Assembly (NCBI GenBank): GCA_047947115.1
Contig: CP170459.1
Span: forward strand, 1,408,001-1,472,000
Direction of reading: 5' to 3'
DNA: 64,000 nt
Source: Verrucomicrobiota bacterium
GTDB taxonomy: Bacteria > Verrucomicrobiota > Verrucomicrobiia > Limisphaerales > AAA164-E04
Below the pieces are notes generated by a model. That model made no database searches. It was not told where the DNA came from and saw only the letters and a program-made list of their open reading frames with translations. The position numbers and the translations under genes were made by a program. Shown piece after piece: positions 1 through 64,000 of the stretch (positions within the stretch are counted from its first letter, which is position 1; every line of letters begins with the position of its first letter).

Positions 1-384
1 GCCCGTTCGATCGCTGGTGAAAGCCAATGTTTTTCCATCCGGACTGAAGCGAGGTTGCATGTCCCAGGCGACGCCGGAGGTCAGGTGAATGAGGGAATCC
101 CTGTCGTCGTTTGGCATGCCTTCGATCGGCATCAGGTAAAGGTCCCCCAGCAAATCGAACGCAATCCATTTGCCATCCGGGCTGACATCGAGATTCATCC
201 AGGTCCCTTCGCGCGTGTCGATGATTTGTTCGAAATGTGGGCCCAGGCCTGAATCGACGTTCCAGGCTGTTTTTTCTTCCCGGGTGCCTTCGGTTGTTGC
301 TGTGCCGGCATCATCTGCATTTGCTGATCCGAGAGTTACCAACCCAAAAACCATGGTCACCATCCAATTGTTCCATCTGGTCAT
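1..384 (-). CDS. Secreted TolB/PD40 beta-propeller protein, probably N-terminus of an amidohydrolase-family protein (partial, runs off window)
   Basis: Not in the ORF track. Manual translation from ATG at 384: signal peptide, then GTWMNLDVSPDGKWIAFDLLGDLY and WDMQPRFSPDGKTLAFTSDR (PD40-type repeats). Frame open to position 1. Confidence 0.7.
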   Translation of the reverse strand, partial: MTRWNNWMVTMVFGLVTLGSANADDAGTATTEGTREEKTAWNVDSGLGPHFEQIIDTREGTWMNLDVSPDGKWIAFDLLGDLYLMPIEGMPNDDRDSLIHLTSGVAWDMQPRFSPDGKTLAFTSDRTG

Positions 385-446
385 GACGTCAGTTTGAACG
401 TTCGAACGATAATTGACGATACAAAATCATCAGGTAAAACATTCCC

Positions 447-1820
447 ATGATCACACGACGTCGTTTTCTCACTCGTTCGCTGGCCAGTGCCGCCGTTCTG
501 GCTGTGCCGGGTATGTCCTTTTTGAAGCTCAGCGCTCAGGATCTTCGTCGCAAGGCATTGGGTAACCGTTTTTTTGACATCGAATCTGTCGAAAGAACGA
601 CACTCAAGGTGCCTTATCGCGAGATTCCGAACCGGGCGATGAGTCGCGAATTGCCACATTGGAAGTGGACCGAAATCGTTGAGGTGCGGCTCAAGTCTGG
701 CGTCAGTGGCTTTGGGGAAACCTTGCTTTACTACACTTGGGGAGCCTCGAGTGACGAAGATGTGCAGCGTTGTCTGGGAGCGAATGCCGCCGATCTCATG
801 TGGGACGATTCGCTGGGGGCCGGATTGCAGATGGCATTGTTTGATGCGGTGGCTCGGACGCTGGAGGTTCCTCTTCATCGCTTGTTGGGGCGCCAGGTGC
901 ATGACAAGACCCCTCTGTCCTGGTGGAACATTGACACCTCGGCCGCCGACATGGCTTCCGAATGTCGGACGGCTTATGAACAGGGATACATGTCCTATAA
1001 GACCAAGGGGCGGCCTTGGTTTGATATTTACGAGCAGTTGAAACAGTCGTCGGAAGTGGTTCCCGAGGCGTTCAAGATCGATATGGATTTCAATTCCACA
1101 CTGTTGACCGCTGACAAAGGGATGAAAATCATCAAGGATCTCGAGGCATACCCGCAAGTTGACATCTACGAATCTCCCATTCCCCAATCCGATGTCGAAG
1201 GCAATCGGCGCATTCGTGAAGCAACTCGCGTGAATATTGCGCTGCATTATGGAACACCCAAGCCCCGGGTGGTGGTGGAGCAGGGTGTATGCGATGGATT
1301 TGTGGTCGGGGGCGGAGCGAGTTCCGTACTGCGCCAGGCCGCATTTTGTTCCCAGGTGGACATGCCGTTCTGGTTACAACTGGTTGGGACCGGGCTGACT
1401 GCCGCCTATTCACTGCATTTTGGCGCTGTTTCGAGCCATGCGACCTGGCCGGCTGTGAATTGTCATCAGTTATACAGTCATGATCTTCTTTCCAACCCGA
1501 TTAAAGTGCGGGAAGGATTTGCCCAGGTTCCGGACGCTCCGGGGATTGGCTTTGAGTTGGATCGGGATATGATGGAGCGGTTCCGTGTGGAAAAACCGGT
1601 TGAACGGCCCAATCCGAGACGCATGGTGGAGATCACGTGGCCAACCGGCAAGCGCATGCTGCTGGCCACTACCGAGGTCAATTTCGTGTTGAATGCTGCC
1701 AACCGAGGGGAAATTCCTTACTACGAAACGGGAGCGGACACGCGTTTGTATCCCGATAACGGATCGAGTGAATGGGCTGAACTCTACGAGAAAGCGTTGA
1801 AGGGGCCGGTGACTTTGTAG
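447..1820 (+). CDS. Tat-exported enolase-superfamily (mandelate racemase/MLE-like) protein
   Basis: N-terminal TRRRFL twin-arginine signal, GFGE capping-domain motif, YKTK (KxK), DMDFN, YESP, C-terminal PDAPGIG. Confidence 0.8.
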   Translation: MITRRRFLTRSLASAAVLAVPGMSFLKLSAQDLRRKALGNRFFDIESVERTTLKVPYREIPNRAMSRELPHWKWTEIVEVRLKSGVSGFGETLLYYTWGASSDEDVQRCLGANAADLMWDDSLGAGLQMALFDAVARTLEVPLHRLLGRQVHDKTPLSWWNIDTSAADMASECRTAYEQGYMSYKTKGRPWFDIYEQLKQSSEVVPEAFKIDMDFNSTLLTADKGMKIIKDLEAYPQVDIYESPIPQSDVEGNRRIREATRVNIALHYGTPKPRVVVEQGVCDGFVVGGGASSVLRQAAFCSQVDMPFWLQLVGTGLTAAYSLHFGAVSSHATWPAVNCHQLYSHDLLSNPIKVREGFAQVPDAPGIGFELDRDMMERFRVEKPVERPNPRRMVEITWPTGKRMLLATTEVNFVLNAANRGEIPYYETGADTRLYPDNGSSEWAELYEKALKGPVTL

Positions 1821-1867
1821 CCTCTGTAACCATCCGGGCGGGGAAACGGTTCCCTGTTGCCCATTGT

Positions 1868-2096
1868 GCGCAGATCATTCTTTAGAAAATGGAGGGACCG
1901 GTTCCACCCGGTTCCCAAATCTTCACCTAAAAGCAATCCTGATCCATTGAGGTGGAACGCGGGAAGCCATTGGTGTCCGTTTGTTTGTGGTGTATCCTTC
2001 GCCAGCAGATGGTCATGCGAATGCCCCGAGGATAGAAGTGGGCGCAAAGCGGCGTTTGCCCCTCCGGATTTGGATTTATAATTTTTGAGCTGCGCC
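1868..2096 (-). repeat. ~230-bp MITE/REPIN-like element, copy 1
   Basis: Terminal IR GCGCAGATCA...TGAGCTGCGC. Two inward-facing GGAGGG hairpins (1891-1917, 2039-2065). The reverse complement aligns by eye at both ends with 32347-32574. Confidence 0.75.
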
Positions 2097-2105
2097 CTCG
2101 CTCAT

Positions 2106-2960
2106 TTATTGTCGGCCTTGTTGCTTCAACCATTCGATGGCGTCCGGGTATTTGTCCCATGTGTCAATGATGGTGTCGGCGAGGATTTCGGCCTCTTCAA
2201 GTGAGCCCAGCGCATAATGGCTTTGTTCGGCGCCGGAGTACTTCCGGGTGCCGTTGATGAATTCTTCCATGTATTTGTTCTGTTTCCGGGCCACTTTCAA
2301 CGTTGCCGCGGCGGCGTCGAAATCCCCCTGGATAAAGTGGAACAGCACCTTGCCCCAGGAAAAACAGCATTCCCCCCCGACTTCGTCAAATCGTTCGAAA
2401 AGCGCTTCCGCTTTTTGGAGCATGCGTTCGGTCAGGTAGCACATGAGTAAAGGGTGACGGACCGCCTGGTTGTCGTTGGGATTCAGGCGAAGCATGTCTT
2501 CCCACTCCTTAATGGCCTTCTTGTAGTGGTTCTGCAAAAAATATTCATCAGCCAGTGCGAAGCATACGCGCATGTAGGGTCGGGTTTCATGGATCAACCA
2601 GAAGTGGCCAATGCCGTCCTTGAAAAGGGCATTCCCCAGTTTCTTGCGAGCAATTTTCTTGAGGCGTTGGAGGATGGGGATCAGGTGTTGATCTTCCAGG
2701 AAAGATTGATCGAGGAATTCAAGATGGATATCCACATTGGCGGGATCGCATTCCAGGGCTTCCAGCAGGAGTTCAATGGTTTCATCGGGATCTTCGTTTT
2801 CGTAGGCCTGATCCAGCATGTCCAGGGCCTTCATTTCCTCTTCCGGGCTGACGTTCTGGTAGTTCTCCAGAATGTCGTCCAGCATTTGAATGACCGATTC
2901 GCCGGGGTCCGCGAATGGGCTGTCCATTCCATCGAAGTCATTATTGGGGCCAATACTCAT
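2106..2960 (-). CDS. Tetratricopeptide-repeat protein
   Basis: Helical repeats; ETRPYMR and LRLNPNDNQAVR motifs typical of a widespread uncharacterised TPR family. Confidence 0.75.
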   Translation of the reverse strand: MSIGPNNDFDGMDSPFADPGESVIQMLDDILENYQNVSPEEEMKALDMLDQAYENEDPDETIELLLEALECDPANVDIHLEFLDQSFLEDQHLIPILQRLKKIARKKLGNALFKDGIGHFWLIHETRPYMRVCFALADEYFLQNHYKKAIKEWEDMLRLNPNDNQAVRHPLLMCYLTERMLQKAEALFERFDEVGGECCFSWGKVLFHFIQGDFDAAAATLKVARKQNKYMEEFINGTRKYSGAEQSHYALGSLEEAEILADTIIDTWDKYPDAIEWLKQQGRQ

Positions 2961-3064
2961 AAGGTTGTTGATCGTTGATTGATCTTCTGGAATGGATCAA
3001 ACGGATTTCCAACCCATATTGCAAGGGTGTAGTGCGGGTGTCGTGCGATACAGGATGTTGGTCG

Positions 3065-3178
3065 CCCTCTGGTAGGGCTGAGCTGCTGCTCGGCCGCCAA
3101 CGGATTCGAATCACACCATAAGCATTCCCAAATCTTTTGTGCGCTCGCGGACCTGCGGCAGCAGGTCCCTACCGAGGG
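3065..3178. repeat. Inverted pair of GTAG-type REP palindromes (REPIN-like)
   Basis: GGTAGGGCTGAGC-TGCT-GCTCGGCCG at 3071-3096 (+) and GGTAGGGACCTGC-TGCC-GCAGGTCCG at 3148-3173 (-). Confidence 0.7.
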
Positions 3179-3246
3179 TATGCTCGACAGCGTGTCTATG
3201 CAAAATCACACTTTAAGCCGATTGCGAGATGTTATAGTGTTGCCGC

Positions 3247-4695
3247 ATGTCCATTTTTTTTCGATGCATTCCTTGGGTGGTATTGTTGACATCTGTGATG
3301 TCGCCTTTGCTGACAATTGCTTCCGAGAAGCAACCGCATATCGTGTTCATTCTGGTGGATGACATGGGGTATGGCGACTTGAAGTGTTACAACCACAATT
3401 CCAAAATTCTTACCCCGCACATGAACCGTTTGGCGGATGAGGGGATGCGTTTTACGGATGCGCATGCCTCTGGGCCTCTGTGTCATGTGTCGCGATACGG
3501 GTTGATGACAGGGCAGTATCCTTTCCGTGCAAACCCCAACGCCTGGCGCCAACGCGGGACGATTGATGCCGGGCGGGTAACGCTTCCATCTTTTCTTAAA
3601 TCAAACGGCTATCGCACTGCCATGGTGGGTAAATGGCATCTTGGCTTTGATGAAAACGGTTATGATAAACCACTGCCCGGCGGTCCGGTGGATCGAGGAT
3701 TCGATTCGTATTTTGGGATTCGAGCTTCCACGGACATTCCTCCCTATTTTTACATTCGCGATCATCGGGCAGTGGTGCCTCCGACCAGCCGCATCGAGGC
3801 CAACAACAGTGAGGGATGGTCACCGATTCAGGGTGCTTTTTGGAGAGAGGGTGGCATTGCTCCGGGATTGGAGCTCAAGGATGTGTTGCCGAAGTTCACC
3901 GATGAAGCCGTTCGCACGATTGAGTCGCACGCTTCGGTTCAGCATGAGAAACCCCTGTTCCTGTATTTGGCTTATCCTGCCCCTCACACTCCCTGGTTGC
4001 CTTCGAAGGAGTTTCAGGGGAAGAGTGAGGTCGGAATGTACGGGGATTTTACCATGATGGTGGATGCCATGGTGGGACGTGTGTTGAAGGCTTTGGATGA
4101 TACGGGCATGGCTGGAGAGACCATGGTCGTTCTCAGTTCGGATAACGGTCCGGTCTGGTATGGGGAAGACACCCGGAGATTCGGTCACGATTCCTGTGGA
4201 GGCTTGCGTGGCATGAAAGCGGATGCGTGGGAGGCTGGGCATCGCATGCCGTTCGTCGTGCGATGGCCGGGCAAGGTGCGGCCCGGTTCTCAAAGTCAAC
4301 AAACGATCAGTTTCGTGGATATGTTGCCTACGGCAGCGGAGCTTGTCGGCAAAGAGTTGCCGAATGGAGCCGGTCCAGATGGGGTCAGTTTTTTCAAGGT
4401 CTTGACCGGGCAACAGCCCGAGGGTGTTGCGATCAGGGATTCGTTGGTGGTTCCTTCGGGCAACGGAACTTTGACCCTTCGCAAAGGCCCCTGGAAATTG
4501 ATCAAAGGGCTCGGATCGGGTGGTTTCACGAAGCCCGCCAGAGTGCAGTCCAAGCCCGGTGAACCTGCCGGACAGTTATATCATCTGGACCAGGATTTGT
4601 CTGAGAGCAACAATCTTTATCTGCAGCATCCGGACGTTGTCAAAGAAATGGAAGCCATGCTCGAGCAGATCGTATCAGGTCCCGACAACATTTAG
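3247..4695 (+). CDS. Arylsulfatase (formylglycine-dependent S1 sulfatase), secreted
   Basis: Signal peptide, PHIVFILVDDMGYGD, LCHVSRYGLMTG, GKWHLG, PHTP, SSDNG. Confidence 0.9.
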   Translation: MSIFFRCIPWVVLLTSVMSPLLTIASEKQPHIVFILVDDMGYGDLKCYNHNSKILTPHMNRLADEGMRFTDAHASGPLCHVSRYGLMTGQYPFRANPNAWRQRGTIDAGRVTLPSFLKSNGYRTAMVGKWHLGFDENGYDKPLPGGPVDRGFDSYFGIRASTDIPPYFYIRDHRAVVPPTSRIEANNSEGWSPIQGAFWREGGIAPGLELKDVLPKFTDEAVRTIESHASVQHEKPLFLYLAYPAPHTPWLPSKEFQGKSEVGMYGDFTMMVDAMVGRVLKALDDTGMAGETMVVLSSDNGPVWYGEDTRRFGHDSCGGLRGMKADAWEAGHRMPFVVRWPGKVRPGSQSQQTISFVDMLPTAAELVGKELPNGAGPDGVSFFKVLTGQQPEGVAIRDSLVVPSGNGTLTLRKGPWKLIKGLGSGGFTKPARVQSKPGEPAGQLYHLDQDLSESNNLYLQHPDVVKEMEAMLEQIVSGPDNI

Positions 4696-5054
4696 TCTGC
4701 TGATTCTCTGTCTCTCATAATCTTCACTCCGACATAGCTTGTGTTGGGGAGAATGAATTTTTTGATTTCGATTTGCACTCCGGCGATTGAATATCGGTCC
4801 AGAATCCAGTCGGCAATGTTCGAAGCCAGGGTTTCGATGAGTTTCCATTCCCGTGCCTGTCCCCATTGGATGAGTGATCGGGTCAGTTCACCGTAATCGA
4901 CCGTATGTTGGACATCATCAGTCCGGGCCGCTTCCTTGAAATCCGTGAAGAGGCGAATCGTGATCAACAGTTTCTGAGGGTTGGCTCTTTCGGCATCGGG
5001 GACTCCAATACAAAAGGATGCTTCCAGGTCATTGATTTCGATGATGTCGTTCAT
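4692..5054 (-). CDS. folB: Dihydroneopterin aldolase
   Basis: IGVPDAER..PQ, TVDYG, LIETLA, IKKF motifs; 120 aa. Start ATG overlaps the upstream TGA (ATGA). Confidence 0.9.
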   Translation of the reverse strand: MNDIIEINDLEASFCIGVPDAERANPQKLLITIRLFTDFKEAARTDDVQHTVDYGELTRSLIQWGQAREWKLIETLASNIADWILDRYSIAGVQIEIKKFILPNTSYVGVKIMRDRESAD

Positions 5055-6145
5055 GGTTTTTGACAGGAATGGTTTCGGAGGACTTCTTCGATGAGTATGC
5101 GTGTGGGTTGGTTCAGTTCCATGTTCAAAGCCTCGGCAGGCTTGATCCAACGAAAGGATTGTGCCTCGTCATTGAGTGTGACTTCCGGTGGTTCGTTCAG
5201 GCATTGGCAAGTGTAGTTCATCAGCAGGAAGTGGGCGTCTTTGTAGAACTCCTTCGGTGATATGGCGTCCTGGACCATGATGAATTCGATGGAACCGACG
5301 GTTAAGGCGGTTTCTTCCATGATCTCGCGATGGAGTGCATCTTCGGAAGATTCTCCGGTATGAATTTTTCCCCCGGGAATGCCCCATTTGTCCGACCACT
5401 TTTGGGTGCGGATCATCAGGACTTCGCCCGCTTGATTATAAATCAAGGCGCCCACTGTGGGGATTGGGTAGGGGGAATCCGACAGGGAATTTGCGGATCT
5501 CGCAGATTCAAGCGGATTCATTCGGGTTTTTTCCATCAAGGATTTGAGTTCCCCTAGGTGTTCGACGATCAATTCGGGACGGCTGGCCTGGAGCGCCTTC
5601 AGTCCTTTGAAACCGGTCAAGACCGCACAGGCAGCGACACCGCCGTGGTGAGCGGTTTCGATGTCGTGTTCCATGTCACCGATGTAGAGTGTTTCCTCGG
5701 GTTTCAGCTCGTGTTCTTTGATGATTTCATGGATCTTTTTGCGTTTGTCCCATACGCCGGTGTAGGATTGTTCAAAGTAATCTCCAAACCCTGACAGTTC
5801 GGTATGTACCTCGAAGTGTTGAGGGTGAATGGCGCTCAAGACAAAAGAGCGGATATCCCGTTCGCGGCAAAATGAAAGGAATGACTTCGAATGCGTCATG
5901 GGGCGGACGGTGTGCTGTTCCGCAGAGAATGCTTCGTGAAACCATCGTTCGAGCTGTTCGATGGGGACATGGGGAACGTAGCGGTCATAAAACCCCGTGA
6001 ATGGCAGTTCGAATTCGTCTCTGAACGCTTCCAGTGACAGGGCCGGAACGTTCGCTTTTTCGAATACCTTGCACGTGGCGCGCCACACTGCCGGAAGATC
6101 ATCCATCAGGGTGCCACACCAATCGAATATGATATTTTTGATCAC
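5051..6145 (-). CDS. HAD-family hydrolase / Nudix hydrolase fusion
   Basis: N-terminal IIFDWCGTL and YIGDMEHD (HAD); C-terminal Nudix box PGGKIHTGESSEDALHREIMEETAL. GTG start at 6145 inferred. Confidence 0.85.
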   Translation of the reverse strand: MIKNIIFDWCGTLMDDLPAVWRATCKVFEKANVPALSLEAFRDEFELPFTGFYDRYVPHVPIEQLERWFHEAFSAEQHTVRPMTHSKSFLSFCRERDIRSFVLSAIHPQHFEVHTELSGFGDYFEQSYTGVWDKRKKIHEIIKEHELKPEETLYIGDMEHDIETAHHGGVAACAVLTGFKGLKALQASRPELIVEHLGELKSLMEKTRMNPLESARSANSLSDSPYPIPTVGALIYNQAGEVLMIRTQKWSDKWGIPGGKIHTGESSEDALHREIMEETALTVGSIEFIMVQDAISPKEFYKDAHFLLMNYTCQCLNEPPEVTLNDEAQSFRWIKPAEALNMELNQPTRILIEEVLRNHSCQKP

Positions 6146-6252
6146 CGCCGTGGAGTCTAAGGCAGGATTTGTTAAAATCAAATGATGAAGCATCGGGTGG
6201 ATATTTGGTTTCCTTGGCGGAAAAAAAGCTTCAACATGGGGAGGAAGTTATC

Positions 6253-7587
6253 ATGAATGGCAAATTTGGATTGGAACTGGCGATTATCTGCCTGTTGATT
6301 TTGGCGAACGGCTTGTTCGCCATGGCTGAAATGGCCATTGTGTCCGCACGCAAATCGAGATTGCGTCGATGGGCTCGCGACGGTGTCAAGGGGGCTCAAA
6401 CCGCCCTGGATCTGGCGGCGTCTCCCAATCGGTTTCTTTCCACCGTGCAGTTTGGGATTACCTTGATCGGTATTCTGGCGGGAGCTTTTGGTGGTGCAAC
6501 GATTGCCACGACTGTCTCCGGATGGGTCGAGCAAAGCCCTCAGCTGGCTCCTTATGCAGACAAGATTGGATTCGGTATCGTGGTGGTGTTCATCACGCTG
6601 GCCTCACTGATTTTTGGGGAAATACTGCCCAAGCGCATGGCCCTGGCCCAGGGAGAAAAGATTGCCTCGACCCTGGCCCCCATGATGCACGGGTTATCCA
6701 TCATAGCTTCGCCGTTCGTGAGCTTTGTGGGGTGGGTGATCGAGATCACGTTGAAACTTTTGGGTGTCGAGACACATCAAGACAGCTCGGTCAGTGAGGA
6801 AGATATTCGCGTGATGGTGGAGCAGGGATCTCATGCCGGGACCTTTCACAAAGCGGAAATCGAACTGGTGGCCAGTGTCATGCGACTGGACGAAACGCGG
6901 ATCGTCGATATCATGCTGCCTTGTGCCCAGATGGTTTGTCTGGAAACAACGGATCGTGGGCAGGTTCTCAACGAAAAGATTGCCAAGGCAGGCCGCTCCT
7001 ACTTTCCACTCAAGGATGCTTCCAACGGTCAAATACTTGGTCTGATTTCCCTGCGCAATTTATGGGCTCGGTATAGCGGAACAGCACCGGAAGAAATTGA
7101 TCTTAAGGCAGTGGTCAGTACTCCGTTGATCGTGCCCGAGTCCACGCATGTGGTGAAACTTCTTGAAGCGTTCAAGCGATCGGTCTGGCATGCGGCTTTG
7201 GTGGCGGATGAGTATGGGGAGATCACCGGGATGGTGTCGATTTTGGATGTGATGGAAGCGATTGCCGGGGATTTCTCGCACCTCCAGGAAGAGACATTCA
7301 CGCGACCCAAACAACTCAAGGACGGGGCTTGGCTGGCAGACGGACTGACGGATGTGGAAGATGTCGTCCGGTGCATTTCTCCGGACCGTCCCTTGCCCGT
7401 TCCTCCGGGTAAATATCATACCATTGGAGGCATGGTGGTGACTGTTTTGGGAAGGATTCCGGAGGAGGGAGATCGCATTCCCTGGGAAGACTTCTGGATT
7501 GAAGTGGTCGACATGGATCGAAATCGAATCGATAAACTCAGAATTACCAGAGGCTCGAATGGGTCCGGTGAGGGACATGTGTCCTGA
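6253..7587 (+). CDS. Hemolysin-family (CNNM/DUF21-CBS-CorC) membrane protein
   Basis: NGLFAMAEMAIVSAR, GEILPK, DEYGEITG, VVDMDRNRIDK. RBS GAGGA before ATG 6253. Confidence 0.9.
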   Translation: MNGKFGLELAIICLLILANGLFAMAEMAIVSARKSRLRRWARDGVKGAQTALDLAASPNRFLSTVQFGITLIGILAGAFGGATIATTVSGWVEQSPQLAPYADKIGFGIVVVFITLASLIFGEILPKRMALAQGEKIASTLAPMMHGLSIIASPFVSFVGWVIEITLKLLGVETHQDSSVSEEDIRVMVEQGSHAGTFHKAEIELVASVMRLDETRIVDIMLPCAQMVCLETTDRGQVLNEKIAKAGRSYFPLKDASNGQILGLISLRNLWARYSGTAPEEIDLKAVVSTPLIVPESTHVVKLLEAFKRSVWHAALVADEYGEITGMVSILDVMEAIAGDFSHLQEETFTRPKQLKDGAWLADGLTDVEDVVRCISPDRPLPVPPGKYHTIGGMVVTVLGRIPEEGDRIPWEDFWIEVVDMDRNRIDKLRITRGSNGSGEGHVS

Positions 7588-7630
7588 GGGGAAAGAGGCA
7601 ACCTCACCCAGACTTTGACCTGAGTAAACT

Positions 7631-8854
7631 ATGCCGAAATCAATCAACATCCACTGTGAATCACAGTTGAAGGAGATCCGTTCCCAAGGATTGTATCGAC
7701 AACAACGCACGGTGGAGACGGCGCAGTCGGCCTTGATCCGAATGGACGGATCGGTCGTTCACAATTTTTCGTCGAACGATTATCTCGGTCTGGCCAACGA
7801 TCCTCTGATGAAGGATTGCCTTCGAAAAGCTGTCGAATCCTACGGTGTGGGATCGGGAGCCTCGCCTCTGATTTCTGGTGCTCTGCAGCCCTTGCATGAT
7901 CTGCAACGGGACATCGCCGTGTTGAAGGGCACCGAGTCGGCGCTGGTTTTTAGCACCGGATATGCAACCGCCACCGGAACCCTTTCCGCACTTTTTGGAC
8001 GAAACGATATTCTGATACTCGACAAACTCAGTCATGCGTGTCTGGTGGACGGAGCCAAGATGAGCCAGGCTAAATTGCGCATTTGCCGTCACAACGATGT
8101 GAAAGATTTGGAAAAACTACTGCAATGGGCATCCGTAGAAATGAGCCGTCGAGCTGAAAATGAACGTGGTCACATCTGTGTTGTTTTGGAAAGTGTTTAT
8201 TCCATGGATGGAGATTTGGCTCCGCTTGAGGCCTGTGTCCGTTTGAAAGAGCTATACGGAGCCTGGTTGATGGTGGACGAAGCTCATGCCACTGGAGTGT
8301 TGGGGCAACGCGGTGAAGGATTGGTCGGTTCGTTAGGATTGAGTGAGCGTGTTGAAATTCAGATGGGGACTTTAGGTAAAGCCCTTGGTTGCTCGGGTGG
8401 ATTTATCGCCGGTTCAAAACCGTTGATCGATTTGTTGATCAACAAAGCCAGATCCCTCATTTTCTCGACGGCCCCCTCTCCGTCAATATTGGCGACGGCA
8501 AGAAGCGGGATTGAGATAGGTCGTTCCACAGAAGGGCAAACTCGACGGAAATGCCTGTTCGGTCTTGTGGATGCATTTTGGGATGAAGTTCCGCCGGCAT
8601 GGCGTGATCACATTGGGCAAGGGAGCAAGCCCGTTACGCCCATTATCCCCTGGCATGTGGGAGATGCTGTTGTTGCGGTGCGTTTATCCGACGAGTTGAA
8701 AGGTGAGGGGTATTTTGTGCCCGCCATACGCTTCCCCACCGTCTCACGGAACAGCGCTCGGCTTCGAATCACTTTAACCGCGTCTCATACGGTGGAGTCC
8801 GTTCGTCATCTGGCTCGCGTGGTGGTCAAATGCCATGGCAAATTGAAACAATGA
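7631..8854 (+). CDS. bioF: 8-amino-7-oxononanoate synthase
   Basis: FSSNDYLGL, SMDGD, VDEAHATG, GTLGKALG, AIRFPTV. Confidence 0.92.
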   Translation: MPKSINIHCESQLKEIRSQGLYRQQRTVETAQSALIRMDGSVVHNFSSNDYLGLANDPLMKDCLRKAVESYGVGSGASPLISGALQPLHDLQRDIAVLKGTESALVFSTGYATATGTLSALFGRNDILILDKLSHACLVDGAKMSQAKLRICRHNDVKDLEKLLQWASVEMSRRAENERGHICVVLESVYSMDGDLAPLEACVRLKELYGAWLMVDEAHATGVLGQRGEGLVGSLGLSERVEIQMGTLGKALGCSGGFIAGSKPLIDLLINKARSLIFSTAPSPSILATARSGIEIGRSTEGQTRRKCLFGLVDAFWDEVPPAWRDHIGQGSKPVTPIIPWHVGDAVVAVRLSDELKGEGYFVPAIRFPTVSRNSARLRITLTASHTVESVRHLARVVVKCHGKLKQ

Positions 8855-8866
8855 ACTAATCAAATC

Positions 8867-10297
8867 ATGCATCCAATAGCCAAAAAAGATCATCAACATA
8901 TATGGCATCCATTCACTCAGATGCAGGACTGGTGCAAAGAAGAGCCCATCGTAATCATGAGTGGGAAGGGCGCCGAGCTCGAAGATCAGCATGGTCGGCG
9001 TTATCTGGATGCCAATGCGTCCATTTGGACGAATCTGCATGGTCACGGTCATCCGCGGATCAATCGGGTGATTCGCCAGCAACTCGGAAAGATTGCGCAT
9101 TCTTCTGCTCTGGGGTTGGCCAATGAGCCGGCCTCCTTGCTGGCGGAACAACTCGTTCGCAACGCGAATCCGGCGAAGTTGTTCCGAAAGACATCGTCTT
9201 CATGGAAGCAGTCAAAGTTGAACAAAGTGTTCTACTCCGATGACGGGGCCACCGCGATGGAGGCTGCATTCAAACTTGCCTACGAACACGCGCGACGCAG
9301 CGGGCGCAGCAGGAAACCGAAGTTTCTTTCCATCGACCATGCGTATCATGGTGATACGATCGGAGCGGTGAGTGTGGGGCAGGTCGATTTGTTTCATCGT
9401 TCTTTTGCCGGTCTTTTGTTTCCAACCGACAAAGTGATGTCACCTTATTGCTATCGATGTCCCTTTAACCGGGCCAAGCCGGACCGGGCGGAAGCCAGGC
9501 TAGGCCGAAAATGCCAGTGGGAATGCATCGGTAAAATTGAGAAACGATTCGAGGCGATTGATAAGAAAAAGCAGGCCTATGCCGGTTTTGTGTTTGAGCC
9601 CGTCATTCAAGGCGTGGCGGGCATGATCGTGCAACCCAAGGGATGGCTGGAGCGAGCGGCGACCATTGCGCGGCAGGCCCGGACACCTTTGATTGCGGAT
9701 GAAGTCATGACCGGATTCGGACGGACGGGATCCCTGTTCGCCTCGCATCAGGAAAACGTGCAACCCGATTTTCTTTGCCTGGCCAAAGGGATGACCGGAG
9801 GTTATCTGCCCATGGCGGCCACGCTGACGACTCAGGTGGTTTATGATAGCTTTTTAGGCCCCTACGACTCTTATAAGAGTTTTTTTCATGGCCACAGTTA
9901 CACCGGAAATCAATTGGGTGCTGCGGCTTCGTTGGCCAGTCTTGAATTATTGAAAGCGCCCGGCGCCGCCGTATTGCGAAAGGGATTGGCGTGCGATTTC
10001 AAGGAAGCATTGGATGGTCTGTGGGAATCACCGTTTGTGGGGGACGTGCGTCATACGGGGTTGGTGGCGGGTGTCGAGCTGGTGCGCGACTGGAAGACCC
10101 GATTGCCTTGGGACTTGAAAAAACAGGTGGGAATCCGGGTCTGTCGCGAAATGGCGGATCGCGGTGTGTTGACCCGTCCGATTGGGAATCTTATTGTGCT
10201 GATGCCGCCGTATTGTTGTTCGACCCGGCAGGTTCGAAAAATGGTGGATGTCCTGAAGCAGTCCATCGATGCTGTTCTGGGCAAGCAACGGATTTGA
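8867..10297 (+). CDS. bioA: Adenosylmethionine-8-amino-7-oxononanoate aminotransferase
   Basis: IWHPFTQM, YHGDT, ADEVMTGFGRTG, AKGMTGGYLP, FFHGHSYTGN; directly follows bioF. Confidence 0.93.
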   Translation: MHPIAKKDHQHIWHPFTQMQDWCKEEPIVIMSGKGAELEDQHGRRYLDANASIWTNLHGHGHPRINRVIRQQLGKIAHSSALGLANEPASLLAEQLVRNANPAKLFRKTSSSWKQSKLNKVFYSDDGATAMEAAFKLAYEHARRSGRSRKPKFLSIDHAYHGDTIGAVSVGQVDLFHRSFAGLLFPTDKVMSPYCYRCPFNRAKPDRAEARLGRKCQWECIGKIEKRFEAIDKKKQAYAGFVFEPVIQGVAGMIVQPKGWLERAATIARQARTPLIADEVMTGFGRTGSLFASHQENVQPDFLCLAKGMTGGYLPMAATLTTQVVYDSFLGPYDSYKSFFHGHSYTGNQLGAAASLASLELLKAPGAAVLRKGLACDFKEALDGLWESPFVGDVRHTGLVAGVELVRDWKTRLPWDLKKQVGIRVCREMADRGVLTRPIGNLIVLMPPYCCSTRQVRKMVDVLKQSIDAVLGKQRI

Positions 10298-10302
10298 CAA
10301 AG

Positions 10303-10334
10303 AAAAAAGGCACAGGCGTTTGCCTGTGCCTTTT
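10303..10334. terminator. Bidirectional intrinsic terminator
   Basis: AAAAGGCACAGGC-GTTT-GCCTGTGCCTTTT between convergent bioA and the M1 peptidase gene. Confidence 0.8.
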
Positions 10335-10367
10335 GGAAGGTCTTATGGTTGCCCGGATTTCAAGAAT

Positions 10368-12776
10368 CTATTCCTTTTCGGATTCAGCGGATTCTTCGTC
10401 ATCTTCTGATGATTTGCCCAGCCCCGCTTTTTGCATGGGGTTTTTATCTTCCTTGTCCTCGGATAACTTGAAGTGAGATTTTCCGATTTCTGGAGGGTAA
10501 ACGTTGTTTGATGTGTCACTGTCGGCTGTTTGAAGATGTGGATCGAGTCGCAGTGCACGAACGGGCTCGCGGGTGATCAGCAATTTGGTGACCTTGTCAC
10601 TGTACTGGCGCCATATTTCGGCCGGGTAGGTGTGTGTTTCCTTGCTCCCGTTGAAATATTCGATTTCGAGAATGATAGGCATGACCAAGCCTCCGACATT
10701 TTCAAAATCAACCGTGTAGAAATGCCGTTCCAGTTTCAGAAGATCACGGTCTTCGGACGCAAGCTCGGCCAGTTTTTCTTCGCTCTCTTTCTTTTCATCT
10801 TCCAACACATCGAGGGGATCGTAGTCGTTGTAGAAGTCAATCAGTTCAGGAAAGCGATCCACGAGGCGTTTCAGGTTCCTGTTTCGGATTTCTGAAATGG
10901 TCGTGGGGTCTTCATCTCGTTCCTGTTTGCGCCGGTCGTTGTCCACGATGGGATCGAGCGTGTCCAAGCGGTATTCTGTGACCCCTGTGATGGCCAGATC
11001 AACATGATCGGTGGAATAAAACCAACCACGCCAGAACCAATCCAAATCAATGCCGGAAGCATCTTCAATGGTGCGGAAAAGATCCGCCGGCTGCGGGCGC
11101 TTGAACATCCAGCGCTGGGAATAGGTGCGGAAGGCAAAATCAAATAATTCACGTCCAAGAATGGTTTCGCGCAGGATGTTCAGCGCCGTGGCAGGTTTGC
11201 CGTAGGCGTTGTTGCCGAATTGCAGGATGGATTCGGAGTTACTCATGATCGGCACTTGCGAACTTGAAATCATGTAAGAAACCATGTCTTTGGGTTCTCC
11301 GCGGTTGGATGGATAGTCCTCTTCCCACTCCTGTTCCGCGAGGTACTGAAGGAAGGTGTTCAATCCTTCATCCATCCAGGTCCATTGCCGTTCGTCGTTG
11401 TTGACGATCATGGGGAAGTAATTGTGTCCCACTTCATGAATGACCACGGAAATCAATCCGTATTTGGAATGCATCCACTGTTCACGGCTTTTAGGGACGC
11501 CCCAGTAGGTGCCGTCGGGCAATGGTCTTGGCGCGTTGAAACAAATCATGGGGTATTCCATGCCTCCGACAGGGCCATTGACGGAAATCGCAACCGGGTA
11601 AGGGTAATCGAAGGAGAACTTTGAATAGACATCCATGGTGTGGGCCACTGCATGGGTGGAGTATTTGCTCCACAATGGTTCGGCTTCGTTGGGGTAAAAA
11701 GACATCGCCAGGACATTGTTTTTTCCGGACTGGTGTGCCATGGCGTCCCAGATGAATTTACGTGAACTGGCAAATGCGAAATCGCGTACGTTGATTGCTT
11801 TGAAAACCCAGGTTTTTTTCCCGGTGGGTGACGTCGATTCATTGGCTTTTGCTTCTTCCGGTGTGATGACGAACAGCGGTTTTTCAGATGTGCGAGCCTT
11901 TTGCAAACGTGTTTGTTGCTCGGTGGTGAGGACTTCATCCGCATTTTGGAGTTCGCCTGTCGCTGCGACCACATGATCGTCAGGGACGGTGATGGCCACC
12001 TGATAATCACCGAACTCCAGAGTAAATTCTCCGCTGCCCAGAAACTGCTTGTGGTGCCAGCCGCGATCATCGGTGTAAGAGGCCATGCGCGGGAACCATT
12101 GGGCCATTTCATAGATGAAATTTCCGTCTTCCGGAAAGAACTCATAACCGCTTCGTGCACGAATCAGCTTTGCGTCGACGATGTTGTAGGACCAGTCGAT
12201 GGAGAATCGGAATGATTTTCCCGGGTTCAGGGCAAATGGGAGATCCACCCGCATCATGGTCTTGACGATCTGGTGTTCCAAATCGGCTCCGGCGGAATCG
12301 CGCACCGCGTGAATCCTTGCTTTACCATCGAATTGTTCCCTTTCCAGAATGGAACGAAGGGAACGGAATTTGAGGTTGGACATATCGGGTGCCAGTTCGG
12401 TGATGTGGCCTTCGGAATCTTTGGCGAACAGGTTTGGATCGATCTGGATCCACAAATATTCCAGGGCATCCGGACTGTTGTTGGTGTAGTGAATGGTTTC
12501 AGATCCGATGATGCGCTGTTGTTCATCGTTCAATTCCACATCGATTTCGTAATCGGCCCTTTGTTGCCAATAAGCATCTCCCGGGGCTCCGGAAGCGGTG
12601 CGGTAGTGGTTGGGGGTGGGAAGGATTTCTTCCAGTTGCCGAAATTTAGGCTCGGCGAACTCCGCGGCAATGGTCTGATGGCAGAGGGGTAATTGAAACG
12701 CACACAACCATGCGACGCCTGTCAGCATGGCAACTGTTGCAAGAGATCTGAACGGATTCACTGGTGGCTTAAACAT
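10368..12776 (-). CDS. M1-family zinc aminopeptidase, secreted
   Basis: Signal peptide, YWQQRADY, GGMEYP, HEVGH...WMDEG, acidic tail. Confidence 0.9.
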   Translation of the reverse strand: MFKPPVNPFRSLATVAMLTGVAWLCAFQLPLCHQTIAAEFAEPKFRQLEEILPTPNHYRTASGAPGDAYWQQRADYEIDVELNDEQQRIIGSETIHYTNNSPDALEYLWIQIDPNLFAKDSEGHITELAPDMSNLKFRSLRSILEREQFDGKARIHAVRDSAGADLEHQIVKTMMRVDLPFALNPGKSFRFSIDWSYNIVDAKLIRARSGYEFFPEDGNFIYEMAQWFPRMASYTDDRGWHHKQFLGSGEFTLEFGDYQVAITVPDDHVVAATGELQNADEVLTTEQQTRLQKARTSEKPLFVITPEEAKANESTSPTGKKTWVFKAINVRDFAFASSRKFIWDAMAHQSGKNNVLAMSFYPNEAEPLWSKYSTHAVAHTMDVYSKFSFDYPYPVAISVNGPVGGMEYPMICFNAPRPLPDGTYWGVPKSREQWMHSKYGLISVVIHEVGHNYFPMIVNNDERQWTWMDEGLNTFLQYLAEQEWEEDYPSNRGEPKDMVSYMISSSQVPIMSNSESILQFGNNAYGKPATALNILRETILGRELFDFAFRTYSQRWMFKRPQPADLFRTIEDASGIDLDWFWRGWFYSTDHVDLAITGVTEYRLDTLDPIVDNDRRKQERDEDPTTISEIRNRNLKRLVDRFPELIDFYNDYDPLDVLEDEKKESEEKLAELASEDRDLLKLERHFYTVDFENVGGLVMPIILEIEYFNGSKETHTYPAEIWRQYSDKVTKLLITREPVRALRLDPHLQTADSDTSNNVYPPEIGKSHFKLSEDKEDKNPMQKAGLGKSSEDDEESAESEKE

Positions 12777-12928
12777 GCGCGGAGGTTAGCATGCTTTTTG
12801 GATGAGGCAATCCTCTTCACAAGCTTTGGTTTGCCTGACACGAGAAAGCATTTTGTCCGATGTGCCGACATCCGGTCTAACCGGCTGAATTTCCGGTTCA
12901 TATTGACAACGCACATTGGGTACTTCCA

Positions 12929-13180
12929 ATTTACAGAGAATGCCGGCGCCGGTTCGATATCGTCTGCCCCGATTTGCACTACTTCCTGCACGGCTTCAAC
13001 CAATAATCCAACGAATTTTTCTTCACCGTTGGATTTCCGGATTTGAACCATGATGATGCAGGTGTGTTCATCCTGTTCGATGGGTGCCATCCCAAAGCGC
13101 AGACTCAGGTCAATCACGGGTATGATCTTTCCTCGAAAGTGGATGATACCTTTGATGAAATGCGGAGCTTTAGGAATTGG
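12929..13180 (-). pseudogene. cheW: CheW fragment (N- and C-terminally truncated)
   Basis: PIPKAPHFIKGIIHFRGKIIPVIDLSLRFG...VGLLVEAVQEV..IEPAP; no native start, joined out of frame to cheB. Confidence 0.85.
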
Positions 13181-13383
13181 ATGCCATCCATACTCGGCAT
13201 TTCAATATCGAGCGTGATCACATCCGGATCGTGATGAATGATAAGATCCTTTGCCTCGTACGGATCTTTTGCTTCCCCGACAATTTCAAATGCGGGTTCA
13301 CTGGTCAAAATCCGTACAATGGCTTTTCGGACCATGGCTGAATCGTCTACGACCCATACGCGAGTCTTTTTAGAGGGGTTCAT
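13168..13383 (-). pseudogene. cheB: CheB receiver-domain fragment (methylesterase domain missing)
   Basis: RVWVVDDSAMVRK...DPDVITLDIEMPSMDGIQFLK, then homology ends. Confidence 0.85.
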
Positions 13384-13420
13384 CAGTAAGTATGTTTTTG
13401 AATTTTGAATTGATTTCACT

Positions 13421-14233
13421 TTAAGTATCGATGATGGCTTCCTCGATGTTCGTTTCGGATAAGGCCATGACTGAAAGGCTTTCGGGCGACAGTTCGTCAG
13501 AAAGTGACTGAAAACCAAATGAAAGTCCGATGGAATGGGCGCACCAGTTTGCGATATGGATGAGGTGAGACAAAGGATTTCCCAGGGTGGGGTCGTGATG
13601 CTCGCCGATGGCGGCCGCAAAAAAAGGCGGGAATTTCCAGTTGGTCAGGATGAGTGCTCCAACCTCGCTGTGGTCTGTTCCTATCAGGGAGCGTTCTCTT
13701 TCGATGTTCGATTGGGTGGCTTCGGGGGCATCATCTTTGAGTGCTGCCTCTTGTTCCGCCAGGACCTCGTTGATGGCAATCTTTCCAATATCATGCAGAA
13801 GACCCGCCGTAAAAGCCGTGTCCGGGGTAAAGGGTAGAATGGAACAGTATTTGGTCAATTCTCTGGCAGCTGCCGCGGCGCAAATGGAGTGCTTGCGCAG
13901 ACCCGATGGAGGAATCCCATACTTTGCCAATCCCCTGTTCATGCTCGCTCCAATGGTTATCTCCAACACAATGTTCATGATAGTGCTGGTTCCGAGCAGT
14001 TGGATCGCCTGGTTGAGCGAAGAGACTCCACCGCGCTGCGCAAAAAAAGCTGTGTTGCATCTTTTTAAGACCGCCGCGGTCAAGGCCGGATCTGTCTGCA
14101 GGATGTGGATGACATCTTCTGTGTGAAATTCCTGGGCAAGGATCTCGATCAGCTTGGTGACCGCAACCGGCGGAGGTTGTATTTGGTCGATGCTTTCGAT
14201 GATGCGTGGATCCATATTGGCTAGATTGCTCAT
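13421..14233 (-). CDS. HDOD-domain protein, possibly with a premature stop near the C-terminus
   Basis: DPALTAAVLKRCN, AFTAGLLHDIGK, DHSEVGALILTNWKFP, EHH. The frame stays open ~16 codons past the TAA and overlaps the cheB start. Confidence 0.8.
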   Translation of the reverse strand: MSNLANMDPRIIESIDQIQPPPVAVTKLIEILAQEFHTEDVIHILQTDPALTAAVLKRCNTAFFAQRGGVSSLNQAIQLLGTSTIMNIVLEITIGASMNRGLAKYGIPPSGLRKHSICAAAAARELTKYCSILPFTPDTAFTAGLLHDIGKIAINEVLAEQEAALKDDAPEATQSNIERERSLIGTDHSEVGALILTNWKFPPFFAAAIGEHHDPTLGNPLSHLIHIANWCAHSIGLSFGFQSLSDELSPESLSVMALSETNIEEAIIDT

Positions 14234-14235
14234 GG

Positions 14236-14457
14236 TCAAGGGGGGCTTTTCTTGCTTTTGGATGGCTGGATGGATGATTCCGGGAGCAGTATGTGAAGCA
14301 ATCCTCCAACCTGACGGTCCCGGTCCCAGGCTGCCACACCGATACATGACCCGAGAGAGTATGTTTTCAGGTACGCAACGGGGTCACCACTGACTTGCAT
14401 GTCAGAAATCCCTACAACCAATACCGAGTTGGTAGACCCTATTCTGATGACTTCCAT
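14236..14457 (-). pseudogene. cheD: CheD N-terminal fragment
   Basis: VGISDMQVS..LKTYSLGSCIGV..GGLLHILLP; ~73 aa, about half of a normal CheD. Confidence 0.85.
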
Positions 14458-14464
14458 GATCAAT

Positions 14465-14683
14465 TTAATATGTCACAACTTGCTTTTGATAGATGCTGGA
14501 CCCATGCGGGATCATCCCGTGTTGAATGCTACTGAGGCTTTCAGAACATCCTGCAATGAGATACCCGTCTGGAGTCAATTTCCTTTCCAGTTTGGCTACC
14601 AGTTCCTGTTGGGTATCTTTGTCAAAATAAATCATCACATTCCGACAAAAAATCACATCGAAAGATGAGTTGCTGATTTTCAA
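14465..14683 (-). pseudogene. cheR: CheR C-terminal fragment
   Basis: FDVIFCRNVMIYFD...LTPDGYLIAGCSESL; the N-terminal ~200 aa are absent. Confidence 0.88.
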
Positions 14684-14707
14684 AATCGTCCCAATTCTTT
14701 CATTATC

Positions 14708-14768
14708 ATATCGGCATTCGAATTCCGGTGCTTAAATGGATTCTAGTTTCGCTTCCGATTGCCGATGA
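14708..14768. promoter_or_regulatory. Back-to-back sigma-28 (FliA)-like promoters
   Basis: Minus strand: TAAG(14734-14731)-N15-GCCGATAT(14715-14708). Plus strand: TCTAGTTT(14742-14749)-N11-GCCGATGA(14761-14768). Consensus is TAAAGTTT-N11-GCCGATAA. Confidence 0.6.
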
Positions 14769-14774
14769 ATAGAA

Positions 14775-15563
14775 ATGTCATGGGCTGCATGTGTCGGTCT
14801 GTTGATTCGGGTTGAAACTTTCAAGAACTGTCATGGAACCGGAAATCATATTGTCCTTGGACTTGAGCGCATCCTGAAGAAAGCCATAGAGAAGGGCGTA
14901 GTATCACCCAATGCCCAGTTATCTGACAGCGAGGTGTACAATCTCATTTTTGAGCCCGGATTTTCAACGGCTGCCCAAGTTACGGACATCTCCGGTCGAG
15001 GAGTGGGGATGGATGTGGTCCGTCGCAATATTCATGAGATGCGGGGCAAGATACGCATCAGTTCTGTTGAGGGACATGGATCGACCTTTACCATATTCCT
15101 GCCTTTGACACTTGCCATCATTGAAGGGTTGATCATTAAGGTGGGCTCACAAAGATTCGTGGTACCTGTCAGCAGCGTGCGTGAATCTTTCCGGATCACG
15201 TCCGATATGCTGACCTCCACTCTCGGAAAGGGTGAGGTCCTGAATGTGCGCAATCAACTCATTCCTCTCCTGCGGCTGAGTCATTACCTGACCATCGATG
15301 ACGCAACTGAAGACGTCAACAATGGCATTGTCATCCATCTTGAATCCGAGCATCAAAGCCGGTGCCTTTTGGTGGATGCTTTGGTTGGTAAACAAGAGGT
15401 CGTGATCAAGAATCTGGGCGACGTTTATGACAATGATCCAGCGATTGCCGGTGGAACGATTCTGGGAGACGGACAGGTTGTCCTCATCCTGGATCCATCC
15501 GCATTGGTCAAGCTGTCAAGCAAGCCCATGGAACCATCCGGCATGGCGGATTCCCTGTTTTAA
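14775..15563 (+). pseudogene. cheA: CheA C-terminal fragment (partial ATPase plus P5/CheW-like domain)
   Basis: LIFEPGFSTAAQVTDISGRGVGMDVV...LPLTLAI...GKQEVVIK...ILGDG. No HPt, dimerisation, N-box or DDGxG motif. Confidence 0.88.
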
Positions 15564-15641
15564 CTTTCAACCGATTCCCAACAGAATCCGGAGCGTCTCG
15601 ATCTTTGTGTTAAGATTGAGGCGTTCTCTTTTTGAGAAAAG

Positions 15642-17150
15642 TCAAGGTTGAGCAGATTGTTCTACAGCCCAGGCAGGCAGGGAGTTCATCTGAATGTCGA
15701 ATACATACGGGCCAATGATCCATAGCACAGCCACGACAATCGGCACCAAAAGTAGATTCAACAACAATCCCGCCTTTGCCATTTGGGGTAAAGTGATCAG
15801 CCCGCTTCCGAAAACGATTGCGTTGGGCGGGGTGCCGACAGGCATCATATAGGAGCAATTGGCTGCCAGAGCGGTTGGAACCAGAAACAACAACGGGTTT
15901 TGTTCCAGACTGATCGCCACGGCGGCAATAATGGGGATGAAGGTTGCTGCAGTGCCCGTGTTGCTGGTCAATTCGGTGAGCATCAGGATCCCAAAACAAA
16001 TCAACGCCACAATCAGAATGACCGGTAATCCGCCAAGACCTGTGGTCAGGTTTCCAAGATACTCCGAAAGCTGATGTTCACTGATCATGCCTGCCAGGCT
16101 GAGTCCGCCGCCGAACAGCAGGAGCACCCCCCATGGCAAATCTTTGGTGGCTTCCCAATTCAGGGCAAAAACCCCTTTGCGAGGTTCGATCGGGATGCAG
16201 AACAATGCCAGCGCTCCGCCAATGGCAATCGTGGTGTCAGAAATCATGGGAATACTGGTGGCGATCCAGGGCCGGAAAATCCAGCACAACGCCGTGGAGA
16301 CAAACACTCCTGCCACAACTTTTTCCCCGGTGCCAAAGGGGCCCAGTTGCTGTTTTTCATGTTCAAGCAACGCTTTCATCCCCGGGATTTCCTGATTGGA
16401 CAAGCGAAATGAGATCCGAGTCAGCACGAAATAAACCACGGGCAAGGCCAGGAACGTAACCGGTAGTCCGATCAACATCCATTGACCGAAACCGATGTCC
16501 ACGTCGTAGATTTTTCCCATATAGCCGGCAAGCAAAGCATTTGGTGGCGTGCCAATCAAGGTGGCCATGCCCCCGGTGGTTGCCCCGTAAGCCACTGCCA
16601 GCATGAGGGCGGGACCGAGGTTTTGGTGCGAACTACGCTCGCCGGTGGCCACCAATGCCACCACGGAAGCGGCAATGGGCAACATCATCATGGCGGTGGC
16701 GGTGTTGCTCACCCACATGCTCGTCAGTGCGCCCGTCAGCAAAAAGCCGGCAATGACGCGAGTCGGGCGCGTGCCCAGTGCCCGGATTAAATTGATTGCC
16801 AGCCGTTTGTGCAAATTCCAGCGCTGCATGGCCAGGGCGATCAGAAAACCTCCTAGAAATAGAAATACCAATGGATTGGCATATGGAGCTGCCACTTCTT
16901 TGATGCTACCCAGTCCCAGAAGAGGAAACAGAACCAGAGGCAGCAGGGCGGTGGCGGCGATGGGGATGGGTTCGGTGATCCACCATGTTGCCATCAACAG
17001 AGCTGCTCCCAGAGTTTTCCACCCACCCTCACTCAAACCCTCCGGTGCCTCAAAAAGGAAAGTCAACGCCAATGCCAAAGGACCGAGCAGCCAACCACTC
17101 CTTTGGCGCCATCCGTATTCAGAAGGATTGTGGTGATTGTTTGATTGCAT
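15642..17150 (-). CDS. DASS/SLC13 sodium-coupled anion (dicarboxylate/sulfate) symporter
   Basis: SMWVSNTAT, IGTPPNA, ELTSNT, MPVGTPPNAI; many TM helices. Confidence 0.9.
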   Translation of the reverse strand: MQSNNHHNPSEYGWRQRSGWLLGPLALALTFLFEAPEGLSEGGWKTLGAALLMATWWITEPIPIAATALLPLVLFPLLGLGSIKEVAAPYANPLVFLFLGGFLIALAMQRWNLHKRLAINLIRALGTRPTRVIAGFLLTGALTSMWVSNTATAMMMLPIAASVVALVATGERSSHQNLGPALMLAVAYGATTGGMATLIGTPPNALLAGYMGKIYDVDIGFGQWMLIGLPVTFLALPVVYFVLTRISFRLSNQEIPGMKALLEHEKQQLGPFGTGEKVVAGVFVSTALCWIFRPWIATSIPMISDTTIAIGGALALFCIPIEPRKGVFALNWEATKDLPWGVLLLFGGGLSLAGMISEHQLSEYLGNLTTGLGGLPVILIVALICFGILMLTELTSNTGTAATFIPIIAAVAISLEQNPLLFLVPTALAANCSYMMPVGTPPNAIVFGSGLITLPQMAKAGLLLNLLLVPIVVAVLWIIGPYVFDIQMNSLPAWAVEQSAQP

Positions 17151-17333
17151 GTCAGAAGTGCGCCATTGGTTTTGACTGTATCCGAGGACAGACTATCACC
17201 CGGGCATCGGCAGGAAAGCAGTTTTTAGGTCGGACATGGATCATGGTAAATGACCGATACTTTTCCGAACTACCTTAATCATCTTGACCTGCGAGCACCT
17301 TACACACTATGTTCCACCGATTCAGGCACATTC

Positions 17334-18362
17334 ATGTTGTCTCAGTTTAAAAGCTTATTCTCCAATGACATTGGAATTGATCTAGGGACGGCGAACTCGT
17401 TGGTTTACGTTCGTGATCAAGGTATTGTACTGAGGGAGCCATCCGTCGTCGCGATACAGGCGGGGACGACCAATGTGCTGGCCGTAGGGTTGGAAGCCAA
17501 GGAGATGCTGGGGCGCACGCCCAGTAACATTGTGGCCATTCGCCCGATGAAGGACGGGGTTATTGCAGATTTCGAGATCACGGAATCCATGCTGCGGTCC
17601 TTTATTCAAAAAGTTCATTACCGCAAACTCATCGCCCCTCGCGTGGTGGTGGCGGTTCCTTCCGGTATCACGGAAGTGGAAAAGCGGGCTGTCAAGGATT
17701 CGGCCACCCATGCAGGCGCCCGCGAAGTCTACCTGATCGAACAACCCATGGCATCGGCCATCGGGGTTGGATTGCCAGTGCACGAACCCGCCGGCAACAT
17801 GATCGTCGACATCGGCGGCGGGACCTGTGAAATAGCCATCATATCGTTGGCTGGGATTGTCTTCGCCCGGAGCCTGAGGGTTGGGGGAGACGAATTCGAC
17901 GAAACAATCGTGGCGCACATGAAGCGCGCCTATAACCTGATGATTGGCGAGCGCACGGCGGAGGAGATCAAAATCCGCGTGGGTTCGGCTTTTCCTTTGG
18001 AGCAGGAGCTGACTATGCAAGTCAAAGGAAGGGACCTAAGCTCCGGTCTCCCCAAAACATTATCGATTTGTTCAGAAGAGATTCGCGATGCTCTGAAAGA
18101 ACCATTGAATAGTATTTTGGAATCGATTCGTATCACCTTGGAACGTTGTCCGCCCGAATTGTCCGCCGATCTGGTGGATCGCGGAATCGTGATTGCTGGT
18201 GGTGGTGCCTTGTTAAGAGGTATCGACCGCCTGGTTGCCGAAGAAACCGGTTTGCCCGTTCATATTGCCGATGATCCGTTAACGGCTGTGGCAGAAGGTA
18301 CCGGACGTGTCCTGCACGAGTTGCAGTTCCTGAAACGAGTCGCTTCCTCAAGCCGAACCTAA
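17334..18362 (+). CDS. mreB: Rod shape-determining protein MreB
   Basis: [27 protein letters not shown]. Confidence 0.97.
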
Positions 18363-18395
18363 AAAAGTGCGTTCGCTCCGAAACAACGGAGTAGA

Positions 18396-19262
18396 ATGCT
18401 GAAGCAGCCACATATCGTAACGTTATGCTCGGTGTTGACGGCAGGGATTGTCCTGCTGAGTCTTCCCTTGCGTGTGAACACCCAGATTAAATGGGTGGCC
18501 GCAGGCTTGTTTCTCCCCTTTATCGGGCTCGCGGCTGCGGCCGATCAAAAGCTCGAATCCATCCAATCCATCGTGGTTTCCAAGCAGGAATTGCTGCGTG
18601 AAAACCAACGCCTCCGCAAAGAACTTGAAAACTACAAGATCGCACTCCTTCAGAGAAAAACGGTCGTGTCCGAGAACGACTTGTTGAGGGAGGAGATTCT
18701 CTGGAAAAAACGGCAGCCCTGGAATTTGTTGCCTGCGCGTGTTCAGGTTAAAGAGCCGAGCAATTGGTGGAGCAGTCTTTATATCAACGTTGGAACCGAG
18801 GATGGAGTGGTCGAGAACACCCCGGTTCTGTCCCCTCAAGGTCTGGTCGGCAAGGTGGACCAGGTGGAGCGTCATCGGTCGAAGGTTCGTCTGGTGGGGG
18901 ACCCTCACTGCAGGGTCTCGGCGATGTTGGCTCAAACCGCCACACGGCCTGAAGCTGAACAAGCTCACGGCACGGTCATGACGGGTCAGGACACCCAACT
19001 GAACCCCCGCATGGTCTCCTTCCAACACCTCCCGCTGAATACCCGGATCGAGCCGGGTGCCGAAGTGATCACCAGTGGCATGGGCGGCGGGTTTCCCCGT
19101 GGAATTCCTCTCGGGCATGTTGTTGATAGCCGTTCCTCGGGTGTTGGATTGTTCGCCGAAGCCAGGGTGCGTTTGACGGTGGATCTCAACCGTTTGGAGA
19201 TGGTCTGGTTGATATTGCCCGCCGAGCGCAATGGAAGAGCCCCGGGAGAGGATCCCCGTTGA
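18396..19262 (+). CDS. mreC: Rod shape-determining protein MreC
   Basis: TM helix, coiled coil (ENQRLRKEL), GLVGKV, VITSGMGGGFPRGIPLG; synteny. Confidence 0.92.
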   Translation: MLKQPHIVTLCSVLTAGIVLLSLPLRVNTQIKWVAAGLFLPFIGLAAAADQKLESIQSIVVSKQELLRENQRLRKELENYKIALLQRKTVVSENDLLREEILWKKRQPWNLLPARVQVKEPSNWWSSLYINVGTEDGVVENTPVLSPQGLVGKVDQVERHRSKVRLVGDPHCRVSAMLAQTATRPEAEQAHGTVMTGQDTQLNPRMVSFQHLPLNTRIEPGAEVITSGMGGGFPRGIPLGHVVDSRSSGVGLFAEARVRLTVDLNRLEMVWLILPAERNGRAPGEDPR

Positions 19263-19299
19263 TCGGGGCATAGCCAACCAATCAAAGGAATCATCAACC

Positions 19300-19863
19300 A
19301 TGTCACGATCCACATTCACCAGCATGATACTGATAGCCATCGGAGTGGTCTATCTGGAAGCTCGCTGGACGGTCATCGAGGGTGGATGGCGTTGCCAGAT
19401 CGATGTGTTGCCTGTGTTTGCGGCTTATGCCGCCTTGCATGGCCGGGTCGGTGTCATGGCCGGAGTGGCAGCGTTGGGTGGAGGCTGGTTCGATCTCTTG
19501 TCGGCCAACCCTCTTGGAACTTCCTTGCTGTCGTTGTTTTTGACTTCCTACATGTTGCATGGAATGCATGAATTGTTGTTGAAAGGCCAGATGGCGGCGC
19601 AGTTTTTTGTTTGTGTTTTAGCCGGAGTATTGAATCCGGTCATCGCCGGATTTGCTCTATGGGTGATGAGTGCTGATCCCATGTTGGGATGGGGAACGCT
19701 TTGGCAAGTGTTGATCAACGCCATTTGTTGTGGTTTGGCTGGACCTGTCCTTTTCCTAATCCTGAACCAGTTGGATCAAAACCTGTCTCATACGCCGACC
19801 GCCAAGCCCTGGAATCGTCCGGTGGTGGAGGTCAAACGCAGCAAGCATTATCACCAGTTTTAA
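19300..19863 (+). CDS. mreD: Rod shape-determining protein MreD
   Basis: Small polytopic membrane protein between mreC and mrdA; GWFDLLS..PLG motif. Confidence 0.8.
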   Translation: MSRSTFTSMILIAIGVVYLEARWTVIEGGWRCQIDVLPVFAAYAALHGRVGVMAGVAALGGGWFDLLSANPLGTSLLSLFLTSYMLHGMHELLLKGQMAAQFFVCVLAGVLNPVIAGFALWVMSADPMLGWGTLWQVLINAICCGLAGPVLFLILNQLDQNLSHTPTAKPWNRPVVEVKRSKHYHQF

Positions 19864-19869
19864 AACACC

Positions 19870-21834
19870 ATGAGTCCCGTGAGCAAAACAAGACATGCCG
19901 ACACCAGCCTGCAATGGCTGGCCATTGGACTGTTGTTCTGTTTTGGCATCCTGGCGGGCGGGCTTTGGTATGTGCAGATCCTTTCGTTCAAGAAATACGA
20001 GAAATACCGAGAAGTACAGTCCTATCGCACCGTGCGGGTTCCTGCTCCGCGCGGGCTTATCTTCGACCGTAACTCGGTTGTGCTGGCGGATAACGAACCT
20101 CAGTTCAACATCGTTGTTTATTTGGATCAGCTTCGGGATCAGTTTCTGGAGACCTATTACGAACTGAAAGGGGACCGCAAGCTGAGCTACGAAGAGCAGT
20201 TGGAACTGGGAGCTGATGCCAGATATCTCACGGTGAGTAATCTGGTGGATCAAGCAGGTGTGCTCATCAATGAACCGGTGCGCAAGCTGAAACGGAAGGC
20301 GTTTGAAGATCATTATAAACAATATCGATACGTGGCCATGCCTGTGCTGTTGAATCTCAGTCGTGAACAGATGGCTCGGTTTATGGAACAGGGATCCAGG
20401 CTGCATGGTTTTGATTTGGAGGTCCGTTCCAAACGCAAATATCCGCACGGCACCACCGCCGCGCATGTGCTGGGCTATATGCGAAAACGGAATCGGGTTT
20501 CGTCTGAAAATGCGCCGACCCTGCAGATGTCCTTTGACTATGAATTGCCTGACATCAAAGGGCAGGCGGGATTGGAAGGGCAGTTTGAAACGGAACTGGC
20601 TGGCGAGCCGGGTGCAAAGTCCATTCTGGTGAACAACTTGATCTATCGACAGGAGGAAGAGGAATGGTTGCCGTCCTTACCAGGTAAGAACCTTTACCTT
20701 ACTCTGGACACTCGTATTCAGAAATCAGCCGAGAAGGCTTTGACGCATTACGATCCCAACATTCGCGGCGCTATTGTGGTGATGGATTGCACGAATGGAG
20801 ATGTGTTGGCCATGGCATCCGCGCCCACCTTTGATCCCAACATTTTCAACCGATCCCTCTCTCATGCCATGTCCGATTGGTTGTTTGATGATGAAGGGCC
20901 CTTGCCATTGTTCAATCGTGCTACATTTGGTCGTTATCACCCCGGGTCCATTTTCAAGATCATGGTGGGTTTGGCTGGATTGGAACAAAATATTATCGAT
21001 CCCTCTGACAAGTTCTTGTCACTGGGCTATTTTCCACTTGGCAAGCGCAGGATCGATGACACGGCAGGCCCTGGTTATTTCGATTTTGAGAGGGCCTTAG
21101 CTAAATCCAGTAATCCATACTTCATTCATTATGGTTTGGAAATGGGACCTGAGGTCATCTTAGATTTCAGTCGACAGATTTTTCTTGGCGAAAAAACCGG
21201 TTTGCTGACGAATCAGGAAACCGGCGGTTACTTGCCCGCGCTTCAGGATCTCAAGCGCGGTTGGTATGATGGAGACACCGCCAATCTGAGCATAGGACAA
21301 GGAAAAATCGACGTGACCCCTCTCCAGATGGCGGTGATGACCTCGGCTGTCGCCAATGGTGGAACGGTCTATTGGCCGCGTGTTGTTGCTGGTTTGGAAA
21401 CGATGGATCCTGTTGGAGGAAAGATCTTTGAAAGAGAGCCTGTGGGGCGGGTGCGAGGGCGCTTGAAAGTATCCCAGGATACTCTGCAGGTGGTGCAGCG
21501 AGCCATGCTTGCCGATGTGCAGACGCTGGATGGCACGGGGCGCATCTGTAAGATTGATGGCTACCTTGTTGGAGGCAAGACCGGTACCGCAGAAACCAAC
21601 CAGAAGGTCAAAGGTGGGCGCATGATCAAGCATACCTGGTTTGTTTCTTATGCACCCTTTGATAACCCGAGGTATGCCGTGGTTGTATTTGTTGAAGATG
21701 GTATGAGCGGCGGAGCCAGTTGCGCTCCATTGGCTGAAAAGGTTTATCAAACGCTGAAAGACTTGCCTGATCCCGAGCCGGTCAAACCCCAACGAAAGCA
21801 GATGACGTTAACAGGTTATGAACGCGCCTTATAA
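19870..21834 (+). CDS. mrdA: Penicillin-binding protein 2
   Basis: APRGLIFDRN, SIFK (SxxK), SSN (SxN), KTGT. Confidence 0.93.
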   Translation: MSPVSKTRHADTSLQWLAIGLLFCFGILAGGLWYVQILSFKKYEKYREVQSYRTVRVPAPRGLIFDRNSVVLADNEPQFNIVVYLDQLRDQFLETYYELKGDRKLSYEEQLELGADARYLTVSNLVDQAGVLINEPVRKLKRKAFEDHYKQYRYVAMPVLLNLSREQMARFMEQGSRLHGFDLEVRSKRKYPHGTTAAHVLGYMRKRNRVSSENAPTLQMSFDYELPDIKGQAGLEGQFETELAGEPGAKSILVNNLIYRQEEEEWLPSLPGKNLYLTLDTRIQKSAEKALTHYDPNIRGAIVVMDCTNGDVLAMASAPTFDPNIFNRSLSHAMSDWLFDDEGPLPLFNRATFGRYHPGSIFKIMVGLAGLEQNIIDPSDKFLSLGYFPLGKRRIDDTAGPGYFDFERALAKSSNPYFIHYGLEMGPEVILDFSRQIFLGEKTGLLTNQETGGYLPALQDLKRGWYDGDTANLSIGQGKIDVTPLQMAVMTSAVANGGTVYWPRVVAGLETMDPVGGKIFEREPVGRVRGRLKVSQDTLQVVQRAMLADVQTLDGTGRICKIDGYLVGGKTGTAETNQKVKGGRMIKHTWFVSYAPFDNPRYAVVVFVEDGMSGGASCAPLAEKVYQTLKDLPDPEPVKPQRKQMTLTGYERAL

Positions 21835-23017
21835 TCGTTGGAACCAGCATGTGGATTGGGTGCTCTGGCTGGCCTTGGCCGGTCTGGCAGTCATTGGGCT
21901 GGCGTTCATCTACAGCGCCGCGTCGGTCCACGGCCTGTCCGATCCTCAGCAATGGTATCAGCATCGCTTTGTGAAGCAAATGTTTGCGCTTGGGCTTGGG
22001 CTCGTTTTGGCAGGCGCTTTGTGTCTGGTTGATTACCACCTGATTGCTCGATGGTCTCTGGTGTTTTATTGGGCTTCCATTATTCTGTTGTTGCTCGTCC
22101 TTCTCTTCGATCCGGTTTATGGGGCGAGGAGGTGGATTTCGTTGGGGCCAATCAGATTGCAACCATCCGAGTTTGCTAAAATAGCCACCATTTGTGCTTT
22201 GGGTAACTTTTTAAGTCGACCTTTGGACGAACTCCGTGTGCCCAGTTTGTTTTTTCAAGCCCTGGGACTGATCGGGCTTCCATTTTGTTTGATCCTCATC
22301 GAACCCGATCTGGGATCTTCGCTCGTACTGATCCCGGTTGGATTGGTGATGATGTTCGTTGCCGGTATTCCAAGAACATTTCTGAGCCGCCTCGTCGGCG
22401 GCGCAGCTTTGATGATGGTGCTGGTGGTGATCGATACCCTTTTCTACCCCAAGTTGTTACCCGTAGTGCAGCTTGAGGAATATCAGAAAAACCGATTACG
22501 CGTTTATTTCGGAATGTCTTTTGCCCCGCCGGATGCGACTCCGACGGAAAAGCGAAACGCAGAAGTGGAAAAACGCAGATTCACCTACAACGTCGACCAG
22601 GCGTTGATTTCCGTCGGATCCGGCGGAATGACAGGAAAAGGATGGTGCCAGGGAACGCAAAACGCCCTTGGATACCTTCCAAAAACAGTGGCGCACAACG
22701 ACTTCATATTCTCCGTGATTGCCGAGGAGTGGGGGTTTTTGGGCAGCATGGCCGTGTTATGCCTCAATGCCGTGGTGGTGATCCAGGGTTTGAGAATCGC
22801 CTCCCAGGCCAGAGACCGGATGGGAAGGGTGATTGCGACAGGAGTAGTCATGCTTTGGTTCAGCCACGTCTTTATTAATATCGGCATGAACATAAGACTG
22901 ATGCCCGTGACCGGGTTACCCCTCCCCTTGTTGAGTGACGGAGGTTCTTCCGCACTCAGCTTCATGGTGGCTATGGGGCTTTTACAAAACGTCAAACTAT
23001 ACAAGAGGAACTATTAG
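21818..23017 (+). CDS. rodA: SEDS peptidoglycan glycosyltransferase RodA
   Basis: GARRWI, QPSEFAK, EPDLG, HNDFIFSVIAEEWG, PVTGLPLP. Confidence 0.93.
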   Translation: MNAPYNRWNQHVDWVLWLALAGLAVIGLAFIYSAASVHGLSDPQQWYQHRFVKQMFALGLGLVLAGALCLVDYHLIARWSLVFYWASIILLLLVLLFDPVYGARRWISLGPIRLQPSEFAKIATICALGNFLSRPLDELRVPSLFFQALGLIGLPFCLILIEPDLGSSLVLIPVGLVMMFVAGIPRTFLSRLVGGAALMMVLVVIDTLFYPKLLPVVQLEEYQKNRLRVYFGMSFAPPDATPTEKRNAEVEKRRFTYNVDQALISVGSGGMTGKGWCQGTQNALGYLPKTVAHNDFIFSVIAEEWGFLGSMAVLCLNAVVVIQGLRIASQARDRMGRVIATGVVMLWFSHVFINIGMNIRLMPVTGLPLPLLSDGGSSALSFMVAMGLLQNVKLYKRNY

Positions 23018-23028
23018 AATCATTTATT

Positions 23029-25092
23029 ATGAGTCAACGAAAAGGGAACCGCCGCAGGAGCGCCGGCATGAGATTTAAGCCGGCATCCGGCATTGGGCCA
23101 AAAAACAAGAAAGCAGTGAAAGCGGCCGCGGTCGCTCGTGCTGAGGTTTTGGGAAATCCAACCGCCGATGAGGAACCGGTTTATGACAACCGCAAACATG
23201 CCCGCGAAATTCAACGGGCGGAAAATCTGGCTTCCGGACTGCCGCCGGATATCACCGATGAGGCTTTGAAGGAAAAAGAGGAAGCCAAAAAACGAGAAGA
23301 GGAAAACACCTCCGAAGACGGTAAATCCGGTCAGGATCGCAAGAACAGTGGTCGAAGCAAAGGGAAACAAACCGGCCAGGAAGGCAGGAAATCAGGTGGT
23401 AAAGGTCGTGGGCAGAAAAAGGATGAGCCCTATAAACCGGTGGAATTCACCGAACCTGCTCCAAAAGGCATCGTTGGAACCCTCAAGGCGGCTGCTGACA
23501 AAGTCATTTCCCGCGTCAAACGCGTATTTATTCCGCTGCAAAAACAGCACAAAGAACTGATCATCAATGTAGAGCCTCTAGAATCCAGGGTGGCGGTGTT
23601 GGAAGATGGTGTCTTGGAAGAGTTCACCATTGAACGAAACGAAGACCATCGTCTGGTGGGCAGCATTTACAAGGGTGTCGTCAAAAACCTGGAAGATGGT
23701 CTGAAGGCTGCCTTTGTGGACATTGGTTTCGAAAAGAATGCCTTCCTCCACTACTGGGATATCGTTCCAAACAGTTTCGACAGCAACATCGAAATCGTGG
23801 AACGTAAGAAAGGTCGGAAACAAAGACCCAAGATTACTCAAAAGGATATTCCGCGCCTTTACCCGATCGGCACCGAAATCATCGTTCAGGTGACCAAGGG
23901 ATCCATCGGCACCAAAGGACCTCGTATCACCACCAACCTGGCCATTCCAGGTCGGTTTCTGGTCCTGTTGCCGAATTCCGACCAATGCGGTATCTCACGT
24001 AAAATCGACAATTCCCAGGAACGTCAGCGCCTCAAACAAATTGTCCGCAACCTGACCATTCCCGATGGCATGGGCGTCATCATTCGAACTGCCGGTCAAG
24101 GCCAGAAGGCTCGCTACTTTGTGCGCGATCTTGCCTTCCTGGTGGAGGAATGGAACCGGATACAGGACCATATCAACACCAAAAAGCCACCTTATTGCGT
24201 GTTCCAGGAGCCTGACTTGATCGAGCGCACGGTTCGGGATTTTCTGACGGAAGACGTCGAGCGCATCGTGGTGGATTCTCCCGATGAGCATAAGCGCATT
24301 CAAAAAACGATCACTCGCATCTCCAAACGTTCCATCGAAAAGGTAAAACTTTATCAGGATACTCAGGCGATCTTTGACCGGTTTGGCATAACGCGTCAAT
24401 TGCATAGCACCTTTGCCCGAACGGTGCACCTGAAGAGCGGGGGGTATATCGTCATTGATGAAACCGAAGCTTTGGTTGCGATCGACGTGAACACGGGACG
24501 CCACAAAAGCAGTCAGAAGGAAAAAGATTCGACCATCTTGAAGGTCAATCTCGAGGCCGCCGAGGAAATCACCCGCCAGCTCAGGCTGCGTAACATTGGA
24601 GGTTTGATTATTCTCGATTTCATTGACATGAAATCCAGAAAAGACCAGCAACAGGTCTATCAAAAAGTCAAAGAAGGATTGAAGCGTGACAAGGCCAAGA
24701 CCCATGTGCTGCCCATTTCTCAGTTGGGATTGCTGGAAATGACCCGCCAGCGCCAGACCGAGAGCGTGCGCGCTTCGGTTAACGACGACTGTCCTTACTG
24801 CAGCGGCAAAGGCAAGGTGAAGAGCGTGGTGACCATGAGTGTGGAAATTCAACGCAAACTCGGCGAAATTCTTAAGAAACGCCAGCGTGATGAATCCGAT
24901 TATCAGTTGATGATTGTCGTGAATCCAAAGGTGTTCAATCGCTTGCGCACGGAGGATGAACAGTTGGTGATTCAAATGGAGAAACAATACTTCGGAAAAC
25001 TGTCCTTCCGTCCTGATCCGTCTTATCACTACGAAGAGTTTCGTATTGTGGACTTGGGCAGCAATCGAGAACTCGCTCGATCCGAGTCTTAA
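23029..25092 (+). CDS. Rne/Rng-family ribonuclease with a long charged N-terminal extension
   Basis: S1 domain (GSIYKG..AAFVDIG), IDVNTG, LRNIGGLIILDFIDM, CPYC. Confidence 0.93.
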   Translation: MSQRKGNRRRSAGMRFKPASGIGPKNKKAVKAAAVARAEVLGNPTADEEPVYDNRKHAREIQRAENLASGLPPDITDEALKEKEEAKKREEENTSEDGKSGQDRKNSGRSKGKQTGQEGRKSGGKGRGQKKDEPYKPVEFTEPAPKGIVGTLKAAADKVISRVKRVFIPLQKQHKELIINVEPLESRVAVLEDGVLEEFTIERNEDHRLVGSIYKGVVKNLEDGLKAAFVDIGFEKNAFLHYWDIVPNSFDSNIEIVERKKGRKQRPKITQKDIPRLYPIGTEIIVQVTKGSIGTKGPRITTNLAIPGRFLVLLPNSDQCGISRKIDNSQERQRLKQIVRNLTIPDGMGVIIRTAGQGQKARYFVRDLAFLVEEWNRIQDHINTKKPPYCVFQEPDLIERTVRDFLTEDVERIVVDSPDEHKRIQKTITRISKRSIEKVKLYQDTQAIFDRFGITRQLHSTFARTVHLKSGGYIVIDETEALVAIDVNTGRHKSSQKEKDSTILKVNLEAAEEITRQLRLRNIGGLIILDFIDMKSRKDQQQVYQKVKEGLKRDKAKTHVLPISQLGLLEMTRQRQTESVRASVNDDCPYCSGKGKVKSVVTMSVEIQRKLGEILKKRQRDESDYQLMIVVNPKVFNRLRTEDEQLVIQMEKQYFGKLSFRPDPSYHYEEFRIVDLGSNRELARSES

Positions 25093-25107
25093 ACCTGATT
25101 CAACAGG

Positions 25108-25148
25108 GCGTGCGAGAGAGTGTAAAAACCCTCGCACGCTTTTTTTTT
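25108..25148 (+). terminator. Intrinsic terminator of the mre-rne operon
   Basis: GCGTGCGAG...CTCGCACGC followed by T9. Confidence 0.85.
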
Positions 25149-25289
25149 GCAAAAAGCTGCCTTTTTATCCGCCAAACACCTCAACCATTCTGTTTTTCAT
25201 GAGTTTTCCTTGGGATTGAGGTTGATTTAGGATTGAGGTTTTTTTAGGCTACTATCTTTTGAGGCATTGAACTTGCTAAGAAAACTGAG

Positions 25290-26255
25290 ATGCAAAAGAT
25301 TTACACCATATTGGCGCTTTGGCTTGTTTGTTGTTGGGCGACGCCATGTCATGCGGCTGAGACATACCCTTTCACCTTGGAAAACGGGAACGTGACCGAA
25401 GGTAGAATTTCCGTTATGGATGAAGAGAGTCTGGTTATCACCAAGACAAACGGGACTTTTACCGAAAGGATCGATTTGGTTTACCTCTCTCAGGACACGC
25501 TGAAGTATATCCAACAGCATCCCGAATACATTAAGAAGGGATATCACCAATATGTGGATCCTTTCATCGAATTGCCCGAAGAAGAAATCGAACCCCCGGA
25601 AATCACTGTGCGTCAACCTGAGCGCATGGAGCGTCCCGATGGCAAGACGACTTTCTTCTCCACATTGACCACGCCCATCGGCTTGCTCATTCTTGGTGCC
25701 GTGTATTTGGGGAATTTATTTGCCGCCTTTGAAATAGCTGTGTTCCGCGGACGCCCTATCCCCTTGGTATGCGGTGTGTCGGCGGTGCTTCCCATCATCG
25801 GTCCCATTCTGTTCATTTCCATGCCTGGTATCGAGACCGAATCCACCTATGACGAGTCTTATGATGACGGAGTTGCAGCTGCTCCGGAGGCTGCGCCCGA
25901 ATCCGCTCCTGCTCCGGGAGCCCCGGCCGCCAAATCCGGACTTGGATTGGCCAAAGGTGTCGGCGCTGGTGTGGGAGGAAGCGGGGGAGGTCTGGCCGGC
26001 TCTGTTTTCACCAAGGACGATACCCAGTTTAACCGCAGTTTTATTGAAACCAAGTTTAGTGAATTCTTCCGTGTTGTGCCTTCGCCTTCAATCAAGAACT
26101 TGGTTCTGGCGTTCAAGACTGTGAAGAGAGAGTTCGTGGCAACACGTATCACTCGTATTTCAGGCTCGGACCTCCACCTGCAATTGCAGCAAGGTTCCAA
26201 GGAAGTATCCATCGGCTTTGGGGAAATTGTCCGGATCGAAGTGCGCAATAAGTAA
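25290..26255 (+). CDS. Hypothetical exported/membrane protein
   Basis: Signal peptide, two central TM helices, Ala/Pro/Gly-rich linker, C-terminal beta domain. Confidence 0.75.
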   Translation: MQKIYTILALWLVCCWATPCHAAETYPFTLENGNVTEGRISVMDEESLVITKTNGTFTERIDLVYLSQDTLKYIQQHPEYIKKGYHQYVDPFIELPEEEIEPPEITVRQPERMERPDGKTTFFSTLTTPIGLLILGAVYLGNLFAAFEIAVFRGRPIPLVCGVSAVLPIIGPILFISMPGIETESTYDESYDDGVAAAPEAAPESAPAPGAPAAKSGLGLAKGVGAGVGGSGGGLAGSVFTKDDTQFNRSFIETKFSEFFRVVPSPSIKNLVLAFKTVKREFVATRITRISGSDLHLQLQQGSKEVSIGFGEIVRIEVRNK

Positions 26256-26386
26256 TTCCATCCGTTCGATTCAATCACCATCTTTTTTGTCACAACCTGG
26301 GTCGCATCTCGCGATCCGGGTTGTTTTGCCTTACTTTCTGATGTGTGAACTGGTCGTTCGGTAAAATTGTCCAATTGGTTTTTGTC

Positions 26387-27349
26387 ATGATACGAGCCAT
26401 ATTCTTAGGAACCGCAGAGATAGCATGCCCCATCGTCCAAACCTTGCATGAGATGCCGGACGTGGCCTTGCTGGGTGTCATTTCCCAACCCGACCGACCG
26501 CAGGGAAGAAAAATGAAACTCACTCCCACCCCGATCAAATCGATCGCTTTGGATCTGGGGTTGGAGATTTGGCAGCCCGAGCGGTTGCGGAAGGATCCGG
26601 CATGTATGGAATGGATCAAGTCCCTGCAGTTGGATGTCGCCATCGTGATGGCCTATGGCCAAATCCTCCCGGTTTCCGTCCTCCAAATGCCAAAGTTTGG
26701 TTGTTTGAATATTCACACCTCCTTGTTGCCTAAATACAGAGGTGCCGCTCCCATTCAATGGGCGATTTGGACCGGGGATGAAGTTACCGGAGTGACATTG
26801 ATGCAGATGGATAAAGGCATGGATACCGGACCCATCGTCGCAACTTCCCAGGTCCCTATAACCCCGCAAACAACCGCTCCCATGCTTCACGATCAATTGG
26901 CCGAGGCGGGAGCCGACCTCCTGAAGCGCAGTCTTGCAGATTATTGTGATGGTAAATTGGCCGTCACTCCCCAACCCGAACACGGAGTTAGCCATGCCCG
27001 CAAGATCGAGAAACAGGATGGTGCCATCGATTGGACCCGGTCTGCGGTCGAGTTGGATCGTCAAGTGAGGGCACTTTCACCCTGGCCGGGATGTTTTACC
27101 GATATACGCTTTTCGTCCGGCGGGGTTGAACGCTTGAAGATCAAAGCGGTTCAACCACTTGAACTCAAAGCAGAAGGGTTTGAACCCGGTGAGATTGTGC
27201 AAGCCGACAAAGAAGGCCTGATTGTGAAAGCGGGACATGGCGCATTGCGGCTTCTGGAGCTTCAACGCCAGGGTGGCAAGGCAATGGACGCGAAAGCTTT
27301 CCTTTTGGGGATGCCACTTGCTTCAGGGGACTGTTTGATGAAACCCTAG
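26387..27349 (+). CDS. fmt: Methionyl-tRNA formyltransferase
   Basis: SQPDRPQGR, AYGQIL, NIHTSLLPKYRGAAPIQ, MDTG. Confidence 0.96.
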   Translation: MIRAIFLGTAEIACPIVQTLHEMPDVALLGVISQPDRPQGRKMKLTPTPIKSIALDLGLEIWQPERLRKDPACMEWIKSLQLDVAIVMAYGQILPVSVLQMPKFGCLNIHTSLLPKYRGAAPIQWAIWTGDEVTGVTLMQMDKGMDTGPIVATSQVPITPQTTAPMLHDQLAEAGADLLKRSLADYCDGKLAVTPQPEHGVSHARKIEKQDGAIDWTRSAVELDRQVRALSPWPGCFTDIRFSSGGVERLKIKAVQPLELKAEGFEPGEIVQADKEGLIVKAGHGALRLLELQRQGGKAMDAKAFLLGMPLASGDCLMKP

Positions 27350-27494
27350 TTAATCATACAGTCATATGTGAATTAGTTGTTTGAGAAGATCGGGTTAACT
27401 TATTGATGGAGATGGGGTCGTTTGTTTTGTGCTTCTTAACAATCAATGATGATTATGTGTTGATTTTTGTGGTCCAATCAACCATAAATGGCAA

Positions 27495-27756
27495 TCGCCT
27501 GATCAAACCATAGCCTGGTTCTGAATGATCATGGCTGCAAATGGCCTGATAACAGTGAGTGGATCATCCTGATCTGGGGAGACCAAGATTCGCCTTTGTC
27601 TGAAGAGCCTGACAGATGGGCAATCCAGATCCGCTTGTTCTGATAAGGAAAGGCCGCCCGCATCTTGCACCATGCCGGATGCAGGTTTAAGAATTCCGTG
27701 GGGTGGGGACCCTTAGGAACGAAACCAGAAAAGGCTCCCGAAAGGGGGCCTTTTTT
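27495..27756 (+). ncRNA. Putative structured non-coding RNA (class unassigned; 6S-like architecture possible)
   Basis: No credible ORF. Nested long-range helices (27515-20/27723-28; 27530-47/27651-74; 27557-65/27628-36), 3' terminator, weak upstream TTGATT-N17-CATAAA. Confidence 0.55.
27729..27756 (+). terminator. Intrinsic terminator upstream of rpmE
   Basis: AAAAGGCTCCC-GAAA-GGGGGCCTTTTTT. Confidence 0.85.
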
Positions 27757-27807
27757 ATTTTTCGCTTGTCAAAGCCCGGATGCTTGCTAACGTTCCCGGC
27801 CTTATTT

Positions 27808-28101
27808 ATGAAAAGTGACATTCATCCGGAAAATTACAGGCCGGTAGTATTCAAGGACACAACTTCAGGATTCAGTTTCCTGAGCAAGTCCTGTGCACGC
27901 ACCACCCAGACAGTTCAGTGGGAAGACGGCAACGAATACCCATTGGTGATTCTTGGCATTAGTAGCGCATCCCATCCTTTCTATACGGGACAGCAAATGT
28001 TCGTGGATACCGCAGGCCGTGTTGACAAGTTTCAGCAACGTTTGGCCAAGACCAAACAGGCCCAGGAAAAGGCCGCTGCTTTCAAAAAGCGCAAGCGCTA
28101 A
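27808..28101 (+). CDS. rpmE: 50S ribosomal protein L31, type B (no Zn-binding Cys motifs)
   Basis: [17 protein letters not shown]...[21 protein letters not shown]. Confidence 0.95.
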
Positions 28102-28167
28102 ACTTCTTTTGCACATCGCCCGCATGCGGTCTGTCGCAGACTGCCTGCGGGTGATTTGTATTTATTT

Positions 28168-29247
28168 ATGGACCTTCACCCATTCATTGCCCGATTCCAA
28201 CGCCGACTGGCAGAAGTGGAATCCGCGTTGGGGGATCCTTCCGTTTTCAATAACCAGAAGAAATCCCAGGAACTTTCGCGGGAATACAATCGCCTCAAAT
28301 CATTGGTGGCTCAGGGTGAAGCTTTCCAACGCATCGAATCTGAAATTCGCGACAACGAAGAACTCCTCGAATCCGAACCGTCCGATTCCGAAATGGCATT
28401 GATGGCCAAAGAAGATCTGGTGGAGCTTAAGGAGCGTTACGCTGAGGCCACTGTCGCACTCCAGATGGGCATTGTCCCTCCCGATCCCACTGACAGCCGT
28501 GACACCATCGTAGAAATCCGCGCCGGAGCAGGTGGTTCCGAATCGGCTCTGTTCTCCGCAGATCTCTACCGTATGTTCTCCCGTTATTCGGAAGACAGAG
28601 GATGGAAACTCGAAGTCATGGACAGCAGCCCTTCAGATCTGGGCGGTTTCAAGGAAATCATTTTCAGCATCAGGGGAGAGGATGTTTTCAAACGACTGAA
28701 GTATGAAAGCGGCGTGCATCGTGTCCAGCGTGTTCCTGTCACAGAAACGCAAGGAAGGGTGCATACCAGCACCTGCACCGTGGCTGTACTCCCTGAAGCC
28801 GAAGAGGTGGATGTGGAAATCAAGCCCGACGACATTGAAGTATCCGTCTGTCGTGCATCCGGACCGGGCGGCCAGGGGGTCAACACCACCGACTCCGCCG
28901 TTCAGATCCAACACAAACCAACCGGCCTGATCGTTCGATGTGCGGATGGTCGTTCGCAGCACCAAAACAAATTTCAGGCGATGACAGTGCTTCGATCTCG
29001 TCTGCTGGAACGAAAGATTGCCGAGGAAAACGCCAAATACGCCGCTCAGCGCAAAGCACAGGTCGGCACCGGCGAACGCAATGAACGCATCCGCACCTAT
29101 AATTTCCCCCAGAATCGCGTAACCGATCACCGCATCGAGCTGACGCTCTATAACTTGCCCGCACTGATGGACGGTGATCTGGACAGCGTGATTGAACCAC
29201 TCATGCAGGATGACCTGCAACACAAGCTGGAGGAAATGAATCTATGA
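28168..29247 (+). CDS. prfA: Peptide chain release factor 1
   Basis: PVT anticodon tripeptide, SGPGGQGVN, RIRTYNFPQ. Confidence 0.96.
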   Translation: MDLHPFIARFQRRLAEVESALGDPSVFNNQKKSQELSREYNRLKSLVAQGEAFQRIESEIRDNEELLESEPSDSEMALMAKEDLVELKERYAEATVALQMGIVPPDPTDSRDTIVEIRAGAGGSESALFSADLYRMFSRYSEDRGWKLEVMDSSPSDLGGFKEIIFSIRGEDVFKRLKYESGVHRVQRVPVTETQGRVHTSTCTVAVLPEAEEVDVEIKPDDIEVSVCRASGPGGQGVNTTDSAVQIQHKPTGLIVRCADGRSQHQNKFQAMTVLRSRLLERKIAEENAKYAAQRKAQVGTGERNERIRTYNFPQNRVTDHRIELTLYNLPALMDGDLDSVIEPLMQDDLQHKLEEMNL

Positions 29248-29813
29248 GCAGCGTATTCGATGGAATGATCTTTGACTGTGACGGAACTCTCATCGACTCC
29301 ATGCCTGCCCACTGGCTTGCATGGAAAGATGTGACAGAGCGGCATGGTTTGAATTTTCCTGAGGATCGATTTTATGCATTGGGAGGTGTGCCTTCCTGGC
29401 AGATCATTGAGATGCTGAGCAAGGAACAGGGGATCGAAGTGGACGCGCATGCAGTCGCACACGAAAAGGAAGAAGCCTACATTCCGCATATGGACAAGGT
29501 GGTCCCTATCGATTGTGTGATGGACATTGTGCGCAAAAATCATGGACGCATCCCGATGGCCGTTGCCACAGGGGGTGTGCATGAAATCATTGATCCCTTA
29601 TTGGAAAAATTGGGACTGTCCTCCTATTTCGAAACAATTGTCACCAGTCAGGACGTCCAACATCAAAAACCAGCTCCGGATATCTTTCTGGAAGCGGCGC
29701 GGCGTATCGGAGTCGATCCTTCAAAATGCCGTGCCTACGAGGATACCGACCTGGGCATGCAGGCCATTCGAGCAGCAGGAATGGATGCCGTGGATATACG
29801 TCTGATGCTCTAG
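29244..29813 (+). CDS. HAD-family sugar phosphatase (YqaB-like)
   Basis: IFDCDGTLIDS, KPAPDIF, YEDTDLG. Confidence 0.88.
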   Translation: MSSVFDGMIFDCDGTLIDSMPAHWLAWKDVTERHGLNFPEDRFYALGGVPSWQIIEMLSKEQGIEVDAHAVAHEKEEAYIPHMDKVVPIDCVMDIVRKNHGRIPMAVATGGVHEIIDPLLEKLGLSSYFETIVTSQDVQHQKPAPDIFLEAARRIGVDPSKCRAYEDTDLGMQAIRAAGMDAVDIRLML

Positions 29814-29850
29814 GCACCCAATAAATTGCCCTTCATTGCTGACGCAAATC

Positions 29851-30044
29851 TGGTGTGCGGTGTGCAGCACCACTCCGGATACCCCAGACAAACGTTTTAG
29901 TATTCTTGTGCCAGATTGCTCCCGCGTATCCTTGTAAAGCCGTCCAAGGTGGCAGTTCAGGCACCGGGAGCTTGGACGGGGAATGCGTATGCGGACAATA
30001 CCCGGAGCGGGTCCGATGCATCGGAACACGCAGTCCAGAGGTGC
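29851..30044. repeat. Inverted pair of TGGAGTGCGG-type REP-like palindromes
   Basis: TGGTGTGCGGTG-TGCAG-CACCACTCCGG (29851-29878) and CCGGAGCGGG...CGCAGTCCAGAGGTGC (30002-30044); the right arm matches 33383-33419. Confidence 0.6.
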
Positions 30045-30045
30045 T

Positions 30046-31383
30046 TTACCCTTCTGCAGGTTTCTCTGCCATCGCCGGTTGATTTTCACCCACCGGTTGC
30101 TTCCAAACATAGCGGAACATCAAGGTCCGTAATGCCGCTGTTAAAGGGATGGCCAACACGCCTCCGATAATCCCACCCATCAGAGTGGTGCCGATCATGA
30201 TGGCGATGATGACCGTCAATGGATGCATTCCGACCCGGTCGCCGATGATCTTGGGAGAAATGACCAGGCCCTCGGCCATCTGAACAAGAATGAAAATACC
30301 AAGCGTGCCCGCCGGATGAAGCCAACTGTCGGACTGGACAATGGAAATGGCCATGGCGGGAACAATGCTCAACATCACTCCCAGATAGGGCACTATACCC
30401 AGCACCCCGGCAATAAAACCGAGCAGCACGGCATACTTCAACTTGATGATGGAGAATCCAATCATCAACAAACCACCGACACACATCGCCACCAAAACTT
30501 GTCCCCGAAAAAATACAATCAGAGCATCGTTGATGGATCGAAGCACAAACACAATCTCATCCTTGATCCAGGATTCATGCACCGGCAGGTAACGTGTCCA
30601 ATTGTCTTTGATGCCTGATTTCTCGGAGAGGAAATAAAAGACGTAAACCGGCACCAATGCAAAACCCGCCAACATCCCGAAAATGGACGCCATGTTTTCT
30701 ATTTTGGCGCGTGCCCATAGCCCCATGCTGCGTACGCCTTTCCATGCTGCGTTGACAAAATCGCCAATCTGATCCGCATTCAAATCCAATCCCTTACCCT
30801 GGGATTCATCCACGGAAGGTTTTGTTGTTTCAGGGGAAGCTGTGCTGGTATTGGGAGTGGTGGAGTTGACAACCGGTGGCGACGCCTGGGCCACTTGATT
30901 GGTCTGAGTTGTCTCTGCTGTTTCAGTTTGATTGGTGCGATTCAACCAGGGAAGGTAACCCTTTACTGCGTCTGGCAGGTAATTCTCCAGTGAATGGTCC
31001 TTGCTCCAATCATTGTACTTCTTGATGATGCTGCTTTTGTATCCAGGAACTGCTGAGGCCAGAGATTTGGTGTCTTTAATCAAGAGCGGAACAAAAGTTG
31101 CGAAGAAGCCGGCCTGAAGTAACACGGCGAGGGCAAATACACTGACGATGGCCCAGGGCCTTTTGAGTCGTTTGTTCTCAAACCAATCCACCACGGGATC
31201 CAGCAGATAGGCGATGATGCCCGCCACCGCGAGGGGAAGCAGCACGGAGGAGAGTTGATTGGCCAACCAGCCGATGCCTGCAAAGATGGCGCTGATCAGG
31301 CCGAGAATGACCGCAATGGCCAGTCCGGTGACCGCTGTCCACAGAATCTTCGATTGTTGTTCGCTGGGGCCTTTGAGTTCCAT
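30046..31383 (-). CDS. AI-2E family transporter with a T/S/N-rich insertion
   Basis: AYLLDPVV, FRGQ, VPYLG, QMAEG..ISPKIIG, LAIP. Confidence 0.88.
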   Translation of the reverse strand: MELKGPSEQQSKILWTAVTGLAIAVILGLISAIFAGIGWLANQLSSVLLPLAVAGIIAYLLDPVVDWFENKRLKRPWAIVSVFALAVLLQAGFFATFVPLLIKDTKSLASAVPGYKSSIIKKYNDWSKDHSLENYLPDAVKGYLPWLNRTNQTETAETTQTNQVAQASPPVVNSTTPNTSTASPETTKPSVDESQGKGLDLNADQIGDFVNAAWKGVRSMGLWARAKIENMASIFGMLAGFALVPVYVFYFLSEKSGIKDNWTRYLPVHESWIKDEIVFVLRSINDALIVFFRGQVLVAMCVGGLLMIGFSIIKLKYAVLLGFIAGVLGIVPYLGVMLSIVPAMAISIVQSDSWLHPAGTLGIFILVQMAEGLVISPKIIGDRVGMHPLTVIIAIMIGTTLMGGIIGGVLAIPLTAALRTLMFRYVWKQPVGENQPAMAEKPAEG

Positions 31384-31387
31384 TCAA

Positions 31388-32233
31388 TTATCCCAATGGT
31401 TTCAGACGTTTCGGTTTGGAACGTCGTCCGAGTTTTCGTGATTTGGCCGCCGCCGCGCGTACTGCGTTCATGACCGTGGCCCGCATCGCGCCTTTCTCCA
31501 GCTCGTGAACACCATCAATGGTGGTGCCGCCCGGGCTGGTGACCATGTCCTTTAACACACCAGGATGGCTTCCTGTTTCAAGAACCATCTTCGCGGCGCC
31601 CAAAACTGTTTGAGCGGCCAACTGCGTCGCCATGTCACGGGGCAATCCCGCCGACACGCCTCCGTCGCTGAGTGCTTCGATGAATTGATACACATAAGCG
31701 GGTCCACTGCCGCTCAGCCCGGTCACGGCATCCAGTAGTTTCTCGGGAACCTGCCTGGCAATGCCGATGGCGCTGAGCAGCGAAGCGGTCAGTTCCGCAT
31801 CCGATTCGCTGGCGTACTCGCCCAATGAGAACCCACTAGCCGAGGCTCCAACCAGCGCGGGTGTGTTGGGCATGACCCGGATGATGCGGGCTCCGGCAGG
31901 AAGGTGTGTGGCCATTTGGTCCAGCGATATTCCTGCCGCTATGGAAATCAACAATTGCGCTTCTCTCCAATAAGGATGAATCATCGAGAGCGCATCCTCG
32001 ACCTTGTCAGGTTTGACCGCGAGAAAGATGAGGTCGGAAGCGGTAGCCACCTCGGTATTGCTATCCGTGGTCTTGCCACCGGTCGCTTCGGCAAAAGCAT
32101 CGCGCGCCTGCGGAAACGGGTCGCTGGCGATCAGGTTCTCGGGCCTCAATTTGCCCTGTTTCACAAAACCCGCAGCCAGGGCAGAAGCCATTTTACCTGC
32201 CCCGATAAATCCAATTTTCAAATCTTCACTCAT
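31388..32233 (-). CDS. proC: Pyrroline-5-carboxylate reductase
   Basis: FIGAGKMA, RVMPNTP, TGLSGSGPAY, VTSPGGTT. Confidence 0.96.
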   Translation of the reverse strand: MSEDLKIGFIGAGKMASALAAGFVKQGKLRPENLIASDPFPQARDAFAEATGGKTTDSNTEVATASDLIFLAVKPDKVEDALSMIHPYWREAQLLISIAAGISLDQMATHLPAGARIIRVMPNTPALVGASASGFSLGEYASESDAELTASLLSAIGIARQVPEKLLDAVTGLSGSGPAYVYQFIEALSDGGVSAGLPRDMATQLAAQTVLGAAKMVLETGSHPGVLKDMVTSPGGTTIDGVHELEKGAMRATVMNAVRAAAAKSRKLGRRSKPKRLKPLG

Positions 32234-32346
32234 AAGTCCTCAACATCAACTCAGGAAAGTGTGACACAGACCTCGCCTGAAACGCGGGTCATGGTAAGCA
32301 GTTTCCGACAAAAGGAAATTATAAAGTCGTTATCGTCTTGGAAGAC

Positions 32347-32574
32347 GGCGCAGTTCAAAAAATAGAAATCCACTATCGGAGGGCCAAGCTCCGCCTTGCA
32401 CCCACTTCAAACCTCAGTGCTTTGGAGTCCTTTTCAAGCTATAATGGAAGCACCATAGTCATCCGGATAACGTTAGTTTCACAACATAACATTTTTTGCT
32501 CAGAAACGTTTACAAGGGGAAAGTTTGGGGCGAGGTGGAACTCTCCCCTCCATTGTCTGAATAATGAACGACGC
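32347..32574 (+). repeat. ~230-bp MITE/REPIN-like element, copy 2
   Basis: GGCGCAGTTCAAAAAATAGAAATCC start; GGAGGG hairpins at 32378-32404 (+) and 32526-32551 (-); same length and ends as 1868-2096. Confidence 0.75.
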
Positions 32575-32638
32575 GGCCCCGCCCTCAGCTCGGAGTGATG
32601 GGAAAGGGCAAGGCGCCCTTTAAACCCCTGAATCTTGA

Positions 32639-33142
32639 TTACATGACCGTCCGTGTCGTTTTTGGGGGCGAGAACGGTCGTGGAAGTTCTGTGGTCGATT
32701 GGGTGCCTGGGTCCTTGGCTTTGTTTTTCTGCTTCGGAAACACAGACCGAATCATCCAGTAACTGGCGGTTCGGTGAATACTGAAAAGCGCGATGGCAAG
32801 GATGAGTGTCGCCCACTCCTTATGATCCGGGTGCATGTCAACGATCGGATAATCCCTCCATTTTGTTGTGATGATCACAAAAGAGATGAAGGCCACCAGT
32901 GCTGTGCACTCGCGAATTGATTCCGGATGGATCGGTTTTTTGCTGCGCTTCAAGTAAAAGGCAAGGTAGACACCGACCACGGAATACACTGAAGTTAGTA
33001 CCAATCTGAAAAGCCAGGGAAAATCATCCGGAAAATGGGTGGCAACCATGATGGTGACGTAACCCATGAAAAGAATCCCTGTTCCCGCCAAGATCCTTGT
33101 TAATAACACAAAAAGATGGGTAAATCGCGCAAGCAGTTTCAT
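32639..33142 (-). CDS. Hypothetical membrane protein (~4 TM)
   Basis: GGAG RBS before ATG 33142; hydrophobic segments; no recognised motif. Confidence 0.6.
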   Translation of the reverse strand: MKLLARFTHLFVLLTRILAGTGILFMGYVTIMVATHFPDDFPWLFRLVLTSVYSVVGVYLAFYLKRSKKPIHPESIRECTALVAFISFVIITTKWRDYPIVDMHPDHKEWATLILAIALFSIHRTASYWMIRSVFPKQKNKAKDPGTQSTTELPRPFSPPKTTRTVM

Positions 33143-33213
33143 GAGATTGCTCCTAAGATGTTGACAACTATAAGAGTATCTCAGACTGTTGCAACAAGAT
33201 ATCATGGTGATGA

Positions 33214-33425
33214 GGCGCGCCGTTGGAGTAAGGTGAGAGTCACCGCTTTGGTGACGGTCCGCATGCAATTGGTGGGTTCTTATTCAAATTGGGCGAACCA
33301 ACAGCCATACGGATTCGATAAACGATTTTTAAAGATGTGTGAACCACTGGGTGGAGGCTGGTGCAGCGTTTCCCTGAGGTATCCAGAGCTGTGCCGTAAT
33401 CACCGCAGTCCAAAGGTGCAGCGCC
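33214..33425. repeat. Inverted pair of TGGAGTGCGG-type REP-like palindromes
   Basis: TTGGAGTAAGGTGA-GAG-TCACCGCTTTGG (33223-33251) and CCAGAGCTGTG...CACCGCAGTCCAAAG (33383-33415). Confidence 0.6.
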
Positions 33426-33520
33426 GTTTTTTTGACCTTATTTGGGACCTGATTGGATACAACGGAGCATTCCGATTAATTTGGCCGTCATTTGACCTAC
33501 ATAAACGCTAACTAATTTCC

Positions 33521-33925
33521 ATGATCACTCTTAAACGTCCATCCCTTAAGTATGAGACCGCATTTCTTCGGTCTTTCTTTTGTTTTTGGATTTTTGTTAT
33601 CTCTTTGTCAGCCGCCCGCTACGCTCAGGCTGCCGATGTTGATCCTATTCTTTGGACTGCCAGGTGGAATCAAGATGGATCTCAGTTTGCGATTGGTGGT
33701 GTCCATTCACTTTGGGTCTTTGATTCGAATACTTTCCAAAAGAAATCCCTTTTACCCGCACCTTAGACTTGTGATGGCGACAATAAAGACATTCCCTATA
33801 TGGCTGTGACAAGAATGGACTGGCATCCAGATGGTGATAGCATTCTCACCTCCAGCATGGATGGTCGGGTGACTTTGTGGAGTGCGACTGCGCAGCTTAA
33901 GAAGGAGATTGACTTGTCTCATTAG
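33521..33925 (+). pseudogene. Secreted WD40-repeat protein remnant
   Basis: Signal peptide and WNQDGSQFAIGG; in-frame TAG at 33764, then VTRMDWHPDGDSILTSSMDGRVTLWS; ends at 33925. Confidence 0.75.
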
Positions 33926-33937
33926 GGAGGACTGACT

Positions 33938-34537
33938 TTGTCCGTTCTAACACTTGAAATGGATCAATACCTCGAATCAAGCGATAACATAGATTGGCAA
34001 ACACCTTCTGTGTTGGCCAAAGCAAAGGAACTTGCGGGGGGCTCACAGGATGATCAGGTCATTGCCAAATCTTGTTTCGAGTTTGTGCGCGATCAGATCA
34101 AGCACAGTTGGGATGATCAGTTGAATCCAGTCACGATCCAAGCTTCGGAGGTCCTGTTGCATGGTACAGGATATTGCTATGCCAAAAGCCATTTGCTTGC
34201 CGCCTTGTTGAGAGCAAACGGAATTCCGGCAGCTCTTTGCTATCAGCGCCTGACGATTGAGAATGATCGCCCCCCCTATTGTTTGCATGGACTGAATGCC
34301 GTTTACCTGAAAAAGTTTGGATGGTATCGAATTGATCCTCGTGGAAATAAAGAAGGCGTAAGAGCGGAGTTTGATCCACCAAACGAGCATCTCGCCTTCG
34401 AAATCAGAAATGAGGGTGAGCGTGATTTGGACGGATTCTACTCCGAACCGCTACCGGAAGTTGTTCAAGTTTTGAGTTCCTGCCACGATTTCAAGGAGGT
34501 TGCCGAAAACCTTCCGGATGCCAAAGGAGCGAAATGA
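33938..34537 (+). CDS. Transglutaminase-like family protein
   Basis: GYCYAKSHLLAALLRANGIPA, LHGLNAV, WYRIDPRG (Cys-His-Asp triad). Confidence 0.88.
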   Translation: MSVLTLEMDQYLESSDNIDWQTPSVLAKAKELAGGSQDDQVIAKSCFEFVRDQIKHSWDDQLNPVTIQASEVLLHGTGYCYAKSHLLAALLRANGIPAALCYQRLTIENDRPPYCLHGLNAVYLKKFGWYRIDPRGNKEGVRAEFDPPNEHLAFEIRNEGERDLDGFYSEPLPEVVQVLSSCHDFKEVAENLPDAKGAK

Positions 34538-34601
34538 AAAATCCAGAATACGATAGAACTCGCAGTTGCCGAAAGAAGAAGAGTGAGATACGTTGGGGTT
34601 C

Positions 34602-34820
34602 ATGAAAGGTGAATTTACAGCGGTTATTGAAACGGCTGAAGAGGGTGGCTTCTGGGCTTACTGTCCTGAAGTGCCCGGAGCCAACGGGCAGGGCGAGACT
34701 GTTGCTGAGGCGAAGGAAGATTTGGCGGCTGCGATCGAACTGGTGCTTCAGGACCGTCTGGAGGACAGTTTACGAGGTTTGCCTGAGGATGCTATTCGGG
34801 ACACGGTTGCGGTGGGATGA
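34602..34820 (+). CDS. hicB: HicB-family antitoxin (short, no DNA-binding domain)
   Basis: EEGGFWAYCPEVPGANGQGETVAEA. Confidence 0.88.
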   Translation: MKGEFTAVIETAEEGGFWAYCPEVPGANGQGETVAEAKEDLAAAIELVLQDRLEDSLRGLPEDAIRDTVAVG

Positions 34821-35002
34821 AGAGGGGAAGTTTACTGAAGCATCTACGGAGGCATGGATGCATTCTCAAGAGAGAGGGATTACGTCACTCCCTGTGGATG
34901 AACCCGGGAAATGGAGTTTCTGAAGCGGTGCCACGCCACACCGAGATCAAAAACTCTCTGGCTCGGAAAATTTGCCGAAAACTGAACATTCCGGACCTAT
35001 AA
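34817..35002 (+). CDS. hicA: HicA-family mRNA interferase toxin
   Basis: GCILKREGLRHSLWMNP..AVPRHTEI; ATGA overlap with hicB. Confidence 0.88.
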   Translation: MKRGSLLKHLRRHGCILKREGLRHSLWMNPGNGVSEAVPRHTEIKNSLARKICRKLNIPDL

Positions 35003-35180
35003 GTGTCAGCAAATTAAAAGAATAACCCTCAGAGTCATGTTCAACTTTATCTTTGATCCATTGGGGGATATTACATTGAGAATCACATATTAATTTATAC
35101 GGATCAACACGTTACCGTCAGGAATCTGATTAATAATATGCTCGCCACCTGCATAAATATTTGAGGGTCAATCTGCGGAT

Positions 35181-35221
35181 AAAAACCACCCCCTGAGCCA
35201 CAAAAGACTCAGGGGGTGGTT
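35181..35221 (-). terminator. Intrinsic terminator of the repeat-protein gene
   Basis: 14-bp stem AACCACCCCCTGAG/CTCAGGGGGTGGTT with a T-run on the minus strand. Confidence 0.8.
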
Positions 35222-35240
35222 GCATTGATAGATTCAAAAA

Positions 35241-37607
35241 TCAGCGGGCGATGTAGAACATGGCTGCTTCATTAGGGGAAACCGTGTAGGGCGATGTGGC
35301 TCCATCGACCGGTGCGAATGTTCCGGTAACGGTTGAAGATGCTTCGAGTGTTCCGGTGTACTCGATGGTGATGCTACCGTCTTCAGCTTTGGCGATACCG
35401 GTGATGCTTCCTGCTGCTACCGGGGGTGTGAAAGCCGCCGCTTTTTCGGCAATCTCCGCATCACTGAGTGCTCCTTCATGAACGGCCCACATATACATCA
35501 CGGAGCCGTCTCCCATGGGATCGGTGTTTTGTTCGATTCGGGCTGCCATGATTTTGCCTTCACCAAACAGATCGATGTTTGTTTCGATAAACCCGGCATA
35601 GAGCCCATTGACGTAGAGTCTTACTTCAACTTTGCCCCAGTCGTTCACGAATATTACGTGAACAGGTTCACCAAAGACCGAAGCGGTGCTGCCTGGACCG
35701 TCTTCCTGGAAGATATGATCCGCAACACCAAACTCGGTCAGTCCAAACACACCCTGTTCATTCCATTGATCGAGTTTCAGTCCCCATAAGTCGTTTCCTG
35801 CGATGGCGGTGGAAGCGCCACCTTTGACCGCACTGAATGCGAATTCGTATGTGGTGTCGTTCAGGGCAAGGCCGAAATCAACCAATGTGGGCTCCCCGAA
35901 CGCTCCTTCAGGAATCGTTGGTGTGTCGGGTGTTTCAGGTGTTTCGGGATCCGTGGGAGTTGTGGTTGGTTCCCTTGGCTCGGCGGCTGCGTAGAGATCC
36001 GCGATCTCGGATTCGCTCAGCACAGACGGATGAACAGCCCAGTAATAAAAGACGCTACCCTCTCCCATGGGATCGGTGTCCTGATTCAGGCGGGCACCCA
36101 TCATTTTGGTCGGGCCGGAAAGGGTGAAGTTTGTCAGGATATACCCTACGTATTCTCCGTTAACATGAAGCCGGACTTCTCCGTTGGTGACGTCATTGAT
36201 GAAGACCGCATGGAGATCTTCTTCAAAAACGGTTGATTCACTTCCGTTGCCCTCCAGTTCGAACACATGGTCCGCCACTCCGAATTCGGTAAGGCCGAAC
36301 TGAAGGGTGTCTGGCCATTGCTCAAGTTTGATTCCCCAGGCGTCGTTGCCGGCGATGGCTGTGGAGGCGCCCTCCTTGACTGCTTTGAAAAAGAACTCGT
36401 AGGAAACATCTCCTTCCACAGTCCCAATGTCCACTACGGTGGGCGCGGTGAAGGGGCCGGTTGGATCGAAGGGTTGGGCGGATTGGGCCATTTCAAGAAT
36501 GATTTCCTCCGAAAGGGCCGCATTATAGGTTGACCAGGAGTATAAGATACTATTGGGTCCGACAGGATCCGTGTCTTCTTCAATGCGGGCGGCCAACACC
36601 TTGCCGGGGCCAGCCAGATTGAAATTGCCTGCAAAATTGCCGCTGAGAACACCGTTGAGGTAGAGGCGGGTTTCCTGATTCGCCGAGTCGTTCACCACCA
36701 CTACATGAACATCTTCTCCAAAGATGGAAGCGACCGAAGCTTCTCCGACGGGTTCAAAAACATAATCGGCGACACCGAACACCGTGACTCCGAAAACGCC
36801 TTGTTCGTTCCATTGGTCCAACTTGATGGCTGCGGCGTCATTTCCTGCGATGGCGGTCGACGCACCGCCTTTGCTTGCATTCAAGTGAAACACATAGGTT
36901 GCATCGCCGGAAAGGGAGCCGAAATTGACGGCTGTGGGTGAGGCGGAAGCAAAGCTTGAGGATGCGATGACCGTGTTGGGATCTTCGGGTTCCGCCGGTG
37001 TGGTAGGTTCGGCGTTGGCCGCCAAATCACTGATCTCAGCTTCTGTCAGAGCTTCATCATAGGTGGCCCAGGAATATAAAATACTGCCACCTGCCATGGC
37101 GTCCCCATCCGTTGCCAGACGCGCCGCCATGAGTTTGACTTCGCCAAAGAGTTCGAAATTGCCGACGTAATAACCGGAGAGTTTTCCGTTCACGTAGAGC
37201 CGGACTTCTTCTTTTGTGAAGTCGTTGACGAATGCCACGTGTACGTCTTCTTTAAAAACGGAACCCGGTTCGCCACTGCCATCCGGTTCAAAGACATTGT
37301 CAACGACGCCAAATTCCGTCACACCGAAGAATCCGGTTTCATTCCACTGTTCGAGCTTTAAACCAAAAGCATCGTTACCCGCCACAGCGGTGGATGAGCC
37401 GCCCTTGACGGCATTGAAGAAAAAGACATAGGTGGCATCATCCGATAACTCGCCGAAATCAGCCAATGCAGGAGCGATCAAGGCTTCATTAGAGAAGGCC
37501 ACAGGATCGGCTGCACGTGTTGTCAAGGGAAGCAGGAGAATGCATATCAGAATTTGCAGATATCGCGCGTATGGGGACTGTACTCTTCTTATGTATTTCA
37601 TTAACAT
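35241..37607 (-). CDS. Secreted acidic protein with four tandem ~160-aa LamG/ConA-like repeats and a short C-terminal module
   Basis: Signal peptide; 4x KGGxSTAxAGND..KLxQW..FGxxxFGVxD..HV..VND..LYxNG; P/T-rich linkers. Confidence 0.8.
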   Translation of the reverse strand: MLMKYIRRVQSPYARYLQILICILLLPLTTRAADPVAFSNEALIAPALADFGELSDDATYVFFFNAVKGGSSTAVAGNDAFGLKLEQWNETGFFGVTEFGVVDNVFEPDGSGEPGSVFKEDVHVAFVNDFTKEEVRLYVNGKLSGYYVGNFELFGEVKLMAARLATDGDAMAGGSILYSWATYDEALTEAEISDLAANAEPTTPAEPEDPNTVIASSSFASASPTAVNFGSLSGDATYVFHLNASKGGASTAIAGNDAAAIKLDQWNEQGVFGVTVFGVADYVFEPVGEASVASIFGEDVHVVVVNDSANQETRLYLNGVLSGNFAGNFNLAGPGKVLAARIEEDTDPVGPNSILYSWSTYNAALSEEIILEMAQSAQPFDPTGPFTAPTVVDIGTVEGDVSYEFFFKAVKEGASTAIAGNDAWGIKLEQWPDTLQFGLTEFGVADHVFELEGNGSESTVFEEDLHAVFINDVTNGEVRLHVNGEYVGYILTNFTLSGPTKMMGARLNQDTDPMGEGSVFYYWAVHPSVLSESEIADLYAAAEPREPTTTPTDPETPETPDTPTIPEGAFGEPTLVDFGLALNDTTYEFAFSAVKGGASTAIAGNDLWGLKLDQWNEQGVFGLTEFGVADHIFQEDGPGSTASVFGEPVHVIFVNDWGKVEVRLYVNGLYAGFIETNIDLFGEGKIMAARIEQNTDPMGDGSVMYMWAVHEGALSDAEIAEKAAAFTPPVAAGSITGIAKAEDGSITIEYTGTLEASSTVTGTFAPVDGATSPYTVSPNEAAMFYIAR

Positions 37608-38157
37608 TCCTTTATTCTAAGTTCAGTAGCCTAACGGCCGGTTTATGTTTCCCTCATTTTTCGAAGGATGCAATTGTCATTTGACTATAAAAAACGAAGG
37701 AACGAGGGATACGAAGTGGATATCAAGCCAATGCGCTTTTTATGAGACTTCAACCCCCCTTCCTATCTGCGCAAATCTGTGTACATTTGCGGATAAGAAA
37801 CAGAGGTCCGAATCAAAGCCGGTCTTTGAGGGCTTCCAGGCTTTTTTCGGCGGCGGTGTAGGTGATTTCTGCGACGAGGTTCATGGCGTTGTCGCGAAAT
37901 TCCTTTTTAATCTTCAATTGCACGCTTCCAGAGGTATGACCCGGAACTTTTTCCAGGAGGTGCATATTTCCCACTTGCAATAAGATTTTCCCACTGCCAA
38001 ACCAACTCTTTTTGAAACGAATATCCAGGATCTCTGAAAGGGGAATTACGGCCCGTTTCACATCTGATTTGACCAGGCCAATAAATCCGTCCTTGGTCTG
38101 AAATTCCATTCTCAACTCTTCATCGACCAGGGTGAGAATACCGTTGGACTCAGTTAG

Positions 38158-39738
38158 CCCGGATATTTCATCAAAACCAGAAATACCCACAAATTGGTTT
38201 TCATTGTAGCTCAAGGTTGAGTTTGGAGAGGTCAGACGCACCTTTTTAAGGTTCTTTTCGAATTGAGGATACACTCCCCCAATCCCCCATTGTTTTTCGA
38301 CGTGCCGGGGCAGCACTCTGGGCATGTTATCCTGTGTTCAGTTTGGCGTGAACATGTGCAAAGAGTTTTTGATAGGGGTATGCCTGACTCATCAATAATC
38401 GAATGCGTCTTGTGTTTTTCAGGACGATGGTTCCAATTTTGAACAGTTTCAGTCGGATGGTGCTGACCTGGGCTCGAGCCATTTCACTTCCTTTCAATCC
38501 AACTCGGCGGATGGTTTCCATCAGCACATAGGCAGCACTGCTGAGCAGGAGTCGAAACTGATTGCTCCACCATTTATGACAACTGGTTCGGTCGGCGAAT
38601 AATCCAAGCTGTTGTTCCTTGATGCGGTTTTCCATTTCTCCCCGAGCACAATAAATCTTCTCGTAGATATGCTGGGCATTGCCCGAAAGGTTACTCACCA
38701 CAAATCTGGGATTGCTGCCCTGTCGATTATGTTCCGCTTTAATGATCACCATTCTTTCCTGATCCCAGGAATGTGCCTTGTATTGGAGACAGGCAAAGTG
38801 GCGTTGTTTTTCACCAGTCTGTTCAAAGAGAACAGCGGATTCTGAAATAAGGTTTTGTCCTTGTTCAAGCAATCGTGGGTTTTTGGCGATTCCAACAACA
38901 TACTTCACTTCATGACGTTCGCACCAACGCAACATTCTCCAACGACAAAACCCGGAGTCTCCCCGGAAGATGATGCGTACTTTGGGCCATTTTTGGCGCA
39001 GGCGTTGAACTAGCAATTTGAGAATGGCCCATGCATGACGTGCAGGATCAATATTGCTTGGGCGTAGATAACTGACCAAGAGTTGCTCGCCACAAAAGAC
39101 ATAAAGAGGAAGGAAACACCAGCAATCGTAATACCCGTGAAAACTGCGTCTCTCCTGGCCGCCATGAACTCGATCATCAGTTGCGTCAAAATCCAGAATC
39201 AGTTCTTCCGGAGCTTTTTTGAAAGAGTTGATAAAAGTTTCAATCAAGACTTTCGAAAAATCCATCGCTGTTTGGCGATCTGCCCGAGCTTCAAAGCGAC
39301 ACAAAGTAGGACTGCTGGCAAGCGAATCAGAACGTTCCACAGCACTTTGAATGAGTGGATCCTTTCGGAGGCAATCGTGATCGTTGAGATCTTCGTATCC
39401 CAAGGCCAGGCCGTAAATGCGTTGACGCAACAAATCGAGAGTGGAATGAGCCGTCCGGCCAGATTGACGAGGATCGGTCATCACCTTGGAAATTGATTTG
39501 GTAAGACCAAGTAACCGATCAGCCTGCCTTAAAAACAAAGCACCACCGTCCGAGGAAATGTGACCACCGCTGAAAGAAGCCTCAATTTTTCGTCGTTCAA
39601 GGCTTGGAAACTCAAAAGAAATCTGGTTACACTTTGTCATTAGCGGAGTTTTTACTGGTTTTTGTTTCAACACCAACAACCATATGGGATTATCCCAAAA
39701 ACTTCGCTAATTTTTTTTAATTTAATGAAATATCCGGG
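38158..39738 (-). mobile_element. IS1380-family insertion sequence (1581 bp)
   Basis: Terminal IRs CCCGGATATTTCAT(C/T)AAAA (18/19 match); TTAG direct repeats at 38154-38157 and 39739-39742. Confidence 0.93.
38327..39640 (-). CDS. IS1380-family DDE transposase
   Basis: FSGGHISSDGG, GYEDLNDHD, LDFDATD, RGDSGF, YCARGEMENRIKE. Confidence 0.95.
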   Translation of the reverse strand: MTKCNQISFEFPSLERRKIEASFSGGHISSDGGALFLRQADRLLGLTKSISKVMTDPRQSGRTAHSTLDLLRQRIYGLALGYEDLNDHDCLRKDPLIQSAVERSDSLASSPTLCRFEARADRQTAMDFSKVLIETFINSFKKAPEELILDFDATDDRVHGGQERRSFHGYYDCWCFLPLYVFCGEQLLVSYLRPSNIDPARHAWAILKLLVQRLRQKWPKVRIIFRGDSGFCRWRMLRWCERHEVKYVVGIAKNPRLLEQGQNLISESAVLFEQTGEKQRHFACLQYKAHSWDQERMVIIKAEHNRQGSNPRFVVSNLSGNAQHIYEKIYCARGEMENRIKEQQLGLFADRTSCHKWWSNQFRLLLSSAAYVLMETIRRVGLKGSEMARAQVSTIRLKLFKIGTIVLKNTRRIRLLMSQAYPYQKLFAHVHAKLNTG

Positions 39739-39883
39739 TTAGTTCACCGGGAATGTCGAATGGTATGGAATACGGATTCATAGATTGGCAGTAGTCTCCC
39801 TTCCTATGACCGAAAACTCAATGTGTTTTTTAGACTGGATATACAGGATGAACAGGATCAGCCAAAACGCGTGGAGTCAATGC

Positions 39884-41296
39884 TTATCGATCCAATCCCA
39901 GAAACGCTTCTGCGTTGTTATAGCAGATGTTGCGGATCATTGGGCTGACCAGATTGTCGTCATTGGGGATTTCACCGTTTTCCATGTCTGTGCCAATGAG
40001 GTTGCAAAGGACGCGTCGGAAGTATTCGTGTCGCGGATAGGACATGAAGGATCGGGAATCCGTCACCATACCCACGAATCGGGATAGAAGCCCCAGATTG
40101 GACAAAGCGTTCATTTGCCATTCCATGGCTTCCTTTTGATCGAGGAACCACCATCCTGAACCCAGTTGGATTTTACCGGGAATGGTGCCGTCCTGAAAAT
40201 TGCCGATCATGGTGGCGAAAAGGTAATTGTCCGCGGGATTCAGGTTGTAGAGAATGGTTTTCGGCAGTTTGTTGTGGGTGTCGAGACGATCCAGGAAGGC
40301 GGACAGGGTGACGCCTTGGGGAAGATCGCCGATCGAATCGAATCCGGTGTCCGGTCCAAGAGCCGAAAGCAGACGGCGGTTGTTGTTGCGCAACGCTCCG
40401 ATGTGCATCTGCATGGTCCATCCTTTTTCGGCGTATCGTTCTCCAAGGTGACCCAGAACAAAAGTTGTGAATTGTTGCTGTGCTTCCGGGCTGGCACCGC
40501 GTCCGGCGCGGGCACTGTCAAAAATGGATGACACCTCTTGTTCACTGCTGAAACTGGCCGGGCATTGACCCAGTCCGTGATCCGACAGTCGGCAGCCTTG
40601 TTCATGAAAGAAATCCAGGCGATTATCCAGAGCTTCGATAAACTGGGTGAAATTGGAAATAGAGATGCCGCTTTGAGCTTCGAGTTTACCGACCCATGCA
40701 TTGAAGGCTTCCGGGTTGTCGACTCCGAACGATTTGTCTGGTCGCCATGTGGGCAAAACGTTTGTTTTGATACCGGAGGCTTTGATCGACTGGTGATGTT
40801 GTAAATCATCGGTCGGATCGTCCGTGGTGCAGACCGTTCGGACATCGAATTTCTTCAGGATGCCGTGTGTGGTCAGGTCATCACCGGCGAGTTGTTCCCG
40901 GGTTTGATTCCAGATGCGTTCGGCGCTGTCTTCGTTCAACAGTTCGGTGATGCCGAAATAGCGTGCCAATTCAAGATGCGTCCAGTGGTAAAGCGGGTTC
41001 CTCAGGGTGTGAGGGACCGTGGCCGCCCAGGCCTTGAATTTTTCGAACGGTTCAGCGTCACCGGTGCAGTATTTTTCAGCGGCACCGTTCGAGCGCATGG
41101 CGCGCCATTTGTAATGGTCGCCTTCCAGCCAGATTTCAAAGAGGTTGTTGAATCGACGATTGTTCGCGATGTCTTCGGGTGGCAGGTGGCAATGGAAATC
41201 AAATATGGGCGCCGGCTCGGCGAAGGCATGGTAAATGCGGCGGGCGGATTCGTTATGCAGGATGAAGTCTTCGTGAATAAAGGTGTTGTGACTCAT
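39884..41296 (-). CDS. uxaC: Glucuronate (uronate) isomerase
   Basis: DFHCHL, GDHYKWRAMR, GSGWWFLDQ, TDSRSFMSYPRHEYFRR. Confidence 0.96.
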   Translation of the reverse strand: MSHNTFIHEDFILHNESARRIYHAFAEPAPIFDFHCHLPPEDIANNRRFNNLFEIWLEGDHYKWRAMRSNGAAEKYCTGDAEPFEKFKAWAATVPHTLRNPLYHWTHLELARYFGITELLNEDSAERIWNQTREQLAGDDLTTHGILKKFDVRTVCTTDDPTDDLQHHQSIKASGIKTNVLPTWRPDKSFGVDNPEAFNAWVGKLEAQSGISISNFTQFIEALDNRLDFFHEQGCRLSDHGLGQCPASFSSEQEVSSIFDSARAGRGASPEAQQQFTTFVLGHLGERYAEKGWTMQMHIGALRNNNRRLLSALGPDTGFDSIGDLPQGVTLSAFLDRLDTHNKLPKTILYNLNPADNYLFATMIGNFQDGTIPGKIQLGSGWWFLDQKEAMEWQMNALSNLGLLSRFVGMVTDSRSFMSYPRHEYFRRVLCNLIGTDMENGEIPNDDNLVSPMIRNICYNNAEAFLGLDR

Positions 41297-41312
41297 AAAA
41301 TTGTGATTCGAT

Positions 41313-42617
41313 TTAATTCATGCCAAATACGGTCGGCAGCCAGTTTGTCAGCGCGGGCACGAAGGTGACAAGCATCAAGGCCGCCAAAAGGGCGATAAAA
41401 AACGGAATGGCAGCCGGAGCGACCTTTGCGATGGTGGTTTTCCCCACACCACAGCCCACAAACAGACAGGTCCCGACCGGGGGGGTGCAGAGTCCAATGC
41501 AAAGGTTCGCGATGAGCATGATGCCAAAGTGAACGGGTGTCATCCCGAAATTCTGCGCCACCGGCCAGAAGATGGGGGTGAAGATCAATACCGCCGGGGT
41601 CATGTCCATGAACGTTCCCGCCACCAAAAGCAGTACATTGATCAGCAACAGAATGATGATGGGATTATCCGAAAGTCCGAGCATGAAACCCGATACCTGT
41701 TGAGGGATTTCCTCCAGCGTGAGAATCCAGGACATGGCCATCGAAGTGGCGATCAGTAGGAAGACCACAGCGGTGGTGATGCCTGTTTGAAGAAAGATGT
41801 TGGAAATGTCCTTCCAGGCTACCTCGCGATAGACCAGCACCGACAGCACAAAGGAATAGGCGACGGCGATGGCAGCTGCTTCGGTGGCGGTGAAGACGCC
41901 CTTCATGATTCCGCCCAGCACAATGAAAATCAGCAACAGACTTAAAAAGGCCCGACGAAAAGACGTCCAAATCGCACTCAAAGGCATGTTCTCTGCCGCT
42001 CCGTATCTGTGCTTTTTGCATAACAAGCCTGCTGCAATCATGAGCAGCAGACCAAACACCATGCCTGGTATAATCCCCGCGACAAATAAGGTGGCAATGG
42101 AAACCGCCCCACCCGAAATCAGAGCATAAACGATCATGATGTTACTGGGAGGAATTAAGAGTCCGGTGGTGGCCGAGGTGATCGTCAGCGCCACGCCGAA
42201 TTCGCGATTGTATCCTTTTCGTTGCATCTCAGGAATGATGAATCCCCCGATCGACGAAACCGCCGCCGTTGCGGAACCGCTGACCGCGCCGAACAACATG
42301 CAGGAAAGCACATTCACAAAAGCCAAACCACCAGGAAAACGACCGACCAAGGCGGTGGCCAGGTCGGTCAATCGACGTGCAATGCCGCCTTGTCCCATGA
42401 GGAGTCCGCTCAGAATAAAGAAGGGAATGGCAAGCAAAGAGAAACTATAAACACCGGTCGCCATGCGTTGAGCGATGGTCGCTGCAGCAATATCCATCGT
42501 GCCCATGGCCACTGCTGCTGTGACGAATGTGGATAGACAGATGGCAACTGCCACCGGCACGTTCAGCACCAGTAACACCACGAACAGCATTACCATTATG
42601 AAAGCTGGAGAGATCAT
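41313..42617 (-). CDS. TRAP transporter large permease (DctM)
   Basis: LLAIPFFIL, GAVSGSA, IPPS, FTATEA, TPPVG. Confidence 0.93.
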   Translation of the reverse strand: MISPAFIMVMLFVVLLVLNVPVAVAICLSTFVTAAVAMGTMDIAAATIAQRMATGVYSFSLLAIPFFILSGLLMGQGGIARRLTDLATALVGRFPGGLAFVNVLSCMLFGAVSGSATAAVSSIGGFIIPEMQRKGYNREFGVALTITSATTGLLIPPSNIMIVYALISGGAVSIATLFVAGIIPGMVFGLLLMIAAGLLCKKHRYGAAENMPLSAIWTSFRRAFLSLLLIFIVLGGIMKGVFTATEAAAIAVAYSFVLSVLVYREVAWKDISNIFLQTGITTAVVFLLIATSMAMSWILTLEEIPQQVSGFMLGLSDNPIIILLLINVLLLVAGTFMDMTPAVLIFTPIFWPVAQNFGMTPVHFGIMLIANLCIGLCTPPVGTCLFVGCGVGKTTIAKVAPAAIPFFIALLAALMLVTFVPALTNWLPTVFGMN

Positions 42618-43126
42618 TCCGACACCTCCCGGGGCACTTGGTTCAGCGCGCCGATTTTCTTAATCGCCGTTTCAATGGAAGTCAGTGCAATGACCAGTCC
42701 ACTCAAGGGCAGGGCCATGTAGACATGTCCCATCTTCACCAGAAGGGCGGGGGAAACCTGCTCGGTCAGCAATGTTAAGGTCACCAGTTTTGCGCCGCCC
42801 AGAAGGATTACTGTCACTGCGAACAGGCAAATAAGTCCCTGTACCAGTATTTCGCTGATCAGTCGCGGGCGGGGCTTGAGCTTGCCGACGAAATAATCCA
42901 CACCCAGGTGGTTGTTTCGGATAAATGCCACACTGGCCCCAATCATGGCGACCCAGATGATCAGGAGAGTGGCCAGTTCATCGGTCCAGGAGCTGGGATC
43001 ATTCAGCACGAAACGCGAGAACACCTGCCAGAGCACGTCCAGCACCAACCCTGCCACCAGAAGGATCAGGATCCATTCCAGCAACTTGACCATGCATTCC
43101 TTGATTTGAACGAGTATGTTTAACAT
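42614..43126 (-). CDS. TRAP transporter small permease (DctQ)
   Basis: QVFSRF..SWTDEL..HLGVD; 4 TM helices. Confidence 0.9.
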   Translation of the reverse strand: MLNILVQIKECMVKLLEWILILLVAGLVLDVLWQVFSRFVLNDPSSWTDELATLLIIWVAMIGASVAFIRNNHLGVDYFVGKLKPRPRLISEILVQGLICLFAVTVILLGGAKLVTLTLLTEQVSPALLVKMGHVYMALPLSGLVIALTSIETAIKKIGALNQVPREVSE

Positions 43127-43132
43127 GATGTT

Positions 43133-44131
43133 TTAATATTGTTCGAGGACAGCCTTCATCCATTTGCCGGCTTCGGTTCCTTTGAATGAATCGTGGAGTT
43201 CCTTCACCGCGTCCTGAAAAGGTTTTTTATCGGGACGAATGATTTCCACACCGCTCTCCTTGAGTTTGTCCATGGTTTCCTGAGTTTTTTGTTTCCATAG
43301 ATTCCGTTGGAAAGTGACAGATGAGTCGGCGGCATCCTGCAACCAACCGCGTTGCTCTTCGGTCAGGCGATCCCAGGTCTCAGTGCCGATCAGCACGATG
43401 TCGGGCACCATGGTGTGTTCGTCGAGTGAATAATACTTGCAGACTTCATAATGACGGGAAGTCAACAGGCTGGGCGGATTGTTTTCAGCGCCGTCAACGA
43501 CTCCCTGATCCAGGGCGGTGTAAAGTTCGCCAAATGCGATTGGTGTGGCTGAACCTCCCATGGCTTCAATCATGCGGATCGAGGTCTGGCTGTTTTGCAC
43601 GCGGATTTTCAGGCCTTTCAGATCGGCTGGAGATTGAATGGGTTTTTCCTTGGTGTAAAAACTGCGGCTTCCGGCATCGTAATAACAGAGACCACGTAGT
43701 TTCTTGTCCATGCCCAGTTGCATGAGTCGTTTGCCGATGTCCCCATTCAATACATTCCAGAAGTGTTCTTCGCTTCGGAAAACATAGGGAATCCCAAAAA
43801 CGCCCATGCCCGGAATAAAACCTTCGAGAGGCGAGGTGGAGGTCTTGACCAGATCAATCGCGCCCAGCTGGAGGAGTTCGATGGTTTCCCGTTCGGAACC
43901 CAGTTGGCTGCCGGGATAAATCTTGAGTTCCATCTGGCCTGCTGAGGCTTCCGTCAGTTGGGCGGCCATGTGTTCCATGGCGGCATGAACCGGATGGCTC
44001 GTGTCGAGTGTATGGGCCATGCGCAGCACCAAGCCGGACGATTGCTTACCGCAGCCGGTTGTCAAGGCGATGGTTGTCAGCACAACGAGGCTTGCAAATT
44101 TTCGTATGGATCCGGATCGCAAAATATTCAT
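43133..44131 (-). CDS. TRAP substrate-binding lipoprotein (DctP), probably uronate-binding
   Basis: Lipobox-like LTTGC, QLGSERE, DLKGLKIRV, VDGAENN; adjacent to uxaC. Confidence 0.9.
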   Translation of the reverse strand: MNILRSGSIRKFASLVVLTTIALTTGCGKQSSGLVLRMAHTLDTSHPVHAAMEHMAAQLTEASAGQMELKIYPGSQLGSERETIELLQLGAIDLVKTSTSPLEGFIPGMGVFGIPYVFRSEEHFWNVLNGDIGKRLMQLGMDKKLRGLCYYDAGSRSFYTKEKPIQSPADLKGLKIRVQNSQTSIRMIEAMGGSATPIAFGELYTALDQGVVDGAENNPPSLLTSRHYEVCKYYSLDEHTMVPDIVLIGTETWDRLTEEQRGWLQDAADSSVTFQRNLWKQKTQETMDKLKESGVEIIRPDKKPFQDAVKELHDSFKGTEAGKWMKAVLEQY

Positions 44132-44138
44132 GATTCAA

Positions 44139-44897
44139 TCAGGGTTTGCCTTTCAGGTGCCTGGCCAATTCTGGGATGTTCTTGCGCATTTCGTTTACTG
44201 CCAGGTCACACATGCGGGTGGCGCCCAGTGCGTTGAAATGGGTGTTGTCTTTGTGGCCGTCTGGAAAGCGCTCATACTCCCCGGGGCGCGTCCAGATGAA
44301 CAGTCCTTCCGAGCGTTCCTTGCCGAGTCGTGTCAGCAAATCACGGGAGGTGCGGGTCATTTCCAGCATCGGCAGGTTCATTTCTTTGGCCAGCTTTCGG
44401 ACGGCTTCCGGGTATTCGCCGTGCGTGGGTTGAAGTGTTCCATCTTCGTCAAAATTTCGACGCACCACCGGATTGGCCAGTATTGGATGCGCCCCGCGCT
44501 CGATGGTTTCGTTCGCAAAACGACGGAGGTTTTCTGTGTAGGTGGTAAAAGGATCGGTTTGACGGGCTTTATCCGGTTTCTCATCGTTGTGACCGAATTG
44601 TATGATCACCCAATCGCCGGGCTTGATCTTATTCAACACCACATCCCATCGTCCTTCATTCCGGAAACTTTTTGAACTGCGTCCATTGACCGCATGGTTG
44701 TCCACCACCACAGAGGATTGAAAATAAAGCGGGAGCAACTGACCCCAGCCCCGCTCGGGGTTTTCAGGGGTCACCGGTTTGTCTGCCATGGTTGAATCAC
44801 CGATCATGAATAAGGTGATCGGATCATGTGCCATCATCCCAAAGGGCCAAGCTGCACTCAACAAGACTAGCAGGATTGGGATTGAGCGGTATTTCAT
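44139..44897 (-). CDS. Rhamnogalacturonan/pectin acetylesterase (SGNH, CE12-like)
   Basis: IGDST, RGWGQ, GRSSKSF, QFGHNDEK, DNTHF. Confidence 0.88.
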   Translation of the reverse strand: MKYRSIPILLVLLSAAWPFGMMAHDPITLFMIGDSTMADKPVTPENPERGWGQLLPLYFQSSVVVDNHAVNGRSSKSFRNEGRWDVVLNKIKPGDWVIIQFGHNDEKPDKARQTDPFTTYTENLRRFANETIERGAHPILANPVVRRNFDEDGTLQPTHGEYPEAVRKLAKEMNLPMLEMTRTSRDLLTRLGKERSEGLFIWTRPGEYERFPDGHKDNTHFNALGATRMCDLAVNEMRKNIPELARHLKGKP

Positions 44898-44910
44898 GCT
44901 GTGATGATTC

Positions 44911-45141
44911 TCAAGGGCGTTCGACCACACGATTCGAAGCCTGACTGAGTTCGTTGGTACCCCGTTTAAGCTCCTTGCGGGAGGCTTCGTGCATAGCCTT
45001 GCGGATGGCTTCGGTGGATTTGATCTCCAAACTTTTCACGGTGCCATAGTCCATGATCTTAAATTCGGTGGAAGAAACGTCCCACACCTACACCCCCATC
45101 CAAAACAAAGAGGTAATGATAAAATTCAAAAACGATTCCAT
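44911..45141 (-). pseudogene. Remnant of a secreted GH28/pectate-lyase-superfamily beta-helix protein
   Basis: MESFLNFIITSLFWMGV*VWDVSSTEFKIMDYGTV...STEAIRKAMHEAS; in-frame TAG at 45088-45090; resembles the FxIxDYGA...TxAIxKA N-terminus. Confidence 0.5.
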
Positions 45142-45551
45142 GATATGCCTTATCAACCATTCGAACTCTCAAACATCAGCTCCCAGTGATCATGAAATGG
45201 GCAGCCCGGAGAGGGGGGGCCGTCCACAAGATGAAGCATTACGATGTTCAGGAATAGCACATGATTAAACGATGATTTTCAAGTATGGCAATGGAATTCG
45301 GCAGGAGCGTGCCTGAAACAATTCTTCCATCCCTTCAACGATGAGCCTGTGACGGAACCCTTGTAGACTAGTTGAAAGAAACCCATCAGCATGGGATTCC
45401 ATGCTCAGGGCCCGATTCCCCCACAAATTGAAGACACGGCACCCATCATTGACTGACGATCATCGCCCAGGAATGGGGTGATACAACCGCGGTCTGGTGG
45501 ATTCAGGCGCAATTTGAGCAAACGTGGTGCCAGAGATAGAGTCCGCCTCGT

Positions 45552-45971
45552 TTAATGCACATCCGCAATCAGTGTTTCATTGGAAGATGGTACCGCCTCG
45601 ATGAACGTTTGTTCCAGATTGTGAAGCAAAGTGGCCTTCTGAGGGTGTTCACCCAGCCAACTCACCACCCCAGAATCAATGTCATAGATGGCGCCCACAA
45701 TCTTGACGGCACCTTCCTTGGCCAATTGCAGGATTTCCGGGCTGCCTTTCAACAAATCCTTGATGGAATTCCACACATTCGACTTGATGGCTTCCATGAT
45801 CAATTGGTCCTGTGATTCCCCATGTTCGTTTTCCTTGGCTGAAATGACAGCCGGTGTGATGTTATCAACCAGAGAGGGAATGCACCCGTGGAGTTCTTCC
45901 TGATTGAACACCGCTGTGACAGCCCCACATCTGGTGTGACCCATGATCACCAGTAGCGGCGTATGCAAATG
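45552..45971 (-). pseudogene. Beta-carbonic anhydrase C-terminal fragment
   Basis: HLHTPLLVIMGHTRCGAV (HxxC) and VGAIYDIDSGVV present; N-terminal CxDxR absent. Confidence 0.8.
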
Positions 45972-46243
45972 GCTTTTTTATTTCCCTGGTCGGCGGCTTT
46001 GCTGATCCAGGATAATCCTTCATCGATGTTTTGAAGGGTGCCTATGCCATTCAGCAGTTCGTAACCCCACTGGTTTTGAGCGACCGGATCACCTTTGATA
46101 GCGAGTTCTTCCGTACTGGGGAGTTTCTCTTTGGACACCGATAATCCAGCAGGTCCACAGCCTGCCGTCCACGCCAACAAACCTGACACCAGGATTGAAT
46201 GAATCCATTTTGTATGCGTCTGGTTTGTATGTTGGGCGGTCAT
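45947..46243 (-). pseudogene. Sel1-repeat lipoprotein N-terminal fragment
   Basis: Signal ending TAGC; one Sel1 repeat GDPVAQNQWG...WISKAADQGNKKA; then runs out of frame into the CA fragment. Confidence 0.65.
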
Positions 46244-46244
46244 T

Positions 46245-46475
46245 TCACTTTACCATACAGGCCTCATCCGCTGAACGAATGGCTTGCTCGATCATCTGGA
46301 ATGCCGTGGGCATGGAGGCTTGAATCTGGTGCAGGTTTTCGGTGATTTGATGCACGGCGCCGGCATCTTGTTGCTCGATCAACTGGCGAAAGTGTTTGAT
46401 GAAGGCAGCACTCCTGCTGCGTTCGACTTCCTGGCTGAATGGTTTGAATTCCATGCGACTTACCAGATCGGTCAT
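46245..46475 (-). pseudogene. Helical protein fragment (unassigned)
   Basis: Short ORF abutting the Sel1 gene; weak resemblance to helical tails of signalling proteins. Confidence 0.3.
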
Positions 46476-46584
46476 GATGGAAAGTGCCTCTTGTTCGGGA
46501 GTGGTCGGTTCCGGTAGAAATCTGGAAGACTTGGAGGATTTCGAAGCTTCCGAGGATTATGCGGATGAAATGCTGAGCTGAGCG

Positions 46585-47349
46585 CTAGTTCCGCGCGGTT
46601 CTTCCAATCGTATCAGCTTCCATCTGGCAGTCCGTGCCAGAATACACTTCTCCAGCCCATTCGTCCACGTGGTCCAGCAGGGTTTCCTTGATTTTCCACA
46701 CCATGGTCATGGTCAATGCCACCGGCATGACGACCATGAAGACGACCAGCCAGGATCTGAAGGCTTCAATGGTTCGCAGAAAATAGTAGGCAGGCGCCGG
46801 GATGGATGGAGTGAACCAGAAGACATGGTAAACGATGACCAGGATGGCCATGAAACTGAGGATCCGGCGATTCAATCCCGTAAACAGCTCGGTATCGTGC
46901 TGTAATGTTTCGTTGGGAATCATGAATGCCAGCCTTCTGAGCACAAAATTGAGCTGGTAAAGGTAGGCCATGCCGCAAACAAACAACAAGCCCACACTCA
47001 GGCTGAAAAAAGGCATGTGCGGGAAGTCATGCCAGAAAAAAAGGAACGGTGTGAGGCCGATATTGATGGTTCCGATGAACAAGGCTCTGTCCACCGAAGC
47101 TGTCCAGATACGTTCCTGAGGCTGGAACCCGCCTATCTGTTTGATGCCAAACAACAGCATGCCGTTGGTCAGGAGTGGCAGCAGCATCCCGATTTCACGT
47201 GCGCGGTCGTAAAGATCGGAATGGGCTTCCGCCAGTAACGCAACCGGGAGGCCCCAGAAAAGGGCCGAAAGCCCACGGATCAGTTTCCCAACAGACTTGA
47301 GAATGGCCTTCTTTTGTATCAGATTCGACCTGGCTTTCGTGTCGATCAT
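46585..47349 (-). CDS. Hypothetical polytopic membrane protein
   Basis: About 6 TM segments; start overlaps the speA stop. Confidence 0.75.
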   Translation of the reverse strand: MIDTKARSNLIQKKAILKSVGKLIRGLSALFWGLPVALLAEAHSDLYDRAREIGMLLPLLTNGMLLFGIKQIGGFQPQERIWTASVDRALFIGTINIGLTPFLFFWHDFPHMPFFSLSVGLLFVCGMAYLYQLNFVLRRLAFMIPNETLQHDTELFTGLNRRILSFMAILVIVYHVFWFTPSIPAPAYYFLRTIEAFRSWLVVFMVVMPVALTMTMVWKIKETLLDHVDEWAGEVYSGTDCQMEADTIGRTARN

Positions 47350-49289
47350 CAGGCACTCAAGTAAGTGTAGTCCGATAAACCGCGGTCAAAATCACGTAAT
47401 AACCTCATGCCTTCGCTGGGTTTCATCTGGTCCGCCTTGATGGCTTTGTCGACCTGTTTTTTCATGCGTCTCTTCATCTCGTGCTGGTCGTATTGAACCG
47501 AAGCAAGAGCCATCCCGACGGTGCTGCCTTCGATGACCTCTTCGACGTAGTAACCGCAGGGTTCGTCAGGATCCAGAAACACATGCACTTCATTGACCCG
47601 TCCGAACAGGTTGTGGAGATCTCCCATGATGTCCTGATAGGCTCCCATCAGGAAGAAACCCAGATAATAGTCTTTGGTAGTCTGTCCGTCCGGGCCGGTT
47701 TTGATGTTGTGCAGGGGCAGGGTGTTGCTGGTGTCTTCGAAATCGATAAATCGATCGATCTTGCCATCCGAATCACAGGTGATGTCCACGAGTGTTCCTT
47801 CCCGGGACGGCGCTTCGGTCAGGCGGTTGATCGGCATGATCGGGAACAATTGATCCAGAGCCCAATGGTCCAGCAGAGATTGGAACACGCTGAAATTGCA
47901 GAGGTATTGGTCGGCCAGGTGATCTTTCAGATTTCGGATTTCCTCTGGAATGTGTGCTTTGCCGCGGTAACTTTCCAGCACGCCACGCCCAATTTCCCAG
48001 AAGAGGGTTTCGATCTTTGCCTTGTCTTCCAGTTCCAGTAGTCCCAACGAAAACATGTTATGGGCATCATCCTTGCGTTCCACGGCGTCGTGGTAGGCTT
48101 CCAGTTTGTTGAGCTGGTCGAGATTGGCCCGGATATCCAGCAGTTCTTTGACCAACGGATGTTCCGCTTTGCCATAGCTGAGGTGATCGGCCGGAGTGCC
48201 TTTCCGTATGGTGCCCATGACTTCGACAATCAGCACGCTGTGATGGGCCACGATGGCGCGACCACTTTCGCTGGTGATTTCCGGGTGTGGCACTTCTTCC
48301 GCATCGCAGACGTTGCCCAGATAATAGACAATATCGTTGGCGTATTCCTGCAGGGTATAGTTGGTGGAACTCTCGAAAACGGTCCGACTTCCGTCGTAGT
48401 CCACCCCCAGGCCGCCGCCCACATCAACCGTTTCGATGTGAAATCCCATTTTATACAGCTTGGCATAAAGACGGCCGGCTTCCTGGGTTGCTTTCTTGAA
48501 AGTCAGAATATCCGGCACCTGAGAGCCGATGTGAAAGTGCAGCAATTTGAAACAATGCTCCAGCTTCTCCTTTTTGAGCAGGTCGGTAGCGGCGATCAGT
48601 TCGGCCGTGCTTAATCCGAATTTTGCGTTTTCCCCCGCGCTTTGCGCCCATTTGCCGGCGCCTTTGCTCAGGAGCCTGGCTCGAATGCCAATCATGGGTT
48701 CCACTCCGACCTTCTTTGAAATCGTGATGATGTGGTGGAGCTCTTCCATTTTTTCTACAACTAGGATCACCCGGCGGTTGAGCTTGATGCCCATGAGAGC
48801 CATGTGGATGAAACTGCTGTCCTTGTAACCATTACAGATCATCAGGCTGTCGCTTGAATCCTGCAGGGACATGGCTGCGAACAGTTCGGGTTTGCTTCCG
48901 ACTTCGAGCCCCATCCGAAACTTTTTACCCGCATCAAGGATTTCCTCCACCACCTCGCGGAGTTGGTTGACCTTGATGGGAAACACACCCCGGTAGGCGT
49001 TTTTGTAGTCACATTCCTTGATGGCTTTCTGGAATGCGTGGTTGATGGACTCCACCCGATGCCTGAGGATATCCTGAAACCGGATGAGAATCGGAAATTT
49101 CAACCCTCTGGACTTGGCTTCCTCCACAATGTCCATTACATCGACCGATGCCCCCGCTTCCTGCAAAGGATGTGCGACTGCGTGACCGTCCGGATTGATT
49201 CCAAAGTAACCGGCTCCCCATCTGCTGATATGGTAGAGCTCGCTGGCTTGGTCAATGGACCAGGATTCAAAAACTTCCTTATTCTTCAT
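47349..49289 (-). CDS. speA: Biosynthetic arginine decarboxylase
   Basis: FPIKVNQ, EVGSKPEL, HFHIGSQ, GGGLGVDYDG, ESGRA, DITCDSDG. Confidence 0.96.
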   Translation of the reverse strand: MKNKEVFESWSIDQASELYHISRWGAGYFGINPDGHAVAHPLQEAGASVDVMDIVEEAKSRGLKFPILIRFQDILRHRVESINHAFQKAIKECDYKNAYRGVFPIKVNQLREVVEEILDAGKKFRMGLEVGSKPELFAAMSLQDSSDSLMICNGYKDSSFIHMALMGIKLNRRVILVVEKMEELHHIITISKKVGVEPMIGIRARLLSKGAGKWAQSAGENAKFGLSTAELIAATDLLKKEKLEHCFKLLHFHIGSQVPDILTFKKATQEAGRLYAKLYKMGFHIETVDVGGGLGVDYDGSRTVFESSTNYTLQEYANDIVYYLGNVCDAEEVPHPEITSESGRAIVAHHSVLIVEVMGTIRKGTPADHLSYGKAEHPLVKELLDIRANLDQLNKLEAYHDAVERKDDAHNMFSLGLLELEDKAKIETLFWEIGRGVLESYRGKAHIPEEIRNLKDHLADQYLCNFSVFQSLLDHWALDQLFPIMPINRLTEAPSREGTLVDITCDSDGKIDRFIDFEDTSNTLPLHNIKTGPDGQTTKDYYLGFFLMGAYQDIMGDLHNLFGRVNEVHVFLDPDEPCGYYVEEVIEGSTVGMALASVQYDQHEMKRRMKKQVDKAIKADQMKPSEGMRLLRDFDRGLSDYTYLSA

Positions 49290-49410
49290 TACGCCTTTAA
49301 AAGGATGCGACGCACTATATCGGCGGGACGAGGGAATTCAATAACCAGAGTGTTTTTTTTAAACATATCTCTCCTTGATTCGGGGGCTTGGTTTGGATTG
49401 CATGGGAAGG

Positions 49411-50172
49411 ATGCAAGCCGCCGAACTGAAAAAAATCGTCAAAGACTGTAATCGGGAACTCAGAATCGCCGAGGTGGAAGACTGGCCCGGCGCCGTCAAC
49501 GGCCTGCAGGTGGAGAACAATGGCCGTGTGACACGTATTGCCGCCGCTGTGGACGGGACATTGGCCACTGCCAAACTGGCGATTGAGCAGGGGGCCGACC
49601 TGATGATGGTTCACCACGGCTTGTTCTGGAACAAAACCCACCCCTGGACCGGACAGCGCTACAAGTTTATTAAATTGTTGCTGGATCATAATGTGGCGGT
49701 TTACAGCTCTCATCTGCCTCTTGATATCCACCCAGACTTGGGAAACAACGCCTTGCTTTGTCGCTCATTGGGACTGAACCGAACCAAGCCGTTTTTCACT
49801 GATAAGGGAAGGCAGTTGGGGTTGAGGGCTGCGAGGAAAATGGACCGTAACAAGTTGGTGGAGAAACTTGGGGAAGTGCTGGGAGTGTCTCCCATCTTAC
49901 TTCCTGGCGGACCGGAAACGTGTCGGCAAATCGGTGTGGTAACCGGTGGTGCGGGCGCCGAGTTGACCATCGCGGCCAAGGAGGGTGTGGATACGTTTAT
50001 CACGGGCGAAGGACCTCATTGGACCTTTGCCCTGGCGGAGGAAATGGGGATTAATGTGATTTATGGAGGGCATTACGCCACCGAAACATTCGGCGTCAAG
50101 GCTCTGGCCGAATTCATCTCGCTTAAACACCACATCCCCTGGAGTTTTGTGGACCATCCGACCGGGCTTTGA
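49411..50172 (+). CDS. Nif3-like dinuclear metal center protein
   Basis: NGLQVE, VHHGLFW, HLPLDIH, GHYATETFG. Confidence 0.92.
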   Translation: MQAAELKKIVKDCNRELRIAEVEDWPGAVNGLQVENNGRVTRIAAAVDGTLATAKLAIEQGADLMMVHHGLFWNKTHPWTGQRYKFIKLLLDHNVAVYSSHLPLDIHPDLGNNALLCRSLGLNRTKPFFTDKGRQLGLRAARKMDRNKLVEKLGEVLGVSPILLPGGPETCRQIGVVTGGAGAELTIAAKEGVDTFITGEGPHWTFALAEEMGINVIYGGHYATETFGVKALAEFISLKHHIPWSFVDHPTGL

Positions 50173-50218
50173 TGCTTGTCGGGTCATGACTCAGGCAAAC
50201 GGTGTCGGCCGGTGTTTC

Positions 50219-50872
50219 TCAACCGAATCGATCGCAATCCTTGTTGGGTGTCAATGACGCGATGGCCTCCATGATCTGGTCGGCGGCTTCCTGATAGATT
50301 TCTTTGACCCTGTCTTTGGTTGCATGTTTGGCCTCTGCCCGCAGGGATTCAAGATAGATGGGATGTCCGAATTTGACGATGATCCGTCCCGGTTTAGGCC
50401 ATTTCAGATGTCTTCCATAGGTTTCGTAGGTTCCAAAAACCCGGATGGGCACAATGGGGGCATCGGATTTGATGGCCAAAAGTCCGACCCCGGATTTGGC
50501 TGGTTGCAAGGTGCCGTCAGGCGTTCGGGTTCCTTCCGGAAAGAGGATCACCGGGTTGCCGCTGCGTAATTTGCTGGCGATGATCTTGAGTCCTTTTGGG
50601 TTGCGTCCCCCACGATCAACCGGGATCACGTTGATATACCGAAGGATATCTCCGAACACGGGAAATCGGAACAGTGTATCACGGGCCAGGTAGCTGATTT
50701 CGCGGTTAGCGCTGCATCCGATAAAGGGTGGGTCGAAATAACTGGCATGGTTGGAAGCCAACAACGCCGGTCCTTCCGACGGAACGCGTTCAGGATGGTA
50801 AACCCGGCACAAAAAGAATACGCGGAAGATCAGGCGGAAAGCGCACCAAAACAGAAAATATCCAAATCGCAT
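50219..50872 (-). CDS. plsC: 1-acyl-sn-glycerol-3-phosphate acyltransferase
   Basis: NHASYFD (NHxxxxD), FPEGTRT. Confidence 0.88.
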   Translation of the reverse strand: MRFGYFLFWCAFRLIFRVFFLCRVYHPERVPSEGPALLASNHASYFDPPFIGCSANREISYLARDTLFRFPVFGDILRYINVIPVDRGGRNPKGLKIIASKLRSGNPVILFPEGTRTPDGTLQPAKSGVGLLAIKSDAPIVPIRVFGTYETYGRHLKWPKPGRIIVKFGHPIYLESLRAEAKHATKDRVKEIYQEAADQIMEAIASLTPNKDCDRFG

Positions 50873-50927
50873 GATCGATTCCTTGTTGGTGTTTTGCTCG
50901 TTTCGGCGCATTTCCGTGTCCGGTTTG

Positions 50928-51599
50928 TCAGGAAGCAGTCGGTTCGTTCCGGTTGGAAAACTGTTCCTGAAAGGTGTCGATGATGTGTTGACTGGATTCC
51001 TGGGGAGTCTGTCCGGATGTATTCACGACACAGGCCCCAAGTGGCACCATAAGTGGCGCCGTGGATCGCTGACTGTCCCGTTGATCGCGCTTTGCAAGAT
51101 CCTCCTGGACACCTTCCGCCTCCCTGCGCTTTGAGCGTTCGGCAAGGTTGGCGTCCAGATAAAATTTGTATTCGGTCTCGGGAAACACATTGCTTCCGAT
51201 ATCCCGACCTTCCATGACCAGGTTGCCGAACTGAATGCAATCACGCTGTTTCTGCTTCATCCAGTCCCGCACCTTGGGGACGGCAGCCACGTGTGGGACG
51301 GCGGCGCTGGTTTCGGCTGTTCGGATTTCCTTTTCCGGGTAGTAGCCATCGACCATCAGGCGGACATGTCCGTCCAGGCACATCAATTTGGTTTTCCATT
51401 TTTTACAGAGCTGACCTACCGCTTTGGGATCATGGATGTCGATGCGAGATTTCAGGCAGTACCAGGCGAGTGTTCGATACATGGCGCCGGTGTCGACATA
51501 GGCATAGCCCAGTTTGCTGGCGACCAGTTTGGCATTGGTGCTTTTGCCGCTGGCGCTCGTGCCATCGATGGCGATCACGATGGGTTGGTCATTCTTCAT
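50928..51599 (-). CDS. cmk: Cytidylate kinase
   Basis: IAIDGTSASGKST, DTGAMYR, EGRDIG, RDQRDS; ATGA overlap with aroA. Confidence 0.93.
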   Translation of the reverse strand: MKNDQPIVIAIDGTSASGKSTNAKLVASKLGYAYVDTGAMYRTLAWYCLKSRIDIHDPKAVGQLCKKWKTKLMCLDGHVRLMVDGYYPEKEIRTAETSAAVPHVAAVPKVRDWMKQKQRDCIQFGNLVMEGRDIGSNVFPETEYKFYLDANLAERSKRREAEGVQEDLAKRDQRDSQRSTAPLMVPLGACVVNTSGQTPQESSQHIIDTFQEQFSNRNEPTAS

Positions 51600-52891
51600 G
51601 GATTCGGTATCAGGCAATCAGGATTTAGCAAGTTCCCGGTGGCGGCGTCATGTATTTTCATGCCCAGGCCGTCCGGGGCAGGAGAAGCTAACTTTTGAAA
51701 GAAATTTGGCAAAGTCTTTTTCACACAGCTCGGGTTATTAATGATGATATCCGGCACAAAGGAACCCACGACTGCAAAACACATGGCCATGCGATGGTCG
51801 TTATAGGTATCGATTTGCGCTCCATGCAGGGGGCCGGGGTAAATGGTCAGGGTTTCGCCCGATTCCTCCACCCGGGCGCCGCACTTGGTCAGCTCGGTGC
51901 GCAATGCGGCAACGCGCTCGCATTCCTGAACCCGCAGGCGCGCCAGGTCCGTGAATCGAACGGGTTGCGAAGACCATGGGGCCATGACAATGGAGGTCAT
52001 GATGCTGTCTCCCAAATCGGTTTTACGTGAAACGGTTTCCGGTAGCGGCCAGTAATCCGGGAAACGAGTGTCGATCTGCCAGTCGGTTTTTGGCCAGTTG
52101 GGAATGCTGATGTGCTCTGCCGGATTGGCATCCAGGGCGCTCATCAGGTAGCGGATCGCCCAAAAGTAACTTCCGCCGGAAGCATCGGGTTCGATCTGGT
52201 AATCATGGTTTCCTGACTTGGGGAATCGGTCCACCATCGCCTGGGTCATGGCCACATAGGGTGCGTTCTCGGTATCCTCGGCCGGAATGTTGATCCGCCA
52301 TTTACCGGTCGCGGCGCAGAGCAGCAAGGCCGAGGCGAATTGTGAGCTTCCCTGGGTCGACACCTTGCAGGTGGCTCCTTCCTTCGGTCCCTGCCCGTGC
52401 ACAATTGCCGGCAGTCTGCCATTTGTGGTTTCCACCACATATCCGAGTTGTCGGAGGGAGGTGACAAGTTCTTCCTGTGGTCGCTCATGCATGCGTTCGA
52501 CACCTGAGAGTCGATATAACCCGTTGCCCAGGCAGACCAGAGCCAGCAGAAAACGGGCAGCGGTCCCTGCGTTACCCACAAACAGTTCAAGTGGTTCGCT
52601 CTCCGTGCCGGCATTCGGGATGGAGCCCCCGCTTCCTTGAACCTTGATGGAACGGTTTGCGGGATCGCTTCGGTCGGGTCTGACTTCGATTTGAAAGCCA
52701 AGCCGTTGCAGACAATCAACCATGACCTGTGTGTCCTCGCTCCAAAGGGCTCCCTTCAGCGTGGTGCAACCTTTTGACAGCGCCGCCAAAATTAATGCGC
52801 GATTGGTGATGCTTTTCGAACCGGGGACCCCCAGTGTTGTCTGGATGGGGGCTTGGAGGGGGTGCAATCGTATGGATTCGGGAAGTGCCAT
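51596..52891 (-). CDS. aroA: 3-phosphoshikimate 1-carboxyvinyltransferase
   Basis: PGSKSITNR, GNAGTAARF, SSQFASAL, RVQECER, DHRMAM. Confidence 0.94.
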   Translation of the reverse strand: MALPESIRLHPLQAPIQTTLGVPGSKSITNRALILAALSKGCTTLKGALWSEDTQVMVDCLQRLGFQIEVRPDRSDPANRSIKVQGSGGSIPNAGTESEPLELFVGNAGTAARFLLALVCLGNGLYRLSGVERMHERPQEELVTSLRQLGYVVETTNGRLPAIVHGQGPKEGATCKVSTQGSSQFASALLLCAATGKWRINIPAEDTENAPYVAMTQAMVDRFPKSGNHDYQIEPDASGGSYFWAIRYLMSALDANPAEHISIPNWPKTDWQIDTRFPDYWPLPETVSRKTDLGDSIMTSIVMAPWSSQPVRFTDLARLRVQECERVAALRTELTKCGARVEESGETLTIYPGPLHGAQIDTYNDHRMAMCFAVVGSFVPDIIINNPSCVKKTLPNFFQKLASPAPDGLGMKIHDAATGNLLNPDCLIPNP

Positions 52892-52933
52892 GTTTACGTG
52901 AAATGGATTTTTGGATCGCCTGCTTGAAGAGGT

Positions 52934-53830
52934 CTAAGCGCCATCCTCCTGACTGGGACGCTGCAGGTATTGCTTCAGCCAGTTGTCCCGCCGGCGCTTG
53001 CTTTCGCTCAACCAGGCGAGGATGGCGTCATGATCGTCGGATTGGATCCATTGGCGTAATTTTTGTGATTGATGCTCGTGAGCTTCCAGGGATTCCAGAA
53101 GTGCTTTCTTGTTGGTGGAAACGATGTCTCCCCACATTTCCGGGGAACCTGACGCCACGCGGGTGGTATCCCGGAATCCGCTGCTGCAGAGGGATGCTTG
53201 TTGCTCGCCATGATCGGGTGAAAGAGTCGAGTGGGCCAACAGCGCCGCCACGAGATGAGGGAGGTGGCTGCATTGGGCGACCACTTGATCGTGCTTATCC
53301 GGGTCCATGAGGACAGGAGTTCCCCCCACCAGTTCCCAAAGATTGCTTACCTTCTCGGTGACGTGAGGCGGAGTTTGTCGGGTGGGCGTCAGGACGCAGG
53401 CCGCTCCTTTGAACAGGTCGGGATCCGCATGGGCCATCCCCTGACGTTCGCTACCCGCCATGGGATGGGAACCGATAAAAAATCCGCCCGATTGGGCGAT
53501 GATCGGCTCCAGTTCCTGAACCAGATAACCTTTGGCACTTCCCACATCGGTAACAATGACGCCAGGTTTCAGATGGGGGATCATGGCCTCGACGATGGGA
53601 CGCATTTTCAGGATGGGGGTGCAAAGTATGATCAGGTCTGCGTCCCGGGTTATAACGTCCAAATCCATGGAAGCTTGATGGACGACCCCGGTCTCCAGCG
53701 CCTCCGCAACCGCTTCGGGACGACGCACAAATCCGGCAATCTTTTGAGCATGATTGCCGGCGATGATCGCCTTTCCAAGGGAACCTCCCAAAAGGCCTAA
53801 TCCCATCAAACTGATCTTGTTCCACTCCAT
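52934..53830 (-). CDS. tyrA: Prephenate/arogenate dehydrogenase
   Basis: GLGLLGGS, TDVGSAK, HPMAGSE, SHLPH, FRDTTRVA. Confidence 0.92.
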   Translation of the reverse strand: MEWNKISLMGLGLLGGSLGKAIIAGNHAQKIAGFVRRPEAVAEALETGVVHQASMDLDVITRDADLIILCTPILKMRPIVEAMIPHLKPGVIVTDVGSAKGYLVQELEPIIAQSGGFFIGSHPMAGSERQGMAHADPDLFKGAACVLTPTRQTPPHVTEKVSNLWELVGGTPVLMDPDKHDQVVAQCSHLPHLVAALLAHSTLSPDHGEQQASLCSSGFRDTTRVASGSPEMWGDIVSTNKKALLESLEAHEHQSQKLRQWIQSDDHDAILAWLSESKRRRDNWLKQYLQRPSQEDGA

Positions 53831-53928
53831 CTCATTGTGGTCGGGGAGGCTATGATGCTTTGGCTTCGATACCCTTTCCGACATCAAAGGTGCTGAGATT
53901 AATGCCAATTCGAAACGGAATCAATGCA

Positions 53929-54786
53929 TCAAAAATAGTTCCCGTTGCAAGTCAGTTCCGTCAGATGCCTGATGATGAGGTCGGGCAGCAGTGGGGATAA
54001 GCCAATCGGGGGTGTGGTCCAGATGTATCCGGCGGTTTTCAGAGTGGGATTGATCCATGTCGCTTCACCTCTGGACACCCTCTCCTTGACCTGTTGCTCT
54101 GGTTGCCCAAGGGCGATGGGGATATCCTGGATGGCGTGCGGACCGTCTGCCGCCATGAAGGGGACAACCACACAATGCCTGTTTTCCACTTGCCAATCGA
54201 GCACCTCTTTCACAAAGGGTGGCTCTTCGATGAAGAACGCTCTGCCTGCCCCGCAGCGTGGGTCGCCATCCAGAGCTTCCGCCAGTTCCTGCGTGGTCTC
54301 TTTTGACTTGCTGTGGCGTGGTGTGCCATGTCCTATCAGGGCAATATTGATATCAGACATTGGGACAGGTGTCTTGGGGGGGGATGATTTCAAGGTTGCT
54401 TCGACGGATTGTAAAATCAGATCGAACATGCCAGGCAAGGAGCCCAGAGGTTTCGTGTAAACAATGGTCTTTTTCCCGTCTTTCAGGATGTGAGGAAAGT
54501 TTGTTATGCTGTCCTCCGCGAGGTTCAAAAAGCCGGGGAATATTTTTCGCGCAAAAAAACCTTCGCTCATCAACATGGGCAATACACAGATCAACCGACC
54601 CTTTGCAGCATTCAATTGGTCGTTCATGAATGGGGCGTGCTTGTAAAACCCGGCCAAAACGTCTCCAAACATACCGCTTGCCTTCAGTTTTGACGCCAGG
54701 AACTGACCGGCTTGTGCGGGACGGGGGTCGTCGCTTGCTCCATGGAAGGCCAGCAGGAGCGTCGCCTCTGAAAGTGACTGGTTCAT
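53929..54786 (-). CDS. CbiX/SirB-family (sirohydrochlorin) chelatase
   Basis: Two CbiX-like halves: AFHGAS and IGHGT; GPHAIQDIP. Confidence 0.75.
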   Translation of the reverse strand: MNQSLSEATLLLAFHGASDDPRPAQAGQFLASKLKASGMFGDVLAGFYKHAPFMNDQLNAAKGRLICVLPMLMSEGFFARKIFPGFLNLAEDSITNFPHILKDGKKTIVYTKPLGSLPGMFDLILQSVEATLKSSPPKTPVPMSDINIALIGHGTPRHSKSKETTQELAEALDGDPRCGAGRAFFIEEPPFVKEVLDWQVENRHCVVVPFMAADGPHAIQDIPIALGQPEQQVKERVSRGEATWINPTLKTAGYIWTTPPIGLSPLLPDLIIRHLTELTCNGNYF

Positions 54787-55364
54787 GCCTCAATTGGTGT
54801 CAGGAACTCAAAAAATGAATCCCCGTGCTTCATGGTTTTACCTTGTTGCCACCATGGAGTGATGGTGATCGAATCTCTTTTGGTGTGTCCCAGCAGAAAC
54901 AAACCCGATGCGGAAAGCAGTTTGGGAAGATCCGGCAGGTCGAGGAGTCGTTGCGAGAGAGATTGGGAGCGGCGGTTCACGTTTTTTTCCCCGAACGGCG
55001 GATCGGCCATGATCAGGTCAAATGTTTCACCTTGTTCCACCAGTTGTTTCAATACGGGAAACACGTCCGAGACTTTCATGCGGTGTCGTTCTCCTGGTAT
55101 GTTGCATTCCCTGACATTGCCTTGAATCCATTTCGCATGTTTGGCGGATTTTTCGATACTCAGCACATAACTGGCCCCTCGGCTAAGGCTTTCCAGGCCG
55201 AGCGCTCCGCTGCCGCTGAACAAATCAAGAACGCGCGCATCCAGGATGCGGCCGCCCAAACTGTTGAAGATTGCCTGTTTAACCAGGTCTGGGGTGGGTC
55301 TTACGCCCAGCCCCTTGGGGACTTGTAGGATGCGTCCCGCTGCGATGCCTCCGATGATGCGCAT
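54783..55364 (-). CDS. rsmD: 16S rRNA m2G966 methyltransferase
   Basis: MRIIGG, RPT, LDLFSGSGALGLESLSRGA, DPPF. Confidence 0.9.
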   Translation of the reverse strand: MRIIGGIAAGRILQVPKGLGVRPTPDLVKQAIFNSLGGRILDARVLDLFSGSGALGLESLSRGASYVLSIEKSAKHAKWIQGNVRECNIPGERHRMKVSDVFPVLKQLVEQGETFDLIMADPPFGEKNVNRRSQSLSQRLLDLPDLPKLLSASGLFLLGHTKRDSITITPWWQQGKTMKHGDSFFEFLTPIEA

Positions 55365-55368
55365 TGGA

Positions 55369-55578
55369 TTATGTTTCGCGCTGGATGAGCATCCACATGT
55401 CCTCAAAAGGCATGTCCACCAGCAGCACATCTTCGCCCTGCATGTGCACGACGCATTTGCCGGACGCATTGTGATCCGGCGTGATATAAATCACGTGGCT
55501 GGTGTTCAGGATGATGTCGCGGGGATTCAGGTTTTCCCCCGACACCTGAGGTTTGCCTGTCACTCGTATTAATGCCAT
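55369..55578 (-). CDS. Small hypothetical protein (69 aa)
   Basis: MALIRVTGKP...LIQRET fills the gap and ends 4 nt before the rsmD start. It is the tail of track ORF 55369..56163. Confidence 0.65.
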   Translation of the reverse strand: MALIRVTGKPQVSGENLNPRDIILNTSHVIYITPDHNASGKCVVHMQGEDVLLVDMPFEDMWMLIQRET

Positions 55579-55668
55579 AACCGCGCCAGCATGACCTGAA
55601 TGACAGCGGGGCTCAATCTTTTTAGAAAACAGGATTGTCCAGAAAAGCCGAGATGAGATGATGGGGCC

Positions 55669-56430
55669 ATGGCAGATGTGACAAGGAAGTGCCTGAGCGA
55701 ACTGGAGCAGGAAATTTACAGTTGGCAGTATGATGTGGACGGTTTTGGCCTGGAAGGTCAGGAGAAACTCAAGCAATCCACCGTCCTGATCAGCCGGTGC
55801 GGCGGTTTGGGGGGGGTGGTGGCTTACGAGTTGGCGGCTGCCGGCATCGGCAAATTGATCCTGGCTCACGGAGGCAACATCAAACCCAGTGATCTGAATC
55901 GTCAATTGTTGATGACGCGAGAGGGTATCGGGCATTCGCGTATGGATTCCATCGTGCGTCGACTTAAGGAATTGAATCCGGACCTGGAGATCCGGGCCGT
56001 ATATGAAAACATCTCCGAACAAAATGTCGAAGACCTTGTGGAAGCCTCCGATCTGGTGGTGGATGCGGCCCCCTTGTTCGAGGAGCGTTATGCTTTGAAT
56101 GCCGCTTCGGTGCGGTTCGGCAAGCCCATGGTTGAATGTGCTGTTTATTCCCTTGAGGCTCACCTGACGGTTTTTCAGCCCGGTAACACTCCTTGTTTGA
56201 AGTGTTTGTATCCGCAGCAGTCGACTACCTGGACGCGTCGGTTTCCTGTGTTTGGCGCGGTTTCGGGGAGTTTGGGGTCCATGGCTGCGATGGAAAGCAT
56301 CAAAGTGCTGTCAGGCATCGGTCAACCATTGTTCAATGAATTGTTATCGTACGACCTTCAAAATGTCACTTTTCGTCGTTATAAAATCCGCCGTGACCCT
56401 GAATGTCCGGTGTGTGGCTCGGGGAAATAA
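55669..56430 (+). CDS. HesA/MoeB/ThiF-family adenylyltransferase
   Basis: SRCGGLG, SDLNRQLL, CLKC and CPVC zinc sites. Confidence 0.88.
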   Translation: MADVTRKCLSELEQEIYSWQYDVDGFGLEGQEKLKQSTVLISRCGGLGGVVAYELAAAGIGKLILAHGGNIKPSDLNRQLLMTREGIGHSRMDSIVRRLKELNPDLEIRAVYENISEQNVEDLVEASDLVVDAAPLFEERYALNAASVRFGKPMVECAVYSLEAHLTVFQPGNTPCLKCLYPQQSTTWTRRFPVFGAVSGSLGSMAAMESIKVLSGIGQPLFNELLSYDLQNVTFRRYKIRRDPECPVCGSGK

Positions 56431-56491
56431 GTCGATGATGCCAGCCATAGACAGATTGATCCTTTCACACAGATGTGCTACTGGTCTCTCC

Positions 56492-57850
56492 ATGACAACC
56501 TTTCTAGCTCGGTGGGACCGTCTGGGTAAATGGGTCGCCTGCCTACTTGGTCTGTGGGCCGGGCTGGGTTCCGTGTCGCTGTTGGCGTGCAAATATTCGG
56601 TGCGTGACGTGGCCTTTGTGGATTTGTCCCGTGAGACCTTTGATTTCCTTACTTTGGTTCCGTCCAGTCAAATGGATGCGGTGAAGGCCCGCCTGCGACC
56701 GGTTGCGAATGCGGTTTTGCTGGACTCCAATGTTCGACTGTCTTGGTTGGCAGCCGAAAACGCTTCCAGTCACCCGGCTTTTTCAACAGCGGAGCATCCA
56801 TTGGAATCACCGGCATTTTGTCTCTACCGGGAAGGATACGCTCCTTTGTTCCTGAACCTTCCGAAACCGCTTTCGACGATGGAAGACGCCGAATGGTGGG
56901 CCTGGCTGGAGAACTTGGTCCAAAGCCCGACCCGACGTGTGATGGAGGAACAGTTGCTTGAGGCCTATGCAGTGGTGCTGGTGGTGGAGGGATCGGACGC
57001 CCGCGAGAACCAGCGTGTCCGGCTGGCCGCTGATTCGGCGGCCGCATCCATTGCCAAGCTCATCCCTGGCATGCCCAAACCTGTCGATGTGCCGCCACAG
57101 GTGGTTGTGGTTGGCTCCGATCGAATCCGCCAGGAATCGCCTTTGTTGTGGAGTTTGGGTTTGAATTGGAAATCTCCAGATGTTCCTCAGGCGGCGGTGG
57201 TGCTTGGCAGAGGGCGGCGGTTGGGACCTGTTCTAAAGGCGGATGAAGTGACCTCAACCCGGTTGCAGGAAATTCTCGCTGTGGCCGGTCAGGATTGCGA
57301 ATGCGATCTGGATCGATCCTGGATGCAGGGTCCCATGATACCTGTTCGCTGGGGGCCGGACCGTGAGCAGGCGGCTTACAAGGCCTTGGGGTTTGATCCG
57401 GAAAATCCTTTGGTCAAAGCCGAGATCAGTCGCATTCTGGCGAGGGGAAAAAACCCAGTGACCGGAGAGGAGAACGACACGATTGGGACGGAGCTGGACA
57501 TGTTGTTGCTCGGTTACAGTGAAGAAGTACTCGAATTGGGGACCGAAGAGATCCCTGACATTTCACATCACGATGCACATATTCACGCCGAAACACCCGG
57601 TGCCCCCAAGGAAATGCCTGGCGTCCGGGCGATCGAAAGATCCGCATCCACTCCTGAAGGTGAAGAAAGTGTTGAAGCTATTCGTTCCGACTCGGAAACC
57701 GTAGCGACCTCTGCGACTGCTTCGACACCGGTTCAGGCGCAGACGCATCCAGGCATTCTGCGACGATCACTTGTTATGTTGGCCGGATTTTGTGTTTTCG
57801 CTTTGCTTGGCGGGATCGGTGTTTTGATGTTTGGACGCAGACGTGGTTAA
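56492..57850 (+). CDS. Hypothetical exported protein with Cys motifs and a C-terminal membrane anchor
   Basis: Signal peptide then ACKYSVRD; DCECD; acidic linker; TM helix followed by RRRG. Start uncertain. Confidence 0.75.
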   Translation: MTTFLARWDRLGKWVACLLGLWAGLGSVSLLACKYSVRDVAFVDLSRETFDFLTLVPSSQMDAVKARLRPVANAVLLDSNVRLSWLAAENASSHPAFSTAEHPLESPAFCLYREGYAPLFLNLPKPLSTMEDAEWWAWLENLVQSPTRRVMEEQLLEAYAVVLVVEGSDARENQRVRLAADSAAASIAKLIPGMPKPVDVPPQVVVVGSDRIRQESPLLWSLGLNWKSPDVPQAAVVLGRGRRLGPVLKADEVTSTRLQEILAVAGQDCECDLDRSWMQGPMIPVRWGPDREQAAYKALGFDPENPLVKAEISRILARGKNPVTGEENDTIGTELDMLLLGYSEEVLELGTEEIPDISHHDAHIHAETPGAPKEMPGVRAIERSASTPEGEESVEAIRSDSETVATSATASTPVQAQTHPGILRRSLVMLAGFCVFALLGGIGVLMFGRRRG

Positions 57851-57859
57851 GGAGAGAAC

Positions 57860-59005
57860 ATGCTTCGATTGATCCTCAGGGAATTACTTTTTAGAAAAGG
57901 GCATGCTTTCCTCATGCTCAGCGGGTTGGTGTCGGTTTCCGCTTTGGCGACCGCCTATTTCACGACTGAAACGGCCGCGGCCAGGGAGACAACCCGGGTG
58001 GCCCGTGATCTCGGGTTCAACTTGCGCATCCTTCCCAAGGAAACGGATATGGACGCCTACTGGTTTCAGGGGTTTTCCGATCACACCTTGCCCGAAGAAT
58101 CTGTCAACAAACTCGCCAATGCCGACGGGGTGTTCATGACCTTCAATCACCTGATGGCTTCCCTGCGGCAGAAAATCATGATCCAAGGTCGTGAAGTGGT
58201 GTTGGTGGGGGTGGCTCCCACGGTAACATCTCCCGACAAAAAGAAGCGTCCGATGGGATTTTCCATCGACCCCGGCAAGCTCCATGTCGGGTATCAGATC
58301 GGGGTCCGACTTGGTTTGAAGGCTGGGGATACGCTGAACATTTCGGGTCAGGATTTCGAAGTGGAAAGGGTGATGGTTGAGTATGGAACCGAAGAGGACA
58401 TTTATGTGTACGGTTCCTTGAAGGATGTCCAAACCTTGACCGACAAGGAGGGCCGGATCAACGAGATTAAAGCTATCGACTGTTTGTGTCTGACATCGGA
58501 TCAGGATCCCGCGAGTATTCTGCGCGCAGAATTGGAAAAGATGCTTCCCGACGCCAAAGTGATTCAGGATCGTGTGCAGGCCGATGCTCGAGCTCGGCAA
58601 CGACAGATGGTGCAGAAGAAATTTGCCTTTCTGAGTCCGTTTCTAATGACGGTGGGAGCTGTGTGGGTTGCCGTGCTGTCGGTTTTGAATGTAAGGGAAC
58701 GGCGGTCAGAAATCGGTGTGTGGCGCGCCCTGGGCAAGGGGGGGGTGACCTTGGGGGGGATGTTTCTTGGGAAAGCCATTCTGCTGGGTTTGCTGGGGGG
58801 ATTTATTGGTTTTTGGATCGGCAATGCGTTGGCTTTGAGCGTGGGTCCCGGCATTTTTCAAGTCACGGCAAAAGCCATTCAAACCGAGTGGTCCTATCTG
58901 GTTTGGTCGGTTATCGCTACTCCCGTTCTGGCTGCGGCAGCGGCTTTCATTCCTGCCATGATGGCCGTGGTGCAGGATCCGGCCGACACACTTAGAGAAT
59001 CCTAA
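57860..59005 (+). CDS. MacB/FtsX-like ABC transporter permease
   Basis: 1+3 TM topology, NVRERRSEIGVWRALG, DPADTLRE; periplasmic IDCLC. Confidence 0.88.
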   Translation: MLRLILRELLFRKGHAFLMLSGLVSVSALATAYFTTETAAARETTRVARDLGFNLRILPKETDMDAYWFQGFSDHTLPEESVNKLANADGVFMTFNHLMASLRQKIMIQGREVVLVGVAPTVTSPDKKKRPMGFSIDPGKLHVGYQIGVRLGLKAGDTLNISGQDFEVERVMVEYGTEEDIYVYGSLKDVQTLTDKEGRINEIKAIDCLCLTSDQDPASILRAELEKMLPDAKVIQDRVQADARARQRQMVQKKFAFLSPFLMTVGAVWVAVLSVLNVRERRSEIGVWRALGKGGVTLGGMFLGKAILLGLLGGFIGFWIGNALALSVGPGIFQVTAKAIQTEWSYLVWSVIATPVLAAAAAFIPAMMAVVQDPADTLRES

Positions 59006-59010
59006 TAGTC

Positions 59011-59703
59011 ATGCTGATTTGTGAATCATTGAGTAAGCATTATCGTTCTTCGAAGGGAACGGTTCGCAGTTTGGATCAGGTCGATCTCAAGGTGGATCGT
59101 GGTGAATTTTTGGTCATCAGGGGACACAGCGGCAGTGGCAAGACCACCTTGCTGCTGACCTTGGGCGCCATGTTGCATCCTACCGGGGGGAAGGTGGTGT
59201 TTGATGGGAAACATCTTTATGATCTGCCGCAAACCGAACGTGCCCGGATCAGGGCCCGATCGATCGGTTTTGTTTTTCAAATGTTTCACCTCATCCCCTA
59301 TCTGAGTGTGGTGGACAACGCGCTCACCGCGGTCGAAAAGCCTTCGGATCTGGAATCCATGCAACGTGCCAAAACCCTGCTGGGCGAATTGGGTCTGGGG
59401 GATCGCCTGGAACATTTTCCACATCAGCTCAGCGCGGGTGAAAAACAGCGGGCGGCATTGGCCCGGGCAATGATGCCGAATCCGGATCTGATCCTGGCGG
59501 ATGAACCGACCGGCAACCTGGATCCAGAGAACGCCGTCGAGGTGTGTCGTCATTTAAAGCAATTCCAGGAGCAGGGGGGCACCGTGGTCTTTGTCACCCA
59601 TGGTGACGCGGCGGCGGCGTTTGCCAGCCGTACCATCACGCTTAAAAACGGAAAATTACTTTCCAATTCCGATGTTTCACCTGATGCTGCTCCAAACTCA
59701 TAA
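59011..59703 (+). CDS. ABC transporter ATP-binding protein (LolD/MacB type)
   Basis: GHSGSGKTT, IGFVFQMFHL, LSAGEKQR, ADEPTGNLD, VTH. Confidence 0.93.
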   Translation: MLICESLSKHYRSSKGTVRSLDQVDLKVDRGEFLVIRGHSGSGKTTLLLTLGAMLHPTGGKVVFDGKHLYDLPQTERARIRARSIGFVFQMFHLIPYLSVVDNALTAVEKPSDLESMQRAKTLLGELGLGDRLEHFPHQLSAGEKQRAALARAMMPNPDLILADEPTGNLDPENAVEVCRHLKQFQEQGGTVVFVTHGDAAAAFASRTITLKNGKLLSNSDVSPDAAPNS

Positions 59704-59745
59704 CTTAAAAATAAATGACCGGATGAACCGGGCTCCTTATTCACG

Positions 59746-61176
59746 ATGAACATTCATTCGATATTTCGAGATACTTCCTTGGCTTTGTTTTGTACCCTTT
59801 TGTCCGGCAGCCTCCTGACAGCGTCGGCCGCCACCGGGGATTGGCCAACCTACCGGGGGGACAATGCACGGAGCGGCATTCAGGAACATACCCTTCAGCC
59901 TCCCTTGGAGCTTGCATGGGTGTTCAAGCCCAAACAAGCGCCCCGCCCAGCCTGGCAGGGGGAGGCGAAATGGGATGGCTGGAACAAGGTGTATGACCTG
60001 AAGAATCGTCAGGATTTTGATCATGCCTTCCATCTGGTCGGAGCGGGGGATGCAGTTTATTTCGGGTCTTCCTCCGAGGACAAAGTGTTTTGTCTGAATG
60101 CAGACGACGGCAAGGTGCGATGGGTTTTCTATACTGAAGGGCCGGTTCGTTTGGCTCCGACCTTGCATGAGGGGTTTCTGTATGCCGGATCGGATGACGG
60201 GTTTATTTACAAACTGCGAGCATCCGATGGCGAGCTGGTGTGGAAAGTCCGGCCGGGGCCGCGTGATTACCGGATACCGGGCAATGGGCGTTTGATTTCC
60301 GCCTGGCCGGCCCGAACAGGGGTGGTCATTCAGGATGGTGTCGCTTTTGCCGGTGTGGGCATGTTTCCTTCGGAGGGGGTGTTTGTTTGTTCCATTGATA
60401 TTGAGACAGGGAATGTATTGTGGAAAACGGAACAAACCGATTTGCCAGCTCAGGGGTACCTGGTGTCTTCATCCACCCGCTTGTATGTGCCTACCGGCAG
60501 GAACAATCCGGTGGTTCTGGATATTGCCAACGGCAAGCGCGAACGCGTACTGGAGGGGCAGGGAGGAAGTTATGCCCTGTTGACGGATGATGCGCTGGTG
60601 TTCGGTCCGGGAAAGACCGGGGAACTGCGCATGGTGGAGGATGGGTCCAAGGACCAACTGGCGACCTTTCAGGGGAATCACATGATTGTCTATCGCGGTC
60701 GTTCCTATTTGCATTCCGACACCGATTTGCAGGCTATCGATCGTCATCGTTACATGGAGCTGGCTACCAAGCGTCGTGATTTATACCAGTTCCGCAACCA
60801 GCTCAATGATCGACTTAAAAAACTGCAGGCGGACAAAGATACCGATCATCAGAGCGATATGGAATCCATCCGCAAGGACCTCGTTTCATTGGCGAAGGAT
60901 CTTGACGGGATTACCGAAGAGATGAAGGAATGTCTGTTGTGGAAGCAGCCCTGTGATTATCCATTTAGCCTGGTTCTTTCCGGCGATGTTTTGTTCACAG
61001 GTGGCCGCAACCGCGTTGGGGCGTTCGATGCCCAGTCCGGCAAGTTGTTGTGGAACGGAGCTGTGCAGGGCAGAGCGCTGGGGCTTGCCTCCATTCAGGC
61101 ACACTTCTACGTCAGTACCGATTTGGGGTTGGTCTATGCCTTTAAAGCAGCTCCGCAACAGGCTTCCCTTCGTTGA
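59746..61176 (+). CDS. Secreted PQQ-like (BamB-type) beta-propeller protein with a coiled-coil insert
   Basis: DWPTYRGDNARSG; repeated GSxD...L.A.DG..W units; helical insert RRDLYQ...ITEEMKE. Confidence 0.85.
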   Translation: MNIHSIFRDTSLALFCTLLSGSLLTASAATGDWPTYRGDNARSGIQEHTLQPPLELAWVFKPKQAPRPAWQGEAKWDGWNKVYDLKNRQDFDHAFHLVGAGDAVYFGSSSEDKVFCLNADDGKVRWVFYTEGPVRLAPTLHEGFLYAGSDDGFIYKLRASDGELVWKVRPGPRDYRIPGNGRLISAWPARTGVVIQDGVAFAGVGMFPSEGVFVCSIDIETGNVLWKTEQTDLPAQGYLVSSSTRLYVPTGRNNPVVLDIANGKRERVLEGQGGSYALLTDDALVFGPGKTGELRMVEDGSKDQLATFQGNHMIVYRGRSYLHSDTDLQAIDRHRYMELATKRRDLYQFRNQLNDRLKKLQADKDTDHQSDMESIRKDLVSLAKDLDGITEEMKECLLWKQPCDYPFSLVLSGDVLFTGGRNRVGAFDAQSGKLLWNGAVQGRALGLASIQAHFYVSTDLGLVYAFKAAPQQASLR

Positions 61177-61184
61177 TCATTCGT

Positions 61185-62534
61185 TCAGAGTTTATTCGGA
61201 GATTCTTGGATGCAATAAAGCTTGTTGAGCGTTCGGATATAAAGTCTGCCATGAGCCATGGCGGGTGTTGCCATGCACATTTCGTTGAGAGAATTGGTGT
61301 GCGATATTTCAAATTGATCGCCCGCCTTGATCACATAAGTGTCCCCATCTTCGCTCAGACAGAAAATATGGTCCCGGTACGCCCAGGGTGAGGCGGTGAA
61401 GCCGGTGCGGCCTCTTGGGTTGAATCGTTGTTTTTCGTATATCTCCGCTCCGGTTGTCGCGTTGCGACAACTGAAAAAACCAAAATCCCACAACACAAAA
61501 AAGCGGTTTTGATAAAGGATGGGTGATGGGTTGTAGGGGGAGGATTCAGGTTGCATCCAGGCAATATGGGCGTTTGAAAACAAACCCTCTTCGAGTGAAA
61601 TATCCCCTGAAGCTCCCGGTGTGACCACATACACCGGTTTGTTGGGGTGTTCCTTGTCTCCGACATAACCGGCCGCCAGAAACAGCCGGTCGCCATCCGC
61701 AAAAGGGGTGGGAATGCAGATGGTGGACATCCCTTTTAAGGTCCACAATTCTTTTCCACTCAAATCGTAGGAGCGGGTTTTGTTCACGCCGGTTGTGATG
61801 ATCTCCGTGCGCTGGCTGTTATGCCAGACATAGGGTGTTGAAAAGTTCGAGGGTTCGTTGCGTGCAATCTTCCATAACTCTTTTCCAGTTTTTTTGTCGT
61901 AGGCCGCCATCCAGGAGTCTTCCATGTTGTCGTTCACGATGATCACGGTGCCTTCATGGAGAATAGGCGAACTTGAGGTGCCCCAGCCATAGCGCGTTTT
62001 TCGGGGATCCCATTCGTGCTTCCAGACTACCGTTCCCTTCATATCCAGACAATAGAGCCCCATGTAGCCGAAATAGACATAGACGTGTTCACCGTCGGTT
62101 GTGGGTGTTTCCGAAGCGTAGGTGTTTTTGACATGAATGCTGGAATTGGGCGGAGCCTGGTGCAGTGTGGTTTCCCATGCCGTTTTTCCGGTGTCGGTGT
62201 CGATGGCCATGACATTCCAGTGTTGATTCTCTTTGGATGGCTCCGGTCTTTCTCCGCCGAAATAGAGTCCTTTTTTGGGTTCTTCCACTTCGCCTTCACT
62301 CATGACGGTGACCATGAACACAAGCTTGTCCCAGACGATGGGCGATGCCCATCCTCTGCCCGGAATGGAGCGGCTCCAGGCCACGTTTTCCGTTTCGCTC
62401 CATCGCATGGGAAGTGTTTCATCGGTTCCGATGCCACGCGAATCGGCGCCTCTGAAAGCTGGCCAGTTTTGTTGAGCGGAAAGGCTGAATGCGAAAGCGA
62501 CGATCAGCATGATGCTATGTAGTGAGCGATGCAT
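61185..62534 (-). CDS. Secreted PQQ-like beta-propeller protein
   Basis: NWPAFRG, GWASPIVW, SSSPIL, ATPAMAHGRLYIRT. Confidence 0.85.
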   Translation of the reverse strand: MHRSLHSIMLIVAFAFSLSAQQNWPAFRGADSRGIGTDETLPMRWSETENVAWSRSIPGRGWASPIVWDKLVFMVTVMSEGEVEEPKKGLYFGGERPEPSKENQHWNVMAIDTDTGKTAWETTLHQAPPNSSIHVKNTYASETPTTDGEHVYVYFGYMGLYCLDMKGTVVWKHEWDPRKTRYGWGTSSSPILHEGTVIIVNDNMEDSWMAAYDKKTGKELWKIARNEPSNFSTPYVWHNSQRTEIITTGVNKTRSYDLSGKELWTLKGMSTICIPTPFADGDRLFLAAGYVGDKEHPNKPVYVVTPGASGDISLEEGLFSNAHIAWMQPESSPYNPSPILYQNRFFVLWDFGFFSCRNATTGAEIYEKQRFNPRGRTGFTASPWAYRDHIFCLSEDGDTYVIKAGDQFEISHTNSLNEMCMATPAMAHGRLYIRTLNKLYCIQESPNKL

Positions 62535-62703
62535 GAAGATATGGCAGCATGAATGGTTCTCCAATTCAAACCTATTGTGCATCGGCTTTGGACGTGCCGA
62601 TACAGTTCCTCCTTCTTGAAAAACGTTGATTCCAAAAGGTATTTAGGGCATGAAGTGTCGTTCTGCTCCGCTTAACGACGATTCTGAGTTAAACCAGAAC
62701 CGA

Positions 62704-64000
62704 ATGAAACCCGACAAAAACCAACTTAGGAGTTAGTTTGGGCGCATTGATCATCATCTTTTTCCTTGTTGCGAGCGCTTTCCTGGCGGGAAGTTTTCGT
62801 AAACTCCATCAGCGATATCAGGACGCCTTTGCTCGTGAGATGTGACACGTTTTTCTGGCGGAAACGCTTTCATTCTTGGTAATCCTCTTCCTGGCAACGA
62901 AATGGCCCGTCCTCTACATTTCACTGGGTATACTGAACATCATCAAAGGCCCCTTTTACTGGAATACTTTTCGTGCCATTCATGGAGATCCTCCGGTTCG
63001 AGGGTGGGCATTGAAATTGGCCATCGCTTATTTTGTATTCAGTCTTGGATGCAATTGGTTGATTCCGTCTGATAACAATTTTCTGTTTTACTCGACCAGT
63101 GCCTGGTTTCTGGTGGTGCATATACCAGCGGTTGAATGTTTTAGGAGACGTGCGAAGATCCATGCAGTCAGTCCGATGTTCATGTTTGGCTTCATGCTTT
63201 TTTCCAAAGTGGCGTTTCTTTTTACCATTACTTTTGTTATCTATAATGAGGAATGGGGCGGGGTCTTCTTTTGCCTGTACTGCATGGCAAATCTTTCACT
63301 GGGGGCCGTCGGATTCATGGTGGCATTGGGAAGAGCCAGGGAAGAGTATGAATCCAGGTTGCTTCAAGCCAAATCTGATTCCGATGACCTGAATCTCCAG
63401 CTGATATCCGCATTGGATAGAGCTAAAATTGCGGGACGAGCCAAGGATGAGTTCCTGGGAATCATGAGCCATGAATTAAGGACTCCCATCAGCGGTATCA
63501 TCGGAATGGCCTCCGTGCTCAAATCCAGTCCACTGAATGATGAACAACAGGAATTCGCCTGGGCCATCGAGGATAGTGGTAAAGATTTGTTGTTACTGGT
63601 GGAGCAAATTCTTGATTTTTCCAGGTACGAGTCGGGACAGATTCCTGTGGAGGAGAATCCTTTCTCTGTAATCAGGTTCATGGACCACGTCCTGGAGCTC
63701 TTGGGGGGACAGTCCAATCGCAAAGGGATTGAGTTGCTGGTTTCCATGCATTCAAACGTTCCGAATATGGTCGTGGGAGATGAGGGGAAACTGCGGCAAG
63801 TAATCATCAACCTCCTCAACAATGCGATCAAATTCACTGACAAAGGACATGTGTCGGTGTCCTTGAAAGTTGTTTCAGGCCCCAATGTTCAAACCGGCAA
63901 GCGATTGCAATGCCAAGTGAAAGACACCGGCCCAGGCATTGCTGCTGAAGACATGGGGCGGTTGTTCACACCTTTCTTTCAGGCGGATACTTCTTCTACT
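62704..64000 (+). pseudogene. Membrane sensor histidine kinase with a damaged 5' end (partial, runs off window)
   Basis: Not in the ORF track. MSHELRTP, NLLNNAIKFT, DTGPGI, LFTPFFQAD. In-frame TGA at 62843-62845 inside the TM region; ATG 62704 is out of frame by one base at an A5 run. Confidence 0.75.

Follow-up and report, generated by a model that had tools for sequence, protein, structure and literature searches.

The 64,000-nucleotide stretch of DNA analysed here (the window) sits in a one-contig genome of 6.08 Mb, whose nearest relatives are records titled Verrucomicrobiota or Pedosphaera. On its minus strand, a gene encoding a HAD domain fused to a Nudix domain is followed directly by folB, the gene for dihydroneopterin aldolase (Table 1). 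The earlier note on this DNA had described such a fusion, with its stop codon overlapping the folB start, and the open reading frames, the Pfam matches and the sequence itself agree with it. Residues 5-175 match Pfam HAD_2 (E 9.7e-20), and residues 229-349 match NUDIX (E 4.9e-21). The overlap of the two genes is probably a sign of translational coupling. An alternative in-frame ATG for the fusion lies at position 6193, 16 codons upstream of the GTG. A scan for promoters and terminators gave only a chance-level result.

Table 1. Features of the HAD-Nudix/folB locus, in window positions.
Feature	Position	Strand	Details or basis
HAD-Nudix fusion gene	5051..6145	-	364 aa, GTG start at 6145
HAD domain with C1 cap, residues 1-206	5528..6145	-	Pfam HAD_2, VIA-align, Foldseek; phosphoglycolate-phosphatase-like fold
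HAD motif I, D8-W-C10-G-T-L-M-D15-D16	6098..6124	-	sequence and conservation
HAD motif IV, G156-D-M-E-H160-D161	5663..5680	-	conservation and co-occurrence
Nudix domain, approximately residues 225-355	5081..5473	-	Pfam NUDIX; phmmer against PDB
Nudix box, G259-X5-E265-X7-R273-E-I-M-E277-E278-T-A-L	5303..5371	-	conservation
ATGA where the fusion stop and the folB start overlap	5051..5054	-	minus-strand bases
folB, dihydroneopterin aldolase	4692..5054	-	120 aa; sole copy in genome

An alignment-based AlphaFold2 model of the fusion protein (mean pLDDT 92.9) contains two folded domains and a linker of low confidence between them (residues 220-223); a fold predicted from the single sequence was unusable (pLDDT 38.7). 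The neighbouring FolB matches PF02152 (E 2.2e-26) and reaches the TIGR00525 folB cut-off (75.3 bits against 72.15), while its score under the FolX model is 46.6 against a cut-off of 152. The residues E22, Y54, E74 and K99, which we take to be the catalytic set known from Staphylococcus aureus FolB, are kept in the window FolB and in all 21 fused FolB domains.

The Nudix domain has the fold of the Nudix hydrolases and their GX5EX7REUXEEXGU box (pattern from PMC5389931), the last Gly being replaced by Ala, a position that is variable in the family. The catalytic positions of the box are kept in 119-120 of 120 homologues, and an intact box is likewise found in the Nudix enzymes that act as dihydroneopterin-triphosphate pyrophosphatases, NudB of E. 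coli, FolQ of Lactococcus lactis and AtNUDT1. The window domain differs from NudB in its score (32.4 bits against the cut-off of 103 for the NudB equivalog NF006961), in its place behind a HAD domain and in its closer relationship to NudI and MutT, which is seen both in family scores and in PDB matches; NudI is the closest solved relative (phmmer, E 1.7e-9). Since NudB and the Lactococcus enzyme themselves fall in different parts of the Nudix tree (PMC5389931), low similarity to NudB does not exclude the same activity. The kind of evidence by which FolQ was identified, namely a gene tied to folate genes (PMC1971073), is available here too, as both clustering and fusion with a folate gene are found. 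In two cases (G420 and P0322), the Nudix domain is fused to a protein of the tetrapyrrole-methylase family.

The likeness to NudI and MutT-type enzymes would also fit a nucleotide-sanitising pair, in which a Nudix triphosphatase works with a HAD nucleotidase and stands before folB merely through inherited gene order. Distant relatives of the HAD domain do occur in genomes without FolB, and other HAD-Nudix fusions (P0236 and P0248) lie outside the folB-linked branch of the tree. However, fusion to FolB in a single frame recurs while the flanking genes differ between lineages, and the genome has six other Nudix genes. A role in nucleotide sanitation is thus very unlikely.

The HAD domain consists of a Rossmannoid core and a helical C1 cap, as seen in the AlphaFold2 model and its structure matches. 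It resembles C1-cap phosphoglycolate phosphatases and other HADs of the COG0546 type (2ah5, 3sd7, 3mc1 and 2nyv), with Z-scores of 22-25 and an rmsd of 2.0-2.7 over about 205 residues; the match to 2ah5 has a Z-score of 25.1 and an rmsd of 2.0 over 204 aligned residues (VIA-align). The nucleophile Asp and motifs II-IV are common to these proteins and the window HAD. The COG0546-type enzymes have the motif DxDGT, whereas the window family has DW[S/C]GT, with an additional Asp at +8, and its motif IV contains a His. The window protein also misses all NCBIfam cut-offs of the Gph equivalogs (41 against 225, 37.9 against 368 and 32.3 against 180). Databases nonetheless label proteins of the family 'phosphoglycolate phosphatase'. 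The window protein falls outside both the NudB and the Gph equivalogs and outside the canonical DxD phosphatases; it would work like a FolQ/NudB enzyme combined with a phosphatase.

In motif I of the window HAD, the nucleophile Asp8 is retained, Cys10 stands in the general-acid position and Asp16 lies at +8. The second Asp of the DxD motif is the standard acid/base of HAD enzymes (PMC8069645). The earlier note had read the motif correctly as DWCGT, and had cautioned that the domain might be atypical or inactive; this caveat needs to be amended, as the replacement is a trait of the whole family. Motif I could be read in 112 of the 120 homologues, and all 112 have the nucleophile D8, while the general-acid position is occupied by Ser in 105 of them, by Cys in 7 and by Asp in none. 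Nor is Asp found there in any of the 122 cluster representatives whose motif could be read; 118 of them have DWSG. With the general-acid Asp lacking in all 112 homologues, decay of motif I in this genome alone was ruled out in favour of a change shared by the family; the other HAD motifs are invariant. Ser104 of motif II and Lys134 of motif III are present in 120/120 homologues, as are G156, D157, H160 and D161 of motif IV. D10N variants of other HADs have been crystallised with substrate bound, according to the titles of the structures, which, like the standard role of the second Asp, counts against phosphatase activity of the domain.

The lost Asp is accompanied by other changes. When 60 weaker HAD matches from a phylum-wide sample were sorted by the residue at +2 (one spurious regex row having been removed), all 47 sister HADs with Asn at this position (DW/FNGT) had both an Asp at +8 and the motif IV His (GDxxHD), whereas neither was found in any of the 13 canonical DxDGT HADs. 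In the clade of the window protein, the Asp at +8 is present in 232 of 237 proteins and the motif IV His in 213 of 216. In beta-phosphoglucomutase, another C1-cap HAD, the residue at +8 (T16) belongs to the hinge and touches a ligand in the active site (PMC7608592). The joint occurrence of these features, seen in sequences from essentially two clades, suggests that the acid/base has been rewired and that the site is not dead. Two further candidates for a replacement acid, His107 of motif II and Glu44 of the cap, were rejected, as neither is kept in Akkermansia-type and other folB-linked members.

A different explanation of the missing Asp is that the HAD domain cleaves phosphoanhydrides (dihydroneopterin tri- or diphosphate, or the pyrophosphate released by the Nudix domain) instead of the final ester, because a good leaving group can depart without the help of a general acid. 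This would account for the HAD-FolB fusions without Nudix that are described below; the structural matches include a HAD pyrophosphatase, and four of five genomes tested, including the window's own, gave no match to a family I soluble pyrophosphatase. Yet all five have a membrane H+-pyrophosphatase, and hydrolysis of the phospho-Asp intermediate would still require a base. Furthermore, the fusion partner FolB uses the fully dephosphorylated pterin, and the same HAD is retained where a Nudix domain is present. Anhydride cleavage is therefore distinctly unlikely as the role of the domain.

Phosphonatase is an active C1-cap HAD that likewise lacks the second Asp; it has the motif DWAGT and uses a Schiff base formed by a cap Lys. 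The family profile matches phosphonoacetaldehyde hydrolase (E 4e-9). However, a PhnX-like mechanism finds no counterpart here, as residues 17-80 of the window HAD contain no invariant Lys in the alignment of 120 homologues. The absence of this Lys also counts against a reading in which the monophosphate itself is the substrate of FolB and the HAD domain clears the two-carbon product, glycolaldehyde phosphate (or phosphoglycolate), as does the fact that the window FolB passes the ordinary folB model and keeps all four of the residues named above. In its favour are the fold, which is closest to phosphoglycolate phosphatases, a distant family member (L070) encoded directly behind a RuBisCO large-chain gene, and the mention of archaeal aldolases of another family that use the monophosphate (PMC5041015). 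Such a task after FolB is highly improbable.

The genome provides a pathway in which both dephosphorylation steps can be placed. It encodes FolE2, a single FolK and a FolP besides its one FolB, while FolE was not found in it. Its single PTPS has the QueD motif CxxxHGH and not the ExxHGH motif of PTPS-III, by which FolB can be bypassed (motifs from PMC5041015). With FolE2, FolK and FolP present and no PTPS-III bypass, the genome should need both steps. The conversion of the triphosphate to the monophosphate is assigned to Nudix enzymes and the last phosphate to a non-specific phosphatase (PMC1971073, PMC4161248, PMC5372827), in line with the earlier note. A search of the open-access literature found no description of this HAD family and no assigned monophosphatase. 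Co-distribution with FolE2 was considered as further evidence and dropped as not specific: FolE2 is present in 114 of the 301 genomes of the phylum sample, and in one genome that carries the fusion (G004), FolE2 has no match.

The earlier note had named conservation of the fusion next to folB as a check on its proposal, and this conservation is extensive. Among 121 genomes of the same order, 119 carry a gene of the HAD-Nudix family and 117 carry folB; in 108 of the 119, the gene is followed on the same strand by folB at a distance of at most 400 bp. Adjacency is seen for 98 of 102 full-length genes, 7 of 12 HAD-only genes and 3 of 5 partial ones. In the remaining 11 genomes, folB is on another contig (six), lies 2.2 or 6.1 kb away (two) or has no match (three). 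Among GTDB loci, folB is directly downstream in 15 of 15 from Verrucomicrobiota, and the flanking genes vary between lineages; at a sixteenth, a HAD-only match in a record titled Saccharibacteria, there is no folB directly downstream. A set of 80 metagenome loci, scanned with a FolB profile built from the window's clade, is made up of 67 from the near branch and 13 from a distant DWSGT branch. At the near-branch loci, folB is downstream in 54 and absent in three, and the sequence of the other ten stops too soon to show it, which gives 54 of 57 loci with room for it. These counts are not independent, because related genomes share gene order.

At the level of the phylum, the HAD domain is seen to be separable from the Nudix domain. 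In the sample of 301 genomes, 33 have a HAD orthologue (called at E <1e-40) and all 33 have folB, and 27 of the 33 matches cover the HAD domain alone. In these 27 genomes, a Nudix orthologue was not found among the candidates scored (at most six per genome); five of them that were tested have 2-7 other Nudix matches each. The proposal of the earlier note that one protein could carry out both steps thus applies to one of several arrangements. At 30 phylum-level loci, a HAD-Nudix gene adjoins folB in six (the window included), HAD and FolB are encoded in a single frame in 20, a HAD gene adjoins folB in two, and there is no folB within 1.5 kb in the last two. Two of the HAD-FolB proteins are the Akkermansia muciniphila 'HAD hydrolase-like protein' ACD05284.1 and WMB14511.1. 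Two genomes (G308 and G380) encode a HAD-Nudix-FolB triple fusion in one frame. Six triple fusions and 15 HAD-FolB fusions were found among 40 longer representatives picked out of the 150 best 50%-identity clusters.

An initial tree (123 rows, quick search) had too little resolution to order these events. In a second tree, a HAD tree of 53 rows (quick LG+G4), for which the fusion groups were set by architecture after the first tree was known, the AU test rejects monophyly for either group: p is 0.0026 for the triple fusions (7 rows) and 0.0067 for the HAD-FolB fusions (18 rows). The link between HAD and FolB has therefore been fused or split more than once, and the result fits repeated fusion as well as fusion followed by splitting. 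Repeated fusions to FolB are stronger evidence than the adjacency counts. The HAD domain, not the Nudix domain, is the steadier partner of FolB. Candidate stand-alone Nudix-FolB fusions were rejected: a search returned only members of the window's clade, and the matches of 252-255 aa begin within the Nudix domain, being triple fusions that have been truncated. A FolQ-FolB fusion of Parachlamydia sp. UWE25 is listed as a prediction in Table 2 of PMC1971073; it likewise joins a pyrophosphatase to FolB, and the part of that paper which covers it mentions no HAD.

Outside this branch, the picture is different. The earlier note held that homologues without a link to folate genes would speak against it; such a lack is not seen in the Verrucomicrobiota branch and is seen in the distant DWSGT branch, which includes one named Woesearchaeota protein. 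Here, folB was found at none of the 13 loci (8 with room for it), and no folate family was found among 36 neighbouring genes scanned from nine loci. L070 belongs to these distant members, and in family f8 the HAD comes after a LOG-family gene instead of folB. In the Saccharibacteria phylum, the alignment profile matched 15 of 151 genomes; among 12 loci that were read, three have DW[S/C]G, three DWNGT and six the canonical motif, and only the first three were counted, since the others are DWNGT or canonical. No FolB match was found in the small and incomplete genomes that carry these three genes, and only 6 of the 151 genomes have a FolB match at all. The DWNGT sister family was considered as a partner of folB where the window-type HAD is absent, and was rejected, as no folate family was found among 41 flanking genes at 20 loci. 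These folB-free members imply that the subfamily, taken together, acts on something else or on a broader set of substrates. The most fitting view is that the window HAD comes from a wider and older HAD subfamily and was recruited to folB in this lineage.

This breadth has to be weighed together with the many genomes that do without the HAD, and with the low NudB score of the Nudix domain and its absence where HAD and FolB are fused, which also count against the proposed pathway role. In the phylum sample, folB is present in 244 of 268 genomes that lack the orthologue, which means that the HAD is not needed by the folate pathway in general. It could be, then, that the Nudix domain acts alone in folate synthesis, with a HAD that is weak, inactive or a general phosphatase travelling with folB, and that other enzymes take the last phosphate; the absence of the general-acid Asp from every homologue covering motif I would agree with this. 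Against it, the HAD stays with FolB where there is no Nudix domain (the 20 in-frame loci and 15 cluster representatives above), its nucleophile, Mg ligands and motif III Lys do not vary, and the missing Asp goes together with changes at two additional positions. An idle or unspecialised HAD is accordingly unlikely.

The explanation that best fits the locus is that the Nudix domain makes dihydroneopterin monophosphate and the HAD domain removes the last phosphate for FolB, to which we give a probability of roughly 0.55. Its observed part comprises the domains, motifs, fold, gene coupling, fusions and pathway context. In this scheme, FolE2 would supply dihydroneopterin triphosphate, from which the Nudix domain would split off pyrophosphate. 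The HAD domain would then remove the last phosphate by way of a phospho-Asp8 intermediate in a Mg-dependent reaction; the prediction is that His160, Asp16 or both stand in for the missing general acid/base Asp. Dihydroneopterin would be passed to the co-translated FolB, which would free glycolaldehyde. The HAD need not be exclusive for dihydroneopterin monophosphate.

A bolder version is doubtful. It holds that the DW[S/C]GT HAD is a phosphatase dedicated to dihydroneopterin monophosphate, which would make its gene the first to be assigned to this step, and that it belongs to a large unstudied subfamily with the signature DW[N/S/C]GT-x2-DD ... GDxxHD, in which His160/Asp16 may replace the general-acid Asp. 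The triple fusions might then convert the triphosphate to 6-hydroxymethyl-dihydropterin in one chain.

The family offers a named and purifiable candidate for the last-phosphate step, which is drawn as a 'non-specific phosphatase' in the papers cited above. Akkermansia muciniphila, a gut bacterium that can be cultured, has the candidate as well; there it is fused to FolB, and its annotation says no more than HAD hydrolase or phosphoglycolate phosphatase. Through the co-varying Asp/His pair, one may learn how the members of a widespread HAD subfamily might act in the absence of the textbook general acid. If borne out, the Nudix half would add another lineage-specific FolQ.

The block divergent from the HAD-Nudix fusion gene in the window comprises the transporter gene, followed by two aminotransferase genes, one of class I/II (BioF-like) and one of class III (BioA-like). 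This block also lies upstream of the fusion gene in close relatives, for example at loci L001-L006, L008, L010 and L013, and is absent upstream at L011, L012, L014 and L015. On the other side, the stops of folB and of a convergent gene overlap at window 4692-4695.

Features around the fusion gene and folB, and one beyond the window
Feature	Location	Strand	Remark
CNNM/CBS/CorC-HlyC transporter gene, then aminotransferase genes	window 6169-10297	+	divergent from the HAD-Nudix fusion gene
Sulfatase gene	window 3247-4695	+	convergent; stop overlaps the folB stop
Third pterin-binding-domain protein, atypical DHPS-like sequence	G000:C1:1480320-1480853 (own genome), 8 kb beyond the window		the other two are FolP and methionine synthase

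Two genomes of the Akkermansia-type genus g6, G102 and G255, retain FolK and both lack the HAD-FolB fusion; FolE2 is also missing from G102. These absences may reflect pterin salvage or assembly gaps.

The same Nudix clade has another fusion partner: at L053:3087-4214 and in P0322 it is preceded by a tetrapyrrole-methylase-family domain (PF00590, RsmI-like). The genome of the former, G420, has no match to the window's HAD at E 1e-20, and its folB is convergent with a different, NagD-type HAD gene (L054:4553-5530). In P0129, an Smr domain is N-terminal to HAD-Nudix, an arrangement that may be a read-through artefact.

HAD relatives also occur away from folB. DW/FNGT HADs, the sister family with Asn at +2, are frequent in Verrucomicrobiota lineages without the DWSGT clade, and their neighbours differ (L147-L226). 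In family f8 (L063:4554-6727; L064:4041-5759), the HAD gene does not adjoin folB; it follows a LOG/lysine-decarboxylase-family gene by one or two genes and sits opposite a homocysteine methyltransferase-MTHFR fusion. At L070 (2-1235), a HAD gene of the distant DWSGT branch directly follows a RuBisCO large-chain gene, a neighbour that hints at phosphoglycolate phosphatase activity among the HADs of this branch.

Follow-up and report, generated by a model that had tools for sequence, protein, structure and literature searches.

A lineage-restricted structured RNA candidate between fmt and rpmE in Verrucomicrobia and its likely partner, an unlinked small RNA candidate

Does the intergenic DNA between fmt and rpmE in a member of the Limisphaerales (Verrucomicrobiota) encode an RNA, and what might such an RNA do? 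We addressed this question in a window of 64,000 nucleotides from a genome assembled as one 6.08-Mb contig (95.8% complete; hereafter G000). The gene for methionyl-tRNA formyltransferase, fmt (26345–27349, plus strand; PF00551, PF02911), and the gene for ribosomal protein L31, rpmE (27808–28101, plus strand), which is followed by prfA, leave the 458-bp gap reported in a preliminary description of the window, from the fmt stop codon at 27349 to the rpmE ATG at 27808. Within this gap, positions 27495–27756 of the plus strand, here termed element A, are non-coding DNA closing with a terminator; the strong terminator described before was located as a terminator-like hairpin at 27727–27756, and each motif quoted for A was found at its coordinate. 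The AT-rich spacer between fmt and A (27350–27494, plus strand) is the probable seat of the promoter of A and shares 91 of 128 aligned bases with the sequence of the sister genome G001. A search of this spacer for a convincing plus-strand sigma-70 site for A found none, and its sole promoter-like site is on the minus strand and at chance level. Directly after the fmt stop codon there is a short palindromic stretch (27350–27385), well conserved in G001, that is a possible protein-binding site; a similar word is present in the extension of RNA B, described below.

Known RNA families do not account for A. The preliminary description could not match it to RNase P RNA, tmRNA, SRP RNA or a common riboswitch, and comparison with Rfam agrees: at A there is no match above threshold, all sub-threshold matches rest on the terminator, and the window region together with ten related loci gave nothing beyond chance. 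The models of RNase P RNA, SRP RNA and tmRNA find no match at A, and each of these RNAs is encoded elsewhere in G000; the L20 leader model reaches 23.7 bits against a cut-off of 58.7, again on the terminator. The earlier suggestion of a divergent 6S RNA is not supported. A resembles 6S RNA in size class and in its long stem with an internal loop, but it is multi-branched and has no match to the model, with nothing found for RF00013 at E≤5 across 24000–31000, whereas a full-length 6S candidate is present elsewhere (G000:C1:1157649–1157830, minus strand; 44.3 bits against a cut-off of 46.4, E 2.7e-7) as the sole RF00013 match in the genome at E≤10. Guide RNAs of IS110 or TnpB/Cas12f elements were rejected, G000 having no PF01548 or PF07282 match, as was a CRISPR guide, since A and B have low local scores against the three repeat clusters found (a comparison made without a shuffle control). 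The status of A as a structured non-coding RNA candidate without an Rfam family is thus supported. The accessible parts of the literature yielded no description of either A or B, and supplementary motif tables outside Rfam could hold them.

Nor is the proposal of a leader controlling rpmE-prfA supported by comparison with related genomes. A sigma-70 promoter of rpmE (TTGTCA, 16 nt, TAACGT) is predicted at 27766–27793 on the plus strand, 3' of the terminator of A, and a promoter in this position recurs across the order: of 30 loci counted by eye, 19 have exact TTGTCA ahead of rpmE and the others a TTG variant. The terminator of A in G001 is interrupted by an IS-like element, bounded by terminal inverted repeats and a target duplication of about 7 bp, which parts A from rpmE. 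Because rpmE has its own promoter past the terminator and because of this insertion, A is unlikely to be an rpmE leader; its location is not that of a riboswitch or ribosomal-protein leader of rpmE with a switchable terminator. The IS-like element (L059 from about 800, L021:1-75) also carries the end of an opposite-strand open reading frame that looks transposase-like.

A different lead came from a DNA search within G000, which returned a second locus matching A at 4955322–4955349. It lies in a sequence of about 100 nt, here termed RNA B (G000:C1:4955243–4955350, minus strand; loci L014/L083/L114, homologs L174–L181), located upstream of aroK-queG, between these genes and a GntP-family permease gene and 3.5 Mb from A. 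Read toward aroK, B starts just past a promoter-like TTGAC motif, and its predicted fold (z −5.35) places a single-stranded GUUAUCAGGC between a small hairpin at the 5' end and a long one at the 3' end. The pairs of B hold in 98% of cells and include two two-sided changes; its G-U pairs fix the strand as the one read toward aroK. The first 27 nt, mostly outside the long helix, are near-invariant among ten sequences. B occurs in 10 of 22 family genomes, including all eight of the genus, two of three of the next genus and none of eleven of the third; a search of 151 genomes of the order found it in no other family, and Rfam has no match to it. A separate promoter-like motif immediately precedes the aroK start codon, as read from the sequence, which makes a small RNA a likelier identity for B than a leader. 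This motif stands 6–7 nt ahead of the aroK start codon family-wide (L083–L112), which suggests a leaderless aroK mRNA. B is a stronger non-coding RNA candidate than A. In G000 and G001, it carries a 3' extension and a tandem second copy of its seed-plus-hairpin unit with a C/U-rich loop (G000:C1:4955137–4955215, minus strand; L115). B begins with 9 nt that complement the stretch of the host 16S rRNA immediately ahead of its anti-Shine-Dalgarno end (L014:1520–1530 region against the 16S rRNA 3' ends, G000:C1 about 2575600), and a crude scan for mRNA targets of B near start codons gave none that was convincing. Elsewhere in the genome (G000:C1:3786969–3787537), four unit copies with a 186-bp period each contain 12 nt of the seed region of B.

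The match between the two loci is an antisense one, because A is placed on the plus strand and B is read toward aroK. Positions 27542–27566 of A complement the 5' end of B exactly over 25 nt, with 27 of 28 positions complementary up to 27569 (E 2e-5 in the genome). The longest other exact genome match to the 26-nt 5' segment of B is 13 nt, and only two copies of the shared 25-bp site exist in G000; recurrent three-mismatch copies in G002–G005 sit inside coding regions. Among genome sites with an 11-nt seed, A is the best partner of B, at −50.9 against −35.7 kcal/mol for the next. The complement in A thus corresponds to the conserved and presumably pairing segment, the putative seed, of a trans-encoded RNA candidate, as would be expected of a sponge.

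How is this site presented in A? The predicted structured RNA of about 260 nt (27495–27756, plus strand; homologs in G001 and G007) begins with a local hairpin P1 (27497–27535), whose 5' arm contains a 7-nt complement of the B seed. The antisense site (27542–27566) forms the left arm of stem P2, in which 27543–27565 pairs with 27628–27655 around a purine-rich internal loop of 5x8 nt, and the stem is capped by a four-way junction with two apical hairpins, P3a and P3b (27567–27627). The words CTGATAA at 27546 and 27640 flank this loop on either strand, as previously described. About 19 of 24 antisense-site bases are predicted to be paired inside A, and GAUAA within the site stays unpaired (unpaired probabilities 0.48–0.99). 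The P3b loop (27605–27612) is an 8-nt complement to the tandem second copy of B and to the form of B in G007/g2. The right arm of P2 (27628–27655) is identical at 26 of 28 positions in the G001-type sequence and at 9 of 28 in G007. It is followed by hairpin P4 (27660–27682), where two of five pairs are altered on both sides in G007, by hairpin P5 with a G-rich loop (27694–27719), the most conserved part of A with 26 of 32 positions identical in G007, and by the intrinsic-terminator-like hairpin with a U tract (27727–27756), which is kept in G007 and split by the IS-like insertion in G001. All of these elements lie on the plus strand.

Several helices had been proposed for A by eye, and they fared unequally. 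GGCCU/AGGCC, GAGUGGAUC/GAUCCGCUU and GGGU/ACCC have pair probabilities of 0.93–1.0, and so does GCAUCU/GGAUGC, which had been offered as an alternative and is instead the main pairing. The two long-range helices CUGGUU(27515)/AACCAG(27723) and CAUGG(27530)/CCAUG(27670) both have a pair probability of 0.0, with P1 folding in their place; their pairs are kept in 4/6 and 4/5 cases in the sister genome and in 2/6 and 1/5 in G007, respectively. For UGCAA/UUGCA, three of five pairs are kept in G001 and likewise in G007. That A is highly structured holds to a modest degree, with z=−2.68 when the terminator is included and z=−1.41 without it (12 of 200 shuffles folding equally well); the opposite strand gives z −1.68. 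Across the homologs, 87.9% of cells pair on the G000 structure and 11 of 67 pairs are changed two-sidedly (0/500 shuffles), but all eleven changes come from G007, in a set of three independent A sequences with the structure drawn from G000. The minimum-energy fold of A from G007 itself (z −3.61) differs from this structure. For these reasons, the G000-derived structure is regarded as plausible rather than established. At paired sites of the homologs, G-U pairs outnumber A-C mismatches by 5:1 and 6:2, which favours the plus strand as the sense of A.

The seven CTGA words that drew attention to the element are all present (27499, 27521, 27546, 27569, 27600, 27609 and 27640), with TCAG at none of these positions. 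Their chance expectation had been put at about 0.6, which is too low: it is 1.0 from base composition, 1.2 from the genome rate and 2.0 from dinucleotide shuffles, and seven or more were reached with P = 0.0006 (5000 shuffles, mean 2.0). The probability that any 4-mer with at least three different letters reaches seven in A is P = 0.04 (5000 shuffles). Relative to G000, the word is conserved at four of seven sites in G001 and at none of seven in the distant G007. A search of G000 for Hfq, LSm, CsrA, L7Ae, IS110 and TnpB family matches found none at its completeness of 95.8%. Given this poor conservation and the lack of CsrA, Hfq or L7Ae family matches, the earlier idea of a protein sponge acting through CUGA appears weak, and a CsrB/RsmZ-type or L7Ae/K-turn RNA was rejected on the same conservation and on the missing PF02599 and PF01248 matches. 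The four words retained in G001 take in the three longest complements of the B seed (7, 25 and 7 nt). Apart from the long site, A has four further exact 6–7-nt complements to the single-stranded seed of B, which cover most CUGA words. Four or more anti-seed sites occur in 8 of 46,418 tiles, and five within 150 nt at three other places in the genome; the extra exact words are absent in G007. The CUGA words are better read as pieces of the complement to the single-stranded UUAUCAGGC of B, and on that reading A would sponge an RNA instead of a protein.

Comparison of the three genomes with A suggests that the complementarity has been kept. G000 and the G001-type sequence agree at 24 of 24 positions of the antisense site and at 209 of 262 over A as a whole. 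The G007 site has diverged from that of G000 at nine of 26 positions and nonetheless pairs over 24 of 26 nt with the B of its own genome; 1 of 1500 random windows did as well. Read in the duplex, two of its changes are mirrored by differences in its B. Three of the retained G007 pairs are G-U pairs reached via transitions, which arise easily, and the pairing bases are also constrained by the P2 stem of A itself. The cofolding gains of A with its own B are −33.3 (G000), −29.8 (G001) and −17.5 (G007) kcal/mol, with the best random controls (60 each) at −14.9 and −13.7 kcal/mol, and the cofolds contain 28 contiguous pairs in G000 and 31 in G001. The A of G007 prefers its own B (−17.5 against −9.9 and −10.4 with the B of G000 and G001), whereas the A of G001 shows no such preference (−29.8 against −30.0). 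In summary of only three sequences, complementarity is kept in all three genomes with A and the own B is preferred in two. A second potential contact would involve the loop side of the P2 right arm, which complements the 3' extension of B over 11 nt in G001 and 9 of 10 nt in G000. For this complement and that of the P3b loop, co-evolution and DNA-level copying would, on sequence grounds, fit equally well. P5 is not explained by any reading considered here: its pairing with B was no better than chance across nine genomes (fractions 0.07–0.93).

The distribution of A is narrower than that of B. The covariance model identified A in three of 22 family genomes, G000, G001 and G007, the last two sharing 209 and 141 of 262 positions with G000; the copy of G001 is represented by an identical metagenome copy that extends further (L059). 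Other matches of the model in the family genomes, four elsewhere and two in G000, were all below 26 bits, and the three inspected were terminators. Among 151 genomes of the order, only G000 and G007 were found. Seventeen phage records matched the terminator alone, and plasmids and two viral pattern scans gave none. Scans of metagenomes (15 loci) and genomes (7 loci) returned only G001-type copies of A and copies of B, using an exact shared motif that is blind to G007-like variants. A is not detectable in G003, G005 and G006 despite an intact fmt-rpmE interval; G002, with no rpmE match, and G004, whose contig ends 75 nt before rpmE, are uninformative. In G003 and G005, the interval gave no match to the A model, no pairing with B (ddG −2 to −7) and no notable second copy. 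It holds instead a different non-coding sequence of about 360 nt, 86% alike between the two genomes (G005, L025:1090–1470; G003, L026), which is possibly an eroded A or another RNA. In a tree of four proteins from 14 genomes, G007 groups with G003–G005 (support 100), apart from G000 and G001. This position suggests that A has a long history in the genus, with loss or erosion along some lines, and that the A–B pairing spans the deepest split sampled, G007 being sister to G003–G005 rather than to G000/G001. In both G000 and G007, A lies directly before rpmE despite a differing upstream gene, which in G007 is other than fmt.

Public sequencing runs contain the region. Among the 24 listed runs, 20 hold part of 26900–28300, of which 19 are RNA; the RNA runs with the stretch of A are mostly estuary, marine or aquatic. 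Four runs were placed on A, all as contigs that do not show ends, strand or level and may include DNA. One of them (X1) bridges A from fmt into prfA; another (X14) covers 27513–27717 with a depth of 3.3 over A beside 11.5 and 48.3; X6 and X7 have no cover at 27499–27689 and 27429–27784, respectively. Holes and depths of contigs prove nothing and were weighed neither for nor against A, and the contigs give no hint of a very abundant RNA.

The reading we favour, tentatively and at somewhat below an even chance, is that A would be a trans-acting antisense or sponge RNA for B, likely Hfq-independent. Both RNAs would be transcribed, on strands that make them antisense to each other. The single-stranded UUAUC of B would nucleate on the unpaired GAUAA loop of A or on the GAGCCUGA loop. 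The contact would then zip into a duplex of 26–31 bp, opening the P2 stem of A and the 5' hairpin of B and leaving the 3' hairpins of both RNAs intact. Such a duplex would hide the conserved seed of B from its own targets and would probably make the decay of B faster. Against a sponge stand the small set of three A sequences, the weak fold of A without its terminator, the indifference of the G001 A to its own B, the burial of most site bases in pairs within A and the lack of a plus-strand promoter match for A. It also counts against a sponge that B persists in family genomes without A (3/22 for A, 10/22 for B) and that B does not account for P5, the most conserved part of A. A more elaborate version appears quite improbable: A and B would form a chromosomal, Hfq-free module of unlinked genes with co-evolved mirror-image folds, using plasmid-style strand exchange in trans, for which in G000 and G001 both sides of the internal loop of A complement both sides of a predicted loop of B, and extra anti-seed sites in the manner of a multi-site microRNA sponge, with B acting via 16S rRNA on translation initiation and A as its antidote beside rpmE-prfA.

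The complementarity could have arisen without being used. If P2 of A is an inverted copy of the 5' end of B, refreshed by gene conversion in the G000/G001 line, then A would be a structured 3' end or a small RNA of other role with an inherited, idle complement. The second complementary block in these two genomes, between the right arm of A and the 3' extension of B, includes unpaired bases and resembles DNA exchange; the same line has the tandem duplication of B, several genomes keep B without A, and P5 rather than the antisense site is the best conserved part of A. However, the site is perfect in two genomes that are otherwise 80% alike, and the distant G007 still pairs at 24 of 26 positions, with two changes mirrored in B, which is unexpected under neutral decay; we consider this origin a minor possibility, though the foremost of the rivals. 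Regulation might also run in the opposite direction, from B onto A as a structured 3' end of the upstream transcript or as a read-through leader into rpmE-prfA, with B altering decay or termination. B resembles a seed-bearing sRNA, A adjoins rpmE in G000 and G007 whatever the upstream gene, and the X1 contig spans fmt, A and prfA. Yet a contig across genes proves no single transcript, the predicted duplex leaves the terminator of A folded, rpmE is served by a promoter of its own, and in G001, where the IS-like insertion uncouples A from rpmE, the site has not decayed. This direction appears unlikely.

Rather than an RNA contact, the shared 25 bp could be an operator bound by one transcription factor, behind the promoter of B and, in opposite orientation, intergenic in A. 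A weak inverted repeat (TGAT, 12 nt, ATCA) is present in the site, which would occupy about +1 to +25 relative to the predicted B promoter, but a genome with two such sites only, both of them within folds showing covariation, speaks against this idea, as does a G007 site that differs from its B at several positions, mostly in ways giving RNA G-U pairs, and we hold an operator to be improbable. Least credence is due to two further options. One would be a pair resembling type I toxin-antitoxin systems, with A as the folded mRNA of a hydrophobic peptide of only 15 codons (from an ATG at 27524 in G000) and B as the antisense antitoxin. G000 and the G001-type sequence share this 15-codon frame, start and stop included, and in G007 the reading frame stays open over the site, its changes being conservative; against this option, no Shine-Dalgarno motif was seen, the start is inside P1, the G007 frame has 73 codons with a different start, and B is conserved where A is absent, leaving this option very doubtful. 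The other, equally remote, is that of the preliminary description, a divergent second 6S RNA or a protein sponge on CUGA repeats. The long stem with an internal loop and the seven CUGA words of G000 had prompted it, but a full-length 6S candidate is found elsewhere and none here, the loop measures 5x8 nt under a four-way junction, CUGA is unconserved, and CsrA, Hfq and L7Ae are unmatched.

If A is a sponge of B, it has partial counterparts among known antisense RNAs. In plasmid antisense pairs of the CopA-CopT type, a single locus encodes the two RNAs on its opposite strands. Such pairs resemble A and B in their mirror-image folds, which could meet at their loops and then exchange strands, but the loci of A and B are 3.5 Mb apart on a chromosome. 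RosA of Bacillus subtilis is a stand-alone sponge of about 225 nt for RoxS and FsrA in a host where Hfq has no global role, with several pairing regions, G-rich stretches and short G-rich/C-rich contacts (PMC8216469). A would similarly be a stand-alone RNA pairing with an sRNA, with several pairing regions and G-rich stretches; unlike RosA, it has a 25-nt perfect complement buried in a stem, and its P5 is without significant B pairing. No sequence relation of RosA to A was found via Rfam. QrrX of Vibrio cholerae is a sponge of Qrr1-4 that binds Hfq and has four partners (PMC9732341); it shares with A an extensive predicted duplex with an unlinked sRNA over the conserved, in B putative, target-pairing segment of the partner, with pairing sequences kept on both sides, for A in its three genomes, whereas A has one predicted partner and a host without an Hfq match. 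CrfA of Caulobacter crescentus is an Hfq-helped sponge of SisA-D with a 10-nt core. In its partners, as in B, a conserved single-stranded seed comes after a weak 5' hairpin, and the sponge likewise offers its complement in a purine-rich stem-loop (PMC12559287). A differs in its match of 25 nt and in a far more restricted distribution. A is not a member of the RosA, QrrX or CrfA families and differs from all three in its longer perfect complement, in a site buried in a stem and in having no detectable chaperone.

Taken together, A is a lineage-restricted structured RNA candidate, and B is the better supported candidate and the likely partner of A. RNA sponges have so far come from a handful of model bacteria, where they were found via in vivo ligation methods, whereas here comparison of genomes was enough to bring out a candidate sponge–sRNA pair, in marine Verrucomicrobia whose genome has no match to Hfq or CsrA. 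The narrow distribution of the pair suggests that its biology is lineage-specific. If confirmed, A and B would each found a new RNA family and together offer a directly testable example of sRNA control without a chaperone, via an unusually long (25–31 bp) trans duplex, and they suggest a simple screen, for long complementarity between unlinked intergenic regions in genomes that lack Hfq.
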